A stretch of DNA of 43,267 bases from Planctomycetota bacterium (GTDB lineage: Bacteria > Planctomycetota > Phycisphaerae > Sedimentisphaerales > Anaerobacaceae). Made by a program: the position numbers and the translations under genes. The stretch spans positions 1 to 43,267 of the forward strand of contig JAGLSU010000089.1 in NCBI GenBank assembly GCA_023135935.1. The letters are read 5' to 3'. Below, in pieces: positions 1-43,267 of this stretch (the stretch's first letter is position 1; each line of letters opens with the position of its first letter). Under the pieces are notes generated by a model. It was not told where the DNA came from. It saw only the letters and a list, made by a program, of their open reading frames with translations, and ran no database searches.

Positions 1-267
1 TCGCCAGATTCCATCGTCCCGAATCTTGGCTAGGAATTCGTGGCCTTTCCACGTTAGGTCGAACGGAATGACATAAATCACTCTGTTGCTCGAACTCGAT
101 GTTACCGGCTCGCAACGAAGAAATTCGGCATCATGGAGGAGAACTGTATGGTACTTGATGCTTAATTCATCATAGCCTTCGATTGGTGGAACTTCCACGT
201 GTTCAGGGCCAGGCTTCTCATCGAAGTATATCAGCAGCTTCCTGACAAGGTCGAAATCTCGTTTCAT
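1..267 (-). CDS. DUF2513-like small protein, partial (3' end runs off the window)
   Basis: Not in the ORF track because there is no stop in the window. Reverse-strand ATG at 265-267 has GGAGG 6 nt upstream. It reads MKRDFDLVRKLLIYFDEKPGPEHVEVPPIEGYDELSIKYHTVLLHDAEF... and stays open to position 1. The N-terminus resembles DUF2513 proteins from memory. Confidence 0.5.
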   Translation of the reverse strand, partial: MKRDFDLVRKLLIYFDEKPGPEHVEVPPIEGYDELSIKYHTVLLHDAEFLRCEPVTSSSSNRVIYVIPFDLTWKGHEFLAKIRDDGIWR

Positions 268-303
268 GTTTTACCTCCCCAATGTAATATCATGTAACAT
301 TTT

Positions 304-1404
304 TCAATAATCAATTACAACTATATCTTCGGGTATAGCTGCGACATCTCTGTGGCCGGAACCGAGAAGCTTCTTTATCTCCCTGCTGTGCTTGCCAGCT
401 ACCTTTTTCAACTGCGAACTGCTCAAACTTGTCACAGCCTTAGCCATATCATTGAGCATCACCACGCTACCCGCCTCGAACGTCCCCTTAACAGAAACTA
501 TCCCGCTGGGCAATAAACTCTTTCGACCCCTCACGGCCCGCACAGCCCCGTCATCAATCACTATCGTACCGACAGCTGAACTATTCAAAATCCACCGCGA
601 ACGATTCCCCAACTTCCGTTTGGGCATAAAGACCGTACCGATATCGTCACCGGCTATTATCCTGCCAATGACATTTTTAACTCTGCCGTTGGCCAATACT
701 ATCCGGCACCCGGCGTTCGAAGCAATCTTCGCCGCCTCAATTTTGGTCTTCATCCCGCCCACTGCGTGCCTGCTGCCTTTACCGCCGGCACTGCGTTCAA
801 TTTCCTTGGTTATCTCGAAGACAGCTTTGATGGGCTTGGCATCTTTCGATTTTCTGGGGTCCTTATCATAAAGCCCGTCGATGTCACTTAACATTATCAG
901 TAAATCCGCGTCAATCTTACTCGCCACAAGCGCACTTAACCTGTCATTGTCACCGAATGCCGAACCAATCTCCTCGGTACTGACGCTGTCATTCTCATTC
1001 AAAATAGGCACAACCCCCAATTTCAGCAGCGTCTCAATGGAGTTCTTAAGATTCAAATATGTCTTCCTGTTATTTAATACCTCCGTCGTCAAAAGAACCT
1101 GAGCCACCGTAATACCACTCTTACCAAACGCCTTCTTATATTCCGCCATCAATAAAGGCTGGCCTATAGCCGCATACGCCTGTCGCATCTTGACATTCGT
1201 TGCCTTCCCCGCGGATTTTAACTGACCAATACCCATACCAATCGCACCGGAACTGATAATCACCACTTGCTTACCATCCTTAAGCAAACTGCTTATCTGC
1301 CCAGCCACTCGGCGCACATAGGCTGCATTAACACCGTCACCCTTAGTCAGGATATTGGTGCCGATTTTTACAACAACTCGTTTTATCTTACTGAAATCTC
1401 GCAT
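304..1404 (-). CDS. proB: glutamate 5-kinase (with C-terminal PUA-like domain)
   Basis: Track ORF 304..1482 trimmed to Met27 (ATG at 1404), because the proA stop lies at 1412-1414 and the family N-terminus begins near KRVVVKIGTNILT. Amino-acid-kinase motifs (VVIISSGAIG, GDNDRLSA) are present. It lies immediately downstream of proA. Confidence 0.9.
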   Translation of the reverse strand: MRDFSKIKRVVVKIGTNILTKGDGVNAAYVRRVAGQISSLLKDGKQVVIISSGAIGMGIGQLKSAGKATNVKMRQAYAAIGQPLLMAEYKKAFGKSGITVAQVLLTTEVLNNRKTYLNLKNSIETLLKLGVVPILNENDSVSTEEIGSAFGDNDRLSALVASKIDADLLIMLSDIDGLYDKDPRKSKDAKPIKAVFEITKEIERSAGGKGSRHAVGGMKTKIEAAKIASNAGCRIVLANGRVKNVIGRIIAGDDIGTVFMPKRKLGNRSRWILNSSAVGTIVIDDGAVRAVRGRKSLLPSGIVSVKGTFEAGSVVMLNDMAKAVTSLSSSQLKKVAGKHSREIKKLLGSGHRDVAAIPEDIVVIDY

Positions 1405-1411
1405 CTCAAAC

Positions 1412-2710
1412 CTACATTTCAAAATTCTTATCGAGTTTTTTATGTGTAAACTTTTTCGCGTCACTTCCCGAATATTCCGCAACCGTCTGCCCGCTGCCTA
1501 TCAGCTTCCATTTATATATTACCAACCCTTCGAGCCCAACCGGCCCGCGGGCATGTATCTTATTCGTACTTATTCCAACCTCAGCTCCCAGCCCGTAACG
1601 AAAACCATCACTGAACCGGGTACTGCAGTTCCAGAGCACGTCCGCCGAATCCACAAGACTCATAAACTTTTCTGCCTTCGCCTTGTTATTTGTCACTATC
1701 GCATCCGTATGTCCCGAACCATATTTATTTATATGCCCAATCGCTTCATCCAATCCATCGACTACCCTTACCGAAATTATCTTTTCCAAATACTCTGTAG
1801 CCCAGTCATCTTCCGTAGCCGCCTTCACATCTATCACCGAAGCCGTCTTCTCGCACCCGCGAATCTCAACGCCTTCCTTTTCAAAAGCATCTTTCACCTT
1901 TGGCAAAAACGCCTCCGCAATTTTTCCATCCACCAGCAAAGTCTCAGCCGTGTTACATACAGCCACATACTGACACTTCGAATCAACTGCAATCTTCAAT
2001 GCCATATCCGAATTCGCATCACCGTCCACATACACGTGACATATTCCGTCCGCATGACCAAGCACGGGTATATTAGTATTATCCATTATGTATCGCACAA
2101 ATTCATTCGACCCGCGAGGAATCATCAAATCGATATAATCATCCAGGCCCAGCATCTCAGCAACCTCTCCGCGCGTCTCAAGTAAACCCAACCAACCTTT
2201 AGGCAAACCACTTTTTTCGCTCGCAACCGATATCGTCTCAGCCAAAATCCTGTTCGTCTTTTCCGCTTCTTTTCCGCCTTTCAATAACGCTGCGTTTCCG
2301 CTTTTCAAACAAAGCGTCGAAATCTGAACAAGCGCATCCGGTCGAGACTCGAACACCACACCAATAACTCCGATAGGACAACTGACCTTATAAAGTTCCA
2401 ATCCCTCATCAAGTTCCGTGGCATCTATCGTTTTGCCCGCAGGGTCATCGAGTTTAATCAAACTTTCAATTCCCGCGCAGACATCCGCAATTTTGCCCTC
2501 ATCAAATTTAAGACGTTTCAGCAAAGCCGCCGACAAATTATCTTTCTCAGCCGCTGCCAAATCTTCTTTGTTTGCAGATACGATATCCCCGGCCCTTTCT
2601 TTCAGGGCCTTTGCAATTTCAGCCAACGCACCGTTTTTCACCTCTGTTGCAACCGCCGCTAACTGTATCGATGCCGATTTGGCCGTTATAGCTGTTTCTG
2701 CAATGCTCAT
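1412..2710 (-). CDS. proA: gamma-glutamyl phosphate reductase
   Basis: 432-aa ORF with aldehyde-dehydrogenase-type ProA features (GVIGVVFESRP, VCNTAETLLV, GHTDAIVT). It forms an operon with proB. Confidence 0.93.
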   Translation of the reverse strand: MSIAETAITAKSASIQLAAVATEVKNGALAEIAKALKERAGDIVSANKEDLAAAEKDNLSAALLKRLKFDEGKIADVCAGIESLIKLDDPAGKTIDATELDEGLELYKVSCPIGVIGVVFESRPDALVQISTLCLKSGNAALLKGGKEAEKTNRILAETISVASEKSGLPKGWLGLLETRGEVAEMLGLDDYIDLMIPRGSNEFVRYIMDNTNIPVLGHADGICHVYVDGDANSDMALKIAVDSKCQYVAVCNTAETLLVDGKIAEAFLPKVKDAFEKEGVEIRGCEKTASVIDVKAATEDDWATEYLEKIISVRVVDGLDEAIGHINKYGSGHTDAIVTNNKAKAEKFMSLVDSADVLWNCSTRFSDGFRYGLGAEVGISTNKIHARGPVGLEGLVIYKWKLIGSGQTVAEYSGSDAKKFTHKKLDKNFEM

Positions 2711-2804
2711 TTTAATTTACCTTTGACTATTGATAATTGAATATCGATTACTTATAATTTGATGATAAATAATAAACAATAAATAGTAAATAACAAATAA
2801 TTCT

Positions 2805-2875
2805 GCGGGTGTAGCTTAATGGTAAAGCTCCAGCCTTCCAAGCTGGTCATGCGGGTTCGATTCCCGCCACCCGCT
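2805..2875 (+). tRNA. tRNA-Gly (anticodon UCC)
   Basis: A 71-nt cloverleaf folded by hand. Acceptor gcgggtg/cacccgc, D stem gctt/aagc, anticodon stem ccagc/gctgg with loop cTTCCaa, T arm gcggg-ttcgatt-cccgc. No CCA is encoded. Confidence 0.9.
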
Positions 2876-3097
2876 TTCGGTTTAGATATTTCCGCAAGTT
2901 TCCTCAAGTTTCTTTTCCCGCTTTGGTGAGCTACTCACAAGTCACTGTAAAAAATGACCCGCCAATATAAAAAACAATTAATCGATATGGAAGGGGCGCT
3001 TTTTCCGTAACCACTTTTCGTTACTCTAATTAGCACATTTCAACGAACGTCCTATAATAAAATTTTACAAAATTTTTCCAAAAACATCTTTTGTGCG

Positions 3098-3125
3098 TTG
3101 ACTCAGTGGTAGAAAGTGGTATAGT
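3098..3125 (+). promoter_or_regulatory. sigma70-like promoter of the mraZ operon, overlapped by direct AGTGGT repeats (candidate MraZ operator)
   Basis: TTGACT (3098-3103), 16-nt spacer, TATAGT (3120-3125), 35 nt upstream of the mraZ ATG. AGTGGT occurs at 3105-3110 and 3115-3120 with a 10-bp period, and the second copy is part of GAAAGTGGT. A related AGTGGG lies at 3145-3150. Confidence 0.45.
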
Positions 3126-3160
3126 TTCCCATATACGGTATATTGAGTGGGACCAATGCC

Positions 3161-3658
3161 ATGCTTTTATTAACAGGCGAATATCAGCACGTAATCGACG
3201 GGAAGGGCAGAGTCCTCATCTCCAACAAGTTGAGGAACCAGGTTGATGCCGATGAGCATGGAAGCAATTTCTATCTTGTCCTCGGTGCAAACGGAATACT
3301 TTGTTTATATCCCGAAAGATACTTCGAACAAATAGTGCTTGCCATTGCACCTGAGACCAATCCTCCCGATGAGACGGTGACATTTGAGAGAATAAGTTTT
3401 GCTTTAGCCAGCAAGGTGGAATTGGACGCTCAAGGCCGTTTACTTTTGAATGAGAAATTGCGAAAAAGAGCCGGATTAAAGAACCATATCACCCTCGTTG
3501 GTGTCAGGGACCATATCGAATTGTGGAACAATAAGAACTGGGAACAGTATCTCGCGGATAATATGGCTCAATATCAGAAACAAATGTCGCAGGCACGACA
3601 AATCGTTCTGCAGAAACATAGCCAGGAAACGCTAACTTTTGAAGAGGAGACAAAATGA
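3161..3658 (+). CDS. mraZ: transcriptional regulator MraZ
   Basis: Track ORF 3143..3658 begins at a TTG. The ATG at 3161 gives MLLLTGEYQHVIDGKGRVLISNKLR, the typical MraZ N-terminus, with a second SpoVT/AbrB-like half (LDAQGRLLLNEKLR). It sits first in the dcw cluster. Confidence 0.9.
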   Translation: MLLLTGEYQHVIDGKGRVLISNKLRNQVDADEHGSNFYLVLGANGILCLYPERYFEQIVLAIAPETNPPDETVTFERISFALASKVELDAQGRLLLNEKLRKRAGLKNHITLVGVRDHIELWNNKNWEQYLADNMAQYQKQMSQARQIVLQKHSQETLTFEEETK

Positions 3659-3864
3659 TAGGAATGGATTCTAGCCATTGTCAAATGGTGAGCGGAAGTC
3701 TCGCTGGCGAAAGAGCAATTGATGAACAGACCTTTGCCTCATTGGCAATTCTTACCGAAAGGCTGGAACGGCTCAAAAAACTTGGAAAAAGTTTTGCGGG
3801 TATCGAGTTTTCGTCTGCTGTTAAGAAAATGTCAAAACAGAAAAACGCTGTAGCCATAGGATAA
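3655..3864 (+). CDS. hypothetical 69-aa protein between mraZ and rsmH
   Basis: Its ATG overlaps the mraZ stop (ATGA), which suggests translational coupling. I recognise no motif, and coding status is uncertain. Confidence 0.3.
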   Translation: MIGMDSSHCQMVSGSLAGERAIDEQTFASLAILTERLERLKKLGKSFAGIEFSSAVKKMSKQKNAVAIG

Positions 3865-3872
3865 ACCCATAT

Positions 3873-4856
3873 GTGCTTTGTTGTGGAGTTTCATTATGCC
3901 AACAGCGCTCTTCTGTAAAGGAGTGCATAGTTAGGATTAATAATTTAGAAGTGAATAGTTCGGCAATTGAACATATACCGGTTCTTGCAAAAACGCTGGC
4001 TGAACAGATAAACTTACCGCAGGACGCGGTGATGGTCGATGCGACCATAGGGCAGGGAGGCCATAGTTTATTGTTTGGCCAAAACTTGGGCCCTGAAGGA
4101 ACGATTCTCGGTCTCGATGTTGATAAAAAATCAATCCGAGGGGCCCAGTCTAAATTAGAGAATCTCGCCTGTAAACTTATTCTGGTTCATTCGAATTTTT
4201 CTCAAATCGCAGAAAAACTACGCGAACACGATATAAAAGAAGTTGATTTTATACTTGCGGATTTAGGTTTCTGTTCGGCACAGGTAGCCGATGCCGAAAT
4301 GGGGCTCAGTTTCTTGAAGGATATGCCCCTTGATATGAGAATTGACAAAAGATTAAAGACTACCGCGGCCGATATAGTTAATAAAGAAGATGAAAAGTCA
4401 TTAGCTGACCTGATTTATAATTTTGGCCAGGACAGAGCTTCACGGCGAATCGCGAGATTTATCGTGCAGCATCGAAAGTCTCAGCCGATAGCTACGACCG
4501 GTCAATTGGCAGCGATTGTCAGCAAGGCGCTCGGGCAGCCGCAGACAAAGCGAAAAATGAAAACTCACCCGGCCACCAGAACTTTTCAGGCATTAAGAAT
4601 CGCTGTTAATAATGAATTGGAAAATTTGGAGAAACTACTCGATTCAGCACCGGCACTACTGAAAAAAAATGGGCAAATAGCTATCATTAGTTTTCACAGC
4701 CTGGAAGACAGGTTGGTTAAAAATAGTTTCAAGCAAAATGAAAAAGAAGGCATCTATAAGATTATCACGAAAAAGCCGATTGTACCGACACGACAGGAAA
4801 TAATGCAAAATCGGCGAGCAAGAAGTTCAAAACTGAGAATTGCGCAAAAGCAGTAG
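3873..4856 (+). CDS. rsmH: 16S rRNA (cytosine1402-N4)-methyltransferase RsmH
   Basis: HIPVL...VDATIGQGGHS motif, FHSLEDR and a C-terminal RARSSKLR. The track start at 3873 is a GTG. Family alignment suggests the real start is nearer GTG 3951 (MNSSAIEHIPVL). Confidence 0.9.
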   Translation: MLCCGVSLCQQRSSVKECIVRINNLEVNSSAIEHIPVLAKTLAEQINLPQDAVMVDATIGQGGHSLLFGQNLGPEGTILGLDVDKKSIRGAQSKLENLACKLILVHSNFSQIAEKLREHDIKEVDFILADLGFCSAQVADAEMGLSFLKDMPLDMRIDKRLKTTAADIVNKEDEKSLADLIYNFGQDRASRRIARFIVQHRKSQPIATTGQLAAIVSKALGQPQTKRKMKTHPATRTFQALRIAVNNELENLEKLLDSAPALLKKNGQIAIISFHSLEDRLVKNSFKQNEKEGIYKIITKKPIVPTRQEIMQNRRARSSKLRIAQKQ

Positions 4857-4894
4857 AACAATAATAAAAAGTAAGAGAAAATGGAGTTTCCTTT

Positions 4895-5611
4895 ATGACT
4901 TCCGATGCAAAGGTTGGAGTTTTGTTAGGTTTGGCCTTTATATTTTTAATTGCCTTCATAATCAATGGCCTTCCGCACCTTCGTGAAGAAGTAAACAACA
5001 ATCAACTAACAACCACGATGATTAACTCGCATAGTAATCCGCCGGGAATTGCTACTCGGCAGCGTAAAGTCACTCGGGAAGTTATCAATCAGAATGTTCG
5101 CTTTACTGCTCCATTGCCGAAGAAAACCCAGTCTCTAATAATAGCCAAACAAAATCAAACCCCCAAAGTCGAATTCCGGAAAACTGCTTTGTCCGAGATT
5201 TATGTTGTAAGTAATGGGGATAGTTTAGCGGTGATAGCCAAAAAGGTTTATGGCACCGATGGTAACAAAAAAAGACAAGTCGCTGGAATATTTAAGGCAA
5301 ATCGGAAATTACTAAAATCGCCCGATGCGATTTATGTCGGACAGGCACTCGTAATACCACCTTTGGCATCGAACAAAAGCACCACTAGTACTATATTAGC
5401 GAGCTCAACTCTGGAGAAAGTCAAATCCCTTTCTAAAACAAAGCAGACTGAAATCTACATTGTCAGGGAAAATGATAGTTTGTGGGAAATTGCCGCTAAG
5501 CAACTGGGCAGTGGCACTCGCTATACCGAAATAGCTGAGCTAAATGCCGATATCTTGGACAATCAGGATGCCTTGACTGTCGGTATGCGTTTAAAACTAC
5601 CGGCTCGATAA
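4895..5611 (+). CDS. membrane-anchored protein with two LysM domains
   Basis: ATG with GGAG 8 nt upstream. It has an N-terminal TM helix (VGVLLGLAFIFLIAFIINGL) and two LysM-like units (IYVVSNGDSLAVIAKKVYG...IYVGQALVIPP and IYIVRENDSLWEIAAKQLG...LTVGMRLKLP). Confidence 0.8.
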   Translation: MTSDAKVGVLLGLAFIFLIAFIINGLPHLREEVNNNQLTTTMINSHSNPPGIATRQRKVTREVINQNVRFTAPLPKKTQSLIIAKQNQTPKVEFRKTALSEIYVVSNGDSLAVIAKKVYGTDGNKKRQVAGIFKANRKLLKSPDAIYVGQALVIPPLASNKSTTSTILASSTLEKVKSLSKTKQTEIYIVRENDSLWEIAAKQLGSGTRYTEIAELNADILDNQDALTVGMRLKLPAR

Positions 5612-5682
5612 GGTATTTTATTGCCCATTTCCTATTAGAAATAATCTATTATGACAGGGTTGTTTTATTTGCAGGTCAAATT

Positions 5683-5901
5683 ATGAGCTCCAGGTTTCGT
5701 TTTCTTTTTATTGTTTTTTATTTTACGACTGTCTTAATCCTCACCATTTCACTGCGTAGTGCAAATAATCGAATTTTCTATGAGCTTTGCACAGCCAATA
5801 CGGAACAAAACCAACTCAAACAACAGCTTTGGCAAAAACAACTACAGTTGGAAAACTTGATAAATCCCGCTGCTGTATCGCGGTATTTTGAACAAGACTG
5901 A
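5683..5901 (+). CDS. FtsL-like small bitopic cell-division protein
   Basis: 72 aa with an N-terminal TM helix followed by a Q/L-rich coiled-coil segment (NQLKQQLWQKQLQLENL). It sits immediately upstream of ftsI, in the classical ftsL slot. Confidence 0.55.
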   Translation: MSSRFRFLFIVFYFTTVLILTISLRSANNRIFYELCTANTEQNQLKQQLWQKQLQLENLINPAAVSRYFEQD

Positions 5902-5940
5902 AAAAGAAAGGCATAAAAAATAGTAAGCTATAGATTCAAA

Positions 5941-7644
5941 ATTGTTGATGATGGCAGAAACCGTTTTGTTACCTTTCTCTTATTACTTCTGATAGCGGCA
6001 CTTCTGTTACTGGTAGGCAGATGTTTCTTCCTACAATATTTCAAAAGTGACCACTACTATTCAATTTCTCTAAAACAGCATCAGGGACGAGTAATCCAAA
6101 AACCTCAAAGGGGTATCATTCTCGATTGTCGCGGCAGGGTCCTTGCTGCAAGCAATAAAATCCAAACCGTCTTTGCCGAACCCAGGGCTATAGCTGACCC
6201 AAAAGCGGCGTCAAACAAACTTGCTCCAATACTAAATATGGGCGCACACGAAATATGTAAACTTATAACCGATAGTAAAAACCCGGGCTTTGCAAAAATC
6301 AAAACTGGACTTGACGCGGACCAATGTAAGGCTGCCAGAAGAATTCATGGCCTTGGCATACAGTCTGATTGGCGAAGGTATTACCCGATGGGCCGATTAA
6401 TGGGACATATTGTTGGTTTTACAGGATTCGAAAATCAGGGCTTAGGCGGTATTGAGTTGCAATATAATAAACAGCTTTGCGGTCTGTCAGGGCAGAACAC
6501 TTTCTTTGCGGATGCGTTTCGCAGACCAATTCGCCTGAAAAAACAGGACAGTATCTTAACTGATGGTGTGGGAATTATTTTAACTCTCGATGCTACCATT
6601 CAGCAATTCGCCAGGGCAGAGTTGCTAAAGCAATACAAAGACTACGAGGCAGAGTCAGCAGTGGCTATTGTAGCTGAACCGAAGACAGGAGCAATTTTAG
6701 CCATTGTTTCACTGCCCGATTTCGACCCTAACAATATTCGTTCGACTGACCCGGACAATCTCAAAAATCGGGCGATTGCAGATGCGTTTGAACCGGGAAG
6801 CCTCCTAAAGCCCATTGCTGTCGCGATTGCAATAGATGCGGGCGCCATCGCGCAGGATGAAAAAATATTTTGCGAAAATGGCAACTATCGTGGCAAGGGC
6901 TTTGGCAGAATCGGTGAATATGAAGGTCACAAATTCGCGGATTTATCGGTGCGTGAAATTCTGGTCAAGTCCAGCAATATAGGCATGGCAAAAATCGGAC
7001 AGAAAACCGAAAGAGATAAACTCTATAAAGGTCTGAGGCGTTTCGGTTTTGGTAAAAAAACCAGCCTTGAATTGCCCGGCCAGGCAAGCGGGTTGTTGTG
7101 GCCTGTAAAAAACTGGACAGGGTACAGTGAAACTCGAATACCTTTTGGCCAGGAAATTTCTGTCACCGCAATACAACTGGTTCAAGCATTTTGCATACTT
7201 GCTAATGGTGGCCGACCCGTCCAGCCGCATCTTGTTAAAGCGATGGTCGATAGCGACGGCGAGATTATCAAATTAAAACAACAAACGCCAACTGTTGATT
7301 TTGTTGTTAAGCCGAAAATTGCAAATTGGATTGTTACTGATGCTATGGTTGGTGTAGTTAATGAAGGAACAGCCAGCAGAGCAAAACTCAAAAAATGGCA
7401 GGTCTTTGGAAAGACAGGAACCGCTAATATCGCCAAAAGCACCGAAAAAGGATATGACGAAGATGCCTATGTAGCCTCATTTGTAGCGGGTGCCCCAGCA
7501 CATGACCCCGCTGTCCTAGTTCTCGTTTCGGTTCGAAAACCTAATGTCTGGCTTGGCAAGGGATATTCCGGTGGAGTTGTAGCTGCGCCAGCCGCAGCAA
7601 AAATACTTGAGAAAACCCTGAACTATCTCGAAAAAAATCAATAG
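5941..7644 (+). CDS. ftsI: class B penicillin-binding protein (FtsI/PBP3-like transpeptidase); start codon unresolved
   Basis: Transpeptidase motifs SLLK (SxxK), SSN and KTGT. The track ORF starts at ATG 6238, but the same frame is open from 5917 and encodes the expected basic stretch, TM helix (GRNRFVTFLLLLLIAALLLLVG) and dimerisation-domain start. There is no ATG, GTG or TTG in that stretch. 5941 is an ATT and is given only as a nominal start. Confidence 0.8.
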   Translation: MVDDGRNRFVTFLLLLLIAALLLLVGRCFFLQYFKSDHYYSISLKQHQGRVIQKPQRGIILDCRGRVLAASNKIQTVFAEPRAIADPKAASNKLAPILNMGAHEICKLITDSKNPGFAKIKTGLDADQCKAARRIHGLGIQSDWRRYYPMGRLMGHIVGFTGFENQGLGGIELQYNKQLCGLSGQNTFFADAFRRPIRLKKQDSILTDGVGIILTLDATIQQFARAELLKQYKDYEAESAVAIVAEPKTGAILAIVSLPDFDPNNIRSTDPDNLKNRAIADAFEPGSLLKPIAVAIAIDAGAIAQDEKIFCENGNYRGKGFGRIGEYEGHKFADLSVREILVKSSNIGMAKIGQKTERDKLYKGLRRFGFGKKTSLELPGQASGLLWPVKNWTGYSETRIPFGQEISVTAIQLVQAFCILANGGRPVQPHLVKAMVDSDGEIIKLKQQTPTVDFVVKPKIANWIVTDAMVGVVNEGTASRAKLKKWQVFGKTGTANIAKSTEKGYDEDAYVASFVAGAPAHDPAVLVLVSVRKPNVWLGKGYSGGVVAAPAAAKILEKTLNYLEKNQ

Positions 7645-9692
7645 CCCGTTTTGCGACCGATATACCCAGCCTCAATACAGAACTGAATCATTTCGCGTGC
7701 TAAAGAACCAGCGTCACTTGAACCGTGTTGACCGCCTTCAACTACGACCGCAATAGCCACGCTGTGGCCTCCATTGTCTTCGGCAAATCCGGAAAACCAC
7801 GCATGGTCAGGACGCTCCGTTGAACCGGTCTTACCGTAAACCATTATACCCTGCTTGGAAAAACCGGCATGAGAAAATTCTTTATAAGCTGTTCCTCCCG
7901 ATTCATTCACAACAGCACTCATCCCATCATAAACCATATCCAAAGTTTCCTTTGAAATATTAAGAGCAATTGACTCCGTCTGTTCAATGCCATCAATAAA
8001 CAGTCGTGGTTTTTTATACAATCCCCCTCGCGCGATAATTGCCATTGCATTCGCCACCTGCAGCGGCGTAACCCGAAGGTTGCCTTGACCTATACCGAAG
8101 TATCTTAATTCACTTTTTGTCAACAGCGGCACTTCGTTGAAATCTGTAATTTCACTTCCTAAAATAGTATTCGAAATCTGACCTTGCGCCTGCCTGAAAT
8201 CTCTGCTGGATTTGGCCTCTCCAATGGCAGCAGGGGGGGCAAGTGAAATTTTATGACCATAACCAAACTTAAATAACCACTCTTGCAAAACTGAAGGTTT
8301 GAGCCGGTTGGCCAGACGGGAGAAGTAAATATTGCAACTGCCCTTAATGGCGTTGCGGGCATTGTTTTGCCACCTGTCGTCGTGACCGGAACGATATCGG
8401 TTGTACAACCAGCAGCTGGGCCAACCCTTGGGTGCTTTTCTAGCCGGACAATTTACTATTTCACTTGGTCTACCTTTTCCGGATTCAATCGCAGCGATAA
8501 GAATCAACGGCTTCACAACCGAACCGGGTGGATACTGCTTATTTATTGCTCGATTTCGCAACGGCTCATTGGAGTCGCTGTAAAGACTACCATAATCATA
8601 TCTGGCACGATTCAAATCAAAATCAGGCATCGAAACCATCGCAAGTATATCACCTGTTGCCACGTCAATAATAACCGCTGAGGTAGGTGCTTTACAATTA
8701 CTATTGAAGTTGCAATTAACAAGATAGTTTTCTATCCGTTGTTGAAGTTCGATATCCAGTGTCAGATGAACATCTTTACCAAATTCTGTCTCAACCCGAT
8801 TTTGTAACTCGCGGTTGATATCGTAAACCTCTTCCCCACGTTTTCCCCGAAGAGCAGTTTCGCAGACATACTCCACCCCGTCTTCCCGTCCGCAAACTTC
8901 ATCGGACTGGTAACTCAATCGTCTGTCACCGGCAAAAAGCTGTCTATCCTCCTTTTGTGTCGCCAGACCAACCCACCCGATTGTTTGAGCAGCTACCGAC
9001 TTAAATGGATAGACCCGGTGAGACTTCGATTGTATCCCAATGCCGTCAATATCTGAAAACTCCAACTGAGCGGTAAAAATATCGTCGTCGGTTTCCAGTT
9101 CCAACAGTGGCCAATTTTTGTGCATCTCCGCAATGTCAACCTTAAACGCCAACAAAATCCGTTCATTGACATCAGGTACAGCCTGAGAAAAATCCTGTTC
9201 AGGATAATTTCTTTTCCACGCAAGATGTGTGCGCAAATTCCATATCGAATCATTTATCTTCTTAATTTTATTTTCTATCTCATCATGTTCGAAACCGAAG
9301 TGGCTGCACTTTTCGATTATCTGCTGCAAAACCTCAAATTTATTTTTTATTTCCTCTTGGACTTTAGATAATGCCAATTCCGGATTTTCCTTCTTGGAGG
9401 CTTTTAGAAATTTCGCCCGTTGAACCCGTTCGTCAAAAAAACGGGTTAGTTCATAGCTTATGCATAATTGAAATCGAGGCTCATCGATTGCCAAAACCTG
9501 CCCTTTTCTGTCGAGTATTTTGCCTCTGAGAGTTTTTAGTAGGCGGTAGTGACCTCTTTGGAGCTTCAGTTTTGTAATTTCATCTTGAAGCGACGAGTCG
9601 ACAAGCAACTGCATTTGTATCAGGCGAAGCAAGCATACCAACAGCAGAGATGCGATTATAAGTACGAAGATTTTGATTCGCTTGTTATACAT
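7638..9692 (-). CDS. mrdA: class B penicillin-binding protein 2 (elongasome transpeptidase)
   Basis: 684 aa with an N-terminal TM helix and the motifs SVVK (SxxK), SCN (SxN) and KTGS (KTG). It is the last gene of the mreBCD operon. Confidence 0.85.
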   Translation of the reverse strand: MYNKRIKIFVLIIASLLLVCLLRLIQMQLLVDSSLQDEITKLKLQRGHYRLLKTLRGKILDRKGQVLAIDEPRFQLCISYELTRFFDERVQRAKFLKASKKENPELALSKVQEEIKNKFEVLQQIIEKCSHFGFEHDEIENKIKKINDSIWNLRTHLAWKRNYPEQDFSQAVPDVNERILLAFKVDIAEMHKNWPLLELETDDDIFTAQLEFSDIDGIGIQSKSHRVYPFKSVAAQTIGWVGLATQKEDRQLFAGDRRLSYQSDEVCGREDGVEYVCETALRGKRGEEVYDINRELQNRVETEFGKDVHLTLDIELQQRIENYLVNCNFNSNCKAPTSAVIIDVATGDILAMVSMPDFDLNRARYDYGSLYSDSNEPLRNRAINKQYPPGSVVKPLILIAAIESGKGRPSEIVNCPARKAPKGWPSCWLYNRYRSGHDDRWQNNARNAIKGSCNIYFSRLANRLKPSVLQEWLFKFGYGHKISLAPPAAIGEAKSSRDFRQAQGQISNTILGSEITDFNEVPLLTKSELRYFGIGQGNLRVTPLQVANAMAIIARGGLYKKPRLFIDGIEQTESIALNISKETLDMVYDGMSAVVNESGGTAYKEFSHAGFSKQGIMVYGKTGSTERPDHAWFSGFAEDNGGHSVAIAVVVEGGQHGSSDAGSLAREMIQFCIEAGYIGRKTGY

Positions 9693-9710
9693 ATTTCCTT
9701 GTTTCTGTAT

Positions 9711-10214
9711 TTAATTCAGACCGAATCGATGTGTCTTTATATGCATCCACCAAGCCGAGGGCAAGAATAAAAATGGCCCAATTATGGCTGAGTATAGAGG
9801 AGTACCAAAAAGAGCAACATACATATTAGGGTAGGCCTGTTGCCCTCTCAGAAAACTTAAGAAACAAACCAAAATACTTGCCAGAAAACCCGTAACAAAT
9901 ATTGCTGCGGATTGGTAAGGCATCTTTCTAATAGCAATAACACGATGGAGGTATGCAAGCAAAGTACCGAAAAGACCGTAACTGATTATTTGAGGACCCA
10001 TTGCAGAACCGATTACAATAATATCGGCCGAAAAACCTATTACAAAAGAGATTATAATCGCCTCATATGTATCGCAATAGACAGCAAAAAACACTAAAAG
10101 GATTAGCAGTAAATTGGGCTTGATGTTCAAAGATGAGACAGCGATCACATTGACCAGGTCAGCTTGCAATACAGTAGCGATAAGAATGAAAACTACGAAC
10201 CGGGCCCACCGCAT
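9711..10214 (-). CDS. mreD: rod shape-determining protein MreD
   Basis: 167-aa polytopic membrane protein located between mreC and PBP2. The N-terminus (MRWARFVVFILIATVLQ) is typical of MreD. Confidence 0.7.
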   Translation of the reverse strand: MRWARFVVFILIATVLQADLVNVIAVSSLNIKPNLLLILLVFFAVYCDTYEAIIISFVIGFSADIIVIGSAMGPQIISYGLFGTLLAYLHRVIAIRKMPYQSAAIFVTGFLASILVCFLSFLRGQQAYPNMYVALFGTPLYSAIIGPFLFLPSAWWMHIKTHRFGLN

Positions 10215-10228
10215 TTACTTGTCCTCTG

Positions 10229-11032
10229 CTATTCTTTCGGATTCATTATGATTACGGCTACGTTGTCCAGCATTTCTATCTCACAGACAGGCTTGACCGT
10301 TACATCCCAAAGAGAAGGATTTTCATCATCCCTTTTACATTGGACCACCGTTCCGGCAATAATCGCGGTGCCTAATAAACCTGGTTTCTTGTCGGCATAA
10401 ACATTGCTGCCGGTCTTGATTTTGTACTGTATCGGCAACAATCGAATACGGGCACCATTATTACCGCAGCCTTCCATCAATCGATATTTATCTAATACTC
10501 CTATCCTGACGGCTATCTTGGAACTAACGTCGGTAATTAATTTGACCTGCGATGTGCGGGTAGAAACATTCGATATGGTTCCGATGATACTATTATCGCC
10601 TAAGACGAATTGACCTTCGTCTAAACCATCATCTTGACCGCGGTTAATAATAAGTTCATTGTGTGAACTGCTGATGGTAGCTGTAATGACATCAGCGAGG
10701 ACTAACTTCGCTCCTTCCAACGGCAGTCTATTACGAAAACCAGATAATTTTTCAACGTTTTGATGCTCCTGTTCCAGTTGCTCTGTAATATTTGCGAGAT
10801 GATTTTGGAGCCGGTTATATTCACTGCGGCTGACAACATCGGTAAATGATTCCTGTGTGCGAGCCGCAAGCGAAATGTTTCTGCTAATACTTAGAGGTAA
10901 ACGAAAAATGCGGGCAAAAGCAAATTGAAATTTATTTGTTAAGCTTTGGGGGGTCAAAAGAAAAATAAACCCGGCTAACATAAGCCAGATAAATAACATC
11001 CGTTTAGAGACTTTGATTTGCTTCCTTGCCAT
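10229..11032 (-). CDS. mreC: rod shape-determining protein MreC
   Basis: 267 aa with an N-terminal TM helix, a coiled-coil and beta-barrel repeats (GDNSIIGTISNVS...SQVKLITD). Synteny is mreB-mreC-mreD. Confidence 0.85.
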   Translation of the reverse strand: MARKQIKVSKRMLFIWLMLAGFIFLLTPQSLTNKFQFAFARIFRLPLSISRNISLAARTQESFTDVVSRSEYNRLQNHLANITEQLEQEHQNVEKLSGFRNRLPLEGAKLVLADVITATISSSHNELIINRGQDDGLDEGQFVLGDNSIIGTISNVSTRTSQVKLITDVSSKIAVRIGVLDKYRLMEGCGNNGARIRLLPIQYKIKTGSNVYADKKPGLLGTAIIAGTVVQCKRDDENPSLWDVTVKPVCEIEMLDNVAVIIMNPKE

Positions 11033-11057
11033 GTTTAGTTGTCAGTTGACGGGCTCT

Positions 11058-12137
11058 CTATTCCCAGCCGTAAGAACTGTGGTCTATCGTATCTTTCCAC
11101 ATCTCCAGATTTTCCAGATAAACACTGGTACCGCGAGCAACACAGCTAAGAGGGTCTTCGACCCGCTCGACCTTCAAGCCTGTAGAGTTCGCCAATACTG
11201 TATCCATTCCTCTTAACAAAGACGCGCCACCACAAATATGTATACCGTTGTCTATCAAATCTGCTGCCAATTCCGGCTCGGCTTTTTCGAGAGTTGCTGT
11301 AACTGCGTCTATAATTGCTGCAATCGGTTCGCGAAGAGCTTCACGAATTTCCTCACTTGTTATAACGATTTTTCGCGGAAGACCGGAAATAGTATCTCTA
11401 CCGGCTATTTCCATCGTCAGTTCCTCTTCCAGTGCAGAAGCTGAGCCTATCTGTATCTTAACTTTTTCTGCTCGCGCCTCACCTACCAGTAGATTATACG
11501 TTCTCTTGAGATGATTAATCACTGCCTCATCCATATCGTCTCCGCCAATGCGGATAGATTCACATGTGGCGATATCGGCCAAACTCATTATGGCTACTTC
11601 CGTCGTTCCGCCGCCAATATCGACAATCATTGATGCAGTCGGGTCAGTTATTGGTAAGCCGGCTCCGATGCCTGCAGCCATCGGCTCATCAACAAGATAA
11701 ACTTTACGCGCTCCCGCACGCTCGGCGCTGTCAATGACTGCGCGACGTTCCACTGCCGTTATTCCACTTGGTACCGCTATTACTACGCGAGGTCTTACCA
11801 AGCCGCCTCTACCATGGACCTTACGAATAAAATAGCTCAGCATGGCTTCGGTTATTTCGAAATCGCTGATGACACCGTCCTTCAGAGGCCTTATTGCTGT
11901 GATAGAACCGGGTGTTTTACCGAGCATTTCGCGCGCTACTAAACCAACGGCTTCACCGTTATTCAAAACAATATTGGTGCCTTTGCGAACTGCGACTACG
12001 GAAGGTTCATTGAGGATAATACCCTTGTCGCGAACACAAACCAAGGTAGTACATGTACCTAAATCAATACCCATGTCTGTGCTAAACAAGCCTAATATTG
12101 TGTCCAGTAGCACTTCGACTCCCTTCTCAATTTTCAC
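11058..12137 (-). CDS. mreB: actin-like rod shape-determining protein MreB
   Basis: DMGIDLGTCTTLV phosphate-1 motif, DIGGGTTEVA, and full-length resemblance to MreB. GTG start at 12137. Confidence 0.95.
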   Translation of the reverse strand: MKIEKGVEVLLDTILGLFSTDMGIDLGTCTTLVCVRDKGIILNEPSVVAVRKGTNIVLNNGEAVGLVAREMLGKTPGSITAIRPLKDGVISDFEITEAMLSYFIRKVHGRGGLVRPRVVIAVPSGITAVERRAVIDSAERAGARKVYLVDEPMAAGIGAGLPITDPTASMIVDIGGGTTEVAIMSLADIATCESIRIGGDDMDEAVINHLKRTYNLLVGEARAEKVKIQIGSASALEEELTMEIAGRDTISGLPRKIVITSEEIREALREPIAAIIDAVTATLEKAEPELAADLIDNGIHICGGASLLRGMDTVLANSTGLKVERVEDPLSCVARGTSVYLENLEMWKDTIDHSSYGWE

Positions 12138-12187
12138 TATTGACTATCTTCTACAAACAAAAAACTGAATAGTCAATGCTAAATTGG

Positions 12188-12349
12188 CTATGGTATTTTG
12201 AAGATTGTGCCATACTGCAAATTACACTTATATGCAACGAACCCTGCAGTTGCAAGCACAATGCAGAATGCTAATGCGAGAATAACCGTATAAAGGTTAT
12301 TGGGTAATACTGCCTTGTCACCAGGAGTTTTGCCGTTAGGACTCATCAT
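12188..12349 (-). CDS. 53-aa single-TM microprotein (below the ORF-track cutoff)
   Basis: Hand translation gives MMSPNGKTPGDKAVLPNNLYTVILALAFCIVLATAGFVAYKCNLQYGTIFKIP. AGAGG lies 4-5 nt upstream of the ATG. It sits between the coiled-coil gene and mreB on the same strand. Confidence 0.35.
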   Translation of the reverse strand: MMSPNGKTPGDKAVLPNNLYTVILALAFCIVLATAGFVAYKCNLQYGTIFKIP

Positions 12350-12402
12350 TAACCTCTTATTAGTAGCTGCTCATTTATGCCTGAACAGCTTGTGTAAAGT
12401 GT

Positions 12403-13275
12403 TTATAAATTAGTACTTACGTTATCGCCGACTTTCGGCGTTTCTTGCACGAGTTCCAGAATACCTACCGCCTCTTCGGTATCGACGTCTATAATTAGGA
12501 TATCACAAATGAATTTACTGCCACGGGTAACGTGGAATTTCATACCATCTTTGACTCCGTCGGCACTGCCGATAGATATCTTAGCCATGGAATTCTTCAA
12601 ATCTATTGCCGACACCAGGCCTTGAAGGTCAATACCTTTGGTAGCAATCTTGGCTGGTTTTGCTATGCTTATTTCTGGTGTAACCGGTACCACAGGAACA
12701 GCCACGCGACCCATCGGTTGCAATAGCTGGTCTAATTTGTTTTGTAATTCGACCTTTTCTTCGACCAAACGTTTCTTCTCGGATTCCAATGTATCTATTA
12801 TTGCCATTTTCTCAATCAAACTTGCTGTAGTTTCATTAAGCTCCTTGTGTTGTTTGATTTGTTCGGCCTGAACGGTATTTAGTTCTTCAAGGGTGTTCTT
12901 TAGTAGCTGACCTTGCTTGTCGGTAGTTTGGTAGAAGTCTTTCGTTATGCTGGTCCAGCTGTTTACTTTCTGTAGAAGAAGCGACTTCTCTCTCTCGACA
13001 TTATTAAGACTGGCTTGCAATTCCCTGATTTCTGAACCCAACGTGCCTATCTTGGTGTTTAATTTATCTTCTATCTGTTGCTTTCCGGCAACTTTTTCGC
13101 CTAATTGCTTGGTAAGACCTTTGACTTTCTCGCCTAAGGAGTCTCTTTCATTTTTCAGGTCTCTGTGTTGCTGTTTATAATTGTCTGCGTTGGCAACATA
13201 TGTTGCTACAATACCGCAAAGGAAAATAGAAGATAGCGTCAATAAAACTATTAGAATCTTTGTAAGTGCGCTCAA
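12403..13275 (-). CDS. membrane-anchored long coiled-coil protein with a small C-terminal beta domain
   Basis: TTG start with AAGGAG 6 nt upstream. It has an N-terminal TM helix, roughly 170 aa of heptad-rich sequence, and a C-terminal domain (KISIGSADGVKDGMKFHV...VGDNV). No family assigned. Confidence 0.7.
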   Translation of the reverse strand: MSALTKILIVLLTLSSIFLCGIVATYVANADNYKQQHRDLKNERDSLGEKVKGLTKQLGEKVAGKQQIEDKLNTKIGTLGSEIRELQASLNNVEREKSLLLQKVNSWTSITKDFYQTTDKQGQLLKNTLEELNTVQAEQIKQHKELNETTASLIEKMAIIDTLESEKKRLVEEKVELQNKLDQLLQPMGRVAVPVVPVTPEISIAKPAKIATKGIDLQGLVSAIDLKNSMAKISIGSADGVKDGMKFHVTRGSKFICDILIIDVDTEEAVGILELVQETPKVGDNVSTNL

Positions 13276-13473
13276 GTTTGGCTCCTTTCACTAATCTGTG
13301 TTTTAAAACCACATTTGGCTATTGTAAATACATGCTATACCATTATACCCTATAATAAATGTGATTCTATGCTTTAGACCCCTGTAGGTCAAGTTTTTTT
13401 TAGTAAAATAGCCTATAAATTAAGCTTGATAACGGAAATGGACGGTCATACCGAGTAATGAATCTTCGCTGGT

Positions 13474-14514
13474 TTATTGCTTCGTTACAGACTGAAAAAC
13501 GGCTTTTGCAGCTGCGATGCGAACCAGATTGGACTTGTTTTCCAAAAGCCCAGGTAGGTATTTTGTAACAGATGATGTACCGATACGACCTATTGCCAGG
13601 GCTGCTCGTGTCTTGAGACGTTCATCATCTTCCTTACTCAGACCGGTAAACGCATTTTTCTTCAAAACCTCGAGCACTTCAGGCTCACCGCTTGTATCAC
13701 CCAGCATGCCAAGCTGTTCTGCTGCTGCAAGGCGAACCTCCGGTACGTCATCATCCAATATGGTAAGAAGAACATTTCTGGCATTTGTCGTCCCAAGTGC
13801 ACCCATCCCCCTTGCGCCGGTAACCCTGTCATCGGCGTAAACATTTCTAAGCATTGCCCACAATTTTGGATATATTCGCTCGTCACCAATTTTCGCTATT
13901 GCTTCGACCGCCTGAAATTTGACCTTATCCTCGGAATCTTTGTGCCGCAACGCCCAATACAGAAACTTTAACGAGTTCCTGTCACCGGTTTTACCTAACA
14001 GTAATGCGGCATTGGCACGGACGGTTTGGTTACTACTGGCTATTGCCTTGCGAAGAATGTCTATTTTCTCGGTATGCCCCAACTTGACCAGGGCATAAGC
14101 AGCAGCGATTCTTGCATTTTCGTCCTCGTCTTTCAATAGTTGCGAAACATCACCTTCCGCAAGAGAGTATTGCACGTCACCTATAGCCAAAGCTGCCAAA
14201 AATCGGACATGCACAAATTCATCCTGCAAAAGCCGCTGAACTTTAGGCATAAACTTCATTTGTTTGGTATCTGCGATAACTTCGATTGATATGGTACGCA
14301 TGTTGGGATTACTGTCAGACAAACCAGCACTGATAATTTCCCGGGCTTTCGGCAGAAGCTCACTGATATTAATAGTTTCAGGAGAATTCGTTGCAGATGT
14401 CATTGCCCCTTCATTGCACCCCGAAAAAACTATCAGCGACAGAACTGAAAACAACATATAAAAAATAAAAACGCTTCGCTTTCGTCGAATAGTTCTTTTT
14501 GAAGTATTTTTCAT
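13474..14514 (-). CDS. HEAT-repeat (PBS-lyase-like) lipoprotein
   Basis: Signal peptide with lipobox (LIVFSGC). Repeated ...VR..AA.ALG... HEAT-like units run through the protein. Its start overlaps the lnt stop by 4 bp. Confidence 0.75.
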   Translation of the reverse strand: MKNTSKRTIRRKRSVFIFYMLFSVLSLIVFSGCNEGAMTSATNSPETINISELLPKAREIISAGLSDSNPNMRTISIEVIADTKQMKFMPKVQRLLQDEFVHVRFLAALAIGDVQYSLAEGDVSQLLKDEDENARIAAAYALVKLGHTEKIDILRKAIASSNQTVRANAALLLGKTGDRNSLKFLYWALRHKDSEDKVKFQAVEAIAKIGDERIYPKLWAMLRNVYADDRVTGARGMGALGTTNARNVLLTILDDDVPEVRLAAAEQLGMLGDTSGEPEVLEVLKKNAFTGLSKEDDERLKTRAALAIGRIGTSSVTKYLPGLLENKSNLVRIAAAKAVFQSVTKQ

Positions 14515-16199
14515 TGAATTTTCCCTATTCCCTTACTTCTTATGAATTTTGTCACATGCGGCACTATTATGACCAGAAAAACACAAACTGCACAACAAAA
14601 ATCCAGCCACTGCCCGCATTTACTAAAAAACGTCACTCTTTTATCTACCGGCACTCTGTCGGCAAACCATCCAGCCGCACCTGCCCGAGCCATAGCCTTA
14701 TGTGGAAGATTACCTGCCACAAATCCATCTCTTATGCGCCCCAAGCTATCTATCAGACAGCTCACACCCGTATTGACACTGCGCACAATCGCCACTCTGT
14801 TCTCGACCGCCCTGAATACGCAAATAGCCGCATGTTGCGGAAGCTCCGTACTTGCCAGAACTTGCCCCTCATCGAATCGAACGAACCAACCGTCGTTACT
14901 TATATTCACCAGCCAGTCGATATTCTTCTCACCATTTTCATCTATCGAAAATCGCCGCGCAATTAAGGCGATAGTATCTTCATAACAAATCATCACTGCG
15001 AATTTGTACTCTCGTTGCTTCTCTCCCCTCATCTTAAAAACAGTATACTCTGTCCCCGCATCGAGAGAATAATCGTAATCATACGGCGTAAATTTCATCA
15101 AAAGATTATGGAGCATCTTCGAACTCTTTTTAAACGGAACCACTTCTCCGAATGGCACCAGATGTATTTTGTGATATTGCTCTTTTGCTCGCTCGCCGTC
15201 TTTTTGGTAAAGAAATGCCGAGTTATATCTTGCCCCCAGTTCAAGCTGCAAATCATCCCCATATTCCAGCGTCCCACCATACGCACCCACCAGAACATTG
15301 GCCTTACCCTTACTATGCTCTCGCAGCATCCTATCCACACTGTGGCAATGATAAGTAGCCGCAAGACGTTCCAATACTCGCCTGTCCAGTGTCGCCCGAA
15401 CCATCGTCTCGGGCCAAACAACCAACTCAGCCGTCGACCCGATGCTTTCGTCACTCATCTTCAAAAGTTCATCAACTATTTCCTCAGACACCTGCCCCGA
15501 TGCCTTAACCGATTGTGGAACATTTGACTGCACCGACGCAACCAGCGGGCCGACCTCGATGAATTTGCCCGATTCGTTTATCCGCCATCGCCCGTATAAA
15601 ATCGCCCCGACCACCGCAACGCATACCACCGCCGCCTTCAAGAAATTACCAACTTTGAAAAATCGTTTTTCGCTTCCTGAGATTATCAACTCAGCCGCCA
15701 ACCCGTTAACCATTGCTATCAAAAACGAAACCCCCGCCACGCCGAATATATCAGCTATTTGAATAACTGTAATATTGGCGTATTGGCTGTGCCCCAGAAA
15801 CCGCCAGAAAAATCCCCCTAAAAACAAACCTCCAAGCCGCTCAACTCCGACAATCAATATCGGCGCCGCAATAAACAGCGGAATCTTTTTCACTCTGCAC
15901 CAACGCAGACAAATCGCCAGTATAGGCCAAAGTATCGCCGTGTATAAACAAAATGCCACCCAGCCGATACGGGTCACATAACCCACCCAGTAAATATTGC
16001 CGAGCCAGTAACCCAACGATACCAAATAAGAAATAACTACCAGCCGTTTGACTTTGATCTGCGGTGAACAAACCAGAATAAATGGCACCATCGCCGCCCA
16101 TGCCAGAAACGCCAAATTAAACGGCACCTGTATCACCGTCAACATCAACGCACTAGCCGCAAACGCCGCGAAAACCAACTTTATACTCACATTTTTCAA
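14511..16199 (-). CDS. lnt: apolipoprotein N-acyltransferase
   Basis: Polytopic N-terminal half plus a C-N hydrolase domain with the E-K-C triad context (VVWPE, HKIHLVPFGE, VMICYE). TTG start overlaps the methyltransferase stop. Confidence 0.85.
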   Translation of the reverse strand: MKNVSIKLVFAAFAASALMLTVIQVPFNLAFLAWAAMVPFILVCSPQIKVKRLVVISYLVSLGYWLGNIYWVGYVTRIGWVAFCLYTAILWPILAICLRWCRVKKIPLFIAAPILIVGVERLGGLFLGGFFWRFLGHSQYANITVIQIADIFGVAGVSFLIAMVNGLAAELIISGSEKRFFKVGNFLKAAVVCVAVVGAILYGRWRINESGKFIEVGPLVASVQSNVPQSVKASGQVSEEIVDELLKMSDESIGSTAELVVWPETMVRATLDRRVLERLAATYHCHSVDRMLREHSKGKANVLVGAYGGTLEYGDDLQLELGARYNSAFLYQKDGERAKEQYHKIHLVPFGEVVPFKKSSKMLHNLLMKFTPYDYDYSLDAGTEYTVFKMRGEKQREYKFAVMICYEDTIALIARRFSIDENGEKNIDWLVNISNDGWFVRFDEGQVLASTELPQHAAICVFRAVENRVAIVRSVNTGVSCLIDSLGRIRDGFVAGNLPHKAMARAGAAGWFADRVPVDKRVTFFSKCGQWLDFCCAVCVFLVIIVPHVTKFIRSKGIGKIQ

Positions 16200-17143
16200 C
16201 AGCCGAAATCCTTTAAAGCCGTCGCCATTTCTTTAAGCTTGTATCGCTTCTGATTATTCATTCTTACAGAAAATTGGTTCGTAAACAATGCCAAAAGTTT
16301 TTCATTTCCGGCGATTTCTTTAGCTGGCATTTTTATATCGGATAAAAGCCTCTTGAATTCGCTCGTTTCAGCAGCACTCAAATCGCCATTGCTGTCTCGT
16401 TGACCTTTCAATTCAGCCAAACGTTTCTCCGCGTTTTCAACGTATTTTTCAGACACCTCTATCCCGACATAATCCCTGCCGAGTTGCACCGCCGCCGCAG
16501 CCGTAGTACCCGAACCGCTAAACGGGTCCAGCACGCAATCTCCGGCGTTGGAACTGGCAGCTATAATTCTTTTCAGCAGACTCTCCGGCATCTGACATGG
16601 GTGCCAGCCGGTGCGTTCCTTAAACGTCCCGCAAACACGCGGGTCACCGTTCCAAACATCATCCGGCATCTTACCTTCCGCCTTGGCGCGACTGTCGTTA
16701 TAAGTCAACTGCCTGTCCGAAGGAACGCGAACCGCCCGGTCGTTGAAAGTAAATTTCTTTCCATCGTTAACGAAGTAAAATATATGCGTATGCGAGCGGG
16801 CAAACTTATTCTTCATCTGTTGCCCAAACGTGTAATGCCATATTATCCAGTTCCGCATAACTAGCCCCAACTCGTCAGCTATAACCTTCACATTCGCCGC
16901 GTAATCATCGCCTATCGCTATATAAAACGAACCCTCCGGCTTCAAAACTTTCTTGCAGGCACCCATCCAGTCCTTCGTCCAGGCGATATAGTTTTTTCTC
17001 TTAACCTTATCCTGATATTTATCGTACTTGTAGCCGATATTAAAAGGCGGGTCAGCGAAAATAAGCTCCGCGAACGGCTCCCGAACCTTACCCAAAACCT
17101 CTATACAATCTCCGCACACTATTCTATTAACCAATTTCCGCAT
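16196..17143 (-). CDS. beta-class N6-adenine/N4-cytosine DNA methyltransferase, orphan (no nuclease partner seen)
   Basis: Motif IV (FADPPFN) lies N-terminal to motif I (LDPFSGSGTTAAAA), which is the beta-class order. About 70 aa of C-terminal extension follows. No restriction-enzyme-like ORF is adjacent. Confidence 0.85.
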   Translation of the reverse strand: MRKLVNRIVCGDCIEVLGKVREPFAELIFADPPFNIGYKYDKYQDKVKRKNYIAWTKDWMGACKKVLKPEGSFYIAIGDDYAANVKVIADELGLVMRNWIIWHYTFGQQMKNKFARSHTHIFYFVNDGKKFTFNDRAVRVPSDRQLTYNDSRAKAEGKMPDDVWNGDPRVCGTFKERTGWHPCQMPESLLKRIIAASSNAGDCVLDPFSGSGTTAAAAVQLGRDYVGIEVSEKYVENAEKRLAELKGQRDSNGDLSAAETSEFKRLLSDIKMPAKEIAGNEKLLALFTNQFSVRMNNQKRYKLKEMATALKDFGC

Positions 17144-17211
17144 AACGATATGTTATACCCAAACACCAATTTTGCAAGAGGATTTACGTCTTTCGCCCAT
17201 GCGGATTTCTT

Positions 17212-17383
17212 TGTCATCTCGACCGACTTGTGGTGAGCCTGTCGAACCAAGCGCAACCCTCCCCTCGTCATCTCGACCGAAGCGTAGCGCAGTGGAGAAA
17301 TATTCTTTTAATCCTGCGAAGCAGAGATCTGGCCTGCGAATTGTAATACCGTCCCCTTTGTCATTCCGCACTTGTTGCGGAAT
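17212..17383. repeat. cluster of short REP/MITE-like units
   Basis: GTCATCTCGACCGA occurs twice (17212-17225 and 17266-17279). A third GTCATTCC unit carries a perfect 8-bp inverted repeat, attccgca-cttgt-tgcggaat (17363-17383). The region is intergenic. Confidence 0.45.
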
Positions 17384-17442
17384 CCACTTTATCCACTTTC
17401 AGAAAAGTAATCACCGCACCATTTTAACGATTGCCTATTTGC

Positions 17443-17793
17443 TTATTGGCTTTGCTCTATTATAAACTCTGCTCTACACTTCGGGCATACCCCTGTGTCA
17501 CCTATCATTTCTCGTGTAGCCCCTTTTAGCGGGCGTCCGCACTCTGGACAATTTACATGTAGTTTTTTGCTCAGATGTATTTCTTTGGTCAGAACAGCTG
17601 CAATTCGCTTGAATCTCTTTATTTTTCCCAGTCTTTTACCGAACTTGTAAATCATTGAACCTATCAACGCACCAATAATTCCCCCTCCAAATGCTCCCGT
17701 ATTACAGAAAAACGATTCCAACCTTTCCTCTTTTTCAGAGTTGATGGAGTTGTTTGCTGGCGTGCTTCCTTCTTTTATTTTTTCTTCTGCCAT
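17443..17793 (-). CDS. small membrane protein with glycine-zipper TM and C-terminal CxxC...CxxC zinc ribbon
   Basis: 116 aa containing GAFGGGIIGALIGSMI, followed by CPECGRPLKG...CPKCRAEF. No family assigned. Confidence 0.55.
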   Translation of the reverse strand: MAEEKIKEGSTPANNSINSEKEERLESFFCNTGAFGGGIIGALIGSMIYKFGKRLGKIKRFKRIAAVLTKEIHLSKKLHVNCPECGRPLKGATREMIGDTGVCPKCRAEFIIEQSQ

Positions 17794-17823
17794 ATTTCCC
17801 TCAATTTCTCATCGCCTATTAAA

Positions 17824-18159
17824 TTATTCCTTCAAAAGATACCTTGCTAGCTGGGCGGCGAACGGCTTGAGCACGGCTCCAATAAAGAATGTAGCGATAA
17901 AACTACAAACACCAACTTTCCAACCCAAAAATCCAAAGTATAGAGCAATAAGCAAAAGCCAGATAGCACCTAAAAAACACTCAAGTTGTTTCCTTGACCG
18001 GCCACGTAGATAGGTATTAAACATAACAAGAAAAGTATTTAACACAAGGCATATACTTAAAGACCAAATCGTTCTGATAAAAACGAGAACGATTAGGCAT
18101 ATCAACAATAAAAACCAAGGTAGCAAAGTAATGACAGTTTTGATTTCCCCTTTTTCCAT
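17824..18159 (-). CDS. small polytopic membrane protein
   Basis: 111 aa with 3-4 hydrophobic helices. It lies upstream of and co-directional with the zinc-ribbon protein. Confidence 0.5.
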   Translation of the reverse strand: MEKGEIKTVITLLPWFLLLICLIVLVFIRTIWSLSICLVLNTFLVMFNTYLRGRSRKQLECFLGAIWLLLIALYFGFLGWKVGVCSFIATFFIGAVLKPFAAQLARYLLKE

Positions 18160-18292
18160 AGCCCCAATAGTGTACCTACAGGCGACTTAAAAGGCAATGA
18201 TTGACTCTATTTTTCCTTGATTATCCAACCAAGGCGATATACAATCTTGGCAACTCAATTGGGGATTAAACAAAAAAGGGGGTATCATAAAT

Positions 18293-18835
18293 ATGGCAAA
18301 GTCGTCTGAAATTATTCCAGTCGAACGTATCCAAAACTGCATTTTACTAATCCGCAGCCAGAAGGTTATTTTAGACAGAGATTTGGCTGTCCTTTACGGT
18401 GTTGAAACAAAAGCACTTAATCAAGCTGTAAAACGTAACACTAAGCGATTTCCACCGGATTTTACGTTCCAGCTGACAAAAGCCGAGAAAGAACAACTGG
18501 TAACAAATTGTGACCGGTTCGCACTACTTAAACATTCAACTTCTATGCCCCATGCTTTCACAGAACAAGGCGTAGCCATGCTCTCAAGCGTACTTAAAAG
18601 CGAGAGAGCAATTAATGTAAACATCGCAATCATGCGCACTTTTGTAAAACTCAGAAATATCCTCAAGGACAATACTGCATTAAGAAGAAAACTCGAAAAA
18701 CACGATGAGCAGATTAAATACATTTTCAACCTGCTTGCCAAAATGTTACCCGAACCCGAAAAACCAAAACAGCCATTCGGATTCCATAGCAAAAAGTCAA
18801 AACAGAAGACCACCACCAAAACCAGAACATATTAA
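18293..18835 (+). CDS. ORF6N (KilA-N-related) domain DNA-binding protein
   Basis: The stretch ILLIRSQKVILDRDLAVLYGVETKALNQAVKRNTKRFPPDFTFQLT...AFTEQGVAMLSSVLKSERAI matches the ORF6N domain signature from memory. The C-terminal tail is basic. Confidence 0.8.
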   Translation: MAKSSEIIPVERIQNCILLIRSQKVILDRDLAVLYGVETKALNQAVKRNTKRFPPDFTFQLTKAEKEQLVTNCDRFALLKHSTSMPHAFTEQGVAMLSSVLKSERAINVNIAIMRTFVKLRNILKDNTALRRKLEKHDEQIKYIFNLLAKMLPEPEKPKQPFGFHSKKSKQKTTTKTRTY

Positions 18836-18941
18836 CAAAATACGATACACGAATTGTTTTTTGGTCTGCTCAAATAAATTTTAGCCCCGCCGTAGGCGGA
18901 CTCCTACAACGCAATACGCCATACTATATACGCGATACGAA

Positions 18942-19541
18942 TCACGGTTTGATAATTTTTTGTTGTTTGAATACTTTACCAGCCAGATAATCGGTGAAGG
19001 TCACTTTTACTACCAACTCCTCCTCCTCATCGGTGATTTTCCCGCCCACGTCGAACACCAATCTATAATTAATCGTCACCAGCGTCGCGAACCATCTCTT
19101 CTTCAATTCTTCCGGCCCCACCTGCCATTTGCCTAACATCGCCTCGCCGTTTCTGTTTAAATCCCAAAGCTCAACGTCCACCGTCCCGCTTGCCTTTACG
19201 ATGTCATCTTCCTCATCGACCGGCTGTAGATAAACAATCAACTTTTCCTTCTTACCATCCTTATCTTTATCATAAAGATTGGTGTACTTGGTAAGCTTGA
19301 CTTTTTGCAGGTCATAAAGATTCGCAAGCCGAACCTCAGAACTCAAACCAGCCAGAACTTCCGCCTGCTCTTTTAATTTTTCTTTTTCTATCTCGGATTG
19401 CTCAATTTGATTTGCTAACTGCTTCTTTTCCTGCTTGAGAGTATTGATTTTTTCTAAAAGCCGAACTTCGCGGGCCGCCTCATCACAACCCGCAGCCAGG
19501 CAAAGCAAAAATCCCAAAAGAATAATGGTTACTACTCGCAC
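18942..19541 (-). CDS. coiled-coil lipoprotein of unknown function
   Basis: GTG start. It has a signal peptide with lipobox (LCLAAGC), a coiled-coil and then a beta-rich domain. It is the last gene after clpP-clpP. Confidence 0.65.
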   Translation of the reverse strand: MRVVTIILLGFLLCLAAGCDEAAREVRLLEKINTLKQEKKQLANQIEQSEIEKEKLKEQAEVLAGLSSEVRLANLYDLQKVKLTKYTNLYDKDKDGKKEKLIVYLQPVDEEDDIVKASGTVDVELWDLNRNGEAMLGKWQVGPEELKKRWFATLVTINYRLVFDVGGKITDEEEELVVKVTFTDYLAGKVFKQQKIIKP

Positions 19542-19565
19542 TTTGACAACCTCTCAATCAAAACT

Positions 19566-20198
19566 TTAACTGTCCTTCTCTTTGGTTTTGACTATCTCCG
19601 GTGCCTTTTGCAATATTCTGTCGACCAACCCGTACTTTATCGCCTCATCAGCTTCGAGCCATAAATTTCGGTCGCAGTCCTTCTCTATCTTGTCGGCCTT
19701 TTGTCCTGTGTGGCTGGCGAGTATCTTATAAAGTCGAGCTCTAAGCCGCAATATCTCCTGTGCCTCGATATCCAAATCGGTAGCCGTGCCTTCGAGTATT
19801 CCCGATATCAACGGCTGATGCAAAAGTATTCTGCTGTTGGATAAAAGAAAACGCTTCTCACTCTTTCCGCCTGCCAGCAGCACAGCACCCATGCTTGCCG
19901 CCTGACCAACGCAATATGTCGCGACATCACAACGCAAAAACTGCATCGTATCATAAATAGCCAACCCCGCGGTAATGGAACCACCGGGTGAATTGATATA
20001 AAAATGAATATCGCTCTTACTGTCTTCGTTACTCAGAAATAACATCTGGGCGATAATTAAATTGGCCGCCGTGTCATCAACCACACCGCCAAGAAAAATT
20101 ATCCTGTCCTTCAGAAGCCGGGAGAAAATATCATAAGCGCGTTCGGTGCGGCCGCTTTTCTCTATCACTATCGGTACTAAAGTTTGATTTACTGCCAT
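19566..20198 (-). CDS. clpP: ATP-dependent Clp protease proteolytic subunit
   Basis: The Ser-His-Asp context is intact ([21 protein letters not shown]). A GAGGA-type RBS is present. Confidence 0.93.
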
Positions 20199-20232
20199 AT
20201 CCCTTTTTCCTCTACTTATTTAAGCTGCGAAT

Positions 20233-20868
20233 TTACTTTGATTTTACTTTTTCCTCTTCTTCGTGCAGAACATCATCAATCAGACCATACTTCTTCGCCT
20301 CGTCAGCCGACATATATCTGTCCCTCTCGGTCTCTGCCGCAATCTTTTCCACCGTTTGACCGGTCTCTTTGGCGAGAATCTCGTTTATCATTGTCTTGGA
20401 TTTCAAAATCTCTTCCGCCTGAATCTTAATGTCAGCTGCCTGACCCGTAATTCCGCCCCAGGGCTGATGAAGCATTATCTTCGCGTGCGGAAGGGCGTGA
20501 CGCTTACCCTTTGTCCCTGCCGCCAACACTATCGCGCCGCCCGACTGGGCTCTGCCTATACAAAACGTCGCTATCGGCGAACTGATAAACTGCATCGTAT
20601 CATAAATAGCCATCGTATCATCGACACTGCCGCCCGGTGAATTAATATACAAGCTGATTTCACTGGCACGCTTCAAATTGTCAAGATAAAGCATCTTCAT
20701 AATCACTTCCGCTGCCCTTTGGTAGGATATTTCACCTATCAAAAACACAATCCGGTTCTCAAGCAGCATGTCATCCAGACTCATTTGACGGTTAAGCTGA
20801 TACTGCCCATGCTGGTTGTATATATCCATCGGTTTCTCTATTCTGTTTCCGGGATGTTCGATTAACAT
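20233..20868 (-). CDS. clpP: ATP-dependent Clp protease proteolytic subunit, second paralog
   Basis: The triad context is retained (GRAQSGGA, MLHQP, ETERDRYM). AAGGAAG lies 7 nt upstream of the ATG. Confidence 0.9.
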   Translation of the reverse strand: MLIEHPGNRIEKPMDIYNQHGQYQLNRQMSLDDMLLENRIVFLIGEISYQRAAEVIMKMLYLDNLKRASEISLYINSPGGSVDDTMAIYDTMQFISSPIATFCIGRAQSGGAIVLAAGTKGKRHALPHAKIMLHQPWGGITGQAADIKIQAEEILKSKTMINEILAKETGQTVEKIAAETERDRYMSADEAKKYGLIDDVLHEEEEKVKSK

Positions 20869-20990
20869 TTATACTTCCTTTACAAAATTAATACCTTCTT
20901 CTTCCTTTTTCTTTTGTCCGCCGTGTTCAACCAACATTCATCCTTGTCATGAAACCAATCCCTTTTCGTTCCACCTTTACTCGCTGATTC

Positions 20991-21210
20991 TATATATCCG
21001 TCGGCCTCATTATTTCTTTGCTGGGCCGCCCGGTCAACATCTATCCTTTTTACCGAGCCAATCCCTTATACTCCACAATACTTTTTAATCGGACATTTTC
21101 GTATATATCCGTCGGCCTCATTATTTCTTTGCTGGGCCGCCCGGTCAACATCTATCCTTTTTACCGAGCCAATCCCTTATACTCCACAATACTTTTTAAT
21201 CGGACATTTT
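20991..21210. repeat. perfect tandem direct repeat, 2 x 109 bp with a 111-bp period
   Basis: 20991-21099 is identical to 21102-21210 by manual alignment. The second copy abuts and overlaps the tig stop codon (21210-21212) by 1 nt. Confidence 0.9.
21009..21037 (-). promoter_or_regulatory. sigma70-like promoter inside repeat copy 1 (duplicate at 21120-21148)
   Basis: The minus strand reads TTGACC-17 nt-AATAAT and points toward clpP. Sequence match only. Confidence 0.3.
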
Positions 21211-22700
21211 TACTTACTTGTTTTCTTTTTAGTCCCTGTTTTTGCCTTTTTTGACACCTTTTTAACCGTAGAAGCACCTTTTTTCACCCCGGATGTTCCT
21301 TTTTTGACCGTCTTTTTACCTGTTTTTACCGCTTTTTTTGTACTTTTTACCGGCTTTACCTTCGTTTTTGACGCGGTTTCCTTGATTTTTGCCGATTCCA
21401 ACAACTTAGAAATGCATTTTTCATCCCTAACCTGCAATCCAAATTGTGCCAACGAACCGTCACGTGCCATCTCTTCTCTCATTCTTTCCGGACGCTGACC
21501 ACGCTGGATAGCTATCTGGGCGATATTACCGTTGATTTCTTCTTCGCTGACCTCAATGCCAAGCTTTTCGGCGACTTTATCCATTATAAAGAATATTTTA
21601 AGTTGTTCTTTGGCTTGTCCTTCACTGCTGGCTTGCAGTTTTTCTTTTTGCTCTTCTATCTGCTCATTGCTCAATCCCTGCCTCAACAGATTGCCGTATT
21701 GTCTTTGCAGCAGCATTATCGAATGTTCCCCAACAACATCCAAAGGCAGGTCAAATTTGGTGTTATCCGACAGATACTTGTAAATCTGTTCAGCCATTTC
21801 TGTTCGCACCTGCTGTTCCAATTTGCCTTGCAGCATGTCCTGCATTTTTTCCCGCAGTTCCTTTTCATCTTCAACCCCGAACCTCTTGAAGAAATCTTCA
21901 TTTAGTTCAGCCGGTTTTAGGCACTTGATGTCTCTGACTGTGATTTGGATATCCACTTTTTTACCGCGGTATTCTTCCCTGAAATATGTTTTCGGAACTT
22001 CGACGCTGGCTTTCTTGGCATCGCCCGTTTTGGCACCGACTAAAAGTTCATCGAGCTTTTCTACCGGAATCGAACCCACAAAACCGTTCGGCCTCACATA
22101 TATCTCGGTGTTGTCGAGTTTTTCTTCTTCATCGACACCTTCGATTTTCAAAATCGCGTCAGCTATTATCTGGTCATCGACTTCAACTTTACCGCCTTCG
22201 CGAGGTGCCCACATGCCCGAATACCGTTGTAGCTGCTCAATTTCTTTATCTATTTGCTCATCCTTGACTTCCAGTTTTGCTTTGTTTACCGCGATACCTT
22301 CCAATGTCGGCAGTTCGAATTCCGGCCGTACCTCAATTTCAAACTCAAATTGCAGCGGGCCGCTTTCCGGTAACTCTATCTTTTCGTAATCAATATCCGG
22401 GTCGCGAAGTGAATCCAGCTCATTATCTTTGATAGCTGCTTCGCCTGCTGTGGCTAACAGTTTTAATTTCACTTGCTCGGAAGTCTCTTTGCCGAATCTT
22501 CTTTCCAGAAGTCTCCGTGGCGCTCGACCTTTTCTAAAACCGGGTACTACCGTTTCTTTGCGCAAGCTGTTGTATTGTTCATCCAGAGCGGTCTTCACTG
22601 TCTCGGCTGGTATTTCTATAGTGACCTTTTTCTTGCAAGGCCCGGCCTCTTTGATTTCAACCTTGTTCTTCAATTCCGTGGTTTGTTGTTCTTCACCCAT
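21210..22700 (-). CDS. tig: trigger factor with lysine-rich C-terminal tail
   Basis: Track ORF trimmed to Met28 (ATG 22700), which has GAGGAG 7 nt upstream. The protein shows the ribosome-binding N-domain (GFRKGRAP), a PPIase-like middle region and a C-domain. The last 54 residues contain 22 Lys. Confidence 0.9.
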   Translation of the reverse strand: MGEEQQTTELKNKVEIKEAGPCKKKVTIEIPAETVKTALDEQYNSLRKETVVPGFRKGRAPRRLLERRFGKETSEQVKLKLLATAGEAAIKDNELDSLRDPDIDYEKIELPESGPLQFEFEIEVRPEFELPTLEGIAVNKAKLEVKDEQIDKEIEQLQRYSGMWAPREGGKVEVDDQIIADAILKIEGVDEEEKLDNTEIYVRPNGFVGSIPVEKLDELLVGAKTGDAKKASVEVPKTYFREEYRGKKVDIQITVRDIKCLKPAELNEDFFKRFGVEDEKELREKMQDMLQGKLEQQVRTEMAEQIYKYLSDNTKFDLPLDVVGEHSIMLLQRQYGNLLRQGLSNEQIEEQKEKLQASSEGQAKEQLKIFFIMDKVAEKLGIEVSEEEINGNIAQIAIQRGQRPERMREEMARDGSLAQFGLQVRDEKCISKLLESAKIKETASKTKVKPVKSTKKAVKTGKKTVKKGTSGVKKGASTVKKVSKKAKTGTKKKTSK

Positions 22701-22917
22701 TTTGGTACTCCTCAATATTTTTGTTTCTTTAGGTGCGACGTAATAAACAAAAATGGCATTGGGACAATTGCCCTCAGCCAAATCTCAACTTTCTGCAATC
22801 CGGCATAAGCCGGAGCTAAACATATCGGCGACCAACGCCACGACTACCATCTAGCCGGTAACTCACCGATACTATATCCCTTATAATCCGTTATAATACT
22901 AAAAAACTTCCTGACAA

Positions 22918-22989
22918 AGCGGGTGATGAGATTCGAACTCACGACAGTCACGTTGGCAACGTGACGCTCTACCACTGAGCTACACCCGC
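22918..22989 (-). tRNA. tRNA-Gly (anticodon GCC)
   Basis: A 72-nt cloverleaf on the minus strand. Acceptor gcgggtg/cacccgc, anticodon stem tcacg/cgtga with loop tTGCCaa, T loop ttcgaat. Confidence 0.9.
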
Positions 22990-23072
22990 ATATTACAACT
23001 TGAATTATATAGATTTTTACGATTTCTGCAAACCGTTTTTTTCGCAAAAATCCTACCCCTTTCAATGGGATT

Positions 23073-23095
23073 GCTAACCGGAGCAGGAGGGATTC
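23073..23095. repeat. 23-bp direct copy of the tRNA-Ser 3' end plus 6 flanking nt (att-like scar)
   Basis: gctaaccggagcaggagggattc at 23073-23095 is identical to 23200-23222. The latter covers the last 17 nt of tRNA-Ser plus 6 nt downstream. Confidence 0.7.
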
Positions 23096-23205
23096 ACTGC
23101 GTGGCAAGCCTTCGGCTTGTCTCTCTGTGGCGCCTTTAGCGTCAAACCCCCGTAGCGACGCTACGCGTCGCGGGTGTTCTCATCCCTCTTACCAAGTAAG
23201 CTAAC

Positions 23206-23290
23206 CGGAGCAGGAGGGATTCGAACCCCCGGTACCTTACGGCACAACGGTTTTCAAGACCGTCGCGATCAACCACTCTGCCACTGCTCC
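23206..23290 (-). tRNA. tRNA-Ser (anticodon UGA)
   Basis: 85 nt on the minus strand. Acceptor ggagcag/ctgctcc, anticodon stem acggt/accgt with loop cTTGAaa, a long variable arm (tgtgccgtaaggtac) and T loop ttcgaat. Confidence 0.88.
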
Positions 23291-23420
23291 AACGTTTTTT
23301 GTGTGTTCCTTCTTATAATCGGGCTAAAAAGCCATTTACGACCAGATTTTTAACTATTTTATAATCAAACGGTCATTTTGCAAGAGTATTTACGGCCCGG
23401 GTATTGATGAGCCGATATGT

Positions 23421-24155
23421 ATGATAGATGTTCCGGGTGGCAACAAAGTCTATTATTATCACTTTGATGGCCTTGGTAGTGTTATAGCTCTTTCAGATGT
23501 TAATAGTGAAATTGTTGAGCGGTATTCCTACGATATTTTTGGCGAGCCGAACCGGACTTCCGACGTGAACAATCCTTATCTGTTTACCGGCAGAAGATAT
23601 GACGGTGAAGCCGGCCTGTATTATTACCGTGCCCGCCACTACGACCCCAATATAGGCAGGTTCCTCCAGACCGACCCGATTGGCTACGATGATGGGATGA
23701 ATATTTACGCTTATGTTGGCAATAACTCGATTAACTATATTGACCCTTATGGGTTAGAAGTATACATGTTTAAACGGGGCTTGCAAGCCCTTGGTGATTC
23801 AAGTGCGAGGCATTGGGTGGATCCATTTGGCCATGAGATGTTAGCAATTGTTAACGATGGAAAAATAGAGGCTGTTTATAGCTGGGGTGTAGAATACGAA
23901 AATGGCAAAGGAGTATGGTCAGAAAACGCAAGTGTAGACAGAGATGCAATAGAACAGGCGATAAAAAAAGGATGGGGAAAACGTCTTGGAGATTCAAGCC
24001 ATGACGACTATCTTAGGCTAGCGTTTGAGCAGAGAAAAGATAAGGATAAACATCCTTGGCTATTGCAGGATAATTGCCAGGCAGAATCACAGGATTTATG
24101 GAAGCTAACTCAAAAGCTTTATGATAATCGTAAAAATGGAAAATGCAGCAAGTGA
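23421..24155 (+). CDS. orphan 5'-truncated RHS-repeat core tip with unassigned C-terminal polymorphic toxin domain
   Basis: YYYHFDGLGSV...NPYLFTGRRYDGEAGLYYYRARHYDPNIGRFLQTDPIGYDDGMNIYAYVGNNSINYIDPYGL is the canonical RHS core end. RHS-like sequence (YGPGIDEPIC) continues 10 codons upstream of the ATG, back to 23391, and there is no RHS body. About 130 aa of toxin tip follow the DPYGL motif. Confidence 0.8.
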   Translation: MIDVPGGNKVYYYHFDGLGSVIALSDVNSEIVERYSYDIFGEPNRTSDVNNPYLFTGRRYDGEAGLYYYRARHYDPNIGRFLQTDPIGYDDGMNIYAYVGNNSINYIDPYGLEVYMFKRGLQALGDSSARHWVDPFGHEMLAIVNDGKIEAVYSWGVEYENGKGVWSENASVDRDAIEQAIKKGWGKRLGDSSHDDYLRLAFEQRKDKDKHPWLLQDNCQAESQDLWKLTQKLYDNRKNGKCSK

Positions 24156-24175
24156 ACTGGTTTAGGGAGATATTT

Positions 24176-24703
24176 ATGTTTAAAAAATTTATTTTGCTAA
24201 TTTCATTATGTTCATTGATGTCTGGCTGCGGGCATATTCCTGTCGGCAAAAAATATATAAAGGGTGATTTATCCTTTAATGGTCGGTACAGAGAAATATT
24301 ATCCAAAGAGACTTCTTTTGATGAATTCATGCTTGGTAGCTATAGGTCTTTTGATAAACAATATGTACGTGGCAGGTCGGTGAAAATACCCGAGGTATAT
24401 CTTGAAACTCAAGATGGCACCTTGTTCTATTTACCTAAAATCACTGTCGAATATGTAAAATCTAATTGGAAAAAGCAACCTTGTGCTGATAAGGAATGCT
24501 TGAAATATAAAAACTTTGACGTTTTATATGGTGCAACGGCTGAAATATGTCAAGACCACTTAGTATTTTTTCATTATCCTTGGAATCTCAAAGCTATGTG
24601 GGATAAAGACAAAACTCATCGTCATTCTTTCCCGTTGAATTATGATGACCTTATAGCACTTTTTGGTGAACCGGATGATGTTTACGAACTTTACGGTGAG
24701 TAA
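24176..24703 (+). CDS. lipoprotein, candidate immunity protein (paralog 1)
   Basis: Track ORF trimmed to the ATG at 24176, with GGGAGA 6 nt upstream. It has a signal peptide and lipobox (LMSGC). It is clearly paralogous to the next ORF (FDEFMLGSY / FDRFTIGSY; PEVYLETQDGTLFYLP / PQVYLELKDGSKLYLP; DDLIALFGEPD / KDLLELFGTPD). Confidence 0.65.
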   Translation: MFKKFILLISLCSLMSGCGHIPVGKKYIKGDLSFNGRYREILSKETSFDEFMLGSYRSFDKQYVRGRSVKIPEVYLETQDGTLFYLPKITVEYVKSNWKKQPCADKECLKYKNFDVLYGATAEICQDHLVFFHYPWNLKAMWDKDKTHRHSFPLNYDDLIALFGEPDDVYELYGE

Positions 24704-24719
24704 TACAAAGGATTGAATC

Positions 24720-25253
24720 ATGATAAAGATATTTTTATGTGTTGCCCTTTTGTCTATAACAATATTGAGTGGGTGTAATGGACTTATTTGGGGACAGTCT
24801 TATCAAAAAGAAAATATTGTATTTACTGGTTCATATAGCGGATGGATCAAACAATTTGATAAAGAAAAAGCAGAATTTGATCGATTTACAATAGGATCCT
24901 ACCCCAATTTTAAAAGAACAAGTCAAGTGGTTTTTCCACAGGTATACCTTGAGTTGAAAGATGGTAGCAAATTATATTTGCCGAGTTTAAATTTAGAAAA
25001 TATGAAAGACAGATATGTTATAGACCATAATTATGGAGATGCTTCGGTTTTGGTATACAAAGGCGAGGGGGTTTTAGAAGGCTCTCATATTTATATTTAC
25101 CAGAAGCAAATAACCTGTTTTACATCACCTTCGGATTATGTAGCTATTTGGGATAAGCAATTAAGGCATGAATACCCTAATCCCTTGAGCTATAAGGATC
25201 TTTTAGAATTATTTGGCACTCCCGATAAGGTTGATGCGTATTTTCTAAAATAA
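24720..25253 (+). CDS. lipoprotein, candidate immunity protein (paralog 2)
   Basis: Signal peptide plus lipobox (ILSGC). Tandem paralog of 24176..24703. Confidence 0.65.
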   Translation: MIKIFLCVALLSITILSGCNGLIWGQSYQKENIVFTGSYSGWIKQFDKEKAEFDRFTIGSYPNFKRTSQVVFPQVYLELKDGSKLYLPSLNLENMKDRYVIDHNYGDASVLVYKGEGVLEGSHIYIYQKQITCFTSPSDYVAIWDKQLRHEYPNPLSYKDLLELFGTPDKVDAYFLK

Positions 25254-25376
25254 ATTTCCAGTAAGATAAAGTGCAAATAGTGATTTAGAGTATATATATT
25301 GTTAGTGTTGGTGGTCGAGTTATGATTAGTTCTTATTAACACCTAACTTGTTTCAATTTAAAGGAGTTGCTAGAAT

Positions 25377-25793
25377 ATGGAAGAACCTGAGCCACTCGCG
25401 GAAAAACGAATAAGAATGAGATGGCTTGCATTAAGACCATACATTGTGATAATTCCTTTGTTTCTGATTGCACTCGTACTTTTCTTCAATTGGTATGTTC
25501 CCAGTAGCCTTAAAGCAGACCGAACAGAGACCGTGACCGTTGGGGACGAAATTGTCAAGGCATTAGACAGTTACTTTGGGGATCATAGTAAATATCCAAA
25601 TTCTCTTGAGGCACTTGTGCCGAAATATTTGGATAAGGTAAAACCACCTACTTGGGGTGAAGATGGCTGGCAATATCAATTAAATGGGCCAAATGGTAAA
25701 TCATTTGGACTTAAGGTAGGTTATAAGGGCAGGGATAATTCATACTATCCCGTAATATACTACAGTCCTTTGGGGTGGATTTTTGACAATTAG
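25377..25793 (+). CDS. single-TM membrane-anchored protein, possible additional immunity protein
   Basis: AAGGAG lies 9 nt upstream of the ATG. One TM helix (YIVIIPLFLIALVLFF) is followed by an 80-aa W/Y/G-rich domain. It sits in the RHS locus. Confidence 0.5.
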   Translation: MEEPEPLAEKRIRMRWLALRPYIVIIPLFLIALVLFFNWYVPSSLKADRTETVTVGDEIVKALDSYFGDHSKYPNSLEALVPKYLDKVKPPTWGEDGWQYQLNGPNGKSFGLKVGYKGRDNSYYPVIYYSPLGWIFDN

Positions 25794-25803
25794 TTACATC
25801 GCG

Positions 25804-25848
25804 AAGATGTCTTTGATTCAATAGCTCTTTCAGATGTTAATGGCTAGA
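25804..25848 (+). pseudogene. RHS core scrap (EDVFDSIALSDVNG*)
   Basis: 25821-25841 (atagctctttcagatgttaat) is identical to 23484-23504 inside the RHS core (IALSDVN). A stop follows immediately. Confidence 0.55.
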
Positions 25849-25975
25849 TTCTTTAAAAATCCAATATAATCGTAGCAAGTTTCATGTTCTCCCCAAAAAA
25901 ACTAGTGAGCACAAAATAAAAAGATTCAGAAATCACACCTTTTCTGAACTTTTATTAATAGGCAAATAAACAATT

Positions 25976-26137
25976 TTATTGTTTCTTTTTGTGGTATAAA
26001 TCTAAAATATAAACTAATTCTTGATTGGTATAAACATAAGATAATCTGAATGGGTGAATATAAAGTTCCCTCGTGCCTTTTCTGCCGTATTTCATAGGTT
26101 TTCCTATTTCAGGGTTCTTTTTAATTTTCTCTTTCAA
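25976..26137 (-). pseudogene. RelE/ParE-family toxin C-terminal fragment
   Basis: Hand translation gives (L/M)KEKIKKNPEIGKPMKYGRKGTRELYIHPFRLSYVYTNQELVYILDLYHKKKQ*. This resembles the C-terminal two thirds of RelE/ParE toxins. It is only 53 codons, has a stop just upstream, and no antitoxin is present. Confidence 0.5.
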
Positions 26138-26372
26138 TCTTTAATTTTGACCTGTGCTATCCAAATAGCACAGAATGCGCAAGGGGGGTAAAAAAAACGA
26201 CCCAAAAAGTACCGAAAGCGCCCGTTTTTGACCCGTTTCTACCCCAAAGCGCCCGAAAAGCGTCCCATTTTAACCGCATTTGACCGCGTTTTGAAAAAAC
26301 TTGCGCGAATTGTCTTACCTGTATTAGCAAAATCGCGCATTTGGTGCGAAAAACCTGTGGTAATTAAATTGA

Positions 26373-26460
26373 ATTGGCGAGTCGAATACTGTCAGTACCA
26401 TCGGCAATCCTTACATGTTCACCGGCAGAAGATTCGATGATGAAACTGGCCGGTGGGGAA
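26373..26460 (+). pseudogene. RHS core scrap (IGESNTVSTIGNPYMFTGRRFDDETGRWG...)
   Basis: NPYMFTGRRFDDETG matches NPYLFTGRRYDGEAG of the upstream RHS tip. It is bounded by a stop at 26370-26372 and loses similarity before the YYYRAR motif. Confidence 0.6.
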
Positions 26461-26462
26461 AT

Positions 26463-26498
26463 AAAAAAACCGAGCAGGTTTTAAATTTGCCTGCTCGG
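26463..26498 (-). terminator. rho-independent terminator of rpsU
   Basis: Perfect 9-bp stem ccgagcagg/cctgctcgg with an 11-nt loop, followed on the minus strand by a run of 7 T. It lies 30 nt downstream of the rpsU stop. Confidence 0.85.
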
Positions 26499-26527
26499 AT
26501 TAAAAGTCAATAATTATTAGGTTCTGA

Positions 26528-26710
26528 TTAGAGACCCATGTTTGCGCTTCGCTGGGCCTTGCGCATTCTTCTGCGGTTCTTCACTGATGGCTTCTCATAA
26601 TAGGCATTACGCTTTATGTCTCTGATTAGACCTTCTTTTTCACACAGCTTTTTAAAACGCCGCATCATCTGCTGCACTGATTCGCCTGCTCGTGATTTGA
26701 CTATCAACAT
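26528..26710 (-). CDS. rpsU: 30S ribosomal protein S21
   Basis: 60 aa and very basic. RRFKKLCEKEGLIRDIKRNAYYEKPS is typical of S21. Confidence 0.9.
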   Translation of the reverse strand: MLIVKSRAGESVQQMMRRFKKLCEKEGLIRDIKRNAYYEKPSVKNRRRMRKAQRSANMGL

Positions 26711-27008
26711 ACAAAAAACCTTTCCTGCACTTTAAAAACACAAGTAATAAATGAAATACGCTCTACGTCTTAAATCGTCAAAAAACTTCGAATTAGTTAC
26801 TATAATCTGAATTTTATGCTTTTTCAAGCCAAAAATTTTCCTATATAGCGGCAAACCTGAAAATAAGCTTTTTAAGCTAAAAAATACCGCTTCGGACCCA
26901 AAAAACCTATAAATTTGCCAACTATTGCAGCGTTATTGAGTAATGTACATAGATATGTTAAAATGAATGAAGAAGCGGCTTTTTCTATTTGTAAGTGGAG
27001 AATTTTAA

Positions 27009-28325
27009 TTGGAAAAATTGCGTCAGACGTTGAGAGTTAAAAAAGAGCGGGCGATTTTGGTGGCTGCTATCTTAGCTAAGCAAAAAGATGGGGACGATTT
27101 GTTCGAGCTTACCGCCTTAGCCGAAAGTGCTGGTGCGCTCGTAGTGGATAGATTCCAGCAGAAAATCCGCAGACCTAATCCGGCTACCTGTATAGGAAAA
27201 GGTAAAGCCAACCAACTTGCTGAAAGAGTCGAACGCTTTAAAGCCGATGTCGTGATATTTGATAATAACCTTTCACCTGCCCAAATCCGTGAACTCGAAG
27301 AAATTGTAAAGGTCAAAGTGCTCGACCGAAGCGAATTGATTTTGGATATATTTGCCACAAGAGCCAAAACGAAACAAGCCAAATTGCAGGTGGAATTGGC
27401 TCAGTTGGAATATACGTATCCGCGACTGACCAGGATGTGGTCACACCTTGATACCGTTGCCGGTGCGGGCGGCGCCGGTGCCGCTGGTGCCGTAGGTGGT
27501 ATTGGTACAAGAGGGCCCGGCGAGCAGCAGTTGGAAATTGACCGTAGATTAGTCGGCAAACGAATTACAGACCTGAAACGAGAACTTGCAAATATCGATA
27601 AACGTAAAATCCGTGAAATTAACGGCCGGAAAGGTTTATTCAAAGTAAGTCTTGTCGGATATACCAATGCAGGGAAAAGCATGTTGCTGAACGCACTTAC
27701 CGATGCGGATGTTTTCGTGGAAGACAGACTCTTTGCAACGCTCGATACGAGAACAAAAAAATGGAAACCAGACAAGGGCTCAGAAGTTCTTCTCAGTGAC
27801 ACCGTTGGTTTTGTAAAAAAATTACCCCATCAACTGGTTGCTTCTTTCAAAGCTACACTCGAGGAAGCCATCAACGCAGACCTGCTTCTGCATGTTATAG
27901 ATGTCGCTAACCCAAATGTGCTGAAACAGATTGAATCCGTAAATAATGTTTTGTCGGAAATCGGTTGCGGCAAGAAAACGACTTTATTGGTGTTCAACAA
28001 AGTTGATATTGTCAGGCAAATCGGTGACCTTGAAATGCTCCAAACATTGTTTCCTGATGCTCTCTGCGTATCTGCAAAGACCGGTTTCGGATTGGAACAA
28101 CTCAGCGAAGTGGTATCCGCGCAATACAAAGGCTCAGAATTGTTACTGCGAGTCCGCAGCAGCCAATCAAACGGCAAGGTCCAAAGTTTCCTGCGGGCTT
28201 ACGGTAAAATCATCAAAGAACAATATAAGGATAGCTTTGTTTTGATTGAAGCTAACCTGGGGCAAAACCAGTTGCCTGATTTGGAAAAGCTTAAACCACA
28301 GAGTATAGAAATTATCCAAAGTTAA
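27009..28325 (+). CDS. hflX: GTPase HflX
   Basis: HflX N-domain, the glycine-rich GGIGTRGPGEQQLE segment, and G motifs GYTNAGKS, DTVGF and NKVD. TTG start. Confidence 0.9.
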   Translation: MEKLRQTLRVKKERAILVAAILAKQKDGDDLFELTALAESAGALVVDRFQQKIRRPNPATCIGKGKANQLAERVERFKADVVIFDNNLSPAQIRELEEIVKVKVLDRSELILDIFATRAKTKQAKLQVELAQLEYTYPRLTRMWSHLDTVAGAGGAGAAGAVGGIGTRGPGEQQLEIDRRLVGKRITDLKRELANIDKRKIREINGRKGLFKVSLVGYTNAGKSMLLNALTDADVFVEDRLFATLDTRTKKWKPDKGSEVLLSDTVGFVKKLPHQLVASFKATLEEAINADLLLHVIDVANPNVLKQIESVNNVLSEIGCGKKTTLLVFNKVDIVRQIGDLEMLQTLFPDALCVSAKTGFGLEQLSEVVSAQYKGSELLLRVRSSQSNGKVQSFLRAYGKIIKEQYKDSFVLIEANLGQNQLPDLEKLKPQSIEIIQS

Positions 28326-28373
28326 AAAAACAATTGTTGAAATTCCCCTCTCCGGTTGTTCTAATGCATTTCT

Positions 28374-29369
28374 ATGTTTAGTAATATTTCCATAATCGGC
28401 GATGGCGCAATGGGCACCGTTTTGGCGATGCTGCTTTGCGAAAAAAATATACCCGTGCGTATGTGGGGTTATGACGCCGAGCAGCTGAAACAAATACAGT
28501 CAGCTGGCGAGAATAAAAAGTTTCTGCCCGGTTATGAACTTCCCTCTTCTCTGGAATTCGACTCTGATGACAAAAGTATAATGACCGATGTCGACCTGAT
28601 TGTCTCAGCAGTGCCTTGTCAATTTATGAGGCCGATTTGGAACAGGTTAAAAGAAAATGTTCCGAAAAATGTCCCCATTGTTACAGTTACCAAAGGTATT
28701 GAAAATGACACGTTGTTGTGTCCGACTCAGATGCTTGCCGATGTACTTGGTGATAGCTTAACCGCTGTTGTTCTTTCCGGACCGACTATTGCTGATGAAC
28801 TTGCCAGGAAACTGCCTGCTACCGCCTGTTCGGCCTGTGTTGATGAAGAAATAGCCAAGCAAGTGCAACACACTTTTAATACTGCCTGGTTTCGAGTTTA
28901 TACCAACACAGATGTTATTGGAGTTGAGTTAGCAGGTGCCATGAAAAACGTTATCGCAATTGCCGCCGGAATCATAGACGGTATAGGTGCCGGTGATAAC
29001 GCAAAGGCTGCTCTTCTAAGCAGGGGACTTACCGAAATAACCCGCCTTGGGATTGCCTGTGGAGCGAAACCGCAAACATTCGCGGGACTGACCGGGCTTG
29101 GTGATTTAGTGACAACCTGTGTATCGCCAAAGGGAAGAAATCGGTCTTTTGGCGAACGGATTGGAAAAGAACAAAATGTAAAACAAGCCCAGGAAGCCAC
29201 CGAATCAGTTATAGAAGGTGTAGCAACATGTGAATCCGTAATTGCCCTCGCGGACAAATATAATGTAGAAATGCCTATTGCCTCTGCGGTTTATCAAGTG
29301 CTCTTTGAGAACAAACCGGTACAGACAGCAATAGCCGATTTGATGCAGCGACAGCTAAAAGCCGAGTAG
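28374..29369 (+). CDS. gpsA: NAD(P)H-dependent glycerol-3-phosphate dehydrogenase
   Basis: Rossmann motif IIGDGAMGT, plus GAMKNVIAIAAGI and GLGDLVTTC. Confidence 0.92.
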   Translation: MFSNISIIGDGAMGTVLAMLLCEKNIPVRMWGYDAEQLKQIQSAGENKKFLPGYELPSSLEFDSDDKSIMTDVDLIVSAVPCQFMRPIWNRLKENVPKNVPIVTVTKGIENDTLLCPTQMLADVLGDSLTAVVLSGPTIADELARKLPATACSACVDEEIAKQVQHTFNTAWFRVYTNTDVIGVELAGAMKNVIAIAAGIIDGIGAGDNAKAALLSRGLTEITRLGIACGAKPQTFAGLTGLGDLVTTCVSPKGRNRSFGERIGKEQNVKQAQEATESVIEGVATCESVIALADKYNVEMPIASAVYQVLFENKPVQTAIADLMQRQLKAE

Positions 29370-29663
29370 GTATTTAGGGTACATCTTATCGGCCTAAGAC
29401 TCTATTTTTCCAAATTTGTTATTAAATTTTTTTTACCTTACACACCTGCCTTAAAAATTTCATATCCGGTAAATGCAAAAAGAAAAGCTTTTTATCGGAT
29501 GCAAAGAAAACCTCTTCTCTCATCGCAATAGAATCGCAAAATAATACGGCCTTTATTTTAATTGCAATTTGGCGGGGCGAACCTTGTTTTCTATATTTTA
29601 GTTAGAAAAAACAACCATGAGGAGGTATTTGACCTTAAAGTTTAGCATTTTTTAGGTGTTGAT

Positions 29664-30635
29664 ATGTTTGAGTCTTTAAAAAACTGTACGTATCTGAAAG
29701 GGCCCGTCTTGGCACTTACGAAACGCAACTTCATTGGGATAGACGTGGGCTATGATGCTGTAAAAATGGTTCAACTCGATGATGATGGGGGCAGTATAAG
29801 CCTAATCGCCGGTGGTGTTGAAAATTGTCCGTCGCAGATGACACCGGGCAGCGGTGATTGGCAAAGATGGGCAGCCGAAACTATCTCTGACTTAATTGTG
29901 AACGACAGGTTCAAAGGCAGAGATGTCGTAGCTGCAATACCGGCAAATGAAATCTTGATTGAGCTTATGAAAATACCGAAAACAAATAACCGCAAGGCCG
30001 AAGATACCATTTTTTCGAAGGTAAGGGAAAAGCTGCCGTTTGATTCTGTGGATGTGATAATGAGGTACATTTCAACGGAAGAGGATAATTGCTTGGTGAT
30101 GGTCACTGAGCGAGAAAAAATCGACAGGCATTTGGCGATATACGAAAAAGCCAATCTGCAGATTAAAACTATCAACTCCTGGCCGGTATCGTTGATAAAC
30201 ACCTACACCACGTTTTTTGGCAGACGCAAATCCGACATCGATACTGTTGTTATGCTACTCGATATAGGAATCGATTATACGAATGTTGTAATCTGTCGTC
30301 ACAAAAATCTACTCTTTGCTCGTCTGATACCGATAGGGGCAGACAGTCTTAATGACGATGAAATTTCAAACAGATTAATTTCGGAATTAACCGATTGCAA
30401 ACAGCAGTTCAGTTCAATGTACAGAAAAGCCAAAATCCAACGATTAATTTTCCTTTCACCCGGAATCGTAAACAGAAATGTATATGAAACGATAGCACAG
30501 CGACTGTCAATGCCGGCGCAGATGGGTGATTGCCTGGCAGCAGTGGAAATGCCGACAGATTGGGACGGTTCGGGAATAGATAGAAGAGATTCAAGAATTA
30601 ATTGGGCTACCGCCTTCGGGCTTAGCTTATCGTAA
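29664..30635 (+). CDS. pilM: type IV pilus assembly protein PilM (actin-like ATPase fold)
   Basis: FIGIDVGYDAVKMVQL N-terminal phosphate motif, appropriate size, and position first in a pilMNO array. Confidence 0.8.
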   Translation: MFESLKNCTYLKGPVLALTKRNFIGIDVGYDAVKMVQLDDDGGSISLIAGGVENCPSQMTPGSGDWQRWAAETISDLIVNDRFKGRDVVAAIPANEILIELMKIPKTNNRKAEDTIFSKVREKLPFDSVDVIMRYISTEEDNCLVMVTEREKIDRHLAIYEKANLQIKTINSWPVSLINTYTTFFGRRKSDIDTVVMLLDIGIDYTNVVICRHKNLLFARLIPIGADSLNDDEISNRLISELTDCKQQFSSMYRKAKIQRLIFLSPGIVNRNVYETIAQRLSMPAQMGDCLAAVEMPTDWDGSGIDRRDSRINWATAFGLSLS

Positions 30636-30646
30636 GAGGATATGCC

Positions 30647-31339
30647 ATGATTAATATGAATTTTGTGCCTGAGGATTATATTCGTAACAGCGAGTTTCGC
30701 AGAACGAACCTGTTTTATCTGGTATTGTTCGTTGTGGTGATGGTGGCATTGAGCGGTTCTTTTGCTACTATCAAAATGAGACAGCGAGCTCTTGATGAAA
30801 AGGAAAGAATCGTAAATGAAAAAATGATTCAGACAAAAGAGGCCATAAAGCAGTTTGAACAACTTCAGGAAAAACGCAGGGTTATGATGAAAACTGCTCT
30901 TGTTACGGCTGATTTGCTCGAATCGGTACCGAGAAGTGTACTGCTGGCTTCATTGACGAATAATCTTCCATCGGGAGTTTCACTTCTGCAACTGAAGCTC
31001 GTTCAGAGGAAGCCGAAGAATTCTACTGCTCGCCATAAGACTGCGTCCGCCAGTAAATATCAATCGCTTCAAGCCCAGAATGCGGCTAGGCAAGTTTCAC
31101 AGGAGAAGCTATTAGAAACCCACATTGATATTGAAGGCATCGCTCCCAGTAATCTCGAGGTGGCCTCCTATATCAAGAAACTGAGCAATTCAACTTTGCT
31201 GGACAATGTGACGCTCGTGGAATCTAAAGAGCAGAAAATAGATGATATGGTATTCAGACAATTCAAACTGACAGCTATGCTGAAAAAAGATATCAGCCTT
31301 ATCAGTGAGGATGTAGAAAAAATAAAACACCCAGTATAA
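30647..31339 (+). CDS. pilN: PilN-like bitopic assembly protein
   Basis: The N-terminus MINMNFVPEDY resembles the INLLP motif, followed by a TM helix and a coiled-coil. The call rests mainly on synteny. Confidence 0.65.
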   Translation: MINMNFVPEDYIRNSEFRRTNLFYLVLFVVVMVALSGSFATIKMRQRALDEKERIVNEKMIQTKEAIKQFEQLQEKRRVMMKTALVTADLLESVPRSVLLASLTNNLPSGVSLLQLKLVQRKPKNSTARHKTASASKYQSLQAQNAARQVSQEKLLETHIDIEGIAPSNLEVASYIKKLSNSTLLDNVTLVESKEQKIDDMVFRQFKLTAMLKKDISLISEDVEKIKHPV

Positions 31340-31357
31340 AAAACAGGATATAAAATT

Positions 31358-31894
31358 ATGAAGACCGGATTAAGAAAAGTTATTTTTTTCGTTATATTAA
31401 TAGGCATAGCCTGGATAGCATACCAGTATATGATTAAGCCAGCCAACAAGAGTCTGGCCGAACAGAAAAAACGTTGCTCTGTAAAGATGGCGAAATTGGC
31501 CGAGTTTGAAAAAGCTACCGCTGCAGCCGAGGATTTAAATAGACAGCTTGAACAATTGCAGGAGGCAATAGGTTTCTTTGAGAGTAAGTTGCCGCCGAAA
31601 ACTCAAATCCACGAAGTTCTCAAACAGGTAACCTTGATTGCACAAAAGCATGGTCTCGAACCAAAAACGATTCGGACGTTGACCAAGAAGAACAATAGTG
31701 GCTACATAGAGCAGCCCTTAAAAATGGAACTAATCGGCAATTTTAACTCGTTTTATTCGTTCCTGCTGGAACTGGAGAAACTTCCGCGAATAATGAAAAT
31801 ACGGGACCTCGATTTAAAAAAGCAGGACGGCAGCGAGGGACAAATTACAGCTGATTTCGTAGTAAGTGTATTCTTACAAAATGTAGTTGGCTGA
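31358..31894 (+). CDS. pilO: PilO-like assembly protein
   Basis: TM helix, coiled-coil, then a ferredoxin-like C-domain (MELIGNFNSFYSFLLELEKLPRIMKI). Confidence 0.7.
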   Translation: MKTGLRKVIFFVILIGIAWIAYQYMIKPANKSLAEQKKRCSVKMAKLAEFEKATAAAEDLNRQLEQLQEAIGFFESKLPPKTQIHEVLKQVTLIAQKHGLEPKTIRTLTKKNNSGYIEQPLKMELIGNFNSFYSFLLELEKLPRIMKIRDLDLKKQDGSEGQITADFVVSVFLQNVVG

Positions 31895-31922
31895 TTTTAA
31901 TTTTTTAATAGGAATAAATAAC

Positions 31923-32549
31923 ATGATGGATTTTGTAAAAGAACAAGGGCAGCAAATTCCTCAGCAGGAGGAGTCTCAATCTGTAGAGGAGGGAAAGACT
32001 CCTGACGATACTCAGGAGTATCTTACCGTAGCAGCCAAAGATAAAGATGTTCGCAAAACAACCTATCTACTGGCTTTTTTGTTTGTTATTGGCCTGTTGT
32101 GTCTCGGGATTATGATAAAAAAGAGTACGCTCCAGACCGCAATAGCATCCGCAGTTACCACAGAAGAATCACAGATTGAAGCGGCAATCGCACAGTTGAC
32201 AGGTGTCAAGTCGGAAATGTTTAGCCGTCTGGATGAGATAGTTAATAAGTTTTATCAGTTTAGCGATATCCCGCAGGTAAAAGTAAATGAGTTGGTCAAG
32301 AATCCATTTAAGCACCAACTGGCTTATGGGATAGATACATTAGCCAATATAGATCAGGCAAGTGCCGATATGCAGTTGCTGAGCATTATGCGGTCAGGTA
32401 AGGATAACGCAAGCCAGTGCTGCATGATAGACGACAAGATTCTTTATGAGGGAGATTCTATAAGGGGTTTCAAAGTTCTCCGGATTGGTAATAATTTTGT
32501 CAAGCTCGGATTAAAAGGCACTGAGTTAGTCTTGAGGCTGTCGGAATGA
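31923..32549 (+). CDS. PilP/GspC-like membrane-anchored protein (tentative)
   Basis: Track ORF starts at TTG 31887, and the first ATG is at 31923. It has an acidic N-terminus, one TM helix and a C-terminal beta domain (LLSIM...CMIDDKILYEGDSIRGFKVLRIGNNFVKL) reminiscent of PilP/GspC HR domains. Confidence 0.4.
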   Translation: MMDFVKEQGQQIPQQEESQSVEEGKTPDDTQEYLTVAAKDKDVRKTTYLLAFLFVIGLLCLGIMIKKSTLQTAIASAVTTEESQIEAAIAQLTGVKSEMFSRLDEIVNKFYQFSDIPQVKVNELVKNPFKHQLAYGIDTLANIDQASADMQLLSIMRSGKDNASQCCMIDDKILYEGDSIRGFKVLRIGNNFVKLGLKGTELVLRLSE

Positions 32550-33946
32550 AACTATCATTGGACCAGGATGAACAGATACTGGGGCTAAGCAATATTTATT
32601 CGCCGCCCGAGGAGCATTCCGAACAGCCCCGCGAGGAGCCAAAGGTTCAGGAAGTTGATTATCACTTTGATGATATCATCAACGACATGTCGGAAATCGA
32701 GGTTATCACCGAGCGGAAAGATGATTCTGAAGACCTCGAAGAAATGGCGGCTCAGTCGCCGGTAATTAAATTCGTCAATAATCTAATAAGTGATGCAATA
32801 CATAAAGAAATCAGCGACATTCATATCGAGCCCAAAGGTAAGTTTACAAGAATAAGATATCGCATAGATGGTGTGCTTTTCGAGACGATGCAAATGCCGT
32901 TGAAAATGCACCCAGCTATTGTTTCTCGTATTAAAATTATGTCCAACCTTGATATTTCGGAAAGGCGCTTACCTCAGGACGGGAAAATATCCGTCGTTAT
33001 AGCGGGTAGAGCTGTTGACCTGAGAGTTTCAACACTGCCAACAAGTCATGGTGAAAAAACAGTTATCCGTCTGCTCGATAGCAAGTCGATTATGCGAGGT
33101 TTCGAACAGATGGGTATGGAGCTTGATGTGTTGACGGTATTTAAAGAGCAAATATCTTTGCCTCACGGAATTTTGCTTGTCACAGGGCCTACCGGTTCGG
33201 GCAAAAGCACCACGTTGTATTCGGCCTTGTCACAAATGGATGGCGACAGATTGAATATTTCAACGGTCGAAGACCCCGTAGAGTATGAACTTGGTTTTTG
33301 CAATCAGGTGCAGGTAAACGAAAAAATCGGGCTCGATTTTGCTTCAGCACTTAGAAGTTTGCTGCGGCAGGACCCCGATGTAATAATGATAGGAGAGATT
33401 CGAGATAATCAGACCGCGCACATTGCAGTACAGGCTGCGCTAACTGGACACACAGTTCTCTCGACGCTTCACACCAATGATGCAGCAAGCAGTGTTACAA
33501 GATTGGTCGACATCGGAATCGACGCATATTTGATAGCAGCCTCATTAAATGCGGTCCTTGCACAAAGATTAGTAAGAAAAATATGTCCCGATTGTAAGCA
33601 AATTTATCAGGTCCCAGAAAATATGCGTCAATACGTCGAAAAGACGGGTCTCGACTCGCAGCAGCTTTACTATGGTGCCGGTTGTGACAATTGTAGGAAA
33701 TCGGGATATTTAGGTAGAATTGGAATTTATGAGCTGCTGATTATTGACGATATATTCAAGGATATGATTAACAAGGACGCCTCCGTTGTAAATATGCGAC
33801 AGGCGTTTCATCAAAGCGGGCAACCGAGTTTGTTTGATGATGGAATAAAAAAAGTTCAGCAAGGCCTGACAACGATAGAAGAGGTTTTAAGAGTGACAGA
33901 GATGTATGAGCGAGGCGAAGGAAATGTTCAAAACGATGCTTATTAA
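32546..33946 (+). CDS. pilB: GspE/PilB-family assembly ATPase
   Basis: Walker A GPTGSGKST, Asp box, Walker B, His box (GHTVLSTLHTND) and tetracysteine motif CPDC...CDNC. At 466 aa it has only a short acidic N-terminus. Confidence 0.88.
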   Translation: MKLSLDQDEQILGLSNIYSPPEEHSEQPREEPKVQEVDYHFDDIINDMSEIEVITERKDDSEDLEEMAAQSPVIKFVNNLISDAIHKEISDIHIEPKGKFTRIRYRIDGVLFETMQMPLKMHPAIVSRIKIMSNLDISERRLPQDGKISVVIAGRAVDLRVSTLPTSHGEKTVIRLLDSKSIMRGFEQMGMELDVLTVFKEQISLPHGILLVTGPTGSGKSTTLYSALSQMDGDRLNISTVEDPVEYELGFCNQVQVNEKIGLDFASALRSLLRQDPDVIMIGEIRDNQTAHIAVQAALTGHTVLSTLHTNDAASSVTRLVDIGIDAYLIAASLNAVLAQRLVRKICPDCKQIYQVPENMRQYVEKTGLDSQQLYYGAGCDNCRKSGYLGRIGIYELLIIDDIFKDMINKDASVVNMRQAFHQSGQPSLFDDGIKKVQQGLTTIEEVLRVTEMYERGEGNVQNDAY

Positions 33947-33961
33947 GCGGGGAGTTTTGAA

Positions 33962-35065
33962 ATGACTGATGTAAAAACTATATTGGGCGTGGCGATAGAA
34001 CAAGAAGCAAGTGACGTTCACATCAACGTTGGTATGCCACCTGTGTTGCGAAAAAATACCGAATTAGTAAAAACGGAATTTCCTATTGTTACCGCTACAG
34101 ATGCAAAAGAAATGGTTCTTGGAATGGTCGGTCCGGAAAGATTCGAGAAGTTTAAAGAAAAGAATGACCTCGACTTTTCGCTGACTGTCAACGATGGCCA
34201 TCGTTGTCGGGTCAATGCTCATTACCAGCGCGATACTGTTGCAATCTCCTTTAGAATAATTCCGAACCAAATCCCTATCGTAGATGATTTGCATCTGCCG
34301 CCGATAGTCAAGGAATTGATAGACCTGCCTCGAGGCTTGGTGCTGGTGACGGGTCACACCGGTTCCGGTAAAAGCACAACGTTGGCAGCAATGGTGGGCG
34401 CAATAAATATAAAGTATAAAAAACGCATAATCACTCTGGAAGACCCTATCGAATATTTGATTGAAAATGAACTGGGTATGGTCGAACAGCGGGAAATTGG
34501 CAGTGACTGCCCCGATTTCGCATCCGGATTGAAACATGCGTTAAGGCAGGACCCTGATATTATTATGGTTGGTGAAATGAGAGACCTGGAGACCACAAGC
34601 TCTACAATTACAGCTGCGGAAACAGGCCATCTTGTTTTCAGTACGCTCCACACGATTAACGCTCCTCAGACCATCGAACGTATTATCGATATTTATCCTG
34701 CCAATCAACAAAATCAAATTCGGACAATGCTCGCCAATACTCTGCAAGCCGTTATCTCACAGACACTATTCAGGCGAATAGATAAGCCGGGAATGGTGCC
34801 GTGTGTAGAACTGTTGCTGTGTACCTCTGCCGTGAGAAACTGTATTCGTGAAAACAGAATCTACGAGATACCGAACATTATCGAAACTTCACGCAGGGTG
34901 GGTATGCAGAATATGGATAGCGGCATTGCTGATATGTATTTCAAAGGTTATTTAGACAGAGAAGAAGCGATTATAAAATCAACCAATCCCGCAAAGATGG
35001 ACAAGTTACTTACACCTGTGGACCAGTTTGAAAATGTCCGGCCACCTCAGGTAATAATAAGTTGA
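33962..35065 (+). CDS. pilT: PilT-family retraction ATPase
   Basis: GHTGSGKSTT, GEMRD, and ETGHLVFSTLHT. Its 367-aa length is typical of PilT. Confidence 0.9.
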   Translation: MTDVKTILGVAIEQEASDVHINVGMPPVLRKNTELVKTEFPIVTATDAKEMVLGMVGPERFEKFKEKNDLDFSLTVNDGHRCRVNAHYQRDTVAISFRIIPNQIPIVDDLHLPPIVKELIDLPRGLVLVTGHTGSGKSTTLAAMVGAINIKYKKRIITLEDPIEYLIENELGMVEQREIGSDCPDFASGLKHALRQDPDIIMVGEMRDLETTSSTITAAETGHLVFSTLHTINAPQTIERIIDIYPANQQNQIRTMLANTLQAVISQTLFRRIDKPGMVPCVELLLCTSAVRNCIRENRIYEIPNIIETSRRVGMQNMDSGIADMYFKGYLDREEAIIKSTNPAKMDKLLTPVDQFENVRPPQVIIS

Positions 35066-35144
35066 TTATCTAAAACAGATACATTGGGGGAATGAGCCTT
35101 GCTGGAGACCTTTGATATAGGTCTTTTGGAAGGACATATAAAAT

Positions 35145-36350
35145 ATGCTTGAAACCATTTTAAATACGAATACTGACCAGGATCAGCCAGCAGTGCCTGC
35201 GGTCGAAAATGATTCGCAACATACCGCACCGGCACAGCAAAAAGTTGCCGATAGCAATGCTGACCCAACAAAAGCTTTTTTTCTGCGGGCTTCCAAAGGG
35301 ATTGAATTTGGTCCGAGCAAAAAAGATATTCTGTGTTTTACAAATCAACTTGCGGTTATGATTCGAGCTGGCATCAGTATTTCAGATTCGCTTGAGTCCA
35401 TAGCCGGACAGCAGACCAACTCAAAATTCGCGGCGATAATTGCTGATTTAAAAAATAGAATAGAAGCGGGACAGAGTTTTTCACAGGCACTTACCGAGCA
35501 CTCCGATATATTTAGCGATATTTATATTAATATGGTTGCAGCGGCGGAAGTTTCCGGTTCGTTGAGTAATATGCTGCAGAAATTAGTAGAATATCTAGAT
35601 AGAGACGCCGAGACTCGTTCGCAAATCAAAGGTGCCATGGTTTATCCGATTATCATAGCTGTCATGGCGGTATCAGCGACATCCTTTCTGTTGATGTTTG
35701 TTTTGCCGAGATTCGCCAAAATATTCATAGGCAAAGAACATTTGCTGCCTTGGCCAACAAAAGTGCTGATGGCTACCAGCCATGTTATGACAAGCTATTG
35801 GTATCTTATTTTACTGGCTGTCGCTGGGGTAGTCGGAGGATTTTTGTATTTTGTTAGCAGACCCATTGGAAGATTCTGGTGGGATAAGACAAAATTGCAG
35901 TTGCCTCTTATAAGTACCCTATGTCGCAGTCTATATATAACCAGAAGCCTGCATACGATGGGCGTGCTGATACATGCCGGAGTGCCAATTCTAAATACAA
36001 TTTCAGTTACTGCGCAAATATCTGGAAATGTCCTTTATAAAAAAATGTGGCTTCGTGTTTATGAAGATGTTCGTCAGGGTGAAAAAATCGCCCCAAGCCT
36101 GATTCGAGGTGCTCTGATGCCAAGCGATGTAGTTCAAATGATAAAGAGCGGCGAAGATTCGGGTATGCTTAGCGAAGTGCTCGCGGATGTCTCTGAGTAT
36201 TACTCGAGAAAATTGCAAACCATAATAAAGACAACGGTTTCGATGATAGAACCTGTAATGATAGTCTTGATGGGTTTTTTGGTCGGCTTTATTGCAATGA
36301 GTATAATTCTGCCTATATTCAGAATGTCCAGCGTTGTTACATCCAATTAG
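35145..36350 (+). CDS. pilC: PilC/GspF-family platform protein
   Basis: Two GspF-type repeats and three TM segments in 401 aa. It follows pilB and pilT. Confidence 0.88.
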   Translation: MLETILNTNTDQDQPAVPAVENDSQHTAPAQQKVADSNADPTKAFFLRASKGIEFGPSKKDILCFTNQLAVMIRAGISISDSLESIAGQQTNSKFAAIIADLKNRIEAGQSFSQALTEHSDIFSDIYINMVAAAEVSGSLSNMLQKLVEYLDRDAETRSQIKGAMVYPIIIAVMAVSATSFLLMFVLPRFAKIFIGKEHLLPWPTKVLMATSHVMTSYWYLILLAVAGVVGGFLYFVSRPIGRFWWDKTKLQLPLISTLCRSLYITRSLHTMGVLIHAGVPILNTISVTAQISGNVLYKKMWLRVYEDVRQGEKIAPSLIRGALMPSDVVQMIKSGEDSGMLSEVLADVSEYYSRKLQTIIKTTVSMIEPVMIVLMGFLVGFIAMSIILPIFRMSSVVTSN

Positions 36351-36371
36351 GCAAGGTCTGGGGGGGCTAAA

Positions 36372-36866
36372 GTGTTGGTTATTAATCGACAATTGGATAA
36401 CGGTTTTACGCTAATCGAGGTTTTAATTGCCGTGGTACTGGTAGGTATTGCCGTTGCGTCCTTAGTTGCGGCCAACAGTTCATTCACGAAGACCAATGCT
36501 GCCGGAGTTGATTTATCGACTGCCGAATTTCTTGTCGAGCAGATAAGAGAGCTTACTGCCTTGCTGTCGGTTGTTGACCCACAGACTGAAACAGATACAT
36601 TCGGTCCGGAAGAAGCTACCTTCGCCGATTATGATGATTTAGATGATTTCAACGACATAAGTTTTTCTCCGCCAATTAGTGCCGACAGAGAGGTCTTGAA
36701 TGATTTTGCCGCGTTTAGTCAACTCATTACAGTCGAAAACGTAAATCCAACAAATTTCGAACAGGTTATTGCTAACCATGACAGCGGCTTCGTTAGAGTA
36801 ACTGTGGAAGTGTCCTTGAATTCCAGGCAAATAAGTTCAGCCAGTTGGATTCGGGCACAATACTGA
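36372..36866 (+). CDS. prepilin-type N-terminal cleavage/methylation domain protein (pseudopilin)
   Basis: GTG start after a G-rich RBS. It carries the class III signal ...LDNG|FTLIEVLIAVVLVGIAV with Glu at +5. Confidence 0.75.
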   Translation: MLVINRQLDNGFTLIEVLIAVVLVGIAVASLVAANSSFTKTNAAGVDLSTAEFLVEQIRELTALLSVVDPQTETDTFGPEEATFADYDDLDDFNDISFSPPISADREVLNDFAAFSQLITVENVNPTNFEQVIANHDSGFVRVTVEVSLNSRQISSASWIRAQY

Positions 36867-36878
36867 TAAAAAAATATT

Positions 36879-37373
36879 ATGTCAAAAAAACTAAAAAAAC
36901 TTATTGTGGGTTTTACCATTATAGAGCTATTGGTTGGTTTGGCGATAACTGCGATGTTGCTTACTGCTGTGGCTGTGGCTCTTAATGCGTCGATTATAAA
37001 TTATCGTGAAAACGAAGATATCTTTAAAACAATTAATACTGCTCGACAGGCATTATTTCGTATAACAACTCAACTTCGCACAGCTGATGCTGTTAACCCC
37101 GCTTCACCTGAAAACGAATGCGCATTTACTACCGCTGATGGTGACAATATTACTTATCAATACAACGATACCGATAATAAGCTTTATGTGATTACAGACA
37201 GCGGCACCTATGTACTTTGTGGTAATGTCACGGCGATGACTTTCAAAAAAATCACAGCTATTCAAAACGGCACAGTCTGTGTCAAAAATGTTCAGATTTC
37301 TATAACGGTAGTAAACGGTAATGCACAGCAGACCATTTCCGCGGCCGTGGTTATAAGAAGAAATCTGCTTTAA
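36879..37373 (+). CDS. prepilin-type N-terminal cleavage/methylation domain protein (pseudopilin)
   Basis: Class III signal ...LIVG|FTIIELLVGLAITAML with Glu at +5. Confidence 0.75.
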   Translation: MSKKLKKLIVGFTIIELLVGLAITAMLLTAVAVALNASIINYRENEDIFKTINTARQALFRITTQLRTADAVNPASPENECAFTTADGDNITYQYNDTDNKLYVITDSGTYVLCGNVTAMTFKKITAIQNGTVCVKNVQISITVVNGNAQQTISAAVVIRRNLL

Positions 37374-37431
37374 TAAAAGTTCTTGATTTCCTTGTTTGTT
37401 TAAAGCATACTACAACCCATGTATGCTCTAT

Positions 37432-37505
37432 GGGCGGTTAGCTCAGCTGGCTAGAGCGCCTGCTCGACACGCAGGAGGTCATCAGTTCAAGTCTGATACT
37501 GCCCA
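37432..37505 (+). tRNA. tRNA-Val (anticodon GAC), with C rather than U at loop position 33
   Basis: A 74-nt cloverleaf. Acceptor gggcggt/actgccc (one G-U pair), D stem gctc/gagc, anticodon stem cctgc/gcagg with loop tcGACac, T arm atcag-ttcaagt-ctgat. No CCA is encoded. Confidence 0.8.
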
Positions 37506-37653
37506 TTAACAAAGCCCCATTATTGACTCAATAGTGGGGTTTTTTAGTTTCAACTTCTTCTTAGTTTTCCCTATTTTTACTTCCGGCGTCCAGCAGGCGT
37601 CCTGCACGTTTCTGCAAAGTAAAATTAGTGGTATTTAGTGAAAGAGTAAAAAG
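37464..37653 (+). repeat. 190-bp direct repeat copy A (attL-like): tRNA-Val 3' half plus 148 bp downstream
   Basis: Aligns with 39785-39974 at a constant offset of 2321 bp with no indels and 13 mismatches (hand count). The first 45 nt are identical. Confidence 0.85.
37515..37545 (+). terminator. rho-independent terminator after tRNA-Val (duplicated at 39836-39866)
   Basis: ccccattattgactcaatagtgggg hairpin followed by TTTTTT. Confidence 0.65.
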
Positions 37654-37740
37654 CTCACTTTAACTGGTTCAGTTTTTGGGGAGCAGACCACCTATTGGAC
37701 AACCTGCGAAATACGTTGCGTAAAAAATTGAAAAATAACA

Positions 37741-38688
37741 CTAATTTTCTATTGCTCCAAAACGGGACCAGTCTTTAGCTGGGCAATAGAGATAATCGGC
37801 TCGCCCCTTAATAGTGGCCAAAAGAATAGGGCCGAAGTGCCTGCTGTCGTAAGAAAGATTACGATTGTCACCCAAAACAAAACAGTGATGTTTTGGAACA
37901 GTTATTTTCTCGAAATTGTGTGACATTTTATCATGTGGAGGTTTGGCTAAGATGATTTTATATTTTGCGTCTCCGCTAACCTCCTCAAAAACTTCTCCAT
38001 TCAATTGTTCTCCCTCAACCTTAATTCTTATATCGTCCAAAGTAGTTTGTGGCAGTTTTTGTCGTTGGAGTTTTTGGTTGTTTATGTAGAGTTGGCCATC
38101 TTTGATTTCTACAGTATCACCAGCAATAGCTACAACTCTTTTTATGAAATTTATATGCCTATTTGTAGGATTGGTGAAAACTACCAGGTCACCTCTTTTA
38201 GGATCAATGCTTCTATAGGCACTTTTGTTCGCTAATATACGATCATCGGGCATGATAGTCGGATAGCATGATGCAACGGGTACTCTGAATGCTTCTAATG
38301 TTTGGTCCCTAAGGTACAAACCACTGCCAATACTGCCACCACTTACAATAAAAAGAAAAAGGAGGTAAACTAGCAAGCTATTATAGTCTTTAAGCTGATA
38401 GTTTGCACTAGCACGTTTAGCAAGGAAGGCTGAATCACACATTGCGATCAGTTGCACTATACCACCAGCAAGTATAAGAAGAACTGTAATCGGCATTAAT
38501 GCTGGTGCTGTGGTGAGATGAAAAAGCCAAATAATAATAGGAAGAGGTAAAATATTCAAAAAGTTGAGCACTAATCCTCTTTTAAGTTTGCCGCAATATA
38601 CTTGACCTAAACCCGGCATGATTAAAGAAAGCATCACCGCGATCCAAATGTGTCTTTTATTATTCAAGTTTATTTCATTAGCATTCAT
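37741..38688 (-). CDS. signal peptidase I (S26) fused to an N-terminal polytopic membrane domain
   Basis: The C-terminal half has the catalytic Ser context (VASCYPTIMPDD), the Lys context (FIKRVVAIAGDTV) and box E (GDNRNLSYDSRHFGPI). The N-terminal ~130 aa carry 3-4 TM helices with a PGLGQVYCGKLKRG motif. Confidence 0.8.
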   Translation of the reverse strand: MNANEINLNNKRHIWIAVMLSLIMPGLGQVYCGKLKRGLVLNFLNILPLPIIIWLFHLTTAPALMPITVLLILAGGIVQLIAMCDSAFLAKRASANYQLKDYNSLLVYLLFLFIVSGGSIGSGLYLRDQTLEAFRVPVASCYPTIMPDDRILANKSAYRSIDPKRGDLVVFTNPTNRHINFIKRVVAIAGDTVEIKDGQLYINNQKLQRQKLPQTTLDDIRIKVEGEQLNGEVFEEVSGDAKYKIILAKPPHDKMSHNFEKITVPKHHCFVLGDNRNLSYDSRHFGPILLATIKGRADYLYCPAKDWSRFGAIEN

Positions 38689-38706
38689 TTTGCTTCTCCT
38701 TAAAAA

Positions 38707-38961
38707 TTATGCATAAAGCATTACATGCAACATAAGTATCAGTCTAATAAAACCAATAATCGCACCAATAGTAATCATGACAGCCTGTACCAACGGACGA
38801 GAGGATATTGCCAAGATTAGCATTTGAATATCCAAAAAAGGCTTACTCTTTTTACGTTCATATTGATATACATGATGCATTACTTTTTCTGCGAAATCTT
38901 CGCCAACTTCAATTTGGCTTCTTTTTGCCTTCCATTCATCATAAGGGTTTTGATTTTTCAT
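38707..38961 (-). CDS. 84-aa single-pass membrane protein, candidate minimal anti-sigma factor
   Basis: Its start overlaps the sigma-factor stop by 4 bp. A cytoplasmic ~45-aa N-terminus is followed by a C-terminal TM segment. The call is by position only. Confidence 0.45.
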   Translation of the reverse strand: MKNQNPYDEWKAKRSQIEVGEDFAEKVMHHVYQYERKKSKPFLDIQMLILAISSRPLVQAVMITIGAIIGFIRLILMLHVMLYA

Positions 38962-39500
38962 ATATCACTTCCTTTAGCTCTTTTAAGAGCCACACGTAAT
39001 TTTTCTTTTGCTCTGCTGACTCTAGATTTTACTGTTCCCAGCTTAATCCCTTCAATTTGAGCTATCTGTTCGTATGGTAATTGCTCAAGCTCAGCCAAGA
39101 CAAATGCCGTTTTGTGTTTTGCTGGCAACTTTCTAAGTGCCTCATCTAGCTGGCAATAAAACTCATTTTGCGTAAGTGTATCTGTCGGGCAATCTGGACT
39201 AGATTTTTCCGGCATATTATCAATTGAAAAATGGCGTTTTTTCTTTATCGCATTTAGACTTTTATTCCTTGCGATAGTAAAAAGCCATGTTGAAAAACTG
39301 CTTAGCGATGGATTATACGAATTAAGCTTCCTGTATGCGTCAAAAAATACCTCTTGAGCAATATCTTCGCAAATATGGTGGTCATCAACTATGTTCTTCA
39401 CCATTTTGATTACCGGCTTTTCATATCTGCATACCAAATCCCTAAAAGATTCTACATCTCCATCTAAAACAGCTTTAATAATTTTGATTTCGTCGATCAT
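38958..39500 (-). CDS. ECF (group IV) RNA polymerase sigma factor
   Basis: The track ORF runs to 39578. Met27 (ATG 39500) gives the usual ECF N-terminus (MIDEIKIIKAVLDGDVESFRDLVCRYEKPV). Region 2 (DIAQEVFFDAYRKL) and region 4 (LAELEQLPYEQIAQIEGIKLGTVKSRVSRAKEKLR) are present. Confidence 0.85.
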   Translation of the reverse strand: MIDEIKIIKAVLDGDVESFRDLVCRYEKPVIKMVKNIVDDHHICEDIAQEVFFDAYRKLNSYNPSLSSFSTWLFTIARNKSLNAIKKKRHFSIDNMPEKSSPDCPTDTLTQNEFYCQLDEALRKLPAKHKTAFVLAELEQLPYEQIAQIEGIKLGTVKSRVSRAKEKLRVALKRAKGSDI

Positions 39501-39784
39501 TAATTTCCCGACACCAAAAACGGTATTTTCTAAGTTATACAACAGACAATCATCATAGTTCCATAATTTTATAGACATAACGACATTTTATAGAGTGGTT
39601 GTTTCACATATGCCTCTGGCGTCCCGTCTGGCGTCTCGCACGTTTCAGTGGCTAGTACTTTTGATGTAGTCACTGAGTACTATTTTAATTGAGTGGTTGT
39701 TTGACTTGTAGAAATTGACCTAGAAATGCTTGTTTTTGAAATAGGAATGCTGGTTGCTGAAGAGAGTTTCAGTATGTGAACGGT

Positions 39785-39974
39785 TCGACACGCAGGAGGT
39801 CATCAGTTCAAGTCTGATACTGCCCATTAGCAAAACCCCATTATTGACTCAATAGTGGGGTTTTTTAGTTTCAACTCCTTCTTAGTCTTCCCTGTTTTCA
39901 CTTCTGGCGTCCTGCGGGCGTCCTGCACGTTTCTGCAATTTAAGATTAGTGGTACTTAGTGAAAGAGTAAAAAG
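39785..39974 (+). repeat. 190-bp direct repeat copy B (attR-like): headless tRNA-Val 3' half plus terminator plus GGCGTCC box
   Basis: See copy A. The sequence upstream of 39785 (…gtgaacggt) has no similarity to the tRNA 5' half. Confidence 0.85.
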
Positions 39975-40088
39975 GTTAGGGGGTTTATGAATTTGAAAAA
40001 TTGGGCTTAATAAGGCAATTTTAGCTAAATTATGATAAATTTCCCTTAAATGGGTGTATGAAAAGCCCTGATATGTCCGATAACTAGT

Positions 40089-40160
40089 GTATGGAAAGTC
40101 CCACACGCCCACGTATGGAAAGTCCTACATACTCATGTATGGAAAGTCCCACGCACCCAA
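40089..40160 (+). repeat. 24-bp tandem repeat x3, each unit containing an ATG
   Basis: The units are gtatggaaagtcccacacgcccac, gtatggaaagtcctacatactcat and gtatggaaagtcccacgcacccaa. They are translated as MESPTRPR / MESPTYSC / MESPTHPS at the head of the IS OrfA. Confidence 0.85.
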
Positions 40161-40504
40161 GCGACTTGACGGATGAGCAATGGGGAACGATTGAAAAGGT
40201 TCTTCCACCGGCCAAACCCGGTGGTCGCCCTCGAACCACCAATTTGCGAGAGGTTATTAACGGGATTCTGTATTTGCTGCGCACAGGTTGCTCGTGGCGA
40301 ACGCTTCCACCCAACTTTCCGTCTTGGCCTACCGTACATGACTACTATCGAAATTTCCGTAAAGACGGGACATTAGAGAAGATTTACAGACTTTTATACG
40401 AACGGCCTCATATCGAATATCGCGAAGCAAGTGACAATGCAACTGTCAAGGAGCAACCGCTTGAGAAAAGCGGAATAGGCCAGGAGTATTCGTTGAATAT
40501 TTGA
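40091..40504 (+). mobile_element. IS5-family (DUF4096-type) transposase OrfA remnant with no DDE-domain part
   Basis: DLTDEQWGTIEKVLPPAKPGGRPRTTNLREVINGILYLLRTGCSWRTLPPNFPSWPTVHDYYRNFRKDGTLEKI is the conserved N-terminal module of IS5/IS427-group transposases. Similarity ends around residue 105. No catalytic ORF and no inverted repeats were recognised. Confidence 0.75.
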
Positions 40505-40661
40505 TTAATGAGTTGTGAATAATTGGTATAGCCTCGGTTTTTAGAGGCAAGAGTTTTTTCCCTCAAGGGCTTTTAGTTGCGCCCGACAGGGACGGAGTTT
40601 GTCAAAGTGTTTCTCGTATCGTACTTTAAACTACTAAAAACAAGATATTAAGAGCATTATT

Positions 40662-41492
40662 TTGAACATGGACTCACTCCAAATTAATAAAGATACAAAC
40701 GTATGCATCTCCATCGCCGCCCGTCCGGGTAATTTTGGAGCTACATTCCACAACAGTGCATATCATCTATTGGGTCTGAACTGGGTATATCTGCCGCGCA
40801 AAGTCGAAACCTCCTCCGAACTTCAAACAACCATAGAAGCTGTTCGAGTGTTAGGAATTAAAGGTTGCAGTGTATCTATGCCTCACAAAGAAGATGTCAT
40901 TCAGCACCTCGACCACATAGACCCTTCAGCGGAAAAAATTGGAGCCGTCAATACCATAAAACTCGAGGATGATGGTTCTCTTACGGGATTTAACACAGAT
41001 TTTCACGGTGCCAAAAAAGCATTAGAGCAAGTCGGTATCGAAGGAAAGCAAGTTGTAATGATTGGGGCCGGAGGAGTGGCAAAAGCTATTGGCCTTGCGG
41101 TTATTGAATTAGGTGGAGAATTGATAATAGCCAACAGGACTGCTGCAAAGGCCCAGCAACTCGCCGAGCGATTAAATGCCACCGCAATATCATTGGAACA
41201 GATGAATGATACTTCCGGCTATCTGCTCATTAACGCAACTTCAGTGGGAATGCGTGACCCTGGTTCTATGGTTGTCTCGGAACAAATAATCGAGAACTTT
41301 GATATTGTTAAAGATGCTGTTATCTATCCTCCCGAAACAAAGCTGCTTAAAGAAGCGCTAAAGACAGGAAAACAAGTTATCCCCGGAACTTTAATGTGCG
41401 TGTATCAGGCAGCCGAACAATTCAAGATTTATACGGGACAAGATGTACCTTCAGAAATTATTTCCAAAACATTAGAGACTTTAACAAAATGA
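40662..41492 (+). CDS. shikimate dehydrogenase family (AroE-like) oxidoreductase
   Basis: SVSMPHK, GFNTDFHG and Rossmann motif IGAGGVAKAIG. TTG at 40662, with an alternative ATG at 40668. The substrate is not assignable from sequence. Confidence 0.75.
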   Translation: MNMDSLQINKDTNVCISIAARPGNFGATFHNSAYHLLGLNWVYLPRKVETSSELQTTIEAVRVLGIKGCSVSMPHKEDVIQHLDHIDPSAEKIGAVNTIKLEDDGSLTGFNTDFHGAKKALEQVGIEGKQVVMIGAGGVAKAIGLAVIELGGELIIANRTAAKAQQLAERLNATAISLEQMNDTSGYLLINATSVGMRDPGSMVVSEQIIENFDIVKDAVIYPPETKLLKEALKTGKQVIPGTLMCVYQAAEQFKIYTGQDVPSEIISKTLETLTK

Positions 41493-41968
41493 CAAAGCTA
41501 AATTTTATACTTGATGTCGATGGAGTCATGAATACCGGCCAGTTTTTATATTCCGAAGATGGAAAAGCCTTCAAAGTGTTTGGCCCACATGACAATGACG
41601 GTTTGAAACTTCTCAAAGACAAGGTTGAAATAAAATTCATCACCGCCGACAAGCGAGGCTATCCCATTACCTGCAAGCGAATCGTCGAAGATATGGGCTT
41701 TGAGTTAGAATTAATATCCGAGCAGGAAAGGTTTGGATATATCGAACAGAATTATGACCTGAATAAATTAATCTATATGGGTGACGGCTATCACGACGTA
41801 AAGATACTTAAAGTATGCAAGTTTGGCATTGCTCCAATAAGCGCAAGAAAAGAAGCCAGAGATGCCGCTGATTTCGTGACCGAATCCAAAGCTGGTGACG
41901 GAGCAGTATTAGACGCATGTCTCGAAATTTTAAACCGGTTTTTTCATGGAGAGACCGAAAATGAATGA
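41489..41968 (+). CDS. KdsC/YrbI-family HAD-IIIA phosphatase
   Basis: Track ORF trimmed to the ATG at 41489, which overlaps the aroE-like stop (ATGA). It carries LDVDGVMNTG (DxDGV), ...ITADKRG..., and GDGYHDV. Confidence 0.8.
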   Translation: MTKLNFILDVDGVMNTGQFLYSEDGKAFKVFGPHDNDGLKLLKDKVEIKFITADKRGYPITCKRIVEDMGFELELISEQERFGYIEQNYDLNKLIYMGDGYHDVKILKVCKFGIAPISARKEARDAADFVTESKAGDGAVLDACLEILNRFFHGETENE

Positions 41969-43267
41969 TTACAAAGTATGTATTTTAGCCGCCGGTGTCG
42001 GCAGCAGAATGGGGTCCCTGAGTCAACATGTCAACAAGGCAATTCTTCCAGTGCGATTTAAAGGGATTGTTTCTTATATCGTTGAAAAATTCCCGGAAGA
42101 CATGGAAATTGTCATAGCTGTGGGGCACAAAAAGGAAACTATAATAGACTACTTAGCCGTCGCACATCCGGAGAGGAAATTCACATTTGTGGAGGTTGAT
42201 AATTACTTCGGTCCCGGTACCGGGCCGGGCTATTCATTATTGCAATGCAAAGAAGCTCTGCAATGTCCCTTCATATTTTTTGCGGCTGATACAATAGTGC
42301 TCGAAGAAGTTCCTCCTCCTGACAAGAATTGGTTTGGTATTGCCGCAGTGAAAGACCCTGAAAAATATTGCACTGTCAAAATCAAAGACAACCTGGTTTA
42401 TGAGATTGACGACAAAGTTAAAACAAACAACAAGTTTGCTTTCATTGGTCTTGCTGGCGTATACGATTACGAGTTATTCTTTTCGGTTCTGGAAAAAAAC
42501 AAGAATCTTATCAGTGGAGAAATTCAGGTATCCAACGGTTTCAAATGTTTAATTGAGAAAAAACTTGTTCCAATCGGATTCACCTGGTTTGATACCGGGT
42601 CACTTAAGAATTACATCGAAACAAATAAAAATTTCTCCGGTAATGAGATGAAATTCGACTTTAGTAAGGGTGATGAGTTTTTGTACTTCGTCGATAACAA
42701 AGTAATTAAATACTTTGCTAATGCAGATATTGCCAAGAAAAGATGTGAGCGGGCGGAATTGCTAAAAGGCTTGTGCCCCAAGATAAAGGCGCATCGCAAC
42801 AATTTTTACTCATACGATAAAATCGACGGACAAACACTTTACAGCGTCCTGAATAACAAACTACTAAATGATTTCCTTAGCAGTGCAAAAACTAATCTTT
42901 GGAAAGAAACCGAACTCACAGAAGAACAGCAGGGAGAATTTTATGAAGCATGCAGAAAATTTTACTACATCAAAACTACCGAAAGATTAAAGATGTTTTT
43001 CGAAAAAACCGGGAGTACAGACCATGAAAATGTGATAAATGGAATTCCCGTCCCATCTACCAAAGAGCTTTTCTCGAAAATTGATTGGGAATATCTTTAT
43101 GAAGGTATCCCCACGACAATTCACGGTGACCTTCAATTCGATAATGTTCTTGTATCAAGGGACCAAATAAGCCAATTGGAGAAATTTACACTTCTCGACT
43201 GGCGGCAGGACTTTGGCGGCTTGATATATGTTGGCGACTTATATTATGATTTAGCCAAAATGTATGG
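41961..43267 (+). CDS. bifunctional sugar/alcohol-phosphate nucleotidyltransferase plus APH/choline-kinase-like kinase, partial (runs off window)
   Basis: Not in the track because there is no stop in the window. I hand-translated it as open from ATG 41961, which overlaps the previous stop, to the window end. N-terminal ILAAGVGSRMG is a nucleotidyltransferase signature, and C-terminal IHGDLQFDNVL is a Brenner kinase motif. The domain order resembles LicC-LicA fusions. Confidence 0.75.
   Translation, partial: MNDYKVCILAAGVGSRMGSLSQHVNKAILPVRFKGIVSYIVEKFPEDMEIVIAVGHKKETIIDYLAVAHPERKFTFVEVDNYFGPGTGPGYSLLQCKEALQCPFIFFAADTIVLEEVPPPDKNWFGIAAVKDPEKYCTVKIKDNLVYEIDDKVKTNNKFAFIGLAGVYDYELFFSVLEKNKNLISGEIQVSNGFKCLIEKKLVPIGFTWFDTGSLKNYIETNKNFSGNEMKFDFSKGDEFLYFVDNKVIKYFANADIAKKRCERAELLKGLCPKIKAHRNNFYSYDKIDGQTLYSVLNNKLLNDFLSSAKTNLWKETELTEEQQGEFYEACRKFYYIKTTERLKMFFEKTGSTDHENVINGIPVPSTKELFSKIDWEYLYEGIPTTIHGDLQFDNVLVSRDQISQLEKFTLLDWRQDFGGLIYVGDLYYDLAKMY

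What the first reader, a model, noticed from the sequence alone, without database searches (positions are those of the whole stretch)
37432..39974. A 2.3-kb islet at tRNA-Val is bounded by 190-bp direct repeats that start exactly at the anticodon loop
Positions 37464-37653 and 39785-39974 align at a fixed 2321-bp offset with no indels and 13 mismatches. The first 45 nt (tRNA 3' half plus 3 nt) are identical. Copy A completes an intact tRNA-Val, while copy B is a 3' half with no 5' half. Repeat onset at the first nucleotide of the anticodon loop matches the known anticodon-loop crossover class of tyrosine-integrase elements. The cargo is an A+T-rich three-gene operon (ECF sigma, mini anti-sigma, signal peptidase fusion). 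There is no integrase inside, and a truncated IS5-family OrfA with odd 24-bp repeats lies just outside copy B. The repeat is far longer than a usual att core and includes the tRNA terminator and a GGCGTCC box. Either the element's attP carried a long tRNA-flank mimic, or the islet moved by homologous recombination or segmental duplication.
Basis: partly seen in the sequence, partly recalled or inferred. Interest (0 to 1): 0.7.

Follow-up and report, generated by a model that had tools for sequence, protein, structure and literature searches.

The report
Integrase-less islet at tRNA-Val hot spot
A 2.1-kb three-gene block sits between an intact tRNA-Val gene and a leftover copy of that gene's 3' half, the classic scar of integrase-mediated insertion; it has lost (or never had) its own integrase, and is an ordinary though neatly documented kind of genomic islet in an uncultured planctomycete.

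Summary
37464-37653 and 39785-39974 are gap-free 190-nt direct repeats with 13 mismatches, and the first 45 nt are identical. The repeat starts at the first anticodon-loop base of tRNA-Val(GAC). Copy B is an orphan 3' half.

Comparison with related Sedimentisphaerales/Phycisphaerae MAGs shows that this tRNA-Val, just after a conserved pilus/T2SS operon, is an integration hot spot.
- Five related species have tyrosine integrases or integrase remnants directly after it.
- A sixth (L030) has another integrase-less islet of 5.3 kb whose repeat starts at the identical nucleotide.
- Viral contigs carry orphan tRNA-Val halves abutting integrases.

The boundary is therefore integrase-made. The repeat is long because both copies carry the lineage's own post-tRNA flank (terminator plus GGCGTCC boxes), which is also present in the nearest relative. 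A third GGCGTCC box lies left of the orphan half, which fits attP arm sites.

The cargo (ECF sigma, 84-aa membrane protein, membrane-anchored signal peptidase I) is widely conserved in the order and has no fixed neighbours. Its low GC is intrinsic to the operon.

Best reading: a CIME-like, att-bounded remnant formed by tandem accretion or by capture of host flank. It is a known kind of element and of modest interest. No empty site or excised circle was found.

The parts
37432..37505 (+). Intact tRNA-Val(GAC). The 5' part (to 37463) is host sequence. From 37464 it is the left repeat copy (attL-type junction).
   Evidence: ARAGORN. Rfam RF00005, 62 bits. The 5' 49 nt are identical to the nearest relative L096, while the T-arm and acceptor 3' strand differ.
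37464..37653 (+). Repeat copy A: tRNA 3' half (37464-37505) plus 148 nt of post-tRNA flank.
   Evidence: the repeat finder family D1. Mismatch map.
37464..37470 (+). Anticodon loop TCGACAC: inferred 7-nt crossover (overlap) segment, left copy.
   Evidence: Repeat onset is at T32. Repeat onset is the same in L030.
37511..37543 (+). Intrinsic-terminator-like hairpin of the tRNA, copy A.
   Evidence: Terminator scan: 15-pair stem plus T run. Homologous hairpin in L096.
37585..37612 (+). Double box GGCGTCC-agca-GGCGTCC followed by TGCACGTTTC (copy A): candidate arm-type integrase site or other protein-binding site.
   Evidence: Related boxes with 11-nt spacing lie at +84/+88 in L036, L010 and L030.
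37741..38688 (-). Cargo gene 3: signal peptidase I (S26) with an N-terminal extension of about 120 aa that has several hydrophobic stretches (by inspection). Catalytic boxes are intact (S140 in SCYPT, K183 in KRVVAIAGD, GDNRNLSYDSR at 273).
   Evidence: Pfam PF10502 7.6e-40 and TIGR02227. Motifs. Of 2420 proteins with E <= 0.001, the best 120 listed are near-full-length homologues at 66-83% identity.
38707..38961 (-). Cargo gene 2: 84-aa membrane protein, presumed minimal anti-sigma factor (inferred from its position).
   Evidence: No family hit. An 84-85-aa ORF sits in the same position in all operon homologues.
38958..39500 (-). Cargo gene 1: ECF sigma factor, 180 aa from the start at 39500.
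   Evidence: Pfam Sigma70_r2 and r4_2, TIGR02937. Gene callers and all homologues give 180 aa.
39534..39563 (-). Promoter-like block TGGAACT...GTTGTATAAC conserved upstream of the operon in relatives (probable autoregulated ECF promoter; inferred).
   Evidence: Upstream comparison with L088, L090 and L091. Coordinates.
39579..39784 (+). Islet right-end spacer, with no homology to the operon flanks of relatives: candidate P arm of the former attP.
   Evidence: It contains the third GGCGTCC box and the 98-nt-spaced repeat AGTGGTTGTTT.
39618..39646 (+). Third copy of the box: GGCGTCC-cgtct-GGCGTCTCGCACGTTTC, 139-167 nt left of the orphan half.
   Evidence: 17-mer search with up to 3 mismatches: 3 hits against 0.09 expected.. 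Arm sharing.
39785..39974 (+). Repeat copy B: orphan tRNA-Val 3' half (39785-39826) plus 148 nt of post-tRNA flank (attR-type, or P-O-P'-type, junction).
39832..39864 (+). Terminator-like hairpin, copy B.
39906..39933 (+). Double GGCGTCC box, copy B.
40049..40485 (+). 5' fragment of an IS5-family (DUF4096 OrfA) insertion sequence. The left end follows TTA at 40046-40048. Four copies of the terminal-repeat core lie at 40056, 40089, 40113 and 40137. The right half (OrfB, right end) is deleted.
   Evidence: Pfam PF13340 and NF033580 positions 2-101 of 258. Comparison with the 854-bp IS in L098/L103.

Best explanation
The islet (37654-39784) is the remnant of DNA inserted by a tyrosine integrase into the anticodon loop of tRNA-Val(GAC). 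In this planctomycete lineage that gene lies just after a conserved pilus/T2SS operon and is a recurrent integration hot spot.

WHAT IS SHOWN
- Integration split the tRNA. The incoming DNA supplied a replacement 3' half (copy A), and the displaced half remained at the far end (copy B).
- The islet now has no integrase. It keeps both att-type ends but only a three-gene cargo, so it is a CIME-like, integrase-less element.
- The repeat is 190 nt, not about 45 nt, because both copies also carry the lineage's own post-tRNA flank: terminator hairpin plus a GGCGTCC double box.

WHAT IS INFERRED
- Three routes could give the long repeat, and they are not resolved here. (a) The islet integrated next to the attL left by an earlier, related element (tandem accretion), whose body was later lost through the IS5-associated deletion to the right of copy B. 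(b) An element in a sister lineage captured host flank by aberrant excision. (c) A circle entered by a Campbell-type crossover through the flank homology.
- The GGCGTCC boxes lie about 121-148 nt right of the crossover and about 139-167 nt left of it. They are proposed to be arm-type integrase-binding sites.
- The cargo is a self-contained ECF sigma / small anti-sigma / membrane-anchored signal peptidase module with its own promoter. It is widespread in the order and appears here as captured cargo.
For: - Repeat onset is exactly at T32 of the anticodon loop, with unrelated sequence to the left.
- L030, a different species, has at the same locus a 46-nt repeat starting at the same base and enclosing a 5.3-kb integrase-less islet. 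Its two tRNA halves differ by compensatory T-stem changes, so they come from different lineages.
- Integrases or their remnants lie directly 3' of this tRNA-Val in L032, L068, L036, L026 and L039. UmuDC-like and restriction-like ORFs (judged from N-terminal sequence only) lie there in L028 and L010, and a Pfam-verified HTH/S24 repressor in L054.
- Viral contigs L124 and L127 and metagenome contig L093 show attP-type orphan tRNA-Val halves abutting integrases 48-51% identical to each other.
- gspF-pp1-pp2-tRNA-Val synteny is conserved in about 24 species. None has the operon or aroE within the downstream sequence available, up to 10 kb.
- There are 0 mismatches in the 45 tRNA-proximal nt against 13 in the other 145 nt (P = 0.015 under uniform divergence). 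This is expected if both halves were functional tRNA parts until the insertion.
- The post-tRNA flank is homologous in the nearest relative L096. A and B share a 13-nt and an 11-nt indel relative to L096, so they are sisters.
- The box 17-mer is found 3 times against 0.09 expected, on both sides of the core. Related 11-nt-spaced GCGT boxes lie at +79 to +88 in L036 (which has an integrase), L010 and L030. Boxes of 7 nt or more occur in about 9 of 21 post-tRNA regions, against a 4.4% background. L030 repeats an 80-nt box-bearing block in both arms.
- The literature establishes anticodon-centred attP as the commonest class and describes tandem arrays (PMC4383910), tDNA island repeats of 15-221 bp (bioRxiv 10.1101/2020.11.02.365908), and the CIME and accretion model (PMC5704250).
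Against: - There is no integrase or integrase remnant in the islet or anywhere in the window (best tblastn E = 0.16).
- No empty site, excised circle or integrase-bearing version of this islet was found.
- The sequence left of the orphan half (ACGGT) does not mimic the 5' anticodon stem. Real attPs in L124 and L127 do.
- The flank looks vertically inherited, not element-specific.
- The operon is core-like in its distribution and divergence, and its low GC is intrinsic.
- In L036 the GGCGTC boxes lie inside the integrase coding tail, so the similarity could be a coincidence.
- Contig L109 carries a B|A hybrid repeat. That needs homologous exchange, not an integrase crossover.
Confidence: 0.6

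Rival explanations
1. Insertion by homologous recombination alone. A circular or linear DNA from a close relative carried the tRNA-Val 3' region, its flank and the operon. It entered by a RecA-dependent (Campbell-type) crossover through the 190-nt homology. No integrase was involved, and the anticodon-loop boundary is a coincidence.
For: - The homology is long (190 nt) and consists of genuine lineage flank.
- No integrase is present.
- Contig L109 shows a B|A hybrid repeat whose switch point lies in the 22-nt identical stretch, as expected for homologous exchange between the copies.
Against: - The left boundary is at the same base as in the independent L030 islet, and this is the canonical anticodon-loop sublocation (PMC4383910).
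- The locus is demonstrably used by integrases in five relatives.
- This model gives no account of how the donor molecule came to begin precisely at T32.
Confidence: 0.17
2. In-situ tandem duplication of a 2,321-bp segment running from the anticodon loop through the operon. An IS5 insertion then deleted most of the second copy, leaving only its first 190 nt.
For: - The offset is fixed with no gaps.
- A truncated IS with its right half deleted lies 70 nt past copy B.
- A and B are each other's closest relatives.
Against: - The IS left end is 70 nt beyond the end of similarity, and those 70 nt do not match the sequence after copy A.
- Having 0 of 45 mismatches in an unselected orphan half against 13 of 145 elsewhere is unlikely (P = 0.015).
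- 9% divergence would require a long-lived tandem duplicate.
- The breakpoint coinciding with T32 is unexplained, and L030 shows the same breakpoint with halves from different lineages.
Confidence: 0.07
3. The GGCGTCC boxes are not recombination sites. They are host regulatory sites, for example for a response regulator that binds 7-4-7 direct repeats. They would control a rightward promoter after the tRNA terminator and, at the third copy, the sigma operon. Their presence in both repeats would then simply reflect duplicated host flank.
For: - The 7+4+7 direct-repeat layout has one-helical-turn spacing.
- The first box is present in the L096 flank, which appears to be vertically inherited.
- The third copy lies about 55-85 nt upstream of the operon's promoter block.
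Against: - The scan calls no sigma-70-type promoter next to the boxes.
- No boxes occur at operon homologues in other genomes.
- Related boxes sit beside an integrase in L036 and in both arms of the L030 islet.
Confidence: 0.25
4. Assembly artefact: the orphan half and the islet result from mis-joining strain variants at a repeat.
For: - Short contigs break at or inside the repeat (L007 ends at 37461; L108 spans 39820-37526).
- Two short contigs (L109, L110) show discordant junctions.
Against: - The full arrangement is 100% identical in ERZ23498458, ERZ23498405 and MAG GCA_030637725.1.
- Both junctions are covered separately in ERZ23498471.
Confidence: 0.02

Closest known systems
tDNA-integrated genomic islands with an anticodon-centred attachment site (Islander class 'A'; Williams 2002 sublocation scheme, as summarised in PMC4383910)
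   Same: An intact tRNA is regenerated by element-borne sequence. A displaced 3' fragment lies in the same orientation at the far end. The identity block starts at the anticodon loop and runs through the 3' end. Occupancy of the site varies among relatives.
   Different: There is no integrase gene. The islet is only 2.1 kb, well below typical islands. The identity block extends 148 nt beyond the tRNA into lineage-specific flank.
CIMEs (cis-mobilizable elements) and tandem accretion of ICE/IME-related elements (Pavlovic et al. 2004 and Bellanger et al. 2011, as reviewed in PMC5704250)
   Same: The element retains attL and attR but lacks integration and transfer genes. The proposed origin is decay plus site-specific accretion at a target-gene 3' end. 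The right junction looks like P-O-P' (box-bearing sequence on both sides of the orphan half).
   Different: CIMEs are defined in Firmicutes ICE families and have demonstrated cis-mobilisation. Here no parental ICE/IME, no partner element and no mobility are shown. The presumed partner is missing, replaced by a truncated IS.
Attachment sites with long identity segments, such as tDNA islands with direct repeats up to 221 bp (bioRxiv 10.1101/2020.11.02.365908). From memory, unverified here: phage HP1, whose attP/attB common segment is about 180 bp and covers tRNA sequence.
   Same: The identity extends well beyond a minimal core, so that host tRNA-locus sequence is restored after integration.
   Different: Here the extension is 91% identical, not identical. 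It can be shown to be the host genus's own flank, with the two copies sister to each other.
ECF sigma / anti-sigma modules activated by signal-peptidase site-1 cleavage (sigmaV-RsiV of Bacillus subtilis; PMC4183432, PMC6066255)
   Same: An ECF sigma factor and a membrane anti-sigma candidate are functionally linked to a type I signal peptidase.
   Different: Here the peptidase is encoded in the operon and fused to a polytopic membrane domain. The 84-aa partner has no recognisable anti-sigma or receptor domain. No experimental link exists, so this is a resemblance only.

Membership tests
tRNA-gene-integrated genomic island (Islander criteria) | Intact tDNA plus a cognate displaced tDNA fragment in the same orientation on the same replicon | tested here: met
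   tRNA-Val at 37432-37505. Orphan 3' half at 39785-39826, same strand.
tRNA-gene-integrated genomic island (Islander criteria) | Crossover at a canonical sublocation (anticodon loop, T loop or 3' junction) | tested here: met
   Identity starts at T32 of loop TCGACAC. The start is the same in L030.
tRNA-gene-integrated genomic island (Islander criteria) | Integrase gene inside the island | tested here: not met
   Pfam/NCBIfam of the three cargo ORFs. tblastn with four tRNA-Val-associated integrases gives no hit in the window.
tRNA-gene-integrated genomic island (Islander criteria) | Variable presence: empty site in related genomes | tested here: inconclusive
   The operon is absent downstream of tRNA-Val in about 20 related species. 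However, the nearest relative is only 78% identical in nucleotides, and no conspecific empty site was found.
CIME (cis-mobilizable element) | Retains attL and attR | tested here: met
   Both repeat copies are intact through the core and the tRNA part (45 of 45 identical). Box-bearing sequence lies on the inner side of both ends.
CIME (cis-mobilizable element) | Lacks integration and transfer genes | tested here: met
   The only genes are sigma, the 84-aa protein and the signal peptidase.
CIME (cis-mobilizable element) | Derived from an ICE/IME by deletion, and mobilisable in cis after accretion with a related element | not testable with these tools
   No parental element or partner was found. 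This needs whole-genome data, read-level data or experiments.
IS-bounded composite transposon | Cargo flanked by two copies of the same IS | tested here: not met
   There is a single truncated IS5-family fragment, outside the repeat on one side only.
Dispersed repeat / MITE | The unit recurs at unrelated loci | tested here: not met
   There are no further copies in the window or in the other fetched loci (1.3 Mb in all when tested); the only matches outside the window are re-assemblies of the window's own locus. Exact sub-patterns gave no viral-contig hits.
Lambda-type attP with arm-type integrase sites | Repeated short boxes in both arms flanking the core, bound by the integrase N-terminal domain | tested here: inconclusive
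   Boxes lie on both sides of the core, and related boxes occur in L036, L010 and L030. Binding has not been tested. In L036 the boxes are inside coding sequence.

The most novel reading that the evidence does not exclude
The islet is an active, integrase-less satellite. Its two box-bearing arms are recognised in trans by tRNA-Val-specific integrases of co-resident elements. This lets a self-contained ECF-sigma / anti-sigma / signal-peptidase regulatory module hop between Sedimentisphaerales genomes, which would explain why this conserved operon has no fixed chromosomal neighbourhood. The B|A hybrid repeat (L109) and the alternative left junction (L110) in sister samples would be traces of ongoing excision or rearrangement.
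Probability: 0.12. Interest if true: 0.55.

Novelty: new member of a known kind. Interest (0 to 1): 0.3.

Why it matters
- It gives a clean, comparative example of tRNA-gene-targeted integration in Sedimentisphaerales/Phycisphaerae, an uncultured and poorly studied planctomycete group.
- It identifies one specific tRNA-Val(GAC) locus as a lineage-wide hot spot, with at least two integrase families and two integrase-less islets.
- It shows how a repeat much longer than an att core can arise without invoking mimicry: both copies carry the lineage's own flank.
- It offers candidate arm-type sites (GGCGTCC boxes) that could be tested.
- For annotation, it warns that integrase-requiring island finders will miss such islets, and that the orphan half should not be called a tRNA.
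- The cargo hints at a dedicated signal peptidase coupled to ECF sigma signalling, which may merit separate study.
- None of this overturns current understanding.

Tried and rejected
- **Chimeric tRNA.** The G5·U68 wobble, unique among 24 relatives, first suggested a foreign 3' half. I rejected this as evidence because copy B has the same U68 and an identical full tRNA exists in another context (L092).
- **Low G+C as a foreign signal.** Rejected. The operon is below host GC in all four relatives examined.
- **IS end defining the repeat's right boundary.** Rejected. The IS left end is at about 40049.
- **ECF promoter in the GGCGTCC/GAAAC motif.** Replaced by the conserved TGGAACT...GTTGTATAAC block.
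- **Searches for the unit elsewhere.** Viral-contig scans with the T-arm 29-mer and the box 17-mer gave 0 hits. The metagenome scan with the T-arm 25-mer gave 4 loci, none with the flank or an empty site.
- **Integrase remnants in the window.** None found.
- **Close IS copies for defining ends by DNA identity.** None exist (best OrfA match 62%), so I used a 62%-related multi-copy IS.
- **Rfam.** No RNA family other than the tRNA.
- **Counts of 8-mers shared between arms in bona fide attPs (L124, L127, L093).** These do not exceed shuffles, so that test does not generalise the arm-box idea.
- **Williams 2002 (PMC100330).** The paper could not be read. Its scheme is cited only through PMC4383910 and bioRxiv 10.1101/2020.11.02.365908.


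Full report
**1. Observation**

The window contains one tRNA-Val(GAC) at 37431/2-37505/6 (ARAGORN; Rfam RF00005). There is a single pair of 190-nt direct repeats, 37464-37653 and 39785-39974. They are 93% identical, gap-free and offset by 2321 nt. The 13 mismatches all lie at unit positions 46-171, so the first 45 nt (tRNA 3' part plus 3 nt) are identical.

The repeat starts at T32, the first base of the anticodon loop TCGACAC. The sequences to its left are unrelated: GCGCCTGC| in copy A and GTGAACGGT| in copy B. Copy B is not called as a tRNA. The unit is found nowhere else in the window.

The arrangement is 100% identical in assemblies of three different samples and in MAG GCA_030637725.1. 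Both junctions are also covered separately in a fourth sample.

**2. Gene content**

All three islet genes are on the minus strand:
- An ECF sigma factor.
- An 84-aa membrane protein.
- A 315-aa S26 signal peptidase I with an N-terminal extension of about 120 aa that has several hydrophobic stretches (by inspection) and intact catalytic boxes.

Upstream of the tRNA is a pilM-N-O / gspE / pilT / gspF / pseudopilin operon. Downstream of copy B are an IS5-family OrfA fragment and then aroE.

**3. The cargo is a conserved module**

The peptidase search returned 2420 proteins with E <= 0.001. The best 120 listed are near-full-length homologues at 66-83% identity. In L088-L091 and L104 the same sigma(180 aa)-84/85 aa-peptidase(315 aa) operon recurs. 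Each time it has different neighbours (other ECF pairs, FtsW/MurJ, a sulfatase) and no tRNA nearby.

A promoter-like block, TGGAACT...GTTGTATAAC, is shared upstream of the 180-aa start. In the window it lies at 39534-39563, which places the true sigma start at 39500.

The nearest relative of the window's chromosome (L096, GCA_030639585.1) is 78% identical in nucleotides, with core proteins 77-88% identical. The operon's best hits (82-83%) are therefore no closer than expected for vertical descent. The operon's G+C is below that of its host contig in every relative examined, so its A+T-richness here is not evidence of foreign origin.

**4. The tRNA-Val locus is an integration hot spot**

A scan of species-representative genomes with GspF returned 80 loci. 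About 24 Sedimentisphaerales/Phycisphaerae species keep the order gspF, pseudopilin, pseudopilin, tRNA-Val(GAC). None has the operon or aroE within the downstream sequence available (up to 10 kb). What follows the tRNA differs everywhere:
- L032 and L068 have a plus-strand tyrosine integrase starting about 100 nt after the tRNA (Pfam).
- L036 has a full-length minus-strand integrase whose C-terminus abuts the tRNA.
- L026 and L039 have integrase homology at the same place.
- L028 and L010 have ORFs that look UmuDC-like and type III restriction-like from their N-terminal sequences (not family-searched). L054 has a Pfam-verified HTH/S24 repressor.

L030 has a second orphan half. Its repeat 12328-12373 / 17678-17723 starts at exactly the same base (|TCGACAC) and encloses a 5.3-kb islet (ABC-2 transporter plus two FG-GAP proteins) with no integrase. 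Its two halves differ by compensatory T-stem changes (ACAGG/CCTGT against AGAGG/CCTCT). They are therefore genuine tRNA halves from different lineages and not an in-situ duplication.

Independent attP-type configurations exist in which an orphan tRNA-Val 3' fragment abuts an integrase C-terminus. They occur in viral contigs L124 and L127 (G+C 0.44 and 0.49) and in metagenome contig L093. Those integrases are 48-51% identical to each other and 24-27% identical to L036's.

This matches the established anticodon-centred class of tDNA integration, which covers 2083 of 3919 Islander islands; tandem arrays are also known (PMC4383910).

**5. Why the repeat is 190 nt**

In L096 the tRNA is followed by a homologous terminator hairpin and then TTAGTCTTTCCTATTTTCACTTCCGGCGTCCAGCA. 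That matches the first 100 nt or so of the window's post-tRNA unit at roughly genome-wide divergence. The differences include a 13-nt indel (flanked by TTAG) and an 11-nt indel: L096 has one GGCGTCC box where the window has two.

Copies A and B share both indels and are 91% identical, so they are sisters relative to L096. At the seven sites that L096 can polarise, A matches L096 at five and B at two.

The flank is thus the lineage's own sequence and not a mimic. One copy is resident. The other diverged from it more recently than the split between the window and L096.

Having 0 of 45 mismatches in the tRNA part against 13 of 145 in the flank (P = 0.015) fits two sequences that were each under tRNA constraint until they were joined. 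It fits poorly with an old in-situ duplication in which the orphan half drifted.

Repeats of 15-221 bp are documented for tDNA islands (bioRxiv 10.1101/2020.11.02.365908), so the length is unusual but has precedent.

**6. GGCGTCC boxes**

The 17-mer GGCGTCCTGCACGTTTC (up to 3 mismatches allowed) occurs three times in the window against 0.09 expected. The sites are in copy A, in copy B, and at 39630-39646 within the 206-nt spacer left of the orphan half. In each case it is preceded by another GGCGTCC 11-12 nt upstream.

Box-bearing sequence therefore lies on both sides of the core at the right junction, and on the inner side of the left junction. This is the layout of attP arms.

Related boxes with 11-nt spacing occur 84-88 nt after tRNA-Val in L036 (GGCGTCA, next to an integrase), L010 (CCAGCGTC) and L030 (CGTAAA). 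L030 repeats an 80-nt box-bearing block in both arms. Tandem boxes of 7 nt or more at 10-12-nt spacing occur in about 9 of 21 post-tRNA regions, against 4.4% of random 200-nt segments. A second motif, GTGAGTTGG, is also enriched after the tRNA in three species.

I read these as candidate arm-type integrase sites, with moderate confidence. Three points count against this:
- In L036 the boxes lie in the integrase coding tail.
- The first box is present in the apparently vertical L096 flank.
- Shared 8-mers do not exceed shuffles in the true attPs L124, L127 and L093.

A host regulatory role is the main rival.

**7. Right-hand neighbourhood**

A related 854-bp IS (L098/L103) has terminal repeats with the core GTGTATGAAAAGT and a TTA duplication. 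By comparison:
- The window's IS starts at about 40049, after TTA at 40046-48.
- IS homology stops at about position 408 of 854, near window position 40485.

The IS is therefore a 5' fragment, and DNA to its right has been deleted. This is compatible with loss of a neighbouring element, including its integrase. The IS does not set the end of copy B.

**8. Mechanism**

Shown:
- An att-type pair of repeats with an anticodon-loop boundary.
- Recurrent use of this site by integrases.
- The absence of an integrase here.
- The flank being the lineage's own sequence.

Inferred:
- The islet was placed by a tyrosine integrase and is now a CIME-like remnant, as defined in PMC5704250.
- The long repeat arose by one of three routes: tandem accretion next to an earlier related element's attL, capture of host flank by aberrant excision in a sister lineage, or Campbell-type entry through the flank homology.

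These three sub-routes cannot be separated with the data available.

**9. Rivals**

- Homologous recombination without any integrase does not explain why two independent islets share the T32 boundary.
- Tandem duplication followed by IS-mediated deletion conflicts with the 70-nt non-homologous gap before the IS and with the mismatch distribution.
- An assembly artefact is excluded by the independent assemblies.

**10. Unresolved leads**

- Contig L109, from another sample, carries five copy-B SNPs to the left of the 22-nt identical stretch GGCGTCCTGCACGTTTCTGCAA, then copy-A SNPs and the A-side flank to the right. This B|A hybrid is expected from homologous exchange (circle junction, tandem junction or gene conversion), or from a repeat-induced assembly chimera.
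- Contig L110 joins the islet, from 37559 rightward, to unrelated sequence with a truncated NifU-like start.
- Neither lead could be followed further.
- No empty site or excised circle was detected.

**11. Verdict**

The integrase-class reading of the boundary is supported by comparative evidence.

This is a new member of a known kind: an integrase-less, att-bounded tDNA islet at a hot spot. It is of modest interest. Its value is mainly as a documented case in an understudied phylum, and as a source of testable candidate arm sites and a possibly mobile sigma/peptidase module.

Noticed in passing
window 37464-37470; all tRNA-Val(GAC) genes in L008-L068 and L096: The anticodon loop reads TCGACAC, which puts C (not the near-universal U) at position 33. 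This holds in the window and in all 24 or so related species.
   Followed up: no
window 37432-37505; L092 1809-1883: The window's tRNA-Val has a G5·U68 wobble (3' strand ACTGCCCA) and a distinct T-stem (ATCAG/CTGAT). The 24 species relatives and L096 all have G5-C68. An identical tRNA, including U68, occurs in an unrelated context in a subsurface metagenome.
   Followed up: partly
window 40043-40159 and 40049-40485: The 24-bp tandem repeats at the start of the IS5 OrfA ORF are reiterated copies of the IS terminal inverted-repeat core (GTRTGRAAAGYCC, four copies). They create a spurious MESPT... N-terminal extension. The IS is a 5' fragment lacking OrfB and the right end.
   Followed up: yes
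L109 (ERZ23498528), equivalent to window 37564-38972: The repeat in this contig is a B|A hybrid. It has copy-B SNPs left of GGCGTCCTGCACGTTTCTGCAA, and copy-A SNPs plus the A flank to the right. It could be a recombinant junction, a gene-conversion allele or an assembly chimera.
   Followed up: partly
L110 (ERZ23498442), equivalent to window 37559-38749 plus 175 nt: A near-identical SPase region (1 mismatch) is joined at TCTTAG (37558/9) to unrelated sequence that starts a NifU/IscU-like ORF (MWDYTNKVMDHFRNPRNVG...). The join is at the same TTAG where L096 lacks 13 nt. It may be an alternative context of the islet or a chimera.
   Followed up: partly
L030 12296-17723: A second integrase-less islet (5.3 kb; ABC-2 transporter and two FG-GAP proteins) lies at the same tRNA-Val in another species, next to dnaA. 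It has 46-nt repeats starting at the same base, and an 80-nt block with tandem boxes in both arms.
   Followed up: yes
L124 479-1552; L127 1-690; L093 927-1941; L036 12382-13700: A family of tyrosine integrases is encoded on the strand opposite to a tRNA-Val 3' fragment, with the C-terminus abutting or overlapping it. Members occur in viral contigs, a GC-rich metagenome contig and a Sedimentisphaerales MAG.
   Followed up: partly
window 38958-39578: The mechanical 206-aa sigma ORF includes a conserved promoter-like block (39534-39563). The real start is most likely 39500 (180 aa), as in all homologues.
   Followed up: yes
window 37741-39563; L088, L090, L091, L104: The ECF sigma / 84-aa protein / membrane-anchored S26 peptidase operon is conserved across the order but has different neighbours in every genome. 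L088/L089 carry an extra alpha/beta-hydrolase gene inserted before the peptidase. This suggests a dedicated signal peptidase in ECF signalling, by analogy with RsiV site-1 cleavage (PMC4183432).
   Followed up: partly
window 37545-37562 and 37585-37606 compared with the L096 tail: Relative to L096, both window copies carry a 13-nt insertion flanked by TTAG direct repeats and an 11-nt tandem duplication that turns one GGCGTCC box into two.
   Followed up: partly
L020, L032, L036, L054 (tRNA-Val 3' halves); L020, L032, L036, L068 (first bases after the tRNA): L020, L032, L036 and L054, which are not especially close by GspF identity, share an identical tRNA-Val 3' half (GTTGGTTCAAGTCCAATACCGCCCA). 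L020, L032, L036 and L068 share the same first bases after the tRNA (TTTCCCA/TAA). This hints that element-borne 3' halves are spreading between lineages.
   Followed up: no
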